The notes under the pieces were generated by a model. That model had not been told where the DNA came from. It saw nothing but the letters and a program-made list of their open reading frames with translations, and made no database searches. A stretch of 64,000 bases of DNA from Podarcis pityusensis. Taxonomy: Eukaryota. A program made the translations under genes and the position numbers. Shown piece by piece: positions 1 to 64,000 of this stretch; within the stretch, counting starts at the first letter, position 1; every line of letters starts with the position of its first letter. Location of the stretch: NCBI GenBank assembly GCA_964106645.2, contig OZ067039.1. One strand, given 5' to 3'.

Positions 1-990
1 AAATATTTAGTGAGATACTGTAATATAAGATAATTAGGAAATCCCTAGATGTAACAGATTAGCCTAATCTCTGACAATTGGCATTGCTAGCCGGGGAGGA
101 TGGGAGTTGGAAGTCAAACATCTGAAGACCAGAGGTCCTCCATCCCTGCTGTAATTGAGCCTCTAAGAATCAGTGTAATAATTAGAAAATGAGGAAGGAA
201 TGGTAATTTGACAGAGGTGGGGTGGTGAGACAATAAAAAATTGGTTCACTTGTGCATGTTTTATCACTTTGAGGACTGCAATGAGAACTTTGCTCATTCA
301 CGGACACATCACAGATCAAATACCACAGTAGTCACACAGTGTTTTATATTGCGGTCTGTTTACAAATTCAGCTGTGAGTCATATGTTATTGAACAATCAC
401 ATACTAACATGCACGTGTGAAACGGCCCCCCCAAAATTTATTGGCAGGAACTAGTGTTGAGGAATAAACTTCCAGGATAAAAGCAGTCTATATGCCTAAG
501 AAGTTGACTAGTTCTGGAAATCTCATTTGTTTGGGTTCTGCTCAACTGAACAGGGACACAGTTGAAGAAGTGCAGAATTTTCTAGTTTAGGTATTTGTGA
601 CTATAGGGCTCAGCCTTGTGAGAAAAGGTTCATTGATTATAGTAGGATTGTGGAAAGGAAGCATGTGAGACTGGAAGACTATTTATCTTCTTTGTTTCAT
701 TGTCATTCTGTCACAAAATTTTTCTTCCAGAGAGAGTAATTTACCCATGGTAGTCTGCTGTGATTAATTATGCAGGGCATATTGATTATTTTTCCTGTGT
801 ATTATGTTTTAAATGCCTGGTAACTGCCCCGTTTTGTGTTTGCATTTGTTACCCATTCTATAGACTTCAACTCGCATGCTCATTTGTAGCTGGAAGGTGT
901 TCCAGACACTGCATGTTGATTAGAAGAGCTTTCCTTTTTGCAGGTATAGAAGGGGACATGTTGTACACAGCTGAAATCAGATCTCTGTAT

Positions 991-1284
991 CAGGGGTCGG
1001 CAACCTAAGGCCCATGGGCCACAAGCGGCTCACGGGGGTCGTTTAACCGGCCCACGAGCCACCCTGGAACCAAGCCGCTCACTCGGCAAGTCCCCGCGCA
1101 CTGCACTAAACCGGCACAGCATGGCGCGGGGACTCACTTCCACGGCGCCGGAAATCGCATCTGTGCAGACGCTGGAAATCGTGTCTGCGCAAATGTAGAA
1201 ATCGTGGGCGCACGGGCTCCGGCCCACGGAGGGATCTCTGCTGGAGTGAAGCAGCCCAGGCGAGGTAAACCTTGCCAACCCCTG
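991..1284. mobile_element. Non-autonomous hAT DNA transposon (MITE), 294 bp, CpG-rich
   Basis: TIRs CAGGGGTCGGCAA / TTGCCAACCCCTG; 8-bp TSD ctctgtat (983-990) / ctctatat (1285-1292). Confidence 0.9.
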
Positions 1285-1294
1285 CTCTATATCC

Positions 1295-1538
1295 AGAGCC
1301 AGTGTGGTGTAGTGGTTAAGAGCGGTAGATTTGTAATCTGGTGAACCGGGTTCGCATCTCCGCTCCTCCACACGCAGCTGCTGGGTGAGCTTGGGCCAGT
1401 CACACTTCTCTGAAGTCTCTCAGCCCCACTCACCTCACAGAGTGTTTGTTGTGGGGGAGGAAGGGAAAGGAAAATGTTAGCCGCTTTGAGACTCCTTCGG
1501 GTAGCGATAAAGCGGGATATCAAATCCAAACTCTTCTT

Positions 1539-1568
<30 letters not shown>
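1295..1568 (+). mobile_element. tRNA-derived SINE (Squam3-like) with L2-like 3' end and (CTT)n tail
   Basis: A box TGGTGTAGTGG (1305-1315), B box GGTTCGCATCT (1349-1359), CORE-like body, ...agccgctttgag...gcgggatatcaaat end, (TTC)n tail 1532-1568. Family name is from memory. Confidence 0.85.
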
Positions 1569-1569
<1 letters not shown>

Positions 1570-3358
1570 GCATTGACCTGTCCTCATGGATCTTGTTTGT
1601 CCACTAGTCCTCACACTTGTTTTAATTGAAATTCATGTTTCTTTCTGGAGAAAAAATTGTAACAACTTGAGATACTGGGACAAAGCAACAAACATATATT
1701 TACATACACATTCCTTTTGGTTTAACATGTTGTTTTAAGGGCTTTCCATGTTCACTCAGGTGGTCTGTGGCACGTCTGTAAAAATAGGATCCACCTTGGG
1801 TCTGCTTTCATGTCCTACTTGTGGGCTTTCCAGAGGCATCTGGCTGGTCACTGCTGGGCTTTGACCTGATCCAGCAAGGCTCTTCTTACCTTGCTGGTCA
1901 CTTCCATGATCGCTGCACCCACATAGGAATTGTTCTAACCATGTTAGATAGCTCGACAAGAAGGAACTGCACAGAAGCGTTTTCTGGCGGTTTTAGCTGC
2001 TTTTCATGAGCCTGCTCTTAGAGTTGGATAACATGCGTGAGTTATGAACTGCAACAGGTAGAATAGGATGTGAGTACCAAGGGTTATAATTGGAGGTACA
2101 TGCCTTTTTATTTCATTTGCTTGGACCCTAACACAGTCCATGTGCTCTCTCCCTGGGTTCAGGTGCTTTTTTTGTTCAGGAAGTAGAGTACTATATTGGG
2201 GTGGGTACCAATTAGAAACAAGTAGCGTGTTATTTTGTGTTTTCAGATATAATTATTACTTACGTTAAATTGGTCCCCAGCTGTGTCTCTTATTGTCCAG
2301 CTACAGGGAAAGGCAAAGCTCATTATCAGCTATGTAATGTTTGCCTAAAAGGTATGGGAGCTTTCATTTTGTTATAAAGAATGGTTATTGCCATTTTTTT
2401 GTTGGCCCATCCATGTTTTGAGTTGCAAAAAAATGGTTGCAATGATTCTTTGTGTGCATCTGGCAGTCTGGGTCCCCATTGAGAAATAACTTGAGGTATT
2501 CCTGCCTTCTTACAAGACTTCAGTCTGCTAATAATGGCATCCTGGCTCAGTTGAACTGTTCCTAATATCCTTTTGTGGCAAGTCTGGGATACTTCTGGCA
2601 ATTGCCGTCTGTACAATGCTGTTCTTTTATCTCTGGCTTTTATATACTGTACTGGTGTATAGTTGAAGGAGTCAGACATTTTTGATGATTCTGCTAAAGA
2701 AATTGTCTTTTAAAAAACCATGTCTGTCTCCTCTCCAGTTCCATAAAACAGAAGCTAACTGCATGTCTGCTCTTGGCTATAAAGAAAAAAGTCTCAATTT
2801 GCTGAGGGGGATGGTGAGAGAGGCATGTCTAACTTTTTTCCTGTTTCAGCTTTAGCCTTTCAGGTATGAAGCTAGTACTTAACAGGGCTACAGAATTTCC
2901 TCTTGCTGTTTACATTTCAGTTGATGTGACAAAGCCACTCATTTAAAAATTGATAAAATTTAAATTATACTTATAAGCCAACGTTTGCTATTGTTGATAA
3001 ATAAATGACAATTAATATTCTAAAACTTCTAAAAGTTTTAGTAACTTTTTCCTTTTATGTTACAGATTTGTACACCACTTAATTGTAATTCTAAGTGGTG
3101 AAAACTATATACAGGGGGCTGTGACCAATGAAGTCACTGCATTAGCACAAGGAATTCCATCAGCTCAATGGGACTTCCTCTTCTTATGACCCCCCCATCT
3201 GCTATGGAGGGTTGGGGAGCCCCCAGAATAAATTTGGGACGGTGCAGGGAGAAGATGCCCCATTGTACAGGCAGGAGTCCTTGCACTAGCAAGACAACTT
3301 AATTGGATACAATCCTATATTCTAGAAATTATTTACTATACATTATGTCTGAAAAATA

Positions 3359-3653
3359 CAGGGGTCAGCAAACTTTTTTGGCAGGGGGCCAGTCCACTGT
3401 CCCTCCGACCTTGTGGGGGGCCGGATTATGTTTTGCCCCACAATTAACCCAGAGATGCATTTTAAATAAAAGCATGCATTCTACTCATGTAAAAACACCA
3501 GGCAGGCCCCACAAATAACCCAGAAATGCATTTTAAATAAAAGGACACATTCTACTCTGGTAAAAACACGCTGATTCCTGGACCATATGCGGGCCGGATT
3601 GAGAAGGCGATTGGGCCGGATCCAGCCCCTGGGCTTTAGTTTGCCTACCCTTG
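3359..3653. mobile_element. hAT-type MITE, same family as 28581-28847, with an internal ~60-bp duplication
   Basis: Ends CAGGGGTCAGCAAAC / GTTTGCCTACCCTTG; body aligns by eye to the 28.6 kb copy; no TSD seen. Confidence 0.82.
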
Positions 3654-5723
3654 GTTTATAATCTGTCTGCCCCACTGAACTCTGGGGGACTTACTTGTAG
3701 GTAGATGTTTGTAGGATTACATCCTGAATCTTCTCTTTCCTCTTTTCCCCAGTTAGCTTAACTGGGGAGTTTATTTTACTAATGTAGTATAAAAAAACTG
3801 CTTAAAAAAAACCCCAAGGCAGCTTCATTAATAGTCATGAATTCTCTTCATGGTAGGGGTAGGAGTAGGTGAGACGTGTTAACAGTCTACTCTCCACCCC
3901 ACTGAAAACAAGCCCTTTCTTTATTCTTTTTGCATGTTCATAGTTGGCAAAGGGAACAGCTTCCTACCTATCCCACCACCCTTTTTCTTTAAACCAGCAA
4001 GGCTTCCCAAGCCAGTGACTTAAGCATTCCTGGGAGTAGTGCCTGTGGTCTACTTTATGCAGTCCCCCTCCTGACATTCTCATTCTCAGCCCAGGTAACA
4101 AAGGCAGGGAATAGTAAGAGCCAGGGGAGAGAGGGGTCCGTAGCAGTCTGCAGAAGGATCATAAGCCCATTCAGAGCACAAAGCAACTATAAACTGGGTT
4201 TCAAATGAATTCCCAAGAACCTGTTAGAATAGTAAAGATGACAGAAAGCGAAACTGTTTTTCTCAGCACACTAGAGGTTTCATTCATTAGGATGAAACTC
4301 TCTTCCAGCTTATTTTCTTCCATTTCTGTTAGAACTTTGTAGCATGGGTTTACAGTATAAATTTTATATACATATACTTTCAAACTAGTTTCCTGAGACG
4401 GCTAGAGACTGCAATGGTGGCTGCTCCTTCACTGTGCCACCAGACAGGCTTCATTGTCTTTGCATGGTTTCAACTAGTAGCATGGTTGGGGAACTTGCAG
4501 AAAACCAGAATTGCCTTTTCCGATTCAGTGCTAAAGAGCGGATTTTTGCAGGGAAAGTGCCAGGGCAGAAAGAAAGTAAGAAAAAGTGCTTGGACACTGT
4601 GCTTTAAAGCACAGACCTGTGCCTTAAAAGCTCGGGGCAAAGTTGTAGATGAGCTCCAACTTCTTGCTGTTGGTGAATCCATGGCAGGCATGACAAGGGG
4701 AGCAACGGCAAGCAGTGCCAAAAGACGAAAGGCCTTTTTTGAGCAGGAGAGTGCTGAAGAGGAGACATTGCAAGGCCGTTTGCTTTCTGCACTTTGGAAT
4801 AGGCAGCCTCACCCGAGCTGTACCACAACTCTTCATCCACCCCCACTGTGGACTGTAACAGCTTCAGGCTGATTTACTTCTCTTTTCATTAGATTTAATT
4901 GGGTGGGTGTCAGAGCTGAGGTCAGTGCAGTATAGTAGTTGAAGTTGGCTTTAATGTGTTGCCAGTGCATTTCTGGGGGCAGCCTTTATGCTATTTGTTT
5001 TTTGCTGTTTCCAGCTGCAGTCTTTGTACATTTTTCTTATGCTTAAGCTAGTTAGAACAGTTTATAGCTATATGTATAAGGTTTCCAGTGACTTCATAGG
5101 AAATTCCTTACAGTGTTCATGCTGTTGCCATCCTTTATAGCTTCTATTTTTGACTTGCTTTACCTACTGTTCATCGATGTATGAGATGCTCCGTGTTCTC
5201 CTATAGGCTCCTACCACTATAGTCATTAACAGTGCAATCCTATGCATATTTACTTAAATGTAAGTCCTACTGGTTAAGTAGTGCTTACTCCCAGGTAAGT
5301 ACATAGGGTTTTCAATTGCCTTTTAGGTGGCGGAAGCAATTAGCCATATCCTTGTGCATGGCTTTAACAATCCTTTTTATGTGTATTGTTTATGTATAAA
5401 AATGAACCTGGGGAGAAAAAAACCTACATTTTATTTGAACTAGTGAATTGATTTTCTATTCTTTGAGACTCCAGCTAGCATTTGATTTCTGGTTCTGTTT
5501 TTGTTTTTTTAATGATTCCCCCCCCCCCCCAAAGCAGTTTTGGAAAATTCTGAGTACTTTTTGCTACAATGAATGAATGAATGTATATAGACAAATACAT
5601 AGAATATAACAGACGTGTAATTTCAAAAACATGGAGCATGTAGTTGGTTGGAAAATTGTCCGTCCAGTATATTCTTATGCCTTTCCTCTATGTTGCATTT
5701 TAGATCTACAAAGGCTTTCCTAT

Positions 5724-5917
5724 ATTGTCGTACCTTGGAAGTCAAACAGAATCTGTTCTGGAAGTCCATTCAACTTCCAAAGCATTCAACTTTCAAAGTG
5801 CGGCTTCTGATTGGCTGCAGGAAGCTCCTGCAGCCAATCAGAAGCCGCGGAAGCCCCGTCGGACATTCGGCTTCCAAAAGAACATTCGAAAACTGGAACA
5901 CTCATTTCCCTTTTGCC
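5724..5917. mobile_element. Partial Tc1/Tigger-like MITE with perfect internal 23-bp hairpin
   Basis: Starts ...gtcgtaccttggaagtc, like the CAGTGGTACC-type TIRs elsewhere in the window; inverted arms 5800-5822 / 5826-5848. Right end not found, so boundaries are approximate. Confidence 0.6.
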
Positions 5918-8852
5918 TTTCCCTTTTGTATACTGTGAAAAGTAGTGAAAGTAGTAGCCTAGTGAAAGAACTGTTGGGGACAACACTTGCCTCCAGAAAT
6001 AAATTGGACTTTTGCAAAAAGTCTTGTTGACTTTTTGATTATTATTTTTTAAGGAAAGTGATGAGGCAATGCACAGAACAGTGTGGGCTAGCAGTTGCTT
6101 GATTCAATGTCAAATAACCTTCCTGCAAGCAAATAGGAATAAAAGTTCAATAAACAGGTTTGCATGTGACCAGCATCTATAAAGCAGGAACAGGGAACAC
6201 TTTGCCCTGCAGCTGATGTTGATCTCTAACTCCTATCATTCCTTCTTTGAGGGATCTAAGCAACAAATTTTGGAAAAGGTTGAAGAGAACCTGCTTGCAT
6301 CCCACACTCATACTTAACACCACATTTCCGCTTTCTTATTCTCTGAAAGGTATAGATTGTTGTACAAAGGGTTTCCTGTCATTTTACTGCTACTTACAAA
6401 GCCTGACCACACACCCTTTCAAATGGTGTTCACTCTGATTTATGACTCTGGCACATTCCCTGTTGCGTTATGACCAGTGGGTGGGACTTTCTTTTATCTT
6501 TGAACTTGGTTCCACAGTTGCACTTGGTCTGCTGAAGGAACAACTGTAAATTTCTAAAGCTGTATAATGCTGGCTCTAAGCTTTCTTTGTCCTAAAGTTT
6601 TGATAGAAGAGGAACATTGAAAATAGGTTTTCATAAAATTCAGTCTCATCCCAGCACACCCTTCCTCAGTGCTTATCGCAACTTGTCGCTAACTGACACC
6701 TGAAGCCCTAGTTTTAAAACTATTTCTTCAATTTCCTACATCCACACATGCTCTCAGTGCTCAAACTCAGGCAAATTTTGCCATGTTGAATGCACAATCA
6801 GGGAGCAAAGTGTTGCAAAACCTTGGGAGTGGTCGTTGCCAACTAAAGAGTTGCCACTTTGATAGCAAGTACATCACCTTACACCTTATGGTATCATCAT
6901 AACAAGCTTGTGGGCTTTTATTTAGTGAATAATTGTGCATTAAGTAATCCAAGGACATAAGAATAATCGGCAGAGGACTTTAAAAGGTCCCTGACCAACC
7001 CCCACCCTGCTATTTGAAGAATGAGTGAGCAAGTGAGTAAATCAGACAGACCACATGGAGTCAACTCTGCCTGCGTCCCGGCAGTGGGCTGCCACATCAC
7101 ACAGGACCGGGTAGGTGGGTGGGGGTGGGGAGAGCAGCATTCTTCCCATTCAGCAGTTTAAAACATAAGCTTGTGGCTGAAGAAAAGCTAATAATCCACT
7201 CCAAGCAAAACAGTATCTCAGCTGTCTATAGCCGCCACAGGTGTTTTGTGTTATAAAGGAACAAGGCTGGATGTCTGGAGGTTTCCAGGCTTTTGGTCAC
7301 AGATTGTTTGGTTGTCCTTGATGACACAGCCTTGCAGCTCTGAAACTGGAATGGAGGATTTGAAATTATGTTAAGGGAAAAGAAACAACTAAATGAACGG
7401 CTGGCAAGAGCGGATTTTGCTTTTCCCTCGGTTACTAGGTCAGATGTTAGTAGACTAGAAATTGGAAAACGCCTCTTGAGTCAAAATTATTTCTTAGCTT
7501 CTTGTGGAAATGTAGGGACATTTTGTTTTGCTGCAAAGGGATTGAAATGTTCTCCAGTTTTTAAGATCCCTGATCTTATTCTTCAGCATATATGAACCTG
7601 GGTTGTCTTATCACTATGTTTTTATGCCTGTTGCTTGTTGTTAACGGTTACCTGTTTCATGTGATGGACATGTGGTCATGGTCTACATAGGCAAAGAGTC
7701 AGTGCAACCCATCACCAAGTATGTGATTGTTTCTGCACTGGAATTCCTGAGTGCTGATGAATCAAAATGGCCAAAGTCCATTCCTCAGCCTGTTCCCTTG
7801 TAAGGACCAAATGCAGCTGCCAGGACCACCAATTTAGAAAGCCAGCTCCATGCTGCTACATGTTGATGGTCTGTCATTCACAGCAGCCAATGTCTGTTAT
7901 CCGTCTTCTGTTGCAAGGAACACAGTTCAGAAAGAAGGAAAATTGTCATATATGGTGAAAAGCTTGGTGGTGGTTATGTAATCATGAACTTCCCGTCCCA
8001 AAATCATTGCCGCCCCTTCAGTTCAAGAGATATGTTAATGTCTCTCCTTTCTGCCCTACGCAAAGGATCAGTGTGGTGATGAGTGATAGTTCATCACTTA
8101 CCCAGTGTCTGCTGTAAATGTTAATGGCCTTCCCATACAGGAAGTGTGTTAGTCATTTACATCCTTTCTCCATAAAATGGCCCAGCACAATTTTAATGTG
8201 AGCAGATGATAATGTTGCATAATCCTTTAATTCTACAGCAAAATTGAGCAACAGGGGCTTGCTACAAGCACCAAAACCCGTGCAGTAACTACAGCTAGCA
8301 GGGAGAGTATATTGTCTTTAGAAAATGGCATGTTTAATGTTTAGGTGGTGGCTTCTTTAATCAGAAAAGCAAGCAAACAAATACTTTGCATGTCTGTTTC
8401 AAATATATTCCTGTGGAGAATGCACTTGAGCCCTTCCACTTTTGTTATGCTATCTGTGTCTTTGTTTGGAGCCCTGTGGTTTCTTCTACATAAAACTGAA
8501 TGTCTCATTCAGCATTTCATGCATGCTGTTTTGCAGTGCTTCAGAATAATCCAGGCATGGCCAGTGTAACCTGTTGGATGCATCAGTTTACATGGCACGT
8601 TGCACTGCCATCTTGAGGGCAGGAGGAAAAGCATACTAAAAATAAGTATGGATTCTGTTTTTTTGGACATTTGCCCTCAAGATGGCAGCTGTAATTTAAG
8701 GCTATGAGATGCTGGCTTATTCCCTGCATGTTCCTTCTGAAGCACCAGATGGGCTTTACACTTTGCTACTGCCCCTGGATCACGGAGGACGAATGAGTGA
8801 GAGAATCTGGCTCATTTTCTGAGGTGCTGTTGGATAGCTGGCTTTTGACTAG

Positions 8853-9167
8853 TAAAGGTAAACCCCTGACCATTAGGTCCAGTTGCAGACGACTCTGGGG
8901 TTGCGGCACTCATCTCGCTCTATAGGCTGAGGGAGCCAGCGTTTGTCCACAGACAGCTTCTGGGTCATGTGGCCAGCATGACAAAGCTGCTTCTAGCGAA
9001 CCAGAGCAGCGCACGGAAACGCCGTTTACCTTCCCTCCGGAGTGATACCTATTTATCTACTTGCACTTGATGTGCTTTCGAACTGCTAGGTGGGCAGGAG
9101 CTGGGACCGAACAACGGGAGCTCACCCTGGCACAGGGAACCGCTGACCTTCTGATCGGCAAGCACTA
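8853..9167 (-). mobile_element. Sauria SINE, slightly 5'-truncated, with 13-bp TSD
   Basis: The ACCTTT-type tail reads taaaggtaaa on +; characteristic body (gggagccagcgtttgtccacagacagcttc...acctatttatctacttgcac); TSD ggcttttgactag at 8840-8852 and 9168-9180. Confidence 0.93.
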
Positions 9168-11004
9168 GGCTTTTGACTAGCATGGTAGTTTAAAACAGGG
9201 AAAGCTTCTCCCTCTGCTGGAAACCCAACTTCAGTCTTCTTGATTCATCCCGAGGCAACTTTAATGAGAACAGGGGGCTGAAGGGGCAGAGGCAGAAGGA
9301 GCTGACCTGCCTGGGTTGTTTACCAAGTGTAAAAAGTTGGAAAAGAGGGTTTCTTTGTTTAGGAAGGGGAAGCAGAGGAATACTGGATGTAGGAATGACT
9401 TTAAGGGGAATTGATTTGGTGGAATTTGCTTTTAGTAAAGTGTGCATACTGTTGTAACAGTGAATGGGAGGGTCAGCAAATATTTAGAGTTGGGGTTCAT
9501 ATCCTTTCTCTGCTCTGTATTAATTGTACCCATTGACATTGCTTGTCTCCATTCTGTTTGCATCTCCATTTCATGCTTTCCAATTGTTACACATTTTTGT
9601 CTGGTTTGTTTTGATCTGTGTTGGCCTGATACCATTGCCAAAAGGTATTAATTGTAGAATTGTTGAATGTGTTTACAACTTAGATGAAGATGTGGGTTTT
9701 TTGTTGTTGTTTTTTTGTTTTGTTTTTTTGCAAGTAGGGGCTCTTCCCCCTGATCTGGCAAGGGTGGACTTGTGGCACTGCCACTTTCTGGTGACAGCAG
9801 TTCCCTCAGTGTCCAGCCAGTGATTCATATTTTATCATTGACAGAGGCAAGCATCTGTTAAGTCACCAGTCTGGGTGATTTCCAGGAAGGGAATGATATT
9901 AATGAGGTAATCACTGTTTGCTTCAGTGTACTGTGGATGAAAGAAAGCTACAGTTCTGCAATGAATTAAAGTTTTTGGATTAACCCGTTGAAGGATTTGT
10001 TTACCGCTCCAGCACTGGAGGAACGAAAGGAACTTGACCAGATTTGTATGATAGTCCCAAACAACTTGAGCGATGGCTGTTGTGCAAGGATAGTAAAAAT
10101 GGTGCCTCCCCCCCAAGATATTGCTGGGCCACAACTGGAACATCTCTGACCATTGCCCATAGTGGCTGGGACTGATGGCCATTGGAATCCAGCTTCTTAG
10201 CTACCTGTGTGTTTTTTTTATCATTTTATTATAAATATCAATACATTACAAAACAATATATACTTAATATTACATTACATATATTACATACAAAACATAC
10301 CTGTGTTCTACTGTTCACCATATTTTTGACGCACATATGTGAATATGCATTGTAGACGAAGTGGTGCTATGCTGAAAATTGCAGGGACTTAAAGAACAAT
10401 GATGATGCACTTCTTGTGGACTCCCTGCCCTGGGAAGTTGACCTAGTATCTTCCCTAATGAGCTCTAGAAAGCAAGTAGTGATCGTTGTTTCATTGATTT
10501 GGCTGAAATTGGAAACTTTCTTAATTTGAGGTGTGTCGCCCCCCCAATTCTTGCCTTTCATGTGATGCATCATGATTTTATTGAAGTTCTGTTGTTGTTT
10601 TTGTGAAATGCTTAGAAACCTATCCTGTGGAGCAATATGAATACATAGGCAGTTGACTTTTCAGCAATGATGCATGTGAACAGAGACCCTGAAAATTTGG
10701 CATCTGTTAAACATAGACCCTGCCAAGTATGTGAAGTAATATTGGAGGGCAGGGTCTGAGATGTGAGGAGTCTTGTCTTGGTCAGAGTTCTTTGGATGTG
10801 TCTGGCTGTCCCTCAAAGGTTCAAAGTGAACTCCTGACAAGCCGTATTCTTATTACGTTTGTTTAGTGTTCTGCTTCTACTCCACTCAGAACATGGTGTA
10901 TTGACTGTACTACAAGTTTGCTTGATGATTCACTGTGGTGCCATCTCATAACAGTTTGGAAATAAACTTGCTTAATAATTGAATCAGATCACCAGTCCAT
11001 CTAG

Positions 11005-11135
11005 CTAAGTGTTGTCCACTGACACAGACGCTCCAGCATTTCTGCCTCTCCCAGTCCTGCTATGCAGAAATACTGGGGGACTGAGCCTGGGACCTTTTGC
11101 ACACAGAACATGTGCTTTGCCATTGAGCCATGCCC
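11005..11135 (-). mobile_element. Degenerate tRNA-derived SINE fragment
   Basis: The reverse complement begins gggcatggctcaatggcaaagcac...aaggtcccaggctcagtccc, a decayed tRNA head with A/B-box remnants. Confidence 0.55.
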
Positions 11136-12032
11136 ACCCCCACCCCACCCTCATGTTGAAAACTTGAATCTCCTGGGATGTATAACTCCTCTGAAAAGCT
11201 TTGAAGGATTTGATTCCATTGACATGAGCTTCAGAAGGTGCAGATAAGAATCTTGCAAATTTGAATTCATCGTTGTGTGAGATCAGGGGTTGAGAATTTT
11301 TGCATGGTCTTGGTGGCCAGCCAGAAATGTGTTGTCTCCAGGACATTCCCTCAACACAGTGGGTGGGGTCTCAAACCTTGTGTCATACCCATTAAACACT
11401 TGCCTCTTGAAGTCAAGAGACAAGCTGAAGCATTGCTGAAACAGTCAGTAGTAGAGGCATGCCCACCTTGCTGTGTCTCTGCCCCCTCTTGAGCAGCCTG
11501 AACCCCACAGCTGCCACCTAGAAGGCATGACAAATAGTTATCTGCCTTCTTTCTTCACCTTGGAGCTGAAGAAGACAGGTGAAAGTTTGTTTTGATGCTC
11601 TTCTGGCACCCACCAAGTGCAGAGCTTAAACAAATAACAGGCGTCTGGTCATCTTTAAAGCAGAGGTAGGAGAACTATCCCCCCCACTCTCTAGTGTTAC
11701 TGTGATGAGGAAGCCTTGGGCTAGTCTTACTCTCTAGAGGCCAGCTAACTAGTCATTATGGCTACTCAAGGGAGCATGTTTGTTGAACCCTTTGTGAAAG
11801 AAAAGTAACCCACATTACCAACATCATGGGGGAGCTTGTTATCAACTCCAAAACTTTTCCAAAACAGCAACATTATTCTGCACTCTTGTGGAATCTCCTC
11901 CCTCCCCAATCTCATGCTTGGCTTTCTTCCTTGGCTGTCATTGTCAAATAATGATAGTTAATGTTAAATTATATTGCTTGTACTTTCCCTCATTTCTCTC
12001 TCTCACTCTCTCTCTCTCTCTCTCTCTTTTAA

Positions 12033-12203
<171 letters not shown>

Positions 12204-12965
12204 TAAGGTGAACAATACAGATCTATCCATTGGGATGTTGCCTCTTCTTTGCTGCCCCTTCTCCCCTTTGTATAACAGGACACCTCAAGACACTAACAAT
12301 ATACTTCAAACATAAACTTATGTGTTCAGTACCCACAGTTGTTCAGGGAAATTTATAATGGTTGGTGTTTTATTGTGTTTTTAATATTTTGTTGGAAGCT
12401 GCCCAGAGTGGCTGGGGCAATCCACTCAGATGGGTGGATGAGATTGATGATGATCATTATCACCACCATAATCATCTTAAAGGAATAGTGGCACACATGT
12501 GGGCTTTTCTTTAATACCTTGTTCTACTGCTTTTTGGAATCTGAACACTACTGTGGTCTCTGAAAATGCCTGGAGAAGTACGGAGGGGAGCCCTAGAGCC
12601 GACATGCCAAATGCTATAGCCAATTGCTGGCAAAGGAACTGAGGATATGTTAGAGTAGCTGATTACTGCAGTTTTAAAATCTCCCGAGGTGTTTACTGTT
12701 GGGAGGATAGCCTTTCCTTTTGGACCTCTCCTGCAATTTATTTGTTTCATTTTGTGTGTAGGTTATACGCAGTGGTTTTTGTATCATTAGGACTTTTTGC
12801 TGAGGATTCAGATATTTTATCAATATGTCACTTCTGTTGTGGATCTGTTTCTTTCCCCTCAATCCAAATTGCAGTTTGCTGTTGCTTACCCCTCCTGCCC
12901 CTGCCAATTTAGCCAACTGTTCTAAGTTCAGCCTGGAATGTAATTGTGAGTGTGTGAAGGACATA

Positions 12966-13224
12966 CCGTATTTTTCGCTCTATAAGACGCACCAGACCAC
13001 AAGACGCACCTAGTTTTTAGAGGAGGAAAACAAGAAAAAAAATATTCTGAATCTCAGAAGCCAGAACAGCAAGAGGGATCGCTGCGCAGTGAGAACAGCA
13101 ATCCCTCTTGCTGTTCTGGCTTCTGGGATAGCTGCGCAGCCTACATTCGGTCCATAAGACGCACACACATTTCCCCTTACTTTTGGGGAGGGAAAAAGTG
13201 AGTCTTATAGAGCAAAAAATACGG
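12966..13224. mobile_element. Tc1/mariner-pogo (Tigger-like) MITE, 259 bp
   Basis: 23-bp TIRs CCGTATTTTTCGCTCTATAAGAC / GTCTTATAGAGCAAAAAATACGG with 1 mismatch; TA TSD on both sides; large internal palindrome at ~13055-13125. Confidence 0.92.
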
Positions 13225-13589
13225 TATTTGCCTAGTGCCTGCTACTGGCTCAACTTTTGAGAGATACACACTCCTCATGTCCATACCATTTTTATTTTTA
13301 AAAACAGCAATAGCTCCTCCTTGCTACTCCTTTAGCTAAAGGCTTCCCACTGTATTTCATTCAGTGGAATCACTTTGACTAGCTTTTTAAAATATGTATG
13401 CTGCCCGGGGGGGGGGGGGGGGAGAGAGAAGTTCTGGCTTTTTCCCTTTGGAGATTAACAGCTCTTTTCCAGGGCAGCACTTGTGCCTTACAGATCTTTA
13501 AAAGTCTTGTGTGATACTGATCATTTGCATCTTCTTCAGTCTTGTCTCTGGTGTGGTCTTGGGTTGAAACAACTTTGGTCATACTGGTG

Positions 13590-13860
13590 GGTGACTTGAA
13601 TCAGGGAATGGTAGATGGGGAGATAACCCTTGTTGGTTTTCCTGGAGTTTTCAGCAACTTTCATTACCATTATATCATTTTGGTCCATCTCTCTCGCTTG
13701 AGACTTGGAGACTCAGTGTTATGGTGGCTTTGATTCTTTCTTGAGGGACAAGTTCAGAAGGTGGTGTTGTGGGACTTCCATCTCATGGCCTTTAGGATGC
13801 TGCAGAGGTACCATCTTATCCCCCATATGCTTTTAACATCTGTGTGTAACCACTAGAGTG
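13590..13860 (+). mobile_element. Old L2 LINE reverse-transcriptase fragment
   Basis: Decayed similarity to the L2 ORF2 'LLDLSAAFDTIDH' region and to gttcagaaggtggtgttg; frameshifted. Boundaries approximate. Confidence 0.55.
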
Positions 13861-14436
13861 TCACTCAAGGCTTGTACATGGATAGCAGGAGCATAAATCT
13901 GAAGCAGCTAGCACATGAATCACACAGCCATGTGTTTAACCTACAGGATAAAAAGTAATCCCAAAGCCAGGCATGGCTGCACCCAGTAGCAAAGCTGCCT
14001 CCTCATTTTTTCCACTCTTGAAACATGCAGAAGAATAACACACTTTTTTTTTAACCCAGAAAAAGTGTACATTTTAACAGGCTGGTGGATGCTGTTCTGC
14101 ATCTGTCATGCAAAATGGAGCCTTCCCGTTAATTCACAGAGGGAGTTGTGTGTGTCTTTAAGTGACTGCTGATAAGCTCAGCGAAGGGAGGCTGTTTTGG
14201 TGTAAACCCCTCTTTGCTTCACAGCCTTTTTTCTGATGCACATCTTAAACCTAGTTCTCACGGATAGTAAAAGATTTTAACTGTTGCATGTTTCATTGCT
14301 TTAAATGTTGCACTGCTGAAATTGTGAAGTTGCCTTGAAATTATGTATTGGGAGCATTATATAAAAATAAAATAAGCCTATGGCTGGGCTGTACAACTTG
14401 AGACTACTACACCGAGGGGCTGAAAGGATTCATCCT

Positions 14437-14438
<2 letters not shown>

Positions 14439-14470
<32 letters not shown>
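14439..14470. repeat. (TA)n microsatellite
   Basis: Directly visible. Confidence 0.95.
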
Positions 14471-14474
<4 letters not shown>

Positions 14475-16816
14475 AGCAAATCTCTCTGTGCATCAGATGT
14501 TGGGAGATGATGGTTTTGGTCTGTGAATCGCCCTGAGAGCTCCAGGTATAGGGTGGTATATTAATAATAATAATATTAATAATCCAGGCAGTCGGGCTGC
14601 AATGCTGTTGGTTTGCAAATGGCATGCTGTTCTTTCCACCTGCTCATCCCAAGGGAAGCTGTGGAAATCCTGAACAGATACATGTCTGAAGGCAGAAGCT
14701 AAATCCAGATTTGGAAGAAGTTCTGTGGGTTAGGAAGCATGCTGTTCTGGATGGAGGTATGCAATAATTTAGACAGGGCTTCACGCTCTTGAAAGTTATT
14801 GACCCAGACCATATATGATAGTACAGGTGCTACTGCTGGCTAGCCTTTTGCTAGCGGGAGTTTTGCATCTGGCCAACTAGATCTTGGAAAAAGCAGATCT
14901 TGCCTGAGTTGCACAGGCTTCAGTTAGCCATACTAGACTGCTTCACACAGGGCTGTCTTCAAAGATTATTCAACAAATTCAACTGATGCAATATTAGTAA
15001 CAATAGTGGCCTATTCATTTCTGGACTTGGCTTAAAGCACTGACCTTTGGAAATCCTAAATGTTTGGCACATTAAATCAGTGCCAGAGGACTTGCTCTCA
15101 GGTTCATTGTCATGGTGAGGGTCTTCTGAGTAGTGACCCCACATATTTGGAGCTTTCCCCTGGAAATGGTATGCATAGCTCCGGTTTTTTAAATGGATGT
15201 TTTAGTTCACCTGTTACTGAGATGTTGCATGCTGTGCTTTTAAAATTGCTGTTCTGAGTTTGGCATTGGAGTATTCTTACTTATGCGTTTAAATTTCATT
15301 ATGCTTACAGTCACATTTGTAAGTTGCCTTTGGAAGACTCTGAAAAGCAGTGTAAAAAATTCCTTAAATACATACAAAAGTTAGTTTTCTTCATTCCCAA
15401 TTGTAGTTTCCTAACTCCTTTCTCACAATTCCCATATCCTCCAATTCCCCTTACCTGTCCTCTTCCTTGCTGATACTGGAGATGATTTAGCAGGTCAGCA
15501 AAGGAAATTTTGCTACATCTGGTGCTGAAAACACAGAAACTTTTAAAGATATGATCAGTGAGGGGTTTAGGTTTAGGAGAGAGCATGGGAGAGAATGGGA
15601 ACCCCTAAAATTGCTACTTCATGATTTCATTATAGCACCGCAAATTTCAACCATTTTTCTGCTGCTTAAGGTGGAGGGAGTCATTTAGGCTCATATGTCT
15701 GGTAAAGCCCTTTAAAAGATTCGATTTTGCACCTGAGTGCCTTTTGTATACGTGGGTGTAATTGCAATTTAGCAACCACCATGGCTACTTCCAGGAGGTG
15801 CATTCTGGTTCCAGCTGTTCCATAAATTGTGGTATCAGCAAAACAAGCCTAACTCTGGCTTGGATGCAAAGAAAAAAAGTTTGCTGTGCAATTTTTCATT
15901 CCAGCAGAGTGGGATTGGGGGTGGGGTGGGGGGCAGGGAGCATAGTACCAGGCCCAACTGACAGCATCCAAGACTTGGAAAAACAGGAATTACATTTCGG
16001 CTTCATTCTGTTTCTGAAGCATTGCAACCTATTTTTGGAAAGCAGAGGAAGGCTCACCTCCAGAAAGGTTGCCCTGACTGGTGTGTTTTGCCTGCTAAAT
16101 GCCTTCCCGTGTCTTTCTTTTTATGAAATATTTTTACACTGGAAAGCAGGGATGATGGCAAAGTTATCTGAAGCTGAACTCAGAGGAGCTTTTAAAAGTC
16201 TGTTCCAAAGGGAATGGAAGCTGTACAAGACCCTGAATCATTCTCTAGCTTGGATTTTAATCCCAGCTGGATAAGTTTCACCAGCTTCCCGGGCTCACAA
16301 ATGCTTTGGGCCACCGGGATGGAGATCTTTCCTGGCCAAGCACAGCCTTTGACAGCCAGGGGCCAGGGGACCTTTGGCATGGGAAGATCAAGCTCCCCGA
16401 TCTGCGCCTACCAAATCAGTAAGCCCAACTCAGGCTTGCAGACTCTGCACAGCTCTCCGAGTTCGTCCTGGCTCCTCTGGCAGGAGCAAACCCTGAGGTG
16501 GAGCAAAATCCTGGCCACTGCCAATGGCCATGTCCCTGCAGCATTCTAAATCTCTCCTTATGCAAGCCATTGGAGCAACCCTCCTGTGTTTCCAAGACCA
16601 AATGGATTGGAAATTCAAGAGAGGAGGGAGAAACAGAATAGCTTATGTACAGCAGAAATGTTTATGTTGGATGCCCTTCCAACTCTCCCCCGAGAAGAAG
16701 CTTGGGAACGGGGTGGGAGACATCTGGCCCAGAGGAGTAGCATATTAAGCATGTAGCCCAATGGTTAATATTATGGAGAAATTAGTCCTATCTGTGTTCC
16801 GCCTTTTTTAAAATGG

Positions 16817-16817
<1 letters not shown>

Positions 16818-16850
<33 letters not shown>
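16818..16850. repeat. (CA)n microsatellite
   Basis: Directly visible. Confidence 0.95.
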
Positions 16851-16852
<2 letters not shown>

Positions 16853-17607
16853 CCACACCCTTATAATTTGCTTTTTCTGCATCCCACTCACAATAGCATA
16901 CTAACGCTTGAATTTCATTACCAGTGTGGGTATTTGGCTCCTGCTTTCTGTTTCAAATATGCTGCTTTCTGGGAAGCCCTGATTGGTAACATTATACATT
17001 GTGGTTTCTGTCGCCTGAAAAAAAAAATGTTTCCAGTGATCCTCCCCATCCAGCTGCCTCTAGCATTCTTCACAAAACTATAACACATTCAGACTTGAGG
17101 CCTTTGATAGGAACCAAGGAAGCATTTTTGATTCAGCACGCAAAATATTTTTCTGTGGGGAACAAATGCCATTGGTTCTAGTTTTGTTTCTTATAGCAAC
17201 ACCCAATCAGTTCTTTCCCTCTTTTTTTTTTTAAGTGAAGATTTAGTTTTTAGTGTGGGATTACCTCTGAAACCATTAGGAAAGACTTTGGTATTCAGAT
17301 TTGAAAAAGTTCTCTAAATGCTACCATAAAACTGTTTCTGTAATGGAAATCATTCCCTGTTCCTTTCCTCACTGCTCATGTTATAGATGTGCATTTTTAA
17401 AAAGACTGAGCAACCATTATGAGAACGAGGACACTACTATTATTTAGCCAGCAACACATAGCAGAGGTCTGTGCCTTAAACACTGATATAAACAGGGGCT
17501 TCTCTTGTGTGCTGTTTCACCATTTCTATAAGAATGAAGTTTATCAGAGAGTGGGTTTAACCTTGTTCAGATGTGCGCTACAAAATCTTCTTGAAGTTGC
17601 AAGAGTT

Positions 17608-17848
17608 CAGTGGTACCTCAGTTTAAGAACAGTCCTGTTTACAAACGATTTGGTTTATGAACTCCGCAAAACCGAAAGTAGTGTCCCGGTTTGTAAACTT
17701 TACCTTGGTGTAAGAACCGAATCTGAACGGTGGAAGGCCACTGGCGGCAGGAGACCTCATTAGGGAAAGTGTGCCTCGGTTTAAGAATGGTTTCGGTTTG
17801 AGAATGGAGTTCCGGAACGGATTAAGTCTGTAAACCAAGGTACCACTA
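17608..17848. mobile_element. Tigger-like MITE
   Basis: TIRs CAGTGGTACCTCAGTTTA / TAAACCAAGGTACCACTA with 3' TA; related to 31165-31379. Confidence 0.85.
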
Positions 17849-20800
17849 TATAGAGTTTTCCTCTAGCTACTTCCGGAGGTGGCTTTGTAGTCTGTAGATC
17901 CAAGGCAGCCTCTTTTGATTAGAGGAAAGTTGGAAACACTTGGTATGAAATATTGTATCTTGCGCAGTTGGCATTCAACAATATTTAGTTCTTTAGGAAT
18001 ATTAGAAAATTCTCTCTATGAATCATGAAAACTGTTCATGTGCATAACAGCTCAGACCAGCAGAGTCCTGATGTGTTGGTTTTAGTTGAGGGTTATGTTT
18101 TCTAATGCCACAGGTGTTTGTTTGTTTGTTTGTTTGTTTATTTGTTTGCTTTTAATACCCAGATGGCTCTGGCATTGTTTGGAAATGCAGAAGGTAGTAT
18201 TTAAAGCCTTTGACCAATCTAATGCCATTTCTTGCTCGGAGCTCTTAGATGCACAGAATAAAAAACTGCAAACTACTTGAAAAATCCATGGAAACATGAA
18301 TCAAGGTAAAATACCCTGAAGTTTCTGCATCATTATTCTCACTCCATTTACACACTGCTTTAGGGCTAAGCAAAGTTCAAATAAATAGTAGACAAGCCTT
18401 TTGAAATGATGGTGAAATGATTTAGTATCATTTGACATTTCCAGCAGACCTGGAGGTCACACAATAAGCTAACATCCATCCTAACAGTACCAGGAAACTT
18501 CACAGACCAATAAATTGTTATGATGTGATAGGATATTGATCATGTAAGGCAGGGGTGGGAACCTTTATCAGGTTTGACCTCATCAGTCTCATGATACTTT
18601 CATGACATCACATGATTGACAGGTAGGTTGTCTCACGCATTTGTCACCTTATGTGGTGTTCTGCAAAGGTCCATTCAGGGGTTTGAAAAAGGCTTATTTC
18701 TCCTCTCGCCCTGGAAGGCACATGCAACCAAAGTGAGCAGACTTTCTAAGGTGCCCTGATTTCAGAGGTTTAAAGGAGCAGTGTGAAGTAGCTCCTAAAG
18801 GGCTTTGCAAGGTACCCACACAGGAAGGACAAATTATATCAAACTGTAGATTTATTTATTTTTAATAGCCTCTGTCCTGATTCAGATGCTCAGTTTCTGG
18901 CTTTCTGAACCTTAGTTCAGTAGCTGGAGATGAGTGATGAGACCATGTACTCCCTCCTTGCCTCTCCCTGTGATTCTTCCCATTCTTGGTACTTACATCC
19001 TGGTTTAATTAAACAACTGTTGTAGTTTAACATCTGTTTCCTAACCAGGACCTCAAACCTACTTCAGCCTAAAATGGTCGTAGGTATGTATAGTTTATTT
19101 TTACGTCATGAACTTGCAAAATACATAACTCTGCTCACAAGCTGTGGTAGAATAAGAGGCTATGCCCTCTTCTGAATGTCCAAGCAACTGTGCAGAATGC
19201 TCTACAGATGAAAGGTGGGTTGGCAGGGAAATTGAAAGAGGGAGACCCCAAGAAAGAAAGAGAGCTGAAACAACAAATGAGCTCCTCTAGATTAGCTATG
19301 TGTAGTGTCTGCCAAATCTTTCAGGAAGCAGCTTTTATAAGCAGAACTAAGTTTTCCAAACTCCCTATATCCATGGTGATCTAGAGGCTGTTCCCACCAG
19401 TGTTTCCTTGAAGGGGCTGGATAGAACTGTATGGAAACAAAACTTTGCCCAAAGCCAAAGTTTTTAACTTTGGCTGTGAAATTGCTTTTGTGGAAGCTTA
19501 AGCTGAAGACCATGGCGGACTTCCAAAGGAGAAGATTTAACAGGATAAAAATGTTGAAGTTAGATTGTTATCTGCTTTCTGCCTCCCTCCCATGCTGCGC
19601 TGCTTGAGATCCTGTTAGCCTTTTTTCATCAGATTTCTTGAACACTCCCTGTAGAATCATGGCAACCTGGGGGGGAGGCATGTACTTGTGTTCTTATTTT
19701 GCTCAGGCAAAGCTTCAAGTAGAGTTCAGATGCACCCCCCTCCCCAAGACCAGTGAAAAGTTGAATCTGAACCATTACTGTCAGAGTGAGGCACTTAACC
19801 CTCATGTGCATGACGTGGTAAGTTTCAGTCTTTGGACTTCTTGGTTCATAGTGCTGTCTCTTAGCCACTGCAGTACATCACCTCAGCATAATAGAATAGT
19901 GAGTAGAATTATTAGTACAGCCTTTCGTTTGCTGCCTGGACTGTCTGGACCCAATTAACTTTGATTTTGTTTGCCATTCCACCTTATGCTGTGTCACAAC
20001 CATGCAGCCCCTGGCATACATTTAAAATTGTATTGCATTCTCTCGGAAGGATGTGTCCCTGTAACCAGCACTCACAAGGCCATTTAATTTGATGTTGACA
20101 GTAGGCCGCTGTGCCACTCTTGTGGTAAGCACTCTTTGAAGCTGTAGCCGCATTGCATATCTGCCTATTCCAGGCAACTAATTTTTCCTCCTGGAAAGAG
20201 ATGATGTCCATATGTTTAAAAGTGAACTGGAGGCCAAGCCAGACAGGGTGTAATTTGAGAGGTGATGAAAAGTGTATTTCTTTCAAAAGTGTAAAAGTGG
20301 GATGGGAAGAGAATGGTGAGGAAATACAGTCACAGTACGTAATTACATTCAAAGGTATGGCGGGTGCACTTTCTGCATAGAATGCAGCTTCTGCCAAAAG
20401 ATAACCTTGCTTCCTAAAAAAAGGTGTAGCCAGCTGAATCACTGCCCACCCTGAGTGCTGTACAGGTACAAAGAGGGATGGGACTCACCATCCAACATCT
20501 GACAGAAACCCCAGTGATGTGGGGTGGAAAGTTTTCCCTCTATCCTTAAAAATGAGTTGTTTAATAAAATTGCTTGATAAAATAAATTTTCAGGCCGCCT
20601 AGTATGACTTAGTACAATGCTTGTTAAATATGAAATCAGAGTTGCAGTTAAACTTTTCCAGGCAACTATCTCTAAGGAGAATATATATTTATGCACATAG
20701 CTCTTCATGTATGTTAGTATGTTAGCAGCCTTCGCTCCTTTGTGATGACACAAGAACTGATTTAGTTTGAAAACAGCTCGATAATTACCTAGCAGAAAGT

Positions 20801-23193
20801 CTGTCTTGACTCTTTTCAGCTGAACTTCTTTCTCTGCTCCTAGAGTTTAGCCTTATATTGTTTCCATGTAGGATTTTCCCTAATACTCTCAGATGTTGAA
20901 AAAGCAATAACCAAATGAATTGATGTAAGCAAGGAGATTGAGGAAGTTAATGTAATTGGATATTCCTGTGCAGATTTTTCTGGTGTCTTTGACATTGCCT
21001 GCTTGGGATGTGAAGCCTTACCTCTTCACTGGGGATTGTACCCATACATAGCTTTGCTGGTTTCCTTTATGTAGCATGCAACCTATTTATCTGATGTCTA
21101 AAATGACCCCAGATATTTTTGTTATAATTGCTGGAAATAGTTTTGCATTCCAACCCATGTATACTTTGAGCTTTAAATATTAAAAAAATGTGAGTGGTGG
21201 TACTTTGGCTACCCTTTAAATCACGGTACTGATGGGGGACCTTCCAGATATTGTTTGATTCTATCTCCCATTAGTCCTATTAGCCAACATGAGCAGTGAT
21301 TAGGGATGATGGAAGCTGTATTCCAGTGACATGGAGGGCCACAGGTTCAACAATATTTGGTGCTTGCCATATTGGCTACCAAAACAACTTAGCTAATTGA
21401 AATGATTGCCTTTTGGGAAACGGCTAACTTGCAGTTTCTTAAAGTGACAAACTTGAAATCTTTTAATAGTTGACTTTGTAAGGAGCGGGCTTTTAAAACA
21501 GCTATACATTATTTTGTGATTGAGAGAGAGGTTTTAAAAAGCAAATAAACAGACCTTTTCTATCCCTGCCCTTTGAATGCTCAGATAAGAAGCCTCTTGA
21601 GCAGGCATTTTGGTACATGGAACTGTCCAAGGAAGGGAATATAAATGGCTAAATGATTAAAGGATTTGCGATTGCAATCTGCCTTGTCTGTCTCTAGAAA
21701 CTGAAGTTGTTTGTTCTAATGTAGAAGTTCTTCACATATGGCATATGATGCAATTTGTGGTAGATTTACAAACCTCACCATTGCTGTGCTCTCCATCACT
21801 CCTATTTCAAAGCTTGGATGCTTAGTCCAGCTCTTTTCAACTGACCAGGATTGCTGCCTTGGAAATCCTCTGTTGTGGGAATGCAAGTGCTTATAATCCA
21901 TTTTCAGAACAGCACAAACCTAAATAGCAACATTTCCACACATTGGCATTGCCCGCTTTAGAAATAAAGACAACATTTTATACCTGAAGCTATTATACTT
22001 GCAGATGTCGAATGTAAAATTGAGAACAAATCAAATCTCATTAGGAATAAGGAAGCATATTTGTATGAGTATCTTTTAAAGGACTTGGCTTTGAACTCTT
22101 TCCTAAACACAGTGCTGATGTTTCTGTTTCTGTTTCATGGTTTTCTTTCTTGCAGAGTTGTGCTGAAAGTAAATGGCTAAATTATGCAGAAATACATTCT
22201 TTTTTTTAAAAAAAAAAGTATGGGGTCAGTTCATGTCATAAAAATGTGGCCTGAATAATTGGAGGGTGCCTGCCTCTTTCAAGATTGCTTCTTTAATATT
22301 TATGTCTCTTGGAAGGTTTTGTGTGTGGGACATTAATGGTTGCCTTTGCAAAGGAAACCGCTGCAAAGGGGAGAAGGCTACTATGGTGATTTTTTTAAAG
22401 TGTAACTGCCCTGAGACTTCAGAATAGGGCAGGGCATTCTATATAAATAAAATGCCTGCTCCTTGGAGTGGAGGGAGAAGGAGCCAGTAGCATTTCTACA
22501 TCTTAAGATGCTGGCAGAGTTCCTGTATCTGTCACTTCCCCTAGCAGTCAAGGAGAGGAGAAATTTTGTGTATATTTATGACTAGCTGGCTTCTTACAAA
22601 CTCTGCTATATACCTTTATTTAATTTATCAGGTTAAAACACGCAACTGCTCTCTATATACATAAATTGATTAGAATGTTTTTAAATATTTCTAGGAAATT
22701 TGTAATGTTCATATTTGTAAGGCTATATTAAAGGCTTGCTTGTAACTAAACTATAAACAAATCTTGACGTTACTGGAAATCCCTTGTTTGTTTGACTTGT
22801 ATGCTACTTAATACAACAAAATCTCTAAACTGTTTGCATAAAGTATGGTATCACAAGCAATAAATAAATAAATACATAATATCAAAATGCATTAGTAACC
22901 CAGTAAAATATTTCGTGAAAAATTACTACAGAAATGTTCCAGCCGTGTGATCAGAAAATAGAGACACAGAAAGGCTGAAGAAATGAGCATGTTTTTCGTA
23001 GGCATTTAAAGCCAGCACAGTGGAAGCTTCCCAAATAGTGTTCTAGACTCTGAAAGAACCTGCTTTTGTTCTATCACATTATGACACACTATAATGGTCT
23101 GGCCATCAGAGCCTTCTCTAAAGGGTGAACAGTTTGTCTGGGTCTGTACAAGGGAAGGTGGTCCTAAATTGTTTTAGCTTTAAAAGTCAGTAA

Positions 23194-24497
23194 CAAAGAA
23201 TGCTCCAACTACCGCACAATTGCACTCATTTCACACACTAGCAAGGTTATGCTTAAAATTCTACAAGGCGGGCTTAAGCAATATGTGGACCGAGAACTCC
23301 CAGAAGTGCAAGCTGGATTTCAAAGGGGCAGAGGAACCAGAGACCAAATTGCAAACATGCGCTGGATTATGGAGAAAGCTAGAGAGTTCCAGAAAGACAT
23401 CTACTTCTGCTTCATTGACTATGCAAAAGCCTTTGACTGTGTCGACCACAGCAAACTATGGCAAGTTCTTAAAGAAATGGGAGTGCCTGATCACCTCAAC
23501 TGTCTCCTGAGAAATCTCTATGTGGGACAAGAAGCTACAGTTAGAACTGGATATGGAACAACTGATTGGCTCAAAATTGGGAAAGGAGTACGGCAAGGCT
23601 GTATATTGTCTCCCTGCTTATTTAACTTATATGCAGAATTCATCATGCGAAAGGCTGAGCTGGATGAATCCCAAGCCGGAATTAAGATCGCCGGAAGAAA
23701 TATCAACAACCTCAGATATGCAGATGACACAACATTGATGGCAGAAAGTGAGGAGGAATTAAAGAAGCTTTTAATGAGGGTGAAAGAGGAGAGCGCAAAA
23801 GTTGGTCTGAAGCTCAACATCAAAAAAACGAAGATCATGGCCACTGGTCCCATCACCTCCTGGCAAATAGAAGGGGAAGAAATGGAGGCAGTGAGAGATT
23901 TTACTTTCTTGGGCTCCATGATCACTGCAGATGGTGACAGCAGCCACAAAATTAAAAGACGCCTGCTCCTTGGGAGAAAGGCGATGGCAAACCTAGACAG
24001 CATCTTAAAAAGTAGAGACATCACCTTACCAACAAAGGTCCGTATAGTTAAAGCCATGGTTTTCCCAGTAGTGATGTGTGGAAGTGAAAGCTGGACCATA
24101 AAGAAGGCTGATCGCCGAAGAATTGATGCTTTTGAATTATGGTGCTGGAGGAGACTCTTGAGAGTCCCATGGACTGCAAGAAGATCAAACCTATCCATTC
24201 TTAAGGAAATCAGCCCTGAGTGCTCACTGGAAGGACAGATCGTAAAGCTGGGGCTCCAATACTTTGGCCACCTCATGAGAAGAGAAGGCTCCCTGGAAAA
24301 GACCCTGATGTTGGGAAAGATCGAGGGCACAAGGAGAAGGGGACGACAGAGGACAAGATGGTTGGACAGTGTTCTCGAAGCTACAAACATGAGTCTGACC
24401 AAACTGTGGGAGGCAGTGGAAGACAGAAGTGCCTGGCGTGCTCTGGTCCATGGTGTCATGAAGAGTCGGACACGACTAAACGACTAAACAACAACAA
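23194..24497 (+). mobile_element. BovB (RTE-clade) LINE, 5'-truncated, with uninterrupted RT ORF (23249-24487) and (CAA)n tail
   Basis: The frame is open from KECSNYRTIALISHTSKVM through FIDYAKAFD, GVRQGCILSP and LRYADD to RRRGRQRTRWLD...WRALVHGVMKSRTRLND, which is typical of BovB. 3' end is cgactaaacaacaacaa. The endonuclease domain is missing. Confidence 0.95.
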
Positions 24498-24574
24498 AAC
24501 CTTGAAAATGACTAACGGGCAGCTGGTGCTTTTCTCTCTTTTTTAACGCAAATGACACGTGTACAGTAAGTTGC

Positions 24575-24720
24575 CTCACTCAGCACTCTAGTGCTGAATT
24601 TTGCACGAGCTGCAACCTCTGGAGCAGGTGCAAGGATCGTCCCACATATAATGCAGTGCCGTAGCCTAATTGCGAGGTTGCCAATGCGTAGGCCACAATA
24701 GACAAACTATTCCTGTACAG
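24575..24720 (-). mobile_element. L2 LINE ORF2 fragment
   Basis: The minus-strand translation ALATSQLGYGTALYVGRSLHLLQRLQLVQNSA resembles the L2 motif ALVTSRLDYCNALYVGLP...LQLVQNAA. Confidence 0.7.
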
Positions 24721-24856
24721 CAGGGGTGCACAACCTGTGGCCCTCCAGATGTTGTTGGACCACACCTCCCATCATCCCTGATCACTGGCTATGCTGGCTG
24801 GGGCTGATGGAAGTTGTAGTCCAGAAACATCGGGAGGGCTGCAGGTTGTGCACCTG
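24721..24856. mobile_element. Short palindromic hAT-type MITE (~130-bp family)
   Basis: caggggtgcacaacctgtggccctccagatgtt...aacatcgggagggctgcaggttgtgcacctg; arms self-complementary. Similar copies at ~21230-21350, 27790-27910, 57587-57720 and 60992-61125. Confidence 0.8.
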
Positions 24857-26285
24857 GTACTATACAGGAAAGGGAATATTTGTTGTGCCAGCCGAAGTTG
24901 GTAGTAGGCATTATGAGCCGCACATATCATCACCTGGGCCTCTTAATGGCTGAGATGGTTCCAGGAGCACACCCAAAGTGCATGCCTCTTTCTACAGAGA
25001 GAGTGGAACTCCATCCAGAACAGATAAATAACCCAGGTCCTGTACCTGGGGACCACTCAACCACGAGATCTTTGTCTTGTCAGGATCCATTCTCATTAAT
25101 TAGCCCCACATACAATAATAAAAATGTGGCACTAATGTTGTTTAAACTGTATCAGACCAGATTAATTGGTACAGGAAGCATAGCGGTGTGTCTTTCACCA
25201 GCTGAAAATGTGAGAGCTGTGTTCTGCTTTCTGTGAGTCCTCATAGAGCACTTGTGCTTTTCCTACTCTATTGTCTGCTGCCTTAAAAAACCCCACAAAA
25301 GTTTAAAAGAATGCAATATCTCTGGATCAAATAGAAAAGCCATAATGTTCATGGATGTGTTGAAGAAATGAACATGCATTACTGTGATTGCTTGTGCAAA
25401 TGGCTAGAGAGATTAACTGGCCATTTACTCTGATTGCTTGCATGTTTTATGTGCACATCAATAAGAAAATGTGAGTTATAAATTTTCTTTCAACTCTGGT
25501 GACTGAGTGAATCTTGGAGAGACGCCAACCCAATTGCTGTCTGAGTTCTAAATATAGAAAGAAGCACTGCTGACCCTAGTTACTGGAATATCCAGTTTCT
25601 ACCAACTGGAAAAATATAATGAAAATTCCATGATGATTTTAGTTGATGTAGTGGCACATTACATTTTATAATTTGTGGCCACAGAGAATTTGGACCAAAA
25701 TTCTTGTCAATAAAACAAGGGCCCCAGCCCCAAGATAATGAAATTTGTTCCATTGTGGATATAAGAAAGGAGTCAGCATCTTAAACTTTTCCATGAAGGA
25801 CTTCTTCACAATCTTGACTTGCTGACAGATTGATTCAAATTTCCATGTTCCTTGCTTCAGAACTGCAGCTACGATGGTGGGAAACTTCATATGGGCTGTT
25901 GAACTTGGAAGAAAAAGTTGTGAACGCCTTTTCTACTACATCATATTTTTTGAAAAGTTACTCCTTTGCGGAACTCCTGTGCAGTTGTCATTCAGGCTCT
26001 GTACACAGATTCTTCCCTCCCTGGGGTGGTTCAAACATTCAGGAGTCATCAGATCCAATTGGGGTACAGTCCTGCATGGTGCTATGCAACTTCAGAAGGC
26101 AAACAGACGGTCATTAATTTGAAAACAATTGACTATCTTAATTTCTTCTTTGAATTTGCAAAACTAGCTCGTTGGGCAAATAGATTCTAGGCTAGCTGTC
26201 TGCCCCTCCACCTGTGATAACTCTTACTAGTCAAGAGTTTGACATAAACATGCGCTCAAATGGATAAGGACAGAGTTATTTCAGC

Positions 26286-26503
26286 CAGGGCTGGCTCAAG
26301 ATTCTTTGCTGCCTGAGGTGAAGGACAATATGGCACCCTTCCCCAAGGCACATACAGAAGCCAGCTGGACTGGTGGAATTCCAATACTGATGAAAGGACA
26401 GTTTCTTCTACTGCAGCTGAAGATAGCAGGCTAGTGTAGCAGGCCACATGACACTCCAAGCTCTGTCCTCCTGAGGCAACTGTCTCACTTAGGGCCAGAC
26501 CTG
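26286..26503. mobile_element. Probable old hAT-type MITE
   Basis: Imperfect TIRs CAGGGCTGGCTC / GGGCCAGACCTG, with cctgagg motifs near both ends; no TSD seen. Confidence 0.5.
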
Positions 26504-27585
26504 TCTATAGTAAGCATCTTTGAATGTTTCCGTTGGTCCTCTCTCTTGGAGTACATACAGTGCATGTGTACATGAAAAGGAGTGTTGGCTTTCTTAGTTC
26601 AATGCCACTCACACTGGAGGAACAGCTCCCATCTTCCTTCCATCTCAAAGTATATACATTCTCACCTTACAAGCATGGCGGTTTTGAGGTCACCTATCCA
26701 AAAAGGCAGAAAAGAAAATGGAGCAAGCTTTTATGGACTGGAATCACCATTGCCTTTTTGTTCCAGCAGGAACTTCCAGACAAAGCAGTTTTACTCGTTA
26801 TGAGGGACAGGTGCACTTGTTGCAGGGAGCATCTTGGTATATCTGTGGCAAAAAGTGTAAATCACTGATACACATACTTACAATCAAGGCTTCCACACAT
26901 ATCTACAGGGGTATTTTAAGGAATACATAGCTGTGGTTTTCACCTTGGGTTTGCTGCAGGAAACTCCAGTATAACTCTGGTGTACCTGCTGCAAACAGGT
27001 TTGCTCTGTAGTATGAGTCAACAGATTAGGCTTCCTTCCCTTCTCTCTCTTTTGTTTGTTTATCTTGATTGCTGCTAACTGCTGTTTTATTTCTTATTGG
27101 TTTTTTTAAAAAAAATTGCTAGTTTTTGAGCAACATTAATAGTATTTTTTTAAAAAAAGGTGTAGTTGAAAAGGTTTTTTTAAATAAATAAATAAAAATT
27201 TATCGGTTTGCATTTCTATCCTGTCTGATAATGCACACACCCACCCTGTTCCACTATCCTTAGTCATAACTAATTTCTGTTGAAATCAACCGGGCAATGT
27301 TCCAACAGGGAAGAAGCATTCAACAAATAACACTGTGAACTTGAAAAAAGAACTAATTTATATTTTTAGAGTTTCCACAATCCCTCATGGAATGAATGGC
27401 CAGCAATCTAAAATCACAGCTATGAATGAAATTATTTTCATGGGATTATGTTAATGTGATTTGCTTCTTCCAGTGTAACATTTGCTGTGCCATGTGTCTG
27501 AGTGCCCTTATGGGATATGTCTGTGCTTGAGTCGCTGAATAAAGATAGCAATCAAGGAGTTATTTGAGAAGTGAGGTTCTAATGA

Positions 27586-27750
<165 letters not shown>

Positions 27751-28580
27751 TGATTGTTGAGATACATTGTTTGCAGCTGGTTCCAGTACAGCAGCCTTCC
27801 CTGCTCTAGTAACCTCCAGGTGTTTTGGACTACAGTTCCCATCATACCCGTGGACATGCTGGCTCGGGCTGTTGGGGTGCTGTAGTCCCAAACATCTGGA
27901 GGGCACCAGGATACACAGTAAGTTATCTTTTCTGTTTTGTCTTATTATATGCTACCATAGCTTGTGTTAATGCATTTTCAGTTGAGTAAGAACTCATCAA
28001 CGATGACCTTGAATGCTTCTTACTCTGCAGACTTACCCACCGAGTAGTTTTGCTGACATAATGAAGCACTTTTGACATTTACAATGCACTACATAAATGG
28101 TTAATAACAGTGCTTTTGTCTAGGAAAAGAAGGTGCTGGTACTCACCATGCCCCCCCTTTTTCTCTCCCTCACACTCTCTCCTCTCCCCCCTCAATTAAT
28201 TGAAGCACCACTTTGTGACCCCCTCTCACTTCTTCAGTCTCTCCCCCCACCTTGCCCTGACTTCACATCCACCCAGCCTTCCAGCGTACCATTGATTCCC
28301 ATCAGAAAAAAGCAGTGCTTACTAAGATAATTAATAAATGTTGCCATTGTTTGTTATTTGGAAAAATTCCTTTTCATGCCAAGTGACAACTGCTCTCATT
28401 GTTGCTTGAAGATGATGGCTTTGTTGGTAACCAGCCTCCCTCCCTCAAATGAAAGCAACTGCCTTTAATGGTTTCAGAGTGTGTTAGGTTAGTCTACTCC
28501 CCTTTTGAAATAGCTTAGTTCAAATGGAATCTCACTTGAATATTATTCAGACTGCCTCCTTCAGTCCCATTATACTAGTC

Positions 28581-28847
28581 CAGGGGTCAGCAAACTTTTT
28601 CAGCAGGGGGCCAGTCCACTGTCCCTCAGACCTTGTCGGGGGCCAGGCTGTATTTTGAAAAGAAAAGAAAAAAGAACGAACAAACGAATTCCTTCCTATG
28701 CCCCATAAATAACCCAGAGATGCATTTTAAAGAAAATGACACATTCTACTCAGGTAAAAACACACTGATTCCTGGACCGTCTGCGGGCCGGATTTAGAAG
28801 GCAATTGGGCCAAATCCGACCCCCAGGCCTTAGTTTGCCTACCCGTG
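28581..28847. mobile_element. hAT MITE, 267 bp, with perfect 8-bp TSD
   Basis: Ends CAGGGGTCAGCAAAC / GTTTGCCTACCCGTG; TSD tactagtc at 28573-28580 and 28848-28855. Confidence 0.92.
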
Positions 28848-30133
28848 TACTAGTCATTAGAACAGAGATGCTTCTCAGTTTAGTATGGAAGGAAATAAGA
28901 AGCACCTATGGAACGGGGGTGTACACATGTGCATGCTAGTGCAGGAACGCATATAAATATTTTTAATTAAAAACACAAAGAAATGGCACAGTTCTGCAGG
29001 GATGGAATTGGTAGGACTTGCCATGTATAAAAAGCAATTTGTTTTTTATATTAGGGGCTGATGGGATGGAGAAGTCAAAAGTCTGCATTGGATTCGGCAG
29101 AATTGGAGTGGTGGTGTTGGTCATAGGGATGCTTAAGCCAGAAAAAAGCACAGTGTGCATTGCCCCATATTTCTGGGGAAGATACCCCAGTGGTTGTTCA
29201 ATTTATGTGATATCACTAATCAAAATTATATTGCAACTGTTTCTTATATTGAATTCTCTAGGTTTTTAACCTTTTGAAGTTAGAAATGCATTAAATAATT
29301 AGGATATCATTATCTTCCCTTTATCTTTCCTACCATCTGGGGAACTGTGTGTTTTTGTGTGTGTCTGTGCGCGCTTGTTTTGTTTTGTTTTATCATGTGT
29401 GTGTTTTGTGTTGGGGTTACTCTTATAATCTGTAGTAAAATGTGTGTGAAATACATGTATGTGTATATACAGTTTTCATTCATTCAGCTTCTGATATGCT
29501 TGTTCCTCTTGTCACGGAATAGGTTAAAATATGCCCAAATAGGCACACCTGTGTACTCACACATTTGCTTTTAAAGAGGAAGGAAGTCCATAGGTGATGA
29601 GGCAGCAGCTGGCTCCTGCAAAACAATGCTATTGATGACATTAAATTTAATAAAACCATTTGACTTTCTATCATCTATAATGTTGTAGATGTGATCTAAC
29701 CACCTTAGTATTTTCTTTCTTTTAGTTAATGATAACCAGGTAACAAAGACTGCACTCTTGGCCTTCCAACAGCTGACACTTAACTCTGTATTTGCTAACA
29801 GGGAAGGATGGGTGTGGAGTAGGCTCACACAAGGAAGCCTGGCTTGCCATGATATGGACACCACTCTAGCAGTTCAACTTATCTGCTGCTGTTTTTCCAT
29901 GCTTTTTGCAAGGCAAACCACCACGGGGAGGAAAATTGTATTCCAACTGAGCACAGATAAATAAATCACAGAGATGACTGTGGTTTGTGGATATACAGCA
30001 AATGCTGAGCGTTACAAGAATTAATTGCGACCACATCCTTTTCAGAAGCTGCATAAGCAACAATCACTCCACTTCTCTTCTTTGCTTGCTTGGGAAAGGA
30101 GGGGAAAGCATCATTTCCCAGTACAATCTTTCA

Positions 30134-30395
30134 GAATCATAGAAATGTAGAGTTGCGCGGGACCCTGAGGGTCGTCTAGTCCAGCCCCTGCAGTGCAGGA
30201 ATCTCAGTTAGATTATACATGACAGATAGCCATTCAACCTCTGCTTACAAACCTCCAAAGGAGAAGAGTTCAGCAGCTCTCTTGGGAGTCAGTTGAACAA
30301 CTCTTATTGTCAAAAAGTTATTCCTGATGTTTAGTTGGAATCTCCTTTCTTGTAACTTGAATCCATTGGTTTGTGTCCTAGCCTCCGGAGCAGGA
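30134..30395 (-). mobile_element. CR1 LINE 3' fragment
   Basis: gaatcatagaaatgtagagttg...gaccctgagggtcgtctagtcca is the reverse complement of the CR1 3' UTR with its (ATTCTATG)n tail. Confidence 0.8.
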
Positions 30396-30460
30396 GAAAA
30401 CATGGGTTCAGGTGATCAGGGCACTTGCTTTGGTTTTTTAATACACACAAAATCACTTTC

Positions 30461-30536
<76 letters not shown>
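30461..30536. repeat. Compound (TA)n(CA)n microsatellite
   Basis: Directly visible. Confidence 0.95.
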
Positions 30537-30610
30537 TTGGGTGGGTGGCACACACCTCTTACACAGGTCAGCTGTGACCAGGAGTTCTATGGAAGTATGT
30601 GTGAATGGGC

Positions 30611-30763
30611 NNNNNNNNNNNNNNNNNNNNNNNNNNNNNNNNNNNNNNNNNNNNNNNNNNNNNNNNNNNNNNNNNNNNNNNNNNNNNNNNNNNNNNNNNN
30701 NNNNNNNNNNNNNNNNNNNNNNNNNNNNNNNNNNNNNNNNNNNNNNNNNNNNNNNNNNNNNNN
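30611..30763. other. Assembly gap (153 N)
   Basis: Run of N. Confidence 1.
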
Positions 30764-31164
30764 TTGCATGCTGGCTGCAGAAAAAGGGAAGCTCATTCCT
30801 TAGTCCGTTTCCTGCTACACCAGCCTGTTTGATAGAAAGCAATTCCTACCTGTTAAGACACTAGTCCACTGCACTTCCATGTTGGCTATGAGGAGGATTT
30901 CCCTCCTCTGTGGCCAGCTTGGAAACACTGGCTGCTACAATTATTTATGTATCTGAAATATTTGTAGGCTACGTTTTAAGGTCAGCCCCCTCAAGATGAC
31001 TTCTAAAATGTGGATCCACAATATATAATGAGTACTAAATTGAAAACCATAAAACACACAAAAATAACTTCACTAAACAAAGAGAACTAGCAGTATCACT
31101 AACTGCAAACAACATTTGTCCCATTAAGAATGAAATCTGGTGATTAAACTAATGCAGCTGCATG

Positions 31165-31379
31165 CAGTGGTACCTCAGGTTACAGACGCTTCAGGTTACA
31201 GACGCTGCTAACCCAGAAATAGTACATTGGGTTAAGAACTTTGCTTCAGTATGAGAACAGAAATCGTGCGGCAGCAGTGGGAGGCCCCATTAGCTAAAAT
31301 GGTACCTCAGGATAAGAACAGTTTCAGGTTAAGAACGGACCTCCAGAACGAATTAAGTTCTTAACCCGGGGTACCACTG
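31165..31379. mobile_element. Tigger-like MITE
   Basis: TIRs CAGTGGTACCTCAGGTTA / TAACCCGGGGTACCACTG followed by TA. Confidence 0.87.
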
Positions 31380-32520
31380 TATTGTTTAACAGTTTTTGTT
31401 GGTGGGATTTTGTTGCTATTGTTGTTATTTTGTATCTTCATTTTTAGATCTTATTATTATTCATGATTTATGTGGCAATTGTTCAGTTTGGTTGTGTTTT
31501 GTAAACCTTTTAATATTGCAAGCTGCCTGGAGCATGGTTTTAACTACAGTATAGCGGCATACAGATAAAATGTTGGTGATATACACCATCCAATAAAATC
31601 CTTAAAAAGGCAAGTGTGGGGCAGGAAGACCAGTAAAAGACTCTCTTCCAGTTGGGCCACAGGATCATAGTCCAGGACTCTGCTGAGGTAATTACCTCAT
31701 AAGGAACAAAATGTTTGGCTATCTTACCACACACATCACAAAAGTCGTGGCATTTCCCAAACCATCAATCTTCTGAGCAGGTGCTGAGGAATTTAGGGAG
31801 CGGCAGCCTAACTCCCACATCAGTGACATGAATGTCTACTGTCTTATCTGTTCATTGTACAAAATTCATGCCTTGGAAGGCTTTCATCAAACTTAGTAGA
31901 GGAATACATATGTATCCCAACGCCTGTCTGTTCTTCATCTTTCCCAGCATTGTATGCCCCTTCCTTTACTTTGCCAGATATTGTATGATCTCATAGGAGA
32001 AAAGGAAATAGACACCATAATAGCCCTGCCTATATTTGTCAGCTCCATAACCAAGGGGTTCTGATCCATGCTAACCTTTTGGTTAAAGCTAACAAAAAAG
32101 TACAAATAGTCATAGTAGCTATGATATCAACGCAAACTGTGCATTACATTCTGCAGTGAACAGAAGCTACTACAAACTGACATAATAAACTGCTATAATA
32201 CTGATCACATTAGGTACTGTGGTTTTGGAGTTCTGCCCAAACAATAAATTATGGATATTTTTACAAACTGGCCCCAGTTTCATCAGTATTTCTTACATGG
32301 TAAATGTTGAAGCTCAAGGAGGGGTGCATACAACTCCCAAAAGGCCACAGCAGTTTTAGATATGTCACGACTTTGGGAAGATGTTTAATTAGCTTGCTCC
32401 TTATGAGGTAACCATCTTGGCTTGGACTCTTGCTCTATAACTTTGCAAAGCAAGAAGAGAGCAGCCATTTCATATTTCCCAAAGTTTTACATGACCTGAA
32501 CCCCTCCTTACATGAGGGAT

Positions 32521-33103
32521 ACATGGGAATAATTTGTGTCAAAGCAGAAATAACATGAGGAGTTGTTGATAAATTTGGGAGAGCAGGTATTTCTTGAGAT
32601 CAAATAACTGATTTCAGAGTTTTAAAATCACAAGTATTTGTGTAGCCTGGTGAAGATTAAGCAAAATGTTTTATTCTAAATTATCTTACTCACTGCTTCA
32701 CATCACATTTATTGATAAGAGAGGCAGGTTGGATTTGTAAAAAGTAATTTTAACAATGGTTTGCAGCGTGGTTATGTAAGCATGTTAGATGTGAAACACT
32801 TTAAATGTGAATATCAGGCGAGTCTCTGACTCCTCCCTTGAGCCATTAAGAGGAAGTGAATACAATATTATGTGAACGAAAATACTGTGCAGCCCAAATG
32901 ATCACAATATAAAAAGTAGTTGCTGTTTGTCAGGATTCTTACGAACCCTTGGTACTTAGTAGGTCACTTTTTCTTGGGCAGCATAGATTGAGGAATGAGA
33001 GATGAAGTATTGAGGAGGATAGTATATCAAGGCACAAAAAATGGATCAGATTGTTGATAGACCACCAGACATGGGAATAATTTGTGTCAAAGCAGAAATA
33101 ACA
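32521..33103. repeat. Perfect 35-bp direct repeat pair (32521-32555 and 33069-33103)
   Basis: acatgggaataatttgtgtcaaagcagaaataaca occurs twice, 548 bp apart. Confidence 0.9.
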
Positions 33104-34123
33104 ACTTGTGGTGAATAATAAGCAGAGGATCATTTGGTCACCTGCTGTTGATGAAGAATGGTGAAATGCTGAGGAACTTCATTTTGACAAAAATAAAAAT
33201 AAATCAGAGATCATGTTGTCTATAGTAAAACCTTCAGTTCTCTAATTTCAGTCTGCAAACTCTTAGGTTGAATACTTAAACATTTTGCAGATCTTGCTCT
33301 GCATCATTTCCCTGATTTATCCAACACCTGTAGACAGAAGGGGAAAGTAAGTGTTCTGGGCGTTGGTCCAAAAGAAATACTGATATTCCAAGTACTGTCC
33401 CCTCAAGTTCCTGCAGAGACAATTAAGTTATTGCCTGTTAGCTGAAATCTCACCTCCAGAATCAGTTAGGCTGCAGGAGCCTTTTCTGAGTGTAGGTGGA
33501 AATACAAGGTGCATCTAAATAACAACGGCTTTCCAAATTGTGTCTTATGCCACACAAAAATTGGGAAAGGTTTTTCTGAGTATGAAGCCCCTCTTCTGTT
33601 ATGGAAGCAATATGCTGTCCTGAGTAGTAAATGAACAGGGCCACTTCTGCTGTGACTTGCATGTGTCTCTAAAAAGAATCATATTTTCATAGCGTGTTTT
33701 ATTAAAGCTACTCCCCCTACCTATATTTTCAAAATTTGGCTTAGGAAAAAGAATTGTTGAAAGTGACCATATAAACCCTGGAACTATGCTGCTAACATCC
33801 AGTTTTGAAAACCAGACCTACTTTTTGGAAGGTGGGGAAATGGCAGAGAGTGAGAGGCTAATGTCATTTAACAGGATTGACATGCTGTTTATGGAAGTTC
33901 TGAAGAGGTCCAGATTTCAGTTGGATGTGACAGAGGCTGGGTGGTGGACCCTTGGGATATTTAGGAACATTAAGATGACACACTAGCTTCCATCCAAAGC
34001 ATTGGAATTAATTTTGAGGCACTGATATGCTGTTTGATGTTTTGTTTGTTTGTTTGAGAGATGCTCTGTAAACGATCCTCTGATTTTTAGCAAGCAGTTA
34101 ATGGCATTGCTGACAATATAAAC

Positions 34124-34262
34124 CAGCCTTCTGCAACCTGTAGCCCTCCAGAAATGGTGGGTCCCCCAACTCCTATCACTCCCAACCAGCATGGCTAGTG
34201 GTCAAGGAGGATGGAGCTTGCAGTCCAACAGCATCTGGAGGGCACCAGATGTGGGAAGGCTG
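34124..34262. mobile_element. Short palindromic hAT-type MITE
   Basis: Ends CAGCCTTC / GAAGGCTG; TSD atataaac / atagaaac (7/8). Confidence 0.85.
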
Positions 34263-34813
34263 ATAGAAACTGATCAGTTCTATCTCGCCTCTGCTGGGGG
34301 GTTAGGTGGGCCATCCTCAGCCCCTGCCCCTCATCTCAGAAACAGGGACACAACACAAGAATCCCGTAAAGCAGATCAGCAAGGATGGCTACAAGATCGT
34401 GGTTTCAAAATGCTTTAAACATTCTTAAGCCCCGTACAATTGCTGAGTATCAGTTGCGGTATTAAAAAGCATGCAATCTCTAAATAATTTTTCATAGTTC
34501 AGGATGGGAAATATTAGAGTTATGCCAGTTCTCCTTCATCCCATCACAAAAATATCCAGCAGTGGTCCATAAAACTTAGATCACAAGGCTCTTCACAGTA
34601 TGTGCAATAGTAATTGTGATCACAAAGAACTTTACTTGGAAAATGCAGTATCTCCATATAAATAGAAGTGCGGGCTCTAAGCAAAACATGAGAAATTAAT
34701 GTAGATTTATTGTGCTAAAAAACATTATGCATAAAATCCAGTGCTTTAGTTGCAAAAAGTGCTAGGACACTGCTGCTGGCTTTTCTTTTTTTACATCTGT
34801 TGAATGGCTCTAA

Positions 34814-35131
<318 letters not shown>

Positions 35132-35444
35132 TAAGTTTGTTATAAGTAGCTTACACAGCTGCATTTCAGAAATGTTGAGAGAGAGAGAGAGACATATGTA
35201 GCCAATGAACAACCCCGTTTCTTAAAAAAAGACAGCAGCATTTGTGTTTCATATTTTCCAGAGTACAGAAACCTCACACATCAGGTATGCAGTCACATAA
35301 CATCAGTGAACATATAGTACAGATATCAGATTTTAAAAAAAACACTATTAAAGAATGAATGAAGCAGCTCAAAAGATAAGTTAATAATGAAAAAAAATGG
35401 GAAAGCTAGAAGGTCAAAGAAACATGCAGCCTATGTTGCATACT

Positions 35445-35581
35445 GAGTTGGAAGGTGGAAGGGACCTTGAGGATCATCTAGTCCAGCCTCTGCAATACAG
35501 GATTATTCAGCTGTTCCATATGGGTATCAAACTTGCAACCTAGGCATTATCAGCATCCAACTCTAACCAAGTGAGCTATCC
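35445..35581 (-). mobile_element. Short SINE with tRNA-Ile-like head and CR1-derived 3' end
   Basis: The reverse complement is ggatagctcacttggttagag...gctgataatgc...gtttgatacc (tRNA-like), followed by cctgtattgcagaggctggactagatgatcctcaaggtcccttcc, which is the CR1 3' end. Confidence 0.75.
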
Positions 35582-35601
35582 AGTGTTTAAGTTACCAAAT
35601 T

Positions 35602-36034
35602 CAGGGGTGGGGAACCTCCAACATGTGAGCCCAGACTTGCCAGGACTCCCCATTTGGCCGTTTCAGCCAAGCCATGGAAACCTGAACTACACCTGACATT
35701 ATATATGATGTCATGTATAGGGCAGGTTAAGACCTGTCTGAGCTGAACAGGGGTTTATTGCCACTGGCCATCTGCCAATCAGAGTCACTTGCAAAACTGT
35801 ATGTAAAACACTGTGCATAAGGCTTTGCAAGACCCAATGGTCAGCTGATTGCCCAGTCCTGCTGAGCCCATTGAGAAGTGATCCACAAAATCCATGCAAG
35901 CAAAAAGTACCACCTGGCATAATGGTGAGATCAGGTGATTGACATGTAGCTCCAGCCCCCTGTCATACTTGGCCTGTGAGGGGTGGGGGAGGTAAAAATC
36001 TGACCTGCTGGTGAGTTCTAGTTCCCCACCGCTG
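35602..36034. mobile_element. hAT-type non-autonomous transposon, 433 bp
   Basis: TIRs CAGGGGTGGGGAAC / GTTCCCCACCGCTG; decayed TSD accaaatt / atcaaaat. Confidence 0.75.
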
Positions 36035-39000
36035 ATCAAAATAAAGGCAGCTTCATTAAAGAGAGAGTCACTGCCACTTTGAAATCTGATCTTTTATATC
36101 TGCGAGGTCAATTTCTCCAATACATGGGGGAGGTGCACTCCCTTCATTTACTTGCCCACATTTTAAAAATTGAACTTTTACTATGAAATATAAATACAAA
36201 AGCATAAGATGTGGTTATGTGCATACAACCAATATATATGGATTGTAACTATCATGATTAAATACAATTTAAAGCATAGCTGGAACTTTTAAGAGCTTGC
36301 CTAGAAATGTTCTAAGTGTAACTGGAAACTTTTGACACATAATATGATAGTGAAACTGCTATGTGCTAGAAACCAAATTCTGTTATAACTATTAACAAAG
36401 TTGTGTGAGCCAAGATGCATTCCTTCTATATTCCCCCGTACCAAAATGCATTTAATTGAGTCCTGTACTACAGCCCAATAAAGGGCAGACTCCCTTATTC
36501 AGTAAGTGATTATCTTGCTGCCTGCCTTCCCTCACCGTAATCATGTGTGTCAGTTTCATCATCATCATTATTTATTATTTATGTAAAATGTTTGTGAATC
36601 ACCTATAATCCTAGATTCAACTGGTTTACAACAAAATAAAATACAGAATAGAATACATCATACATGCTAGCCACTTGCCTAGATAATTTTAGCTGCGAAG
36701 AATAAAGAAAACTGATTTTTACAGGCATACAAAGGATTATCCGCATCTGTTCTGTTCAGTATCACTGGCCTTTGAACTTTCATAGTTGGATAGTAAACAT
36801 CATAGGATATATCCATTTGAGTCATACTCAGAGTAGAGCCATATGGCTGATGTGACTTATTTCACCTGATAGGACTTAATTACACACAACCATATAACTT
36901 TACAGAAATGCACAGTAAGCTGTCAGAGATGCCTTTCTCCACCCAGAGCAATGGAGGTTGCCTAACAGCCTGTAGTGGTTTTTTTTTAAATTTAGGAGCA
37001 ATCCCAAGCAAAATCTGTTTTCCTGTTGCCAGTTGCTTGAGCAATTTATTCTGACAAACAGTAACCACATGTTTGTTTTCCACCCAAAACAAGGAACATC
37101 AGCAATCTCTCTCTTTTTTCCCTGCATGACGCAACACGGTCTTGTGACTATGAGCTGCTTGAGGCCAGAAGCTCTTTTGTTGAGGATTCAGAGCATAAGA
37201 CACCAACCACTATCTCATTTCTGTCTTTGTATGACACTAGAGCACTTAATTGTGCAAAGATATAGATTGTGCAAGTTGACATGGAGAAATGTGTATTTCA
37301 GAGGAATGAGAAGAGAGAGTTCTGTCATTATCTGTGTTAGAACATGGAGTCTTTCAGCACCCAAGTTGGCCACAAAGGGTTGTTCTCTTTCAATACAGGC
37401 AGGCTTTATGTTTCCATTTGCCTTTGGGCGCATATTGTTATTGCTTTTCCTCTTTGATTTCTCTTGACGTCTTGGCTTGTCATAGTTTCTTTTATGACTG
37501 CCAGTTAGTTGATTAGATTGGTGCAAGGGCTTAGTACCCATTAACTAATAACATGCTGTCAGCCTATGTTTCCATCCATCCTGCATTTAAGATGTCTTTG
37601 CCCATTAACCCTATGTCCCTTTGCTAATTCATCAACTAATGCAATGAAAAACATAAGTTGAAGACAGGCCTGCATCATGCATAGCTTCTGCATCATTCTG
37701 GAAGTGGGTGTATGCTGTGGGCTTTTGTTAAAACCTTTATAGAACCTCAGTGCTCTATACTGTAGACAGGAGGGGTTAGATTTTGAAGAGGCATTTGTTC
37801 AGAGCCTGCCCAGACTTCATTTTTACTGCACAAACAAGACCAAGTCTCAAGTATATGCAGTCTTGCTCCTGACCATGGAGTTTGTATGTGCTAGATTTCT
37901 CTCTACTGTATGTGGAATTTCTTTTAGATCCCACATGCAGATAAATACTTGCACTAGCCCAAGTTGTTCCTTCCTTTACAGTTTTCTGACATCTGTCTAC
38001 CTACTCATATTTGGGGACTGGCTCTTTGAACCTTCCTGCATTAACCTTCTCTTTGATTCCATATGACCTGCCTTACTATATGTTGTTTTATTCATTCCAT
38101 TGTAATACTAACAATATGCAAAAAATCTACAAGTCCAATATTCAGAGGTGCTGCTGCAACTCCAAATGTCCTTGTGTGGGGGAAACCAAGACCACCTCTC
38201 CCTTCAACAGAAAACCCTCCAAATAGTCCTCCTTATTGAAGCACTTCAAAGCCCATTCAATGTCTCCTATGTAGAATTTCTTCTGAAATTGACCAGGAAG
38301 CTGAACTACAATGAAGTAGAAATTGAATAGTTCTTTTGCAAAAGTTGTGGGGGGGGGGCTTGTGGTGGTTTGAATGAGTCGATTTTTAAAAGAAAATGTC
38401 CTTTTTGCTTATTTGGGACAAAGGTGTTCTCCTTTATAGATGGAATGGAAAACATTGCCTGAATTACAAACTTAGGCACAATTTTTTTGGGGGGGAGAGG
38501 TAATTGTACTTCCTTCTTTGTCTTCTTATCCTCTTGCTGTAATAATAATCTTAAATTTAAGATAAGCTAATTGGTACTCACAGAAACCTCTTGTCACACA
38601 TTCACAGATAAATCTTTCATACATCTGAGCAGCTAGGATGGATAAATATAATAAACAACAATATTTGTGTTCTTGTGCCTGATAATTACATTAGAGTGAA
38701 GCTTAATTTATGCATCCTTGTGTAGTGATTCTCTGAATGGAGTGAGCCCTTTGCTGTTTCCTTTGGCCTTTTGCTAGAAGGATAATAAGAAAGAGAGGAC
38801 TTGCCGTTCTGAGTGGCTTAATAGATTCCTCTCGGCTGCCAGCAGCAAGCTGCTGTTGTGTCTCAAGGACATCTCTGTTGTGTTTCATGGCCCAGCTGGA
38901 ATACTCGATGGATATTTATTAGCTACAATTCAAAATGTTAATTAATAAAAGTCCTTGACTCTCTCCTCTGGAGGGACTGGTATGAACAGTTTTCCCAGTG

Positions 39001-40629
39001 CTGCACCACTTGATATGCTGCAAACCTACCAATCACACGATGAAACCCACAATTAGGTGGATTGTAGTGCTGCATCTGGGGCTTGGTCGGATGTCATAAC
39101 TCATGGGCGAGATAAATACTTTCTTTGGGACCTTGAATTGGAGCCAGGTCTTGCAGTAAAAGGAAGATGCCTTATCATAAAGTAGCAAATATGTGGTGAG
39201 GTGAAGCACACATTATCATGTTGAAAGCCAAATATAGCAATCTTTCTGAGAATGGTTTGTTCATATTAAAAACTCCTCCACCTAACAGATTATTCTTCCT
39301 GCTTCATTTATGCATTCAGGATTGTAGCCTGATTTCATTAAAGTTTCCAATTACATTAGTTCCAGAGGATTACTTGTACAGGCTCACTGTTCACATAACA
39401 CTAAGTCAAAACCATTGCTTAGCAGGAATGCACATGTTCCTGAACAGAAGATCACAGCTGGCCCTGCAGTTCTGCACTGTGTGTGCTGCTGCTGTCCTAC
39501 TTGGAGCTAAACCATGGTTTGTCTCCTCTAGACAAACCATGGGCTGTAAATCAAGAACAGACCTCTTCTCTCCAAGAACTTACATGCTTGTGCATTAGTG
39601 CCAAACCATGGTTTGGCTTGGTATAACCTGTGAACCAATCAGAGACTTCTGTTCAAAAAAAGAAAAGTAAAAGAAGGCTCCAGTTAGTGCTTTAGGCAAA
39701 CATATTTATAGTTATGTAAGCCTTTGTGGGCTGGAGCAAGGATGGGGAACCCACGGGACTCCTGATGACGATGGACTCCAGCTCTCATCACCCTTTGCCA
39801 TTAGCCATGTTGGTTAGGACTGGTCTCATCTAATTGGGCCCAAGGTTGCATGGACAAAGTGGGAAGGCAAGACTGGGCATCTAGTAACAACTTTTGAAAC
39901 TTACTGGTTTAGGAAAGCAGTAAGGCTGCTTGGATGGATCTGTGAAAGTCCCAGGACACGCAGGAACTGAAATCCTCTTTGTATTCTTTTCTTTTCTCAA
40001 GTTGAAATAGGCTTCCCCCTTCCCCCACTAGTGGCATAAAGGAGCGCAGCAGTGAAGCTGTGAAAGTCTGATGTGTGCGACAAAAAAGCCATTGCTGAGT
40101 CAAGGGATTTAGCTGCTAACAGTCCTCATGCTGAGAGCCTTGAGCTTTCCATGCACAGACTCCTAAGTGGCTATTAAGAACAATCTGCTGTACTTTACCA
40201 GAGAGAAGCAACAGACAGGACAGATTAGGCTCTTTGCTGGCTTCTTGTTCTTTCCAGTAACTTGTCTTGGAGACCTGTGTACATCCTTGTCATCTGTGTT
40301 CCAGTAACGAGGGCAGAGCCATTCCTCTTAAAAGGAACACTAGAAATATAATACACTGTGAGTTACACCATGGCAGGGAGAAGGAGATGCGAGGTTTTTG
40401 TCTGCAGCTACAGATCTGTGGTGGAATGTGCTTGACAAACATTTCTAGTGGCTTATCTAATTTTTGGTGCCTTATCTATAGATCTGCAGGATCACTGAAT
40501 AGGAGGCCTCTGGGGGTTGTGCATAAAGCCTGCACTTTGATTACACAGCATCAGAGCCTTGCCTCTGGAATGGATGTTCAGAATTTCAAACATCCACAGA
40601 ATTTAAACTCAAAAGATACATAGTGAATT

Positions 40630-41050
40630 AATTTGTCTAGTCCCTTTGTTAAAGCTATCCAAGCTGGTGGCCATCACTAAGTCTTGCGGGAAGAGCGAAT
40701 TCCATAGTTAACTCTGCACTGCGTGAAGAAGTGCCTTCTTTTGTATGTCCTGAATCTTCCAGCATTCAGCTGCGTTGGATGGCCTTGCATTCTAATATTA
40801 CGAAAGAGGGAGCAAAACTTCTCCCTATCCGTTTTCTTCACACCGTACATAGTTGTGTACACGTCTGTCATGTTTCCTTTTACTCACCTTTTCTCTAAAC
40901 TAAAAAGCCTCAAATTCTACAGTCTTTCCACATAGGGGAGTTGCTCCATCTCCTTAAACGTTTTTGGTTGCCCTTTTCTCAACCTCTCCAGCTGTACAAT
41001 ATCCTTTTTGAGGGGAGGCGACCAGAATGGGACACAGTGTTCCAACATGG
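40630..41050 (-). mobile_element. CR1 LINE ORF2 C-terminal fragment
   Basis: Track ORF 40677..40871(-), MTDVYTTMYGVKKTDREKFCSL...RMQGHPTQLNAGRFRTYKRRHFFTQ, matches the CR1 ORF2 C-terminus pattern (VYKIMHG...TRGHPMKL...RFRTDKRKYFFTQR). Confidence 0.85.
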
Positions 41051-43861
41051 AATTCGCCTTTTTCACAGCTGCTTCACACTGTCAACATCTTTCTTGAACT
41101 CTCTTCAAAGGATTGAGTTATTCTCCTTCATACCTGATTTAAGCCTTAGCTTGTTCTTTAACCACCTTCCTTGACCTTATCTTTATTTAGTTTCTGCCCT
41201 AGAAAAACTGGATGTAGTAGTAGCCACGCTTTGATTAAGGTAGCAATCTAAAACTCTCAGATTCCTTTGGCTTAATCCTTTGGGCTATTGCTTGCAGGTC
41301 AGCAATACAGTTTTAAAATCCTCTTTCTACCATCTTTCTTCAAGGCTGCATCTGTGTGTATGTTTGAACCACTCCAGGGTGGCTTTTGTGCTTGCCTTCC
41401 CTGATTCTGTGGAACACCAATGTTTACACCATACACCAGTGCTTGTTTATTTTTATAATTATAAGACATTTTGAGCCCTAGATGGTGAAAAGTGGGACTA
41501 TAGATTTTTAAAATAAATAATAAACACACAAACACATACACAGAGTCAGCTGACCTTATTTGCCTGCTGAGCCAGGCTCAGTCCTTGTTGGTGGTGGCTG
41601 TTTTGCAGGGTCCCCCCTTCACATTTTTTGTAAGCTCCCTCCCTCCCTCCCCAAAGAAAAGTCTGCTGAGTCTAATGCCTTCCTATTGTGCACAAATGGT
41701 GTCATTTTGGCTATAAAAAGAGCCACATTTCATAGAATGAATTTGCTATTGTATAGCATACTTAGAGACATATAGCTAGGTGAAGGCTGAAACGGTATTT
41801 GTAGTAACTGATTGCTTCCTGCAGCACTGCCAGTAAATCAAAGCGAGGGAGCCAGGAGGAAAGATGGGTCAGAAAAAGAGTTCAGCTGATGTGATCTGTC
41901 TGGTCAAACTCCATTTTTTGCATCAGTTGCAATTAACAGGATTTTACTTAGGGTCAGTTTTAAATGTGATGGTGCTGATGTGAAAGTTGCCAAAACTCAT
42001 TTTTCTCTCTACAGTGCTTTGTGTAACTGTAAAAGATTATGACCACACACTCACCTATGTATATGCAGCCTCTCTTCAGGGCACCATAGCTACCATCTTG
42101 GCACAGGCTAAGAGACTTCTAAATACTACTCCAGAAACGTGAAGCACTCATTTTTAAGTGGCCTCTGTGTAATCCCCACCCGTCAAATTTAAATTGACCC
42201 TTCTATGTGCTACATTTGAAGCTGGTGATGAGCAATATCAAATACCTTCCGTCATTTTGGAAGTGGTACAATATGGACTATAATTTATATTATATATTAA
42301 AAATTTAAGCCTATTTTTCAGGCTGTATATATTTTGCACAAACATAACTTCATGAGACAGATTGTGCTAGAGATTGTTTCTGAGTGCTCAGTTCAATTGC
42401 AGATGTTTTGTGTCCTGTTATGGAAGACATCAACTTTTTATTGAGAATTGTTCTCTAAACATCCTAGGGTTTGTTCCTAGAAGCCCAAAGATGGTACCAA
42501 GATTTCTGTATAGAGCAAGTGTTGAAAGTCTCCCATTAGTAGTCATTCTTGGCCAGAAAAAATGAAGACTTGCCTTCTGTTTTGAGCATTCACTTTGTTG
42601 ATCTTGTTTTTCTTAGAATGAGATGCAAAGACAAACACTGGTTTTGTTTCAAGATTGTCCTCATTTTTGGTAATGACTGGGTTCTGTAATTATTTTAGGG
42701 CAGATTGATTAGTATCCCCCTCCGCCCCTGGGAAAACAGACCTGTGAACTAAAACATGTAACATCCCCATGTTCTTTCACTTGTTAGCCTTTCTAAGAGG
42801 TATTTTTATGGGCCAATGCCACATTGCTTTCTCCTGTTGCAGAGTGGGGTGATTGGCAGAGGGGAGGAAGCTGCAGGTTGCTGCAAGCTTACTGCAGTTT
42901 CCTGTCTTGTCTTGAGTTACTGCTCTCAGAGGTGTATCTGGTCAACCCGAGAAGGTCCTGGCAAGAAAATAAAAGTGCAGCCTCCCTTCCCCCTCCTCAT
43001 CCAGACAGGAAGCATAGCAGAAAAGAGATGGGAAGTGATGTGTTACACTTAATACATTTAGCAGACAAGAATGAAAAGCAACCTTTTTCAAGGCACTGAA
43101 ATTGTATGCTAGACAGGAAGAACTCAGTTGGGTCCCCATTGGAATCTCTGTCTCCCCTGGTGCCCAACAAGTAAAGAAAATGCTTAAGGCTGATACTGTC
43201 TTGATTATTATTGCCCCTCTGCTGATTGTCTGCTTCATGAGATTCTGATGGGGTTTAGATGTAATGCCAAACTGATTTGGTGTTATGTGTACAAGCAAGC
43301 CTGAGCCTCTGACGTCTACACCCCGTACCACCCCCACACTTTTCTGGTTCTCAGCAAACATACATGGCCAGATTCTGGCGAAATGACAAACTGTGTAAAC
43401 CTTAGTTTGCTCACATGCCTAGGAACCAGGCTCATGCCTGCTTGTGTATGTAATACTGTGGATTCCATATGATTGGCTATTTATCCTTTAGGCTTCTGCC
43501 TTTCCTATCATGTTTGCTGATCAAGCTGTGGTTGACATTATTACATCTTGTCTGAGCTGCTGTCTGTATTGCAGAATCCTCAGACCCAGGAAATTTACTT
43601 GAATCCATATGTTTTATTGAGTTGCTCTTTGGCCCCTATGTCTGGTTTCTAAGGCTATGAGAGCGCCAGCTGTTTCTCGCCAGAGTCTGTTGCTGGCATC
43701 CCTGGAAAGAGGAATGCAGTCTGCAGCACATCCTGTGAACGGTCACAGTTTTCAGTGCTCTTAACATAATTTTGCATAAGAAAAATGTTTTCTGTGATTT
43801 GGTGCAGATGCATTGCCCATGTTCAAATTTAATGCTAAACCTGGTTTAGCACTACACAAAT

Positions 43862-43939
43862 GTGATTCCTGCATTGCATGTGGTTGGACTAGATGATGTG
43901 TTGGGTCCCTTCCACCTCTACAATTCTATGAGTCTATGA
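43862..43939 (+). mobile_element. CR1-type 3' terminal fragment
   Basis: gattcctgcattgc...ttggactagatgat...gggtcccttccacctctacaattctatgagtctatga. Confidence 0.75.
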
Positions 43940-44048
43940 CAGGCACCCCCAACCTGCGGCCCTCCAGATGTTTTGGCCTACAACTCCCATGATCCCTAGC
44001 TAACAGGATCAGTGGTCAGGGATGATGGCCGAAGATTGGGGGTGCCTA
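43940..44048. mobile_element. Internally deleted hAT MITE inserted in the CR1 tail
   Basis: TIRs CAGGCACCCCCAA / TTGGGGGTGCCTA; perfect TSD gtctatga (43932-43939, 44049-44056). Confidence 0.88.
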
Positions 44049-44892
44049 GTCTATGAAATGAGTCTAATGAAAGGAAACTTTTCATTAGACACAGTTCTGC
44101 TGATACCAGGTATATAATAAACCATCTTACATGGCTTGCTTTCAAGTGTTTTTTACCGGGAGGTAAATCTCCCTATAGTAACAAAATAAAAGATTGATCT
44201 TAGTGCGCTACATGTTCTTAGAGCTGTTTTTGTGGTCCCAAGAATCTTGTATGGGAATTGCAACCACTACATAGCAGCTTGTGTGAAATAGCTGTCATGG
44301 CTAGAATGGCCACATCAATATGAGGCCTCTCTATCAAGTGAATGCAGTTAGGCTTTTACTGAGAAGTTTATGTTAAAAGGAGGGGAAAGCTTAGTTGACA
44401 GCTATCATTTTAGCTGGTCGTGTGAGTCTGCCTGCAAACCCTGCATCGGGTCAGTGCTGCACATTTGTCAAATTAAAAGCACATGTTGGCTGGGTGAAAG
44501 GCTGGTATCTTTGTCACAGCTTTCATTTCTTGGAACAATGGGGTGATTCAGGGACAGACACTGTATTTGCAGGAACTGTTTTGAGGTTTCTATTTACAAA
44601 CAAGTGATGTGTATATTTTATGAAACAATTTATAAAAAAATAGATAAACCATTAGCAGCAACTTGAATGTGAAATTTATATCATATATAGTTATTTTTGT
44701 TGAGATGTGTAAACTGCTTATAGATTTCTCAAAATATAAAGTGGTATAAAAGAAAAATAAATACAGTTGCAGATTCTGGACCAAGAACTATCCAAAGTTT
44801 GGACTCTTCTTCATGCTAACAACTTATGTACAGTCATATAGACTGGGCTTGTTACGTTGTCTTGTTAATCAAGTTTGTTTTCTCTTTCTCAG

Positions 44893-44918
44893 GGAACCAA
44901 TTGGAAAGAAGAGATCTG
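44893..44918 (+). CDS. SH3PXD2B: SH3PXD2B coding exon 6, 26-nt micro-exon (PX-SH3 linker)
   Basis: tctctttctcAG|GGAACCAATTGGAAAGAAGAGATCTG|GTaagg; encodes (E)EPIGKKRS(G), versus human EHIGKKKSG. It bridges phase 2 to phase 1, as exons 5 and 7 require. Confidence 0.94.
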
Positions 44919-46465
44919 GTAAGGCAATTACACTTGTTTTATTCCCCTTCTTGATCTTTTATAAAGCTAATGGAATTGACCACAGCCAGTGACCAGTTGA
45001 CAGCTGGACTGAACCACGTGCTTCCACAGGCCATCTGTATTATACTACTTCTCTTTGATGAGGTGGAAGAGATTGGACGAATTTGTCACAGAAGTGCTGT
45101 TTCTCTTTCACTTTTGTCCTTCTGTCATCCTCTCTTTTGTTTCTACTTCTGTGAGGGTGATCCCATTACAGATCTGGTCCAGGAAGCCAAAAAGGTTCCC
45201 CACCCTGTTCTACCCTGTAGCAGTGTATGAGAGCAGATTGGCACCGTAGCCCTCTGTTCTGTTTGTAGCTAGGATTGCTGTTTAGCCAAAATGTCATTGT
45301 CCATTTTTGAAGTTGGCTTTGGTCAATTAAGGCAGGTTAAACATGGCACTTGAAGTGTAGTGCACATGTGATGTACAATTATATGCTAATAGCTGTCAGT
45401 AGGAGTGATCAGTAGTCTTGTTTACTAACTTGGCATTTGGAGCAGCTATATTCTGTGCTGCTGCATCACTCCCACCTTTTTCCCCAGCACAGCTGATTAT
45501 GACTCCTATCTGTGCATGTCTGCCATCTTTCACTGCAACACCTAGTCTAGTTGCAGTTTACACTACATTTAGTTTGCCTGTATGCTGAATGATGGTTGAG
45601 GTAGCAGTGAATAATAGGAGAGGCTGCAGAGTTTGCACAGTAGAAATGAAAGAAAGGGAAAAATAGTAACCTGTTTAGAAGCAAGATGTGTGAAACGTGT
45701 TCTTAGAGGGCTCTTTGAGTTCAGAAAGTCCTTTGAGCTGAAACTTGAGCATGCATCGTTGTAAACATCAGCAGGAGGCTTTGTTCTGAGCTGTTCTGTT
45801 TTCTTTTGTATTCTTTATTGCATTTGTCAAAGAAGACCAATTTCCTTTTCTGCTTGCTGTTTGGTGCCTGGAGCTGATTGCGGCAAACAGAGGACCTCTA
45901 AGGGCAGTATTCCCAATAATAATCTACAATGGATTCATCCTTCCGTTTTAGTCAAAGGAGCGTAACAATCACATACATACCTGCTTGCCAGTAGCAGTTT
46001 GTGCTTGAACATGCAAATCCTTCTGCATTGGCTCTGAAACTCAGTGCTAGCTGATTGCACTCCCAAACACCAGCAAACCAGGAACCCCACCCTACAGGGC
46101 AACTAAGCACCTGCCTGCTTCTTTCAGCTTCCTTAGTGGAGTACTATGTACTTCTGAATTTTGCCAGCATGAAAACACAATGAACTTTATAATAAGTTTA
46201 TTTATTCCCAGTGCAGAAATACTGGTCAGCTTTGTTTCTGCAAACCTGAGTAATTTAATACCATGGACCATATTCTAGTTTATAAATACACCCACACACA
46301 ACATTAAAGGAAGGTAGAGATATTGGAGCAGATTCAGGTAGTCACATGTCGCTCAAGAAGATTGGGCACATATTTTGTGTCGCTGTGATCTGCCAAAGGA
46401 TTACTTCTTGCTCAAGTTTGTTCTTGGTTTTTACTTCTGCAGACCTCAAGTTCTCCCCAGACTGC

Positions 46466-46566
46466 TGTGTGTGTGTCTGTTTCTGTGTCCGTGTCCGTGT
46501 CCGTGTCCGTGTCCGTGTCCGTGTCCGTGTCTGTGTCTGTGTCTGTATCTGTATCTGTATCTGTGT
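46466..46566. repeat. Compound hexamer microsatellite (GTGTCC)n to (GTGTCT)n to (GTATCT)n
   Basis: Directly visible. Confidence 0.92.
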
Positions 46567-49500
46567 GGTGCCTTTTGACCACATGAAGATCTGCACTTGC
46601 AGTAGGAGTTCATTCGTAGTATTATGATTATCTTGCCTCATCTTGATGAATGGAGACAACACATGGTTGTTAATCTTTCATTACCTTTACATCTGTGTAT
46701 TTATATTCTTTTTTGTGTCCTCATTGCCTTTCTCCACCATTTTGTTCCTCCATCAGGACTTATCCAGAGAACGGCTTCTTTCCTTCTGAGAGGTAGTAAC
46801 AGCAGCTTGTTGCTTGGGCCTTGCTTTCACGTTTCCTCCCTGCTGGGCAACACGTGCTGTTCCTCTTGGGCAGTCTAGGCTCCTCTCTCTTGCCACTGCT
46901 TTGTCAGGTTGCTGCTTTCCGTTGGGTAGGGGAGTGCTGGGGTGGGTAGGGGATGTTTATTAAAAAATCTCCATTGAATTGCACTGAGGATAAGCAAATG
47001 AAACCCAACTAGGATGGTTTATAGCCCGCTACATGGCAACTCTACTGCTTTGCTGGTGGTGGTTTCAAGGTTTGGGTGATAGATGGGAATAAATTACACT
47101 GTGGCTTTAATGGGAGAAAAAACTGGAGTTGTTGGGTGATTGGGAGCATTGCCACATCTGACACAAATGAACAGCTTTTGCACATTTGCATGTTCATTTA
47201 AATATATGCAAATTGCCATTGATCAACATTTAGATGCAAATACTGATACTTAAAAGATGTGTCAATCCTACGCTTTGCCCTCTTTTTAATGGAATCTGGA
47301 ATCTTGCAAAATTCTGTCTAGATTTGCCGCTTTGAAGGGAAAGTTTAGGTGCTTAGTTGTGAAAGGTTGTGTTGGCATCTGAATTTTAAGTGACAATTCC
47401 ACACTCACCCATCCAGCTCATTGTGCATATATACTTGTCCTTAATTTAGCTAGTATGCATGTACTAGGGTGGCTATTAATTTATTTTAATTTTTTAAACC
47501 TCTTTGTAAGTAATTGGAAGGCTGCTTTTAAAATCTTGTTCTGCTGGGTAATTGTTCTTGGCAGCCCACTTGGCCTAAATGGACATGTCAGGTGATTATG
47601 TATTGATCAACAGGAGTTAAAGTACATCTCCACAGTCTGACAAAGCTTATCAATAAATGTGAGCTGCAGTGGAAGCCTCATGGGATTCTATGATCATTCA
47701 TAACTTGTCTTGTTCTTTGGGTATGAAAGGATGTGTGAGTGTTTTTTTTGGGGGGGGGGGTCAAAGCCAGTTTCAGAAGTCAAAAGAGGGCATAAATTTT
47801 TGCCCAGCCTGCAGCTCGGCCTTCTGCAGAGCATGAGATCAAATAACTGAGCATATTAAGGAATCTTAAGTGACCTATAACTTTGTTGTTGTCTTTGGAG
47901 TAGATGAGAAATTGGTCTGGATCCATGACTTAGCAGGCAATCTTACAAACAAGGCTAATGTGAGGAAGTTCAAAACCTAGATTTGCAATTTTAAGTAGAT
48001 CCATTCTCTAGCTGTAATCATGCCTCAGTCATGAGGCTCTTTCAGAGTGAAATATGTTGTATGCATGTCTCTTCTGGTGACAGGTCACCAATTCACAGAT
48101 CCATATAGCATTCTCAAGTCCAATATTTGTTCATAGAATCCATTTGTTTCTTGGTCATGTTGAATCTACTTCACACAGGCATGTTCATTGCTTGGTATCT
48201 AATCCTTTGGTGATTTCCAACCATAAGTGTGATCTGTCATCACTGAAGTTGTTGGGTGATATGAAAGTCCCATCTGTTGTGAATTGTGATCAAACGGCAA
48301 TCCTGGCTTCTGTTACCTTCTCTCAGGAGGTTAAAAAAAGCAGTGCTACTTTTAAGAGCTCATGTTAGTCCCAAAGATGACCACTTTTCCTGTTAACGCA
48401 GCCTCACAGCTTAGTGGTTGAGAATAATTGTCCTGAGAGGGAATCAGCTGAAAATAATCCTTACCTTTTCCGCTCAGTGCTGTTTACTGCATTGTGTTGC
48501 TGTTTTAATAGGTAGTTTGGAGGTGCCAGAGCTGCTTGTTGAAGCTGCAAATAGCCCAAGAACACTATGAGTAATTATATAGGGAGGTTGGGGTCCGGAA
48601 AAGGGTTCCTTTCTCTTCATCCTGTGGTTGTTTTCCTACTGTGGCCAAGTCACTCTGTGCTTGGGTCTAGTCAGAGTGGTAGTTGGCCTCAGACAGGAGA
48701 TGGGACCTACAGTCCTACAGCGCAGGCATTATTTTCTCAAAGTTATATTTGTTTCTTCCTGGCAACATATTCCAATACACTTCACTGTATTGGGAGCTTT
48801 AATTAGTAGTAAGTAGGGCTTTGCATTGCTCACCTGGAATGCTGAGGGAAGTTGGTTTGGATCTAACATAGTAGAAAATGCCCTTTTATTCCTTACAGTG
48901 GGCCTTCCTTTTATTCCTTACAGTTGTTTTTTCAAGTCTTGTACAAAACTGACTTTCCTAGAAATTGAATTGTTTGGCAAGCTTAGAATCCAATAAACTA
49001 AAAGCAGCTACAACCTTGCCAAAATCCTTTGATCCTTTGGCTGTGCCACACGGTGCTGTTCTTTCTGCAAGGCTGCCATGTCTTTCTCTGCTGCAGTTTT
49101 CATTGTGGAGTTTCCCGTCTGTTTTCTCCAGTCAAACCAGTCCATTTTGATAAAACTAGCTTTGTTGCCCTCATTTGAGTATTGACTGTTTTCACTGCCC
49201 TCCAGGATCCCTGTTGCTCAGTTTTCTTTAACCCTTGAAATGGTTGAGGCCCCCTTTAGGTCATTTCAGAAACTTCTGAGGGCTTTGGGCTCTCTGGCTA
49301 TTATTACATGAGAGTGCTTTGCTATCTTCAGGAGCCCAGAGAACCAAGAAACAGTGTTCCATGGGAAAGCTCTGCTTCAATCAACATGGGTTTTTAAATA
49401 CTCACCTCAAATTTCCTCTGTGCTGAAGGTGCAAGTGGGAACTAATTATGGAAGTCTTGGCTTTCTAAATGATACCTTTTAAGTGTTGCCTTCAAATCTT

Positions 49501-49760
49501 TAGATAGTCTACAAGCCAAAGAAGTATCAGGGTTCTGGGTCATAAGTCCAGAGCTTGATTGGGATTTGCATGCAGGTCTCTGAGTGACTTACTGTAGAAC
49601 TGCAAAGTTGCACACTCCCAGTTGCTTTACAGTAGCAACAACTGAGAAACTTTCACCTAGATTAGGTTGCTTAAAAAGTGGGGGGGCAGGAATGGATTTT
49701 TGTGTGAAAGGACATGTGAGCTTGGTTCTGGTACTGATCACACCTTTCTTTTGCCTAAAG

Positions 49761-49888
49761 CAGTAATGACCAAAGTTGGCCCTCTAGCTGTTTTGGGACT
49801 ACAATTCCCACCATCCCTGACCTGTTACCTAGGGATGATGGGAGCTGTAGTCCCAAAACAGCTGGAGGGCCAAGTTTGGCCATCACTG
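49761..49888. mobile_element. Short palindromic hAT MITE, 128 bp, perfect TSD
   Basis: Arms cagtaatgaccaaagttggccctctagctgttttgggactaca / tgtagtcccaaaacagctggagggccaagtttggccatcactg; TSD gcctaaag (49753-49760, 49889-49896). Confidence 0.92.
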
Positions 49889-51354
49889 GCCTAAAGTATA
49901 GAGGGGGAAAGAAACTTTTGCAGCTCCCCTTTACCAGCAAAACATTATTTGTTAAGAGGTGGACAAGTTATATAGGAAATGCACCCAAACTATGAAAAGA
50001 GATCAAAGGTTTAGAAGAAAAGGTGATTTCTAACTCTCCCACCCTCAAGCACCATCTAATTAAATGTTTCCCCCCTTTCCTTTGCTGTTAAGATGGGGGG
50101 GGTGTCAAACTTAAAAAAGAATGTCAGTGCATGTAGGTTAACCAGATAGTAAATGTGGTGTAAAATAGTGTGTGACCAGTTTACTTTGTGTCTTCTGAAC
50201 AGAAATATTTCATAGGTGAAAGGAATGGTGCTGAAACATGTTAAAAGCAAAAGTGACTTGTGGTCTTTGCAGCCAAGAATAGCATTGCCCCTGAGACTGC
50301 AGTCTTGGGTACTTTTATGAGAGAGCAAGTCCCCTTGAGCTCAGTGGGATATACTTCTAAGGAAGCATGCATAAAATTGGGCTGTTACTTAGAGTGTATG
50401 GGATTAAAGTTCTGCCTTGGTGCATGTGACATTGCACAGAAACAGAAGGGTTTGATGGCCATAAGAAATGGTCCTCTAAGGGAGCATGCTTTGTTGCACT
50501 TTTCTCTCTCTCTCTCTTTTTGCTCCCTCTTAACATCCAGTTTCGGATGCATTTATCTTTGTGAGTAAACACTGCTGCCCCTTAGTGGCTCTGAATTTAT
50601 TTGTTTTATTTTTAAGCAAACCACAGATTTCTTAAAGAGTTTATTTTCCCGTAGCTTCTTTCTTTGCATGGATAAGCTGAAAACATTTTCTGGGCCTTAC
50701 AGGTTTTCCTTTTTTCGTTTCTTTTCCTTTCCTTTATCTCCTCTGCATCTGCCCTACAAACAGCAGCCAGGATGATGATCTGGGATACAAAGGAAGAGCC
50801 ATGTGTTAAACTGCAAAGAGCAGCTGAATTCTTGAGGTCTGTGGTCCTTGTAGCCCAAAACCACATCCTCCGGAAGTACAAAGCTTGAGTTCTTGCTGGG
50901 CCAGATGGGGTGACCACAGGAAATGACTCCAGATAGTCATCTTTGGCAAAGAGCCATGCAATAGCCTAATGTAAGGGGAGAGTTACTCTCCCTTGCAATT
51001 AATGTAGATTTCCCCACCACCAGCTGAAATTAAGCTCTCTAGATAGGCTAGCTGTGCTTAATTGGAAATATCCTAATTGCAACATAGATTTGAAAAAGGC
51101 TTTTGAATTAACACCCTCCTTCTTAAACATTTCATCATTTTTTAACAACCAAGTTAAGAGTGAGGTCTTGCAAGTTTATTAGCGTAATCAGATTTTTGCC
51201 CCAACAACCGTATACTGTAGCCTAATCCTGCAAAGTTTTGAGTTAGTGGAATTTTTGCCGAAGACTTTGCTCAGGACTCTGCTCTCAAAGTAATTCTTCC
51301 TACATCTTATTTTGACTACAATACCCAGTCACTTTCCTTGCATGCCCTGATGTG

Positions 51355-51575
51355 ACTACACTGGCTACCAAGTAGTTTCCAATTCAAAGTGCTGGTTTTG
51401 GTCTATAAAGTATAAAGTATTGGTCTATAAAGTGGTCCTATCACAAGGACCACTTCTCCTCATAGGAATCAACATGGGCATCTGATACCCATCTTTATGC
51501 TCTCCTCTGAGGACTCAGGGCAGCTCCCTGTTTATGGAATGCTTTCCCCAGAGGGCAAGCCTGGTGCCATCACAT
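51355..51575 (+). mobile_element. Old L2 LINE 3' ORF2 fragment
   Basis: cactggctacca...caattcaaagtgctggttttggtctataaag (HWLP...QFKVLVLVYK) and tggaatgctttccc (WNA.P) are L2-like motifs. Confidence 0.6.
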
Positions 51576-51851
51576 TTTAAGTTTATTAGACATTCATAGG
51601 GTGGGTGGTGGTGGTATCTTTGGTAAAGTAATTGCTTCTATAGCTCAGAGCATGCAACAATGGTATCAAGTAAGTATCAAGAAGGACCTATCTGCACCAA
51701 TCTCAATTGTCACCTGTTTTCATCTCTCCATCACCTAGCCTCCTAAAGCTCACATTGGGCTCTTAAGATGTTGCCATGATCACAAGAAAAGCACATTATA
51801 GTCTGTGGCACATGTGGAGACAAAGTGTTTGTCTTGTTCCCTATGACACAG

Positions 51852-51986
51852 GTGGAGATTTGGCATCTACGGATCCCATGGTCCTGGAGCAGTATGTGGT
51901 GGTGGCAGATTACCAGAAGCAAGAAAGCTCTGAGATTAGCTTGTGTGCTGGCCAAGTGGTGGACATAATTGAGAAGAACGAATCTG
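51852..51986 (+). CDS. SH3PXD2B: SH3PXD2B coding exon 7 (SH3#1 N-half), 135 nt
   Basis: gacacAG|GTGGAGAT...GAATCTG|GTaagg; encodes (G)[44 protein letters not shown](G). Confidence 0.97.
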
Positions 51987-52014
51987 GTAAGGAGAGCTCA
52001 GTGGAAGCTTTAAA

Positions 52015-52707
52015 TTATATACATGCCTTGAGATTTCAGTAAGGCTTTTGACAAAGCCCCCCTTTATATTCTTGCAGAGAAACTGGTGAAATGTGTACTG
52101 GACAAGATAATTGTTAGGTGGATTTGTTGCTGGTTCACTCACTCCTCGGGAGGTGGAGGACTCTCCTTCATTGGAGGTTTTTAAGCAGAGGTTGGATGGC
52201 CATCTGTCATGTAAAGCTAAAAATGTAAACGACCCCTAGGCGGTTAAGTCCAGTCGAATTCGACTATGGGGTATGGCACTCATCTCCGTTTTTAGGCTGA
52301 GGGAGCCAGCATTTGTCCACAGACAGCTTTCCGGGTCATATGGCCAGCATGACTAAACCACTTCTGGCACAACAGGACACTGGGACAGAAGCCAGAGTGC
52401 ATGGAAACGCTGTTTACCTTCCCGCTGCAGTGGTACCTATTTATCTACTTGCACTGGTGTGCTTTCAAACTGCTAAGTTGGCAGAAGCTGGGACAGAGCA
52501 ACGGGAGCTCACCCCGTCGTGCATTTTTGAACTGCCGACCTTCCAATCAGCAAGCCCAAGAGGCTCAGTGGTTTAGACCACAGCGCCACCCGCATCCTTC
52601 CTTTTACCTTTACCCGTCATATACAATCTAGCTGAGATTCCTGCCTTGCAAGGGCTTGGACTAGATGACCCTTGGGGTCCCAAATCTACAATTCTATGAT
52701 TCTATGA
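52015..52707 (+). mobile_element. Internally deleted CR1 LINE, interrupted by a Sauria SINE
   Basis: gatttcagtaaggcttttgacaaa (DFSKAFDK) is joined directly to the 3' portion (ttggaggtttttaagcagaggttggatggccatctgtc); after the SINE it resumes to the tail acaattctatgattctatga. Confidence 0.82.
52211..52597 (-). mobile_element. Near full-length Sauria SINE nested in CR1
   Basis: The body matches 8853-9167 and includes the tRNA-like 5' end (gtttagaccacagcgccacccgcatcc on +). Confidence 0.9.
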
Positions 52708-54777
52708 ATAGAGCTTGTAAACAGGATCTCCTGTTCCTTGTAGGTTTCAAATGAGATCTGAAGCCCAGTGCCTGTTTTGTGGAGGTGGATGGGACATTTA
52801 AGCAGGCTGGCATCTATCTATATAGGAGGGTCATACAAGTATCAGCTTGTGATGACTAACATCTACATGCAATAAATGCCAAGGTTTAAGGGCTTCTACC
52901 GCAGCCTCTGATACACAAATCACTCAGCTGTATGCTTTAGGTGGTATTGTCCTTGGCAACAAGTTACACAGGCACAAAGCTCCCATTTCAGAGTCCCCAT
53001 ATTACATTAATAAAAGGACCATGCCATTCTTAGTTGCCAGTCCAGCTTTTTTGATGGGAAAGTAATGTGCTCACCTTCTTACAATTATCTTAGTTTATTT
53101 AGTAACATGACCCATTGTAGAAGGAACTGCACTTAGAATTAAATTAATCTCTTTCTTTCCCCACCCAAGGAAATAATATATACAATACTTTTGCCTTCCT
53201 TATTTAAGTAAAATAAGAAGTCGCCTTGAAAAATAGCTTTGGACTTGCATTTTGACAACAGAGAAACTTCCACTACAGGATTATACTAGTAGGCGATTTG
53301 TGTTTTTTTCCAGCACAATGAAGCAAATTACTTGCTGCTCAATTTCTATCCACCAGCCATCCATTGTGAAGCAGTGACACCAACGTTGTTGCTGTTTCAA
53401 AGCACACTGTGCTGAATTTTTATGGATAATTTTAAACTTCACATTATTCTCTTATTGAATAGCTTTCTATAAATTACCATCTTGATTTGCTTCGATGTCA
53501 TATAGAGGTCAAATCATTTCATAGTTATTCCCTGAATACCTTGTGTTACCATTCAGAATAGTTTTTTTTTTAATGAATTCTGAATTCACATAAAAAGACA
53601 AGTGCACAATAAATTGAATTACTGTATTAATTAAGCTGGGTTTATTGTCCGAGCTCAACAACATAAAGAGAATGATAAAGAAATAAAATTATCTATGTGT
53701 AAAAGTCAGCTCCTAACGTTCTGTCATTCTCCCCAAACATTGTGTTATGCTTAGTGTGACTAAGAAAGTCTTAAGGCAGAGCTATGCAAACACAGTCTTG
53801 CTTGTTTCTCTGCAGCTTCCATTGGGTTCTGTGGAACATTATGGGCTGCCGTCTAGGACCTAGTTGAGAGGGTTGTTGACTGTTTTACACTCCAGAATCA
53901 GCAGCAGGTTTAGCTGGTGTCTCTTCACCCCTGAAAACAAATGGCTTCCATTTTCATATGACAAAAACTACTACCTGAAGACAATATTGTGGAGGAGGCA
54001 AAATAATGCCAATCTCCCCTGCTCCTGACAGGCTAAAGAATATCCCTTCTCCCCTTTCTGAAGGCTCTTCCAGTGCTGATCTACTTTCTAGCAGGTGACA
54101 TAAAACTTTATAAGCTTATTGGAGACTTTCCAGAAGAACTGAGCTCTTTTTATATAGACCAAGTGATTTAGCGTTTAAGGACATCCTGACAATTTGATGT
54201 AACGTTTGCGATTGGGAAGCAGTATAGGGTATAGCTATGATTATGTCAATGGCCTTTTAAAATATGTGATCATTTTAATAAAAAAATATTCAAACACTGT
54301 GTGACCTTCTAAAAATTAAGTGTCTGTAGTGTGGGAGCAGCTGAGATGTGATAACTCTGAGAATGTTTTCTCCCATAGCCTAAAATAAAAGACGAGCCAA
54401 TTCCTTGGAGGTTGGTTTTATTTATTTGTGGGTTAGAACATGTATTTTAGTGTAAACACAGAATTCCAGGACCTTACAACAGATGAAGTACAATTTTATC
54501 AAAACATTTCCAAAATAGTAACTTCTTTTTTTAAAAAAATCATTGCTTCATGAAATAGAACGTTGACAGAATAAAAAGATATTCAGTAACTGGTGTAAAG
54601 CCATGTAGGAGGGAGACAATTGCACTTCACAGTGTAAGGTAATACATTATCTTGGTCCAGCCACTGAGAAGGTGTTCTCCTTCTCTTGTCCCACCCAGCT
54701 GTTTCTCCACAGCTGGAATGGATGGAATGGATTCAGTTCCAAAGCGAGATGCTAATGCTATTTTTCTTTCCCTTTAG

Positions 54778-54882
54778 GCTGGTGGTTTGTGAGCACATCA
54801 GATGAACAAGGATGGGTCCCAGCTACATGCTTAGAAGTTCAGGATGGAGCCCAGGATGAATTTTCAATGCAACCTGAAGAAG
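54778..54882 (+). CDS. SH3PXD2B: SH3PXD2B coding exon 8 (SH3#1 C-half and linker), 105 nt
   Basis: ttccctttAG|GCTGGTGG...GAAGAAG|GTaaga; encodes (G)[34 protein letters not shown](E). Confidence 0.97.
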
Positions 54883-55774
54883 GTAAGAAAATGGCTTGAG
54901 AGAAGCTCCCCAGTAATTCCTGGGTTTATTATGTGAACTGCTCTAGTCCAGCTAAATTTTTCAGGCTGTTGTCCAGGGAGCTAAAACTCCAGTTTGGTTT
55001 GCATTTTAAAAAGTCCTAGTATCTCTCATCTTTAGCAAGCTCCCATGAAGGCTGACCTGGATATCACTGACAGAGAAGGTGGTGCTAATGAGCTTGCTTG
55101 AGCCTTTTCCAGCCTTCAGTATCCAACTTTTCCTCCATCTTTGAGCCACAAGCCACACCAGCCTTTGATATGAAGAGCGCACATTCTGAATTAAGACCCC
55201 TAAATGGGTGCTTTGTTGGGTAATTTTTTTAAAAAATGACAGCTGCTGTTATCCTATTGTATTGCACCTGAGTAATATTTGCTATGGCTGTCCACACTGG
55301 AAAGTCCCAAGTGGTTTACATGGACCCCACGGTGGTTTCTCTTCCCCTTACTGCTCAAGTTCACATGCACTTCTTTTCAACAATGCTGCAACAGCAGGTG
55401 CTCCTGTGGCATTTGCTAGGTCCTCCCCATGGTGGCTTCTTGTGATGGAATGAGAAATGCAGAGACAGACATCAACAAAACGGGTCAAAAGTGTCCAAAG
55501 GGCACAACACTTTTTGAGGAACTTATTGAGTTTGTTGTGATTTCTTCGTTCCTTCCTTTTTTAGAAGGTGCAGATACTGCTCATTTTTAATTTGACACCT
55601 TTGTTAAGCAAAGCATCCAAGTCTTTCATATGAGCTGTGGAGGGATCAAGGTGCATTGTCTGGTTGTGGAATTGTCTGCTCTATTAAACAAGGCTGATAC
55701 TTTTAAGGAGTGAAGAGCTGCCTCCTTACACCCTGTTTTGTCCCTCTCCTGCTTCCCCAACATGCTCCTCCCAG

Positions 55775-55858
55775 TCCCATGGAGATACTGGTCTCTTCCC
55801 AGGCACGTGGGCCGCCGTCGGACTCTTGGGGACTTGTACACCAGTGGATGGGGTCAAG
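55775..55858 (+). CDS. SH3PXD2B: Candidate alternatively spliced 84-nt cassette exon in the SH3#1-SH3#2 linker
   Basis: Pyrimidine-rich acceptor ...gctcctcccAG|TCCCATGG...GGTCAAG|GTggat. Phase 1 to 1, no stop; encodes VPWRYWSLPRHVGRRRTLGDLYTSGWGQ. Same position and size as the Tks5 alternative insert (...DRRWTLGG..., from memory). Three TGCATG motifs lie downstream. Confidence 0.82.
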
Positions 55859-55927
55859 GTGGATGCTGTGGAGATTGCTTTTATTGACCTCCATTTGTGC
55901 TTTGGACATTTGTCTACTTACCGTTTC

Positions 55928-55970
55928 TGCATGTGCTGCCCATTGTGGTGTTTGCATGCGTTGTTGCATG
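55928..55970 (+). promoter_or_regulatory. Cluster of three RBFOX-binding elements (UGCAUG), putative intronic splicing enhancer
   Basis: TGCATG at 55928-55933, 55953-55958 and 55965-55970, 70-112 nt downstream of the cassette exon donor. Confidence 0.7.
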
Positions 55971-56424
55971 TAATATATTACTTATTCACTGGGAATCCAC
56001 CCTTTGTATTTCCTTGTGTTCACTGCTAGTCATATATGTTAAACCCCCACCAACCCCTCTTTCTCCTGCTTCTGGTACTTACTGTGTCAATGCCTCATGA
56101 TTTAGGAGTTCTACTCTTCTGTGCCAGACTAAAGAGGATGTTAAATGCTCCTTTACATTCAACTTGCAAGTGCTAAAAAATGCAAATTGCATTGGGTGGG
56201 CTGATAATTACTGGGCTCACAGCCGGCATGGTGAGAGAATTTTTCTCTTTGTTTCCCCTGTTATGGTCTTAAGGAAAATCTCAGAAGCCAGTATTTGTTC
56301 TCGGAGACATTTTTCTCCCAAAGCAAATACCACCTTTCAAAAGAGGAATTTCCTCAAGACTGCAAGGATATGTGTGTGCAAAGTTTAAATTCTCCCTCCA
56401 TAACTGCTGTGAGCCTATAAATTA

Positions 56425-56465
<41 letters not shown>
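56425..56465. repeat. (CA)n microsatellite
   Basis: Directly visible. Confidence 0.95.
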
Positions 56466-56468
<3 letters not shown>

Positions 56469-58367
56469 CCGGCTGATGCAATTAATAAGCACACACTAGC
56501 ATGTTAAATATGAAGCTACATTTAATGTCTTGTCTGGTTGCCCTTAGTTGACTCAGATATTTCCTTCTTGCACTGTGTTTCTAGCTTATCTTAAATCTAG
56601 AAGGAAAACAAAGACTGGCACAGACCTGCTTGATGTAATCGACCACATCTCAGAGTTTTCATGCCTTGGCTGTGTTCCTTATAATTCCTGTTGCATCCTG
56701 ATGCCATGACATCTGTTTGATGCTCTGCTGATGTGCTTCTGATTTGTCAGGAAGTAAAGTGTGGAGCATGTTGGTTGTGTGCTCAGGCACTTGAACACAT
56801 TTTATGGCTAGACATTTCAAGTGGACACATACATCCACTGAAGTACCTCATTGTGAAGTTGGCACTTCAAGGTTATGTTAGTCTAACCAAGTGCTTGTCC
56901 GCACTTTGCTTGTCCCATCCCAGAAAGCATGGGTCTGAGTGGTTTTCTGCTTGCCCCACCACTTCCCCGGGAAAACCTGTACTTTGCAACTGAATCGGAG
57001 GAAACGTCAGTCCACGAAAAACCTGCTCCGAATCAGCAGTAAAGAGCAGCTTTTCCTGGAGAATGTGGCGACTCAAACTGAAGTGTGGATGAGCTCATAT
57101 ACTGCAGTTCTGTAAGTGGAAAGGACTGTGCATGTTGTTTCAGCTCTTCCTGCCAGAGATATCATTAAACTAGCTGTGAAACTGATTCCTGGCTCTGCAC
57201 AAGGCATTTCTAGAAATGGGGACACAGTATAGGCTGCAGATGAGTATTGAATGCCAATGGCAGTCTTGCTGAGGCAGACTAGCTGGCATCACTTTGGCAG
57301 CTGTGCATAGGGAAAGCAGGCCACAAAAGCATCGTTTGTTATTTGTCGGTAATGCAGGTGGTGTGTGTGTGTTTGGATTTCTTGCTTCTCTTTCTGTAGA
57401 GTTGCCGCGATTATATTTTTAGTGATACCGTGATACCAGGTTATTCTGCCTAGTCTTAGCTAGCTGTTACTTCCTTTTCCTCTGGAATGTCGCTGGAAAT
57501 TGGTTAAAAGTCATGGCCCTGGTGTTGGCATAATTCGCATTCCCCTGTAACTTTACCAACAGTCTGTTATTAGGGAGGATGTAAGGCAGTGGCAGCTAAC
57601 CTGTAGCCTTTCAGATGTGCTTGGCCTCCCAACTCCTGTCAGGCTTAGCCAGCATGTCCAATGGTCAGGGATTATGAGAGTTGGTGCAGTCCGACAATAT
57701 TTGGAAACTACTGCCTTGGCTATCTGTGATGTAAGAGATAGGGAATGGTTGTCATGGTAACAGGGGCAGAGGTCAAGTAAGCACACTGTTTTTACAAGAG
57801 AGCTCGACAGTGGCATCATGACCCCAGGCGAGGAGAAACAGAGGAAACGAATGGGATGCAATCTTGGAACCAGTGGAGTTATTGCAAGAGCTGTGAAATA
57901 GCTGCTTATTGGAGTGGTGTGGTTCCTTGAGTGCTATAACATGGGAGGAGCGTGGTCTCTTCAATTGCGCAGGAGAAGCTATCTGTGAGTCTCTGATGTT
58001 ACAGCGCTCATGTGAGTAGAGCACTCAAATGAACACTTGTGCACCCAGATAAAGCTGCTGAAACAACATCGGAACTGATGCTTAAGGTGTTTGGTATCGG
58101 ACACTTAGGGCTAATGGAAAAGCAGATTCTTTTTAGAACAGGCCTGTGCAACACCCCACCCCGACAAGCCTGGCGTACACAGCCCACCTCATTTCCACTG
58201 ACCACCTATTACAGCTGCCTGTCTTCAACTGGAAAAACAGAGAGGTTGTCACGCACCAGGCAGGGGCTGATAGGGTTCATTAGACTTGCAGGAGGGTATT
58301 ACAAGTTATGTGAGTAGATTTTTGGAAGCTTGTGTCAGGTGGATAATCTCTCGACCCTGGTGTGTGA

Positions 58368-58673
<306 letters not shown>

Positions 58674-61600
58674 TAAGGGGCAAGCTACTTTTATTTATTT
58701 ATTACTGCAGTCTTGTGTACTAAAACCCAATGATGTTTATCTCTGTCTCTTGCAAAGCACCCTTAGGAGAGGGTAGCTTCCATCCAGGAAGGGACAGAAG
58801 GAAAGATCAGGTTAAGACACACAAAGCTCCAGCAGTGACTGATGTAGAGGAATGCATTTTGTGGCATTCTGCTCTGTTTCTAGGAGTTAAAAATTAGATA
58901 ACACAAGCTCTTTTTGGAAGAGGAGTGGACACACAGAGGCAATACTTTAGTGTTGAAAGGAATTGCTTTTTGCATTATGAACAGATGCCCTGAAAGTCTC
59001 ATTGGCACATTCTGGTATATAAGGTGGTCCTGCCAACACATTTGTGGGTTTCGGAAACATGTGCAGGGAACTATCCAAAAGGTAACAAGGCATGATGTGC
59101 CACTGAAGCTACATTTTCATATCACAAAATGGTGGGTGCAAAGAGGTGGGTTCTTTGGCTATTTTAAAAAAAAAAAACCCTTTAAAGATGCTGTAATGCA
59201 TAGGGGGGAAAGGTACTCGAACAGTTGAGTTGGGGAAAGAGGTTGTAGAGAATGCCCTGAACCATGCTTCTTTATTGGCTTAAACTGCATGCTGCTGCAG
59301 TTGTCTTTGCAGTTAAGGGCACTTCCTTTTAGTGGTAAAATGTGTTTATCACACAGTCTCTGCTTTAAACCAAACCAACACACACAGCACTGTCACAATG
59401 ACTGCAACTGAAAGTGCTGGATGGTGCACAGGTTGGTTCATTAGATGCAAAAAAATGTGCGTTATTTTAGTACCTACTTTTTGTAAGAGACCCATTTCTA
59501 CACTTCTGACTCCCAACATAATGAAACTGCAGATTGATGAGTGAAATTCTCCAGCATCCTTAAATTAAGGGGGAAGGTCTCCCATCGTTCTGTTCTTTTT
59601 GCCTGGTATATTTCTTGCTCCTAAATCAAAGCATCTCTCTCAATTGTCCACTCTGTTTGCTGTTGAACAAGTCAACCATCCACCAGATTTTTGCATCTGT
59701 GTTGCCTAAAGAGGCTGCTGTTTGGTTTTGGTTTTTCGTTAATAGAATTTTTTTCTGGCTATAGATTTTTGAAGTGTTTAGTACAGCTTTGTTCACCACT
59801 TGAGAATCAGCTGTATCTGCCAGCCTTGTAACGGGGCAGCTAAAATATGGTTCACATTTGCAATAGAAAATGGTTGAAAATGTATGTGTTAATCAGATGG
59901 GGCAAAAATACAACACTCTGTTTACAAGGCAACTACAGCCATATTGATCAGGGCCATAACAGAACGCAGGCAGAAATAATGGGCAAACTAAGCACAAAAA
60001 AGAATGCCTTGATGACTATGATCTAACCCTTGGTTGGTCAGCTAAAGGTCTCTTCTGGCTACATTATAGTTGTAAGTCTTGACACTGGGCTGACACTGAC
60101 AAAGTGTGTGTCGAGGTAAAGCAGAGAGCAGGCTTTGATTTCCGTAACCTTCCAATGAACCTGCAGCATTGGCAACCACTACACCAGGAAAAAAGAATGT
60201 GTGTTGACATTTTAAACCGAGGAAATTTGCTTCAAAGAATCTCGAGTCTATTAAAGGCTCAGCAGCTGGCGTCATCTGATCCTAGCATCTTTGCCTCTGG
60301 CCACTAAGGTGGCATTTTCCTGTGGCTGGCACCAGTCCCTCCTCTCTGGCAGATGTCCTTGGTGGATGTGGTTTCTGAGTCACGGTAAAGGTTTAGGGCT
60401 ATTGTTTTGTTTTGGGTTTCTCTTCTTTTAATGGTTTTGATGTAAGAAAAGAAGACAAACGGCACACTGGAAAAGTGGCGACCTTTGTATGAGAACTGGA
60501 AACACCAAGAGTTAGACTGCTTTGCATGTGACAGAAAAGTAGATGCACCTGTTATTACCACATGCCCCAGTGTTGTTTCTTGTTATACCTTCTTCTTTTT
60601 TACATTATGCCACAGAGAAATGTAATTGGCCATAGATCTCGTATGTATATGCAGTGTATGCATTAGGGATGGGGGACTTCAGGTCCAGGGGCCAAATGAG
60701 GCCTTCTAGGCCTGTCTGGCCCTCAGGGTTTTTCCAAGGTCACACAGCCCTCACCAGTCCTGCTTTGCACCCTCCTTGAGTGTTTTTTTTGCCTGGCTAG
60801 AATGTGCCTGGATGGAGAGGGATGTGTGAATGTGTAAAAACTAATCTAGTGTACAAACAGCAAATTTCGCATTTGCAGCTGTGACTGCTTTTGCCTGTGG
60901 TTTCCCAGAAGGGGGTGTAGGCTGAAAAAGTTCCACCCACCCCCGGGTGTCTACATGGTGAGAGTACACAGTTTGCCTCTACACAATATAGCAGAGGTGG
61001 GGCAGTCTTTGGCCCCTCCAGATGCTCTTAACATCCATCTCCCACCAGCCTCATGGCCAGTGGTCAAGGATTATGGGAATTGTAGGCTAGCAACATCTGG
61101 AGGGCCACAGGTTCCCTCATCCTTGCGTTTTGAGGGACACAGCAATATGTGATGTGGCCCTTAGGCAGGCCCACTAGACTCTGTGACATTTGTCATGCGG
61201 CTTCAAAATAAGCAGAAAGGATTCTGGACTCAATACATTAGAGTAGTCCAGTGCATTTCTAGAAGGCACGTAATGCACAGGTAACAAATGATCAGAGGGT
61301 CTTCCTCTGTGCCCATGATGCACCCAGAATGGGTTGGAGACTCCTGTGTTCCAGATTAGTCTTGCTGTATGCCATAATCCATTCCACCTCTGGAGACTGG
61401 TTATTACAGCACAGCATACTGCCAGTATATAGCCTTTCCCCCCCAATGAGGTACAGCCACCTTGGGCATCTGTATGAAAAGATGGGAGATAAATCAGCTT
61501 AATCAACAATAAGCAAACATTCATAAATGTGAAGGTATGGGGTCTTGAAAGATACTCAAGAGTGTATCTCTCAGATAACGGAAGAATGAAATGGGGGGCG

Positions 61601-61752
61601 GGGAGGAATCTGTATTGATCAGTCTGATTTCTCAGAATGTTGATTTAGAACCCTTTTTGCGCCTCTCGAGAACTGCTATGAATCAGGATGGCTGTAGCCG
61701 TGATAAGAACGAGACAGAAGTCTAAATAATTTGACTATGCATATTGCTGCAG

Positions 61753-61979
61753 GTATCAGGGTCAGGAGGGCTGGGCCCCAGCGTCATACCTGAAAAAGGG
61801 GAGTGGTGACATGCTTGCTCCAAAACTGGGATCTGCCACTTCCACCCACTCCTATGCACTAGACCTGGATGGAATCTCCCGGCAGCAGAACTCGGCGGGC
61901 CGAGACAAGGATGGGCCGAACAACCAAAGAGATGGAAGGTTTGATGGTCGCCCATTGCCAAATGTGGACCTTAGGCGAA
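61753..61979 (+). CDS. SH3PXD2B: SH3PXD2B coding exon 10 (end of SH3#2 and linker), 227 nt
   Basis: gctgcAG|GTATCAGG...AGGCGAA|GTaagt; encodes (R)[75 protein letters not shown](K). Confidence 0.96.
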
Positions 61980-62459
61980 GTAAGTTGGGAAGAATGAACA
62001 AAAGTTTTGGGTTCTTTGTAGGACATGCTAGCCTGGTATGGTGCAGGAAGGTCTTCATGGCTCTTGAGTTTTGTAGCTTCTTGAGAATTATAATTGGAAG
62101 AACTGGGGTTATTTAGGTCAGTTCAGCAAAGCTGATGGTAAATTTTGGAACCCTTTCTAGTGTATGTTTGTATTGCATTCTACTTCTGCTGCTACTCCAA
62201 TGAAGCATATCTCAAACTTGGTGGCAGTTGTTTGGACATTATGCATCTAGGGGGGCATGTTGTTCAGGATTTTAGTGTAGGTTTGCGTGTGAAGAACCTA
62301 CCCACCCCGTCTCTATAATATATGTACTCAGTCTCTCTTTCCCTCTTGCTGTTTTTTTCCTCAGACTGGACTGGTGGGGTCTTGTTAGTTCTTCTTAAGT
62401 ATCACTTTTTGAAACATGTTTTGATACCCTTCAGTCACAATGAAATATTTTCTTGGCAG

Positions 62460-62509
62460 AGTCACCAAAGATGAGACAGAGACCCCCTCCTCGTCGAGAT
62501 CTCACAATA
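62460..62509 (+). CDS. SH3PXD2B: SH3PXD2B coding exon 11 (proline-rich/polybasic motif), 50 nt
   Basis: ttcttggcAG|AGTCACCA...CACAATA|GTaagt; encodes (K)SPKMRQRPPPRRDLTI. Confidence 0.96.
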
Positions 62510-63884
62510 GTAAGTATTGCCCCCAGTTGCTTTAAGCTGGGGAGTTCTGGTGCATTATTAAATACATAGAACAAAAATAAGCTAGACCAGTGGTGGTGGT
62601 AGAAAGGGACACAGCTTGTCTTGCCGCATTTTGCATTTTGGCATAGATTCCCATGTGCAAACATGTCCGTATATGTAACTTGCTTCTTAATGAATGGATG
62701 AATATGGAAGTGATAAAATAATGCTCTGGCAAGGATCAGACCATTGCCGCAATATATAAAGGGGGAAATAGTGCTTTCTGCATGCATGCCCAGTGCAATT
62801 GATCCCATGCACAAAATTCATTGCATGAGAAGCTTCCCTAATCTTCCTCCTTGTGATCCACATGTGCAGTGGTTCTACCTAATATAGCTGGTGCAGGAGT
62901 GAGGCTTAAACCCCCCCCCCCCATCTGCTTTCTTCTGTCAAGGGTCTCTTGCCTTACGAATGAGTATATACCATTCTGTTTTGAAGTAGCTGCACAGGCC
63001 TCTTCTGTTGTGTTTATGGCCAGCAGATAGCTGCAGCTGCCCACAAAATATACTTCAGGTGTGGCAGTTTCCATAGCACAGGTGCTCTGGAAATAAGCCT
63101 ACTTACCTACCATATATGACAATGTGCACTGCATGTATATAGAGTATATATGCTTAATCTGTCGTGGGAGCATGGACTAAGGAAAGCTTTGCTTATAAGC
63201 CTCATGCATGTGTTTCTCTATGCATACAACTTTCCCTCAAGTTCAGAGATTGACCAAGGAAACGTTGCCTTCTCCATGAGGCCCTGGAGCACACACAGCT
63301 GGCAGGTCAGCAGTTGAAATATGTCCTGTATAGATGTCCCTGAAATAGATTTTGTTTTTTAAAGCAAACTTGGCCCATTTTCCATGTCATTCCTTTTATA
63401 TCATAGTATTAGAAAGTGACTATATTCACTGATAAAAGAGTCTACAGAGAGTTGAAAATAAAACCCCACAGAGGGAACTCTTAGGGTAAGAAGATCCCTT
63501 GGGGAAAAGTGAGGGGTTTTTGCTTCTTCAGCGATAGTTTTCCCAGGAGCAGCCATTCAAAGCAGGGCTGAAGCTGGGATTACTTCTCTGCAGACCTGAA
63601 TTTTAATCTGAGCTGCCCAAGAATCCATGAGCTTCTAAGGCTCTCCTCCCCTTCGAGGCAAGGAGTATGACGTCTGGAAGTTCATTTCCAGGCCCAGACC
63701 TGCTAAACATCTCCAGCATCTTTAATCCCGTGTGGCCTCTCTTGAAAGATGAGCTTGTCAGCAGTAACTGTAAAATCAGTGAAGCCACATGAACCTGCCA
63801 GCCAAATGCTACCTTCCTTGTGGGCTATTTTGGAGGGCAGTGGGGTATATTGTCCCTTGTCATCTTCGGACAGAAGTAGGCTGA

Positions 63885-64000
<116 letters not shown>

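What the first reader, a model, noticed from the sequence alone, without database searches (positions are those of the whole stretch)
55775..55858. Hidden 84-nt cassette exon inserting 28 aa between the tandem SH3#1 and SH3#2 of Tks4
Seen: an AG/GT-bounded, stop-free, phase 1-to-1 segment of exactly 84 nt inside intron 8. It has a good pyrimidine tract, a weak donor (AAG|GTGGAT) and a local CpG excess. It encodes VPWRYWSLPRHVGRRRTLGDLYTSGWGQ and is not in the ORF track in this frame. Knowledge (from memory): canonical human Tks4 lacks it, while the paralog Tks5/SH3PXD2A has an alternative insert of about 28 aa at the same junction containing RRWTLG (here RRRTLG). In the related organizer p47phox, the two adjacent SH3s form a joint binding groove. 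Inference: this is an ancient splice switch, older than the Tks4/Tks5 duplication, that lengthens the inter-SH3 linker and could alter tandem-SH3 ligand binding or autoinhibition. It may already appear in predicted isoform models, but I know of no functional characterisation.
Basis: partly seen in the sequence, partly recalled or inferred. Interest (0 to 1): 0.75.

Follow-up and report, generated by a model that had tools for sequence, protein, structure and literature searches.

The report
Ancient optional Tks4 linker exon
This is the reptile copy of an already annotated optional exon (human TKS4c exon 8a), conserved from sharks to mammals and matched by a same-sized exon in the sister gene Tks5, which puts a predicted floppy, basic 28-residue loop between two SH3 docking domains and likely loosens their shared binding groove in tissues where RBFOX splicing factors would switch it on.

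Summary
In detail: 55775-55858 is an 84-nt, phase 1-1, AG/GT exon between Tks4 exons 8 and 9. It is already known as human exon 8a of RefSeq TKS4c (NM_001445599.1; 22 of 28 residues identical). PMC13486968 calls TKS4c uncharacterised and proposes the same autoinhibition idea.

Added here:
- 11 annotated isoform pairs in 8 species, shark to marsupial, differ by exactly this 28-mer.
- A bird-type locus keeps 82 of 84 nt and both splice sites.
- Tks5 has a 28-residue phase-1 exon at the same junction (8 of 28 identical ungapped, shuffle p about 0.002); a Tks5-type insert also occurs in lamprey and hagfish. The exon likely predates the duplication.
- Three UGCAUG lie 70-107 nt downstream (shuffle p 0.002), pointing to RBFOX-driven inclusion.
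- The Tks4 insert carries RxxSxP (14-3-3 mode I pattern; 55 of 60 variants) and a basic RRxT site shared with Tks5.

Likely mechanism, untested: inclusion weakens the tandem-SH3 groove, as reported for long Tks5, and adds phosphosites. No junction reads were obtained (8 runs, inconclusive).

The parts
54778..54882 (+). Exon 8 of SH3PXD2B/Tks4: C-terminal part of SH3#1 and the acidic short linker; strong donor AAG|GTAAGA, phase 1
55713..55774 (+). Conserved upstream intron: branch-point-like CCTTAC (pattern recalled), pyrimidine tract and acceptor AG; holds an in-frame ATG at 55762
   Evidence: blastn to L001 is 92.7% over 55713-55863; alignment; open frame
55775..55858 (+). Cassette exon 8a, 84 nt, phase 1-1, encoding VPWRYWSLPRHVGRRRTLGDLYTSGWGQ (first base of the V codon comes from exon 8)
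   Evidence: human TKS4c exon 8a; isoform pairs; 82 of 84 nt identical in L001
55783..55800 (+). Codons for RYWSLP (insert residues 4-9): RxxSxP, the 14-3-3 mode I pattern; absent from the Tks5-type inserts
   Evidence: 55 of 60 distinct Tks4 inserts, Ser in 60 of 60; pattern from PMC2860806; binding untested
55813..55830 (+). Codons for RRRTLG (insert residues 14-19): basic RRxT site, in register with Tks5 RRWTLG
   Evidence: kinase use inferred from recalled basophilic-kinase consensus
55856..55864 (+). Weak donor AAG|GTGGAT; G|GTGG form kept in L001 and implied in read-through ORFs
   Evidence: 15 of 15 read-through ORFs continue with Gly-Gly
55928..55970 (+). Three TGCATG (UGCAUG, RBFOX element) at 55928, 55953 and 55965, i.e. 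+70, +95 and +107 after the exon
   Evidence: 6 of 3000 dinucleotide shuffles reach 3; two copies at +56 and +73 in L001
58498..58615 (+). Exon 9: N-terminal and central part of SH3#2

Best explanation
This is the conserved optional exon 8a of Tks4, which is likely included where RBFOX proteins bind the three downstream UGCAUG elements and which inserts a basic, predicted-disordered 28-residue loop into the acidic SH3#1-SH3#2 linker, likely weakening the joint two-domain groove as reported for long Tks5. Shown: the exon, its frame and phase, its optional use in annotated models of 8 species, its conservation, the UGCAUG cluster and the counterpart exon in Tks5. Inferred: default skipping because of the weak donor; RBFOX-driven inclusion in neurons or muscle; weaker binding of the autoinhibitory PPPRR motif (TAM) and of other tandem ligands, giving a more open Tks4 with different partners; and tuning by phosphorylation of the insert's Thr (shared with Tks5) and Ser (Tks4 only, a possible 14-3-3 site). 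That the exon is real and optional: about 0.97. The confidence below is for the whole mechanism.
For: Human exon 8a / TKS4c. Nine of 10 isoform pairs tested, plus two shark pairs, differ by exactly the 28-mer (8 species). L001: exon 8a 97.6% identical against 80.0% and 86.4% for exons 8 and 9; degenerate codons identical in 22 of 24 against 32 of 60, Fisher p 0.0009. UGCAUG: 3 within 107 nt, p 0.002, and none in the 200 nt after 8 other exon ends, two of them placed approximately. UGCAUG-compatible dipeptides follow the exon in 15 of 15 Tks4 read-through ORFs, against 127 of 1278 background blocks and 0 of 12 Tks5 read-throughs. Downstream UGCAUG enhances inclusion in brain and muscle exons (PMC2777236). 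The linker has 7 acidic and 0 basic residues; the insert has 5 Arg and 1 Asp. Tks4 SH3#1 and SH3#2 are both needed to bind TAM (PMC8348221). Only short-linker Tks5 tandemises (PMC12730246 citing Rufer 2009). AlphaFold leaves the insert mostly under pLDDT 50. Match to the tandem p47phox structure 7yxw: TM(target) 0.77 and rmsd 3.1 without the insert, 0.64 and 8.6 with it.
Against: No junction read or tissue data were obtained, so RBFOX control rests on motifs alone. The read-through footprints are codon-ambiguous and come from related species. Structure evidence is one low-pTM model per isoform (0.38 and 0.35). The long model still scores 0.64 against the tandem structure, above the roughly 0.45 that I estimate one SH3 alone could give. 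TAM is slightly more confident in the long model (378-384 not under pLDDT 50) than in the short one (under 50), the opposite of the simple expectation. The Tks4 and Tks5 inserts share only 8 of 28 residues, so the Tks5 result may not transfer. The 16-residue core is identical from the lizard to six distant vertebrates, more than a mere spacer needs, which favours a specific partner.
Confidence: 0.5

Rival explanations
1. The insert is mainly a docking peptide and the tandem groove still forms. Phospho-Ser in RxxSxP would recruit 14-3-3, or the aromatic-basic stretch would contact acidic membrane or another partner.
For: RxxSxP in 55 of 60 distinct Tks4 inserts and Ser in 60 of 60. 4.7% of shuffles of the insert give Rxx[ST]xP. 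The core 6-21 is identical 16 of 16 across six distant vertebrates while the SH3 domains vary. The long model keeps a partly tandem arrangement.
Against: Motif match only; the lizard protein has two more Rxx[ST]xP matches. Ser and Thr are 11 residues apart inclusive, under the 15 needed to bridge one 14-3-3 dimer (PMC2860806). The motif is altered in the shark, sturgeon and jerboa models, among 5 of 60. It is absent from Tks5-type inserts.
Confidence: 0.27
2. The conservation reflects RNA-level splicing signals; the peptide is a tolerated, low-abundance spacer with no specific role.
For: Synonymous sites are unusually constrained (22 of 24 against 32 of 60) and about 60 nt of upstream intron are conserved. 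Canonical human TKS4L lacks the exon.
Against: Substitutions are mostly conservative (Y/F, W/F, V/L/M). Length and RRxTLG register are kept in both paralogues and in cyclostomes.
Confidence: 0.1
3. The segment also serves as, or lies within, an internal first exon: the in-frame ATG at 55762 would start a Tks4 form lacking PX and SH3#1.
For: The ATG is kept in L001 and appears as Met four residues before the exon in 7 of the 8 amniote-type read-through ORFs. A frog model starts there and two carp-family models begin just upstream of the exon. Tks5 has PX-less forms from internal promoters (PMC4178035).
Against: Only 3 gene models, which may be mis-predictions. The ATG lies inside a pyrimidine tract conserved for splicing. 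No transcription-start data.
Confidence: 0.1
4. A chance pseudo-exon, or an exon no longer used in this species.
For: No junction was seen in 8 runs, which is uninformative because constitutive exon 8 had no cover either.
Against: The peptide is identical to lizard, turtle and bird-type models; splice sites are intact; human has an NM_ isoform.
Confidence: 0.03

Closest known systems
Human TKS4c (SH3PXD2B NM_001445599.1), exon 8a (PMC13486968)
   Same: Same gene, junction, length and frame; 22 of 28 residues identical; the same autoinhibition hypothesis is stated in that paper's discussion.
   Different: Only the species and six residues. The sections read (3.1, 3.2, first part of the discussion, search passages) give no conservation, no Tks5 comparison, no splicing regulator and no motif for it.
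Tks5/SH3PXD2A 28-aa linker insert (alternatively spliced exon 10 of PMC4178035; long versus short Q5TCZ1-3 isoforms of Rufer 2009 as cited in PMC12730246)
   Same: 28 aa, same junction, phase 1, basic, RRxTLG in register (8 of 28 identical ungapped).
   Different: The N-terminal half differs (no RxxSxP in Tks5). No UGCAUG footprint downstream in 12 read-throughs. Exon 10 is predominantly included in mouse (PMC4178035), while canonical Tks4 skips 8a. Equating the insert with 'exon 10' is my inference from its position.
p47phox/NCF1 tandem SH3 with its autoinhibitory region
   Same: GWW-bearing tandem SH3 with an acidic linker; the short Tks4 model matches 7yxw (TM 0.77).
   Different: No linker exon is reported for p47phox. 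The Tks4 insert has neither the tandem-SH3 motif nor PxxP (0 of 66 inserts), so it is not a copy of the autoinhibitory peptide.
RBFOX-activated cassette exons (c-src N1, NMHC-B N30, fibronectin EIIIB; PMC2777236)
   Same: Short frame-preserving exon with multiple conserved UGCAUG in the proximal downstream intron and none in the 200 nt upstream.
   Different: RBFOX dependence and tissue pattern are not shown for this exon.

Membership tests
Orthologue of human SH3PXD2B exon 8a | Lies between the exons ending SH3#1 and starting SH3#2 of a Tks4 gene | tested here: met
Orthologue of human SH3PXD2B exon 8a | 84 nt / 28 aa, homologous peptide | tested here: met
   22 of 28 against P0178, whose insert reads the same as the human one printed in PMC13486968
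Conserved cassette exon | Both included and skipped forms annotated within one species | tested here: met
   11 pairs in 8 species; these are gene models
Conserved cassette exon | Inclusion and skipping junction reads in this species | tested here: inconclusive
   8 of 24 listed runs laid, no joints, exon 8 also uncovered
Paralogue of the Tks5 linker exon | Same junction, length and intron phase | tested here: met
   28 aa; 12 of 12 Tks5 read-through ORFs continue with Gly after the insert, as a phase-1 G|GT donor gives; 68 of 68 inserts start with a G-initial codon; phase read from proteins, not DNA
Paralogue of the Tks5 linker exon | Sequence similarity above chance in ungapped register | tested here: met
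   8 of 28, p 0.0018 (identity) and 0.0006 (BLOSUM); 7 of 27 without position 1, p 0.008 and 0.002
Paralogue of the Tks5 linker exon | Insert prevents tandem-SH3 binding | not testable with these tools
   Models are suggestive only
RBFOX target exon | Conserved UGCAUG in the proximal downstream intron | tested here: met
   indirect
RBFOX target exon | RBFOX binding and RBFOX-dependent inclusion | not testable with these tools
   Needs CLIP or knock-down data
Tandem-SH3 ligand (p47phox AIR-like) | [PAVIL]P[PTAV]R[RP] core or PxxP | tested here: not met
   0 of 66 distinct inserts (motif)
14-3-3 mode I site | RXX(S/T)XP in a disordered region | tested here: met
   55 of 60; pLDDT under 50; pattern
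14-3-3 mode I site | Phosphorylation and phospho-dependent binding | not testable with these tools
   Needs phosphoproteomics and pull-down

The most novel reading that the evidence does not exclude
One exon older than the Tks4/Tks5 duplication became two oppositely regulated switches on the tandem SH3 module. In Tks5 it is included by default. In Tks4 it is RBFOX-activated in neurons or muscle, and in jawed vertebrates it carries a 14-3-3 site, so a kinase can toggle a tissue-restricted, de-repressed Tks4.
Probability: 0.2. Interest if true: 0.55.

Novelty: already known. Interest (0 to 1): 0.3.

Why it matters
Tks4 builds podosomes and invadopodia and is mutated in Frank-ter Haar syndrome. 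The binding studies I read do not mention this isoform. A 2025 paper states that only TKS5 varies in this linker (PMC12730246), and a 2026 paper lists TKS4c as uncharacterised (PMC13486968). The exon itself is not new. These say where to look (brain, heart, muscle) and what to mutate, which makes a stated open question directly testable.

Tried and rejected
RNA evidence: no holder was on record as RNA among the 24 listed runs. X1-X4 gave 7 short contigs, all intronic or unspliced, and no joints. X10, X14, X15 and X17 laid nothing. Exon 8 was uncovered too, and the tool drops human-like contigs, so this says nothing either way.

Other tools: no whole genome is held for this window. VIA-align on the long model listed almost only PX-domain matches, and the short model was not run. 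Pfam found no family for the exon's reading frame. No solved structure of a Tks4 or Tks5 tandem appeared among 12 PDB sequences at E 1e-15. Five of the 6 metagenome loci (L002-L006, 13-residue matches) were set aside as probable chance. Earlier scan notes: nothing by sequence or place, and eight unrelated notes by words.

Rejected readings: CpG excess as special; the insert as a tandem-SH3 pseudo-ligand; the Ser and Thr as a two-site 14-3-3 pair (spacing).

Unresolved: the tree does not place the cyclostome genes (SH-aLRT 81 and 92, quick search). Absence in invertebrates is weak: of 65 parsed representatives, 4 had linkers over 30 aa, all vertebrate, but the parse missed two known inserts; three hemichordate models lack it.

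Literature: searches were. 'TKS4c' occurred in one work only; no listing tied SH3PXD2B exon 8a to RBFOX, 14-3-3 or the Tks5 exon. Subscription papers (including Rufer 2009 and Lock 1998), supplements and splicing databases were not seen and may hold such data.

Full report
Observation. The window holds the middle of an SH3PXD2B/Tks4 gene on the + strand. Exon 8 is 54778-54882 and exon 9 is 58498-58615. Between them, 55775-55858 is bounded by a pyrimidine-rich acceptor (CCCAG|) and the donor AAG|GTGGAT, is 84 nt long and phase 1-1. The spliced frame is open with or without it, and it adds VPWRYWSLPRHVGRRRTLGDLYTSGWGQ. The donor matches 7 of 9 positions of the recalled consensus MAG|GTRAGT, missing +4 and +5. 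The four CpGs are uncommon for the window (2.8% of 84-nt windows) but normal for this gene's exons.

It is already annotated. PMC13486968 (read: abstract, sections 3.1 and 3.2, first part of the discussion, search passages) lists human TKS4c, NM_001445599.1, made by inclusion of exon 8a, with 28 extra residues between SH3_1 and SH3_2. The printed peptide reads the same as the seal insert P0178, which is 22 of 28 identical to the window's. The discussion calls TKS4c functionally uncharacterised and suggests that the longer linker may alter TAM-mediated autoinhibition; the paper's qPCR did not cover it. PMC12730246 (sections 3.2 and 3.4, passages) says only TKS5 is known to vary in this linker and that only its short form tandemises, citing Rufer 2009, which I did not see. 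PMC8348221 (abstract, passages) shows that both Tks4 SH3 domains are needed to bind TAM. PMC4178035 (passages) says Tks5 exons 7 and 10 are alternatively spliced and that exon 10 is predominantly included in mouse. PMC7663256 (passages) does not mention splicing.

Conservation and optional use. A search with the exon's reading frame gave 93 proteins among 161 candidates: 78 with SH3#2 directly after the peptide and 15 genomic read-through ORFs. A second search added placental mammals, more lizards and a shark. Nine of 10 same-species pairs tested and two shark pairs differ by exactly the 28-mer, in 8 species; the tenth pair was a killifish variant extended by 13 residues. These are gene models, not reads. 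Among 60 distinct Tks4 inserts, Ser7, Arg16 and Leu21 are invariant. Thr17-Leu18-Gly19 are invariant by construction of my pattern, which also dropped one model with an unrelated insert (P0215). The hits were chosen by shared words, which inflates conservation. The core 6-21 is identical 16 of 16 between the lizard P0013 and six distant vertebrates, while SH3#1 is 44-54 of 57. One DNA locus was recovered, L001, with bird-type exons 8, 8a and 9 in order. Exon 8a is 82 of 84 nt identical against 80.0% and 86.4% for its neighbours, degenerate codons are identical in 22 of 24 against 32 of 60 (p 0.0009), and about 60 nt of upstream intron and both splice sites are kept. By established knowledge (recalled), this pattern is typical of regulated alternative exons.

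Relation to Tks5. Tks5 proteins carry a 28-residue insert at the same junction, absent from a short form. Ungapped, it shares 8 of 28 residues with the window's insert, including RRxTLG in register (shuffle p 0.0018 by identity, 0.0006 by BLOSUM; 7 of 27 and p 0.008 without the phase-biased first residue). All 12 Tks5 read-through ORFs continue with Gly after the insert, as a phase-1 G|GT donor gives, and all 68 distinct inserts begin with a residue whose codon starts with G. Lamprey and hagfish proteins carry a Tks5-type insert. The tree does not settle where the cyclostome genes branch. Even so, an exon of equal length, phase and motif in both paralogues and in cyclostomes is most simply explained by an origin before the duplication. 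This is an inference. Absence in invertebrates is weakly tested.

Regulation. Three TGCATG lie at +70, +95 and +107 after the exon and none in the 200 nt before it. Six of 3000 dinucleotide shuffles reach three, the 200 nt after 8 other exon ends (two placed approximately) have none, and only one other such cluster exists among the window's 47 copies. L001 has two, at +56 and +73. Dipeptides compatible with UGCAUG occur in the first 50 codons after the exon in 15 of 15 Tks4 read-through ORFs, including fish-type ones, against 127 of 1278 background blocks and 0 of 12 Tks5 read-throughs. These rows are related and codon-ambiguous. Downstream UGCAUG copies enhance inclusion of brain and muscle exons (PMC2777236, passages). 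A weak donor plus these elements predicts default skipping and RBFOX-driven inclusion. No reads tested this.

Protein effect. The short linker has 7 acidic and no basic residues; the insert has 5 Arg and 1 Asp. AlphaFold models of a related lizard's two isoforms (132-row alignments, pTM 0.38 and 0.35) leave the insert under pLDDT 50 except GRRRTLG. Against the tandem p47phox structure 7yxw, the short model gives TM(target) 0.77 and rmsd 3.1, the long one 0.64 and 8.6. This leans towards a disturbed tandem but is weak: one model each, the long one still partly tandem, and TAM slightly more confident in the long model. The insert has no tandem-SH3 motif and no PxxP (0 of 66), so it is unlikely to be a pseudo-ligand. 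It has RxxSxP in 55 of 60 Tks4 variants, the mode I 14-3-3 pattern of PMC2860806 (abstract, passages); 4.7% of shuffles give such a match, and the protein has two others. The Ser and Thr are too close to bridge one 14-3-3 dimer. Reading RRxT as a basophilic kinase site is from recall.

Most likely working. In most cells exon 8a is skipped, SH3#1 and SH3#2 close on TAM, and Tks4 is autoinhibited. Where RBFOX is active the exon is likely included, a basic floppy loop interrupts the acidic linker, the joint groove likely weakens as reported for long Tks5, and phosphorylation of the loop may tune or redirect it (whole chain 0.5). Rivals: a docking peptide with an intact groove (0.27), RNA-level constraint on a neutral spacer (0.1), an internal first exon using the ATG at 55762 (0.1, not exclusive), an unused pseudo-exon (0.03).

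Verdict. The link to the Tks5 exon, the RBFOX signature and the RxxSxP motif were not found in my eight topic searches; subscription papers, supplements and splicing databases were not seen and may hold them. Interest 0.3.

Noticed in passing
window 55762-55764: In-frame ATG inside the pyrimidine tract, kept in L001; one frog and two carp-family models (P0016, P0084, P0089) begin at or just before exon 8a, without PX and SH3#1.
   Followed up: partly
window 62779-62827: The only other cluster of three TGCATG in the window, about 270-310 nt after the small exon near 62461-62511 that encodes the PPPRR (TAM) motif.
   Followed up: no
P0161, P0163, P0164, P0166-P0169 (killifish models): Exon 8a is extended by 13 residues, apparently through a downstream donor, giving a third linker length.
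   Followed up: no
Tks5 read-through ORFs P0391, P0392, P0394, P0395, P0401: Leu-Thr/Ala-Asn about 15-25 codons after the Tks5 exon could reflect a CUAAY element (QKI-type, recalled), hinting at different regulation from Tks4; seen by eye only.
   Followed up: no
P0187, P0188, P0209: Vole, jerboa and one sucker-fish model have changed the Trp before the conserved Ser; the jerboa insert has also lost the Arg and Pro of RxxSxP.
   Followed up: no
window 55775-55858: The exon is stop-free in all three frames.
   Followed up: no
window 56427-56465 and 30611-30763: A CA microsatellite in the intron after exon 8a, and a 153-base run of N.
   Followed up: no
L001: A vertebrate contig with bird-type Tks4 exons inside a metagenome assembly, probably host DNA.
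   Followed up: partly
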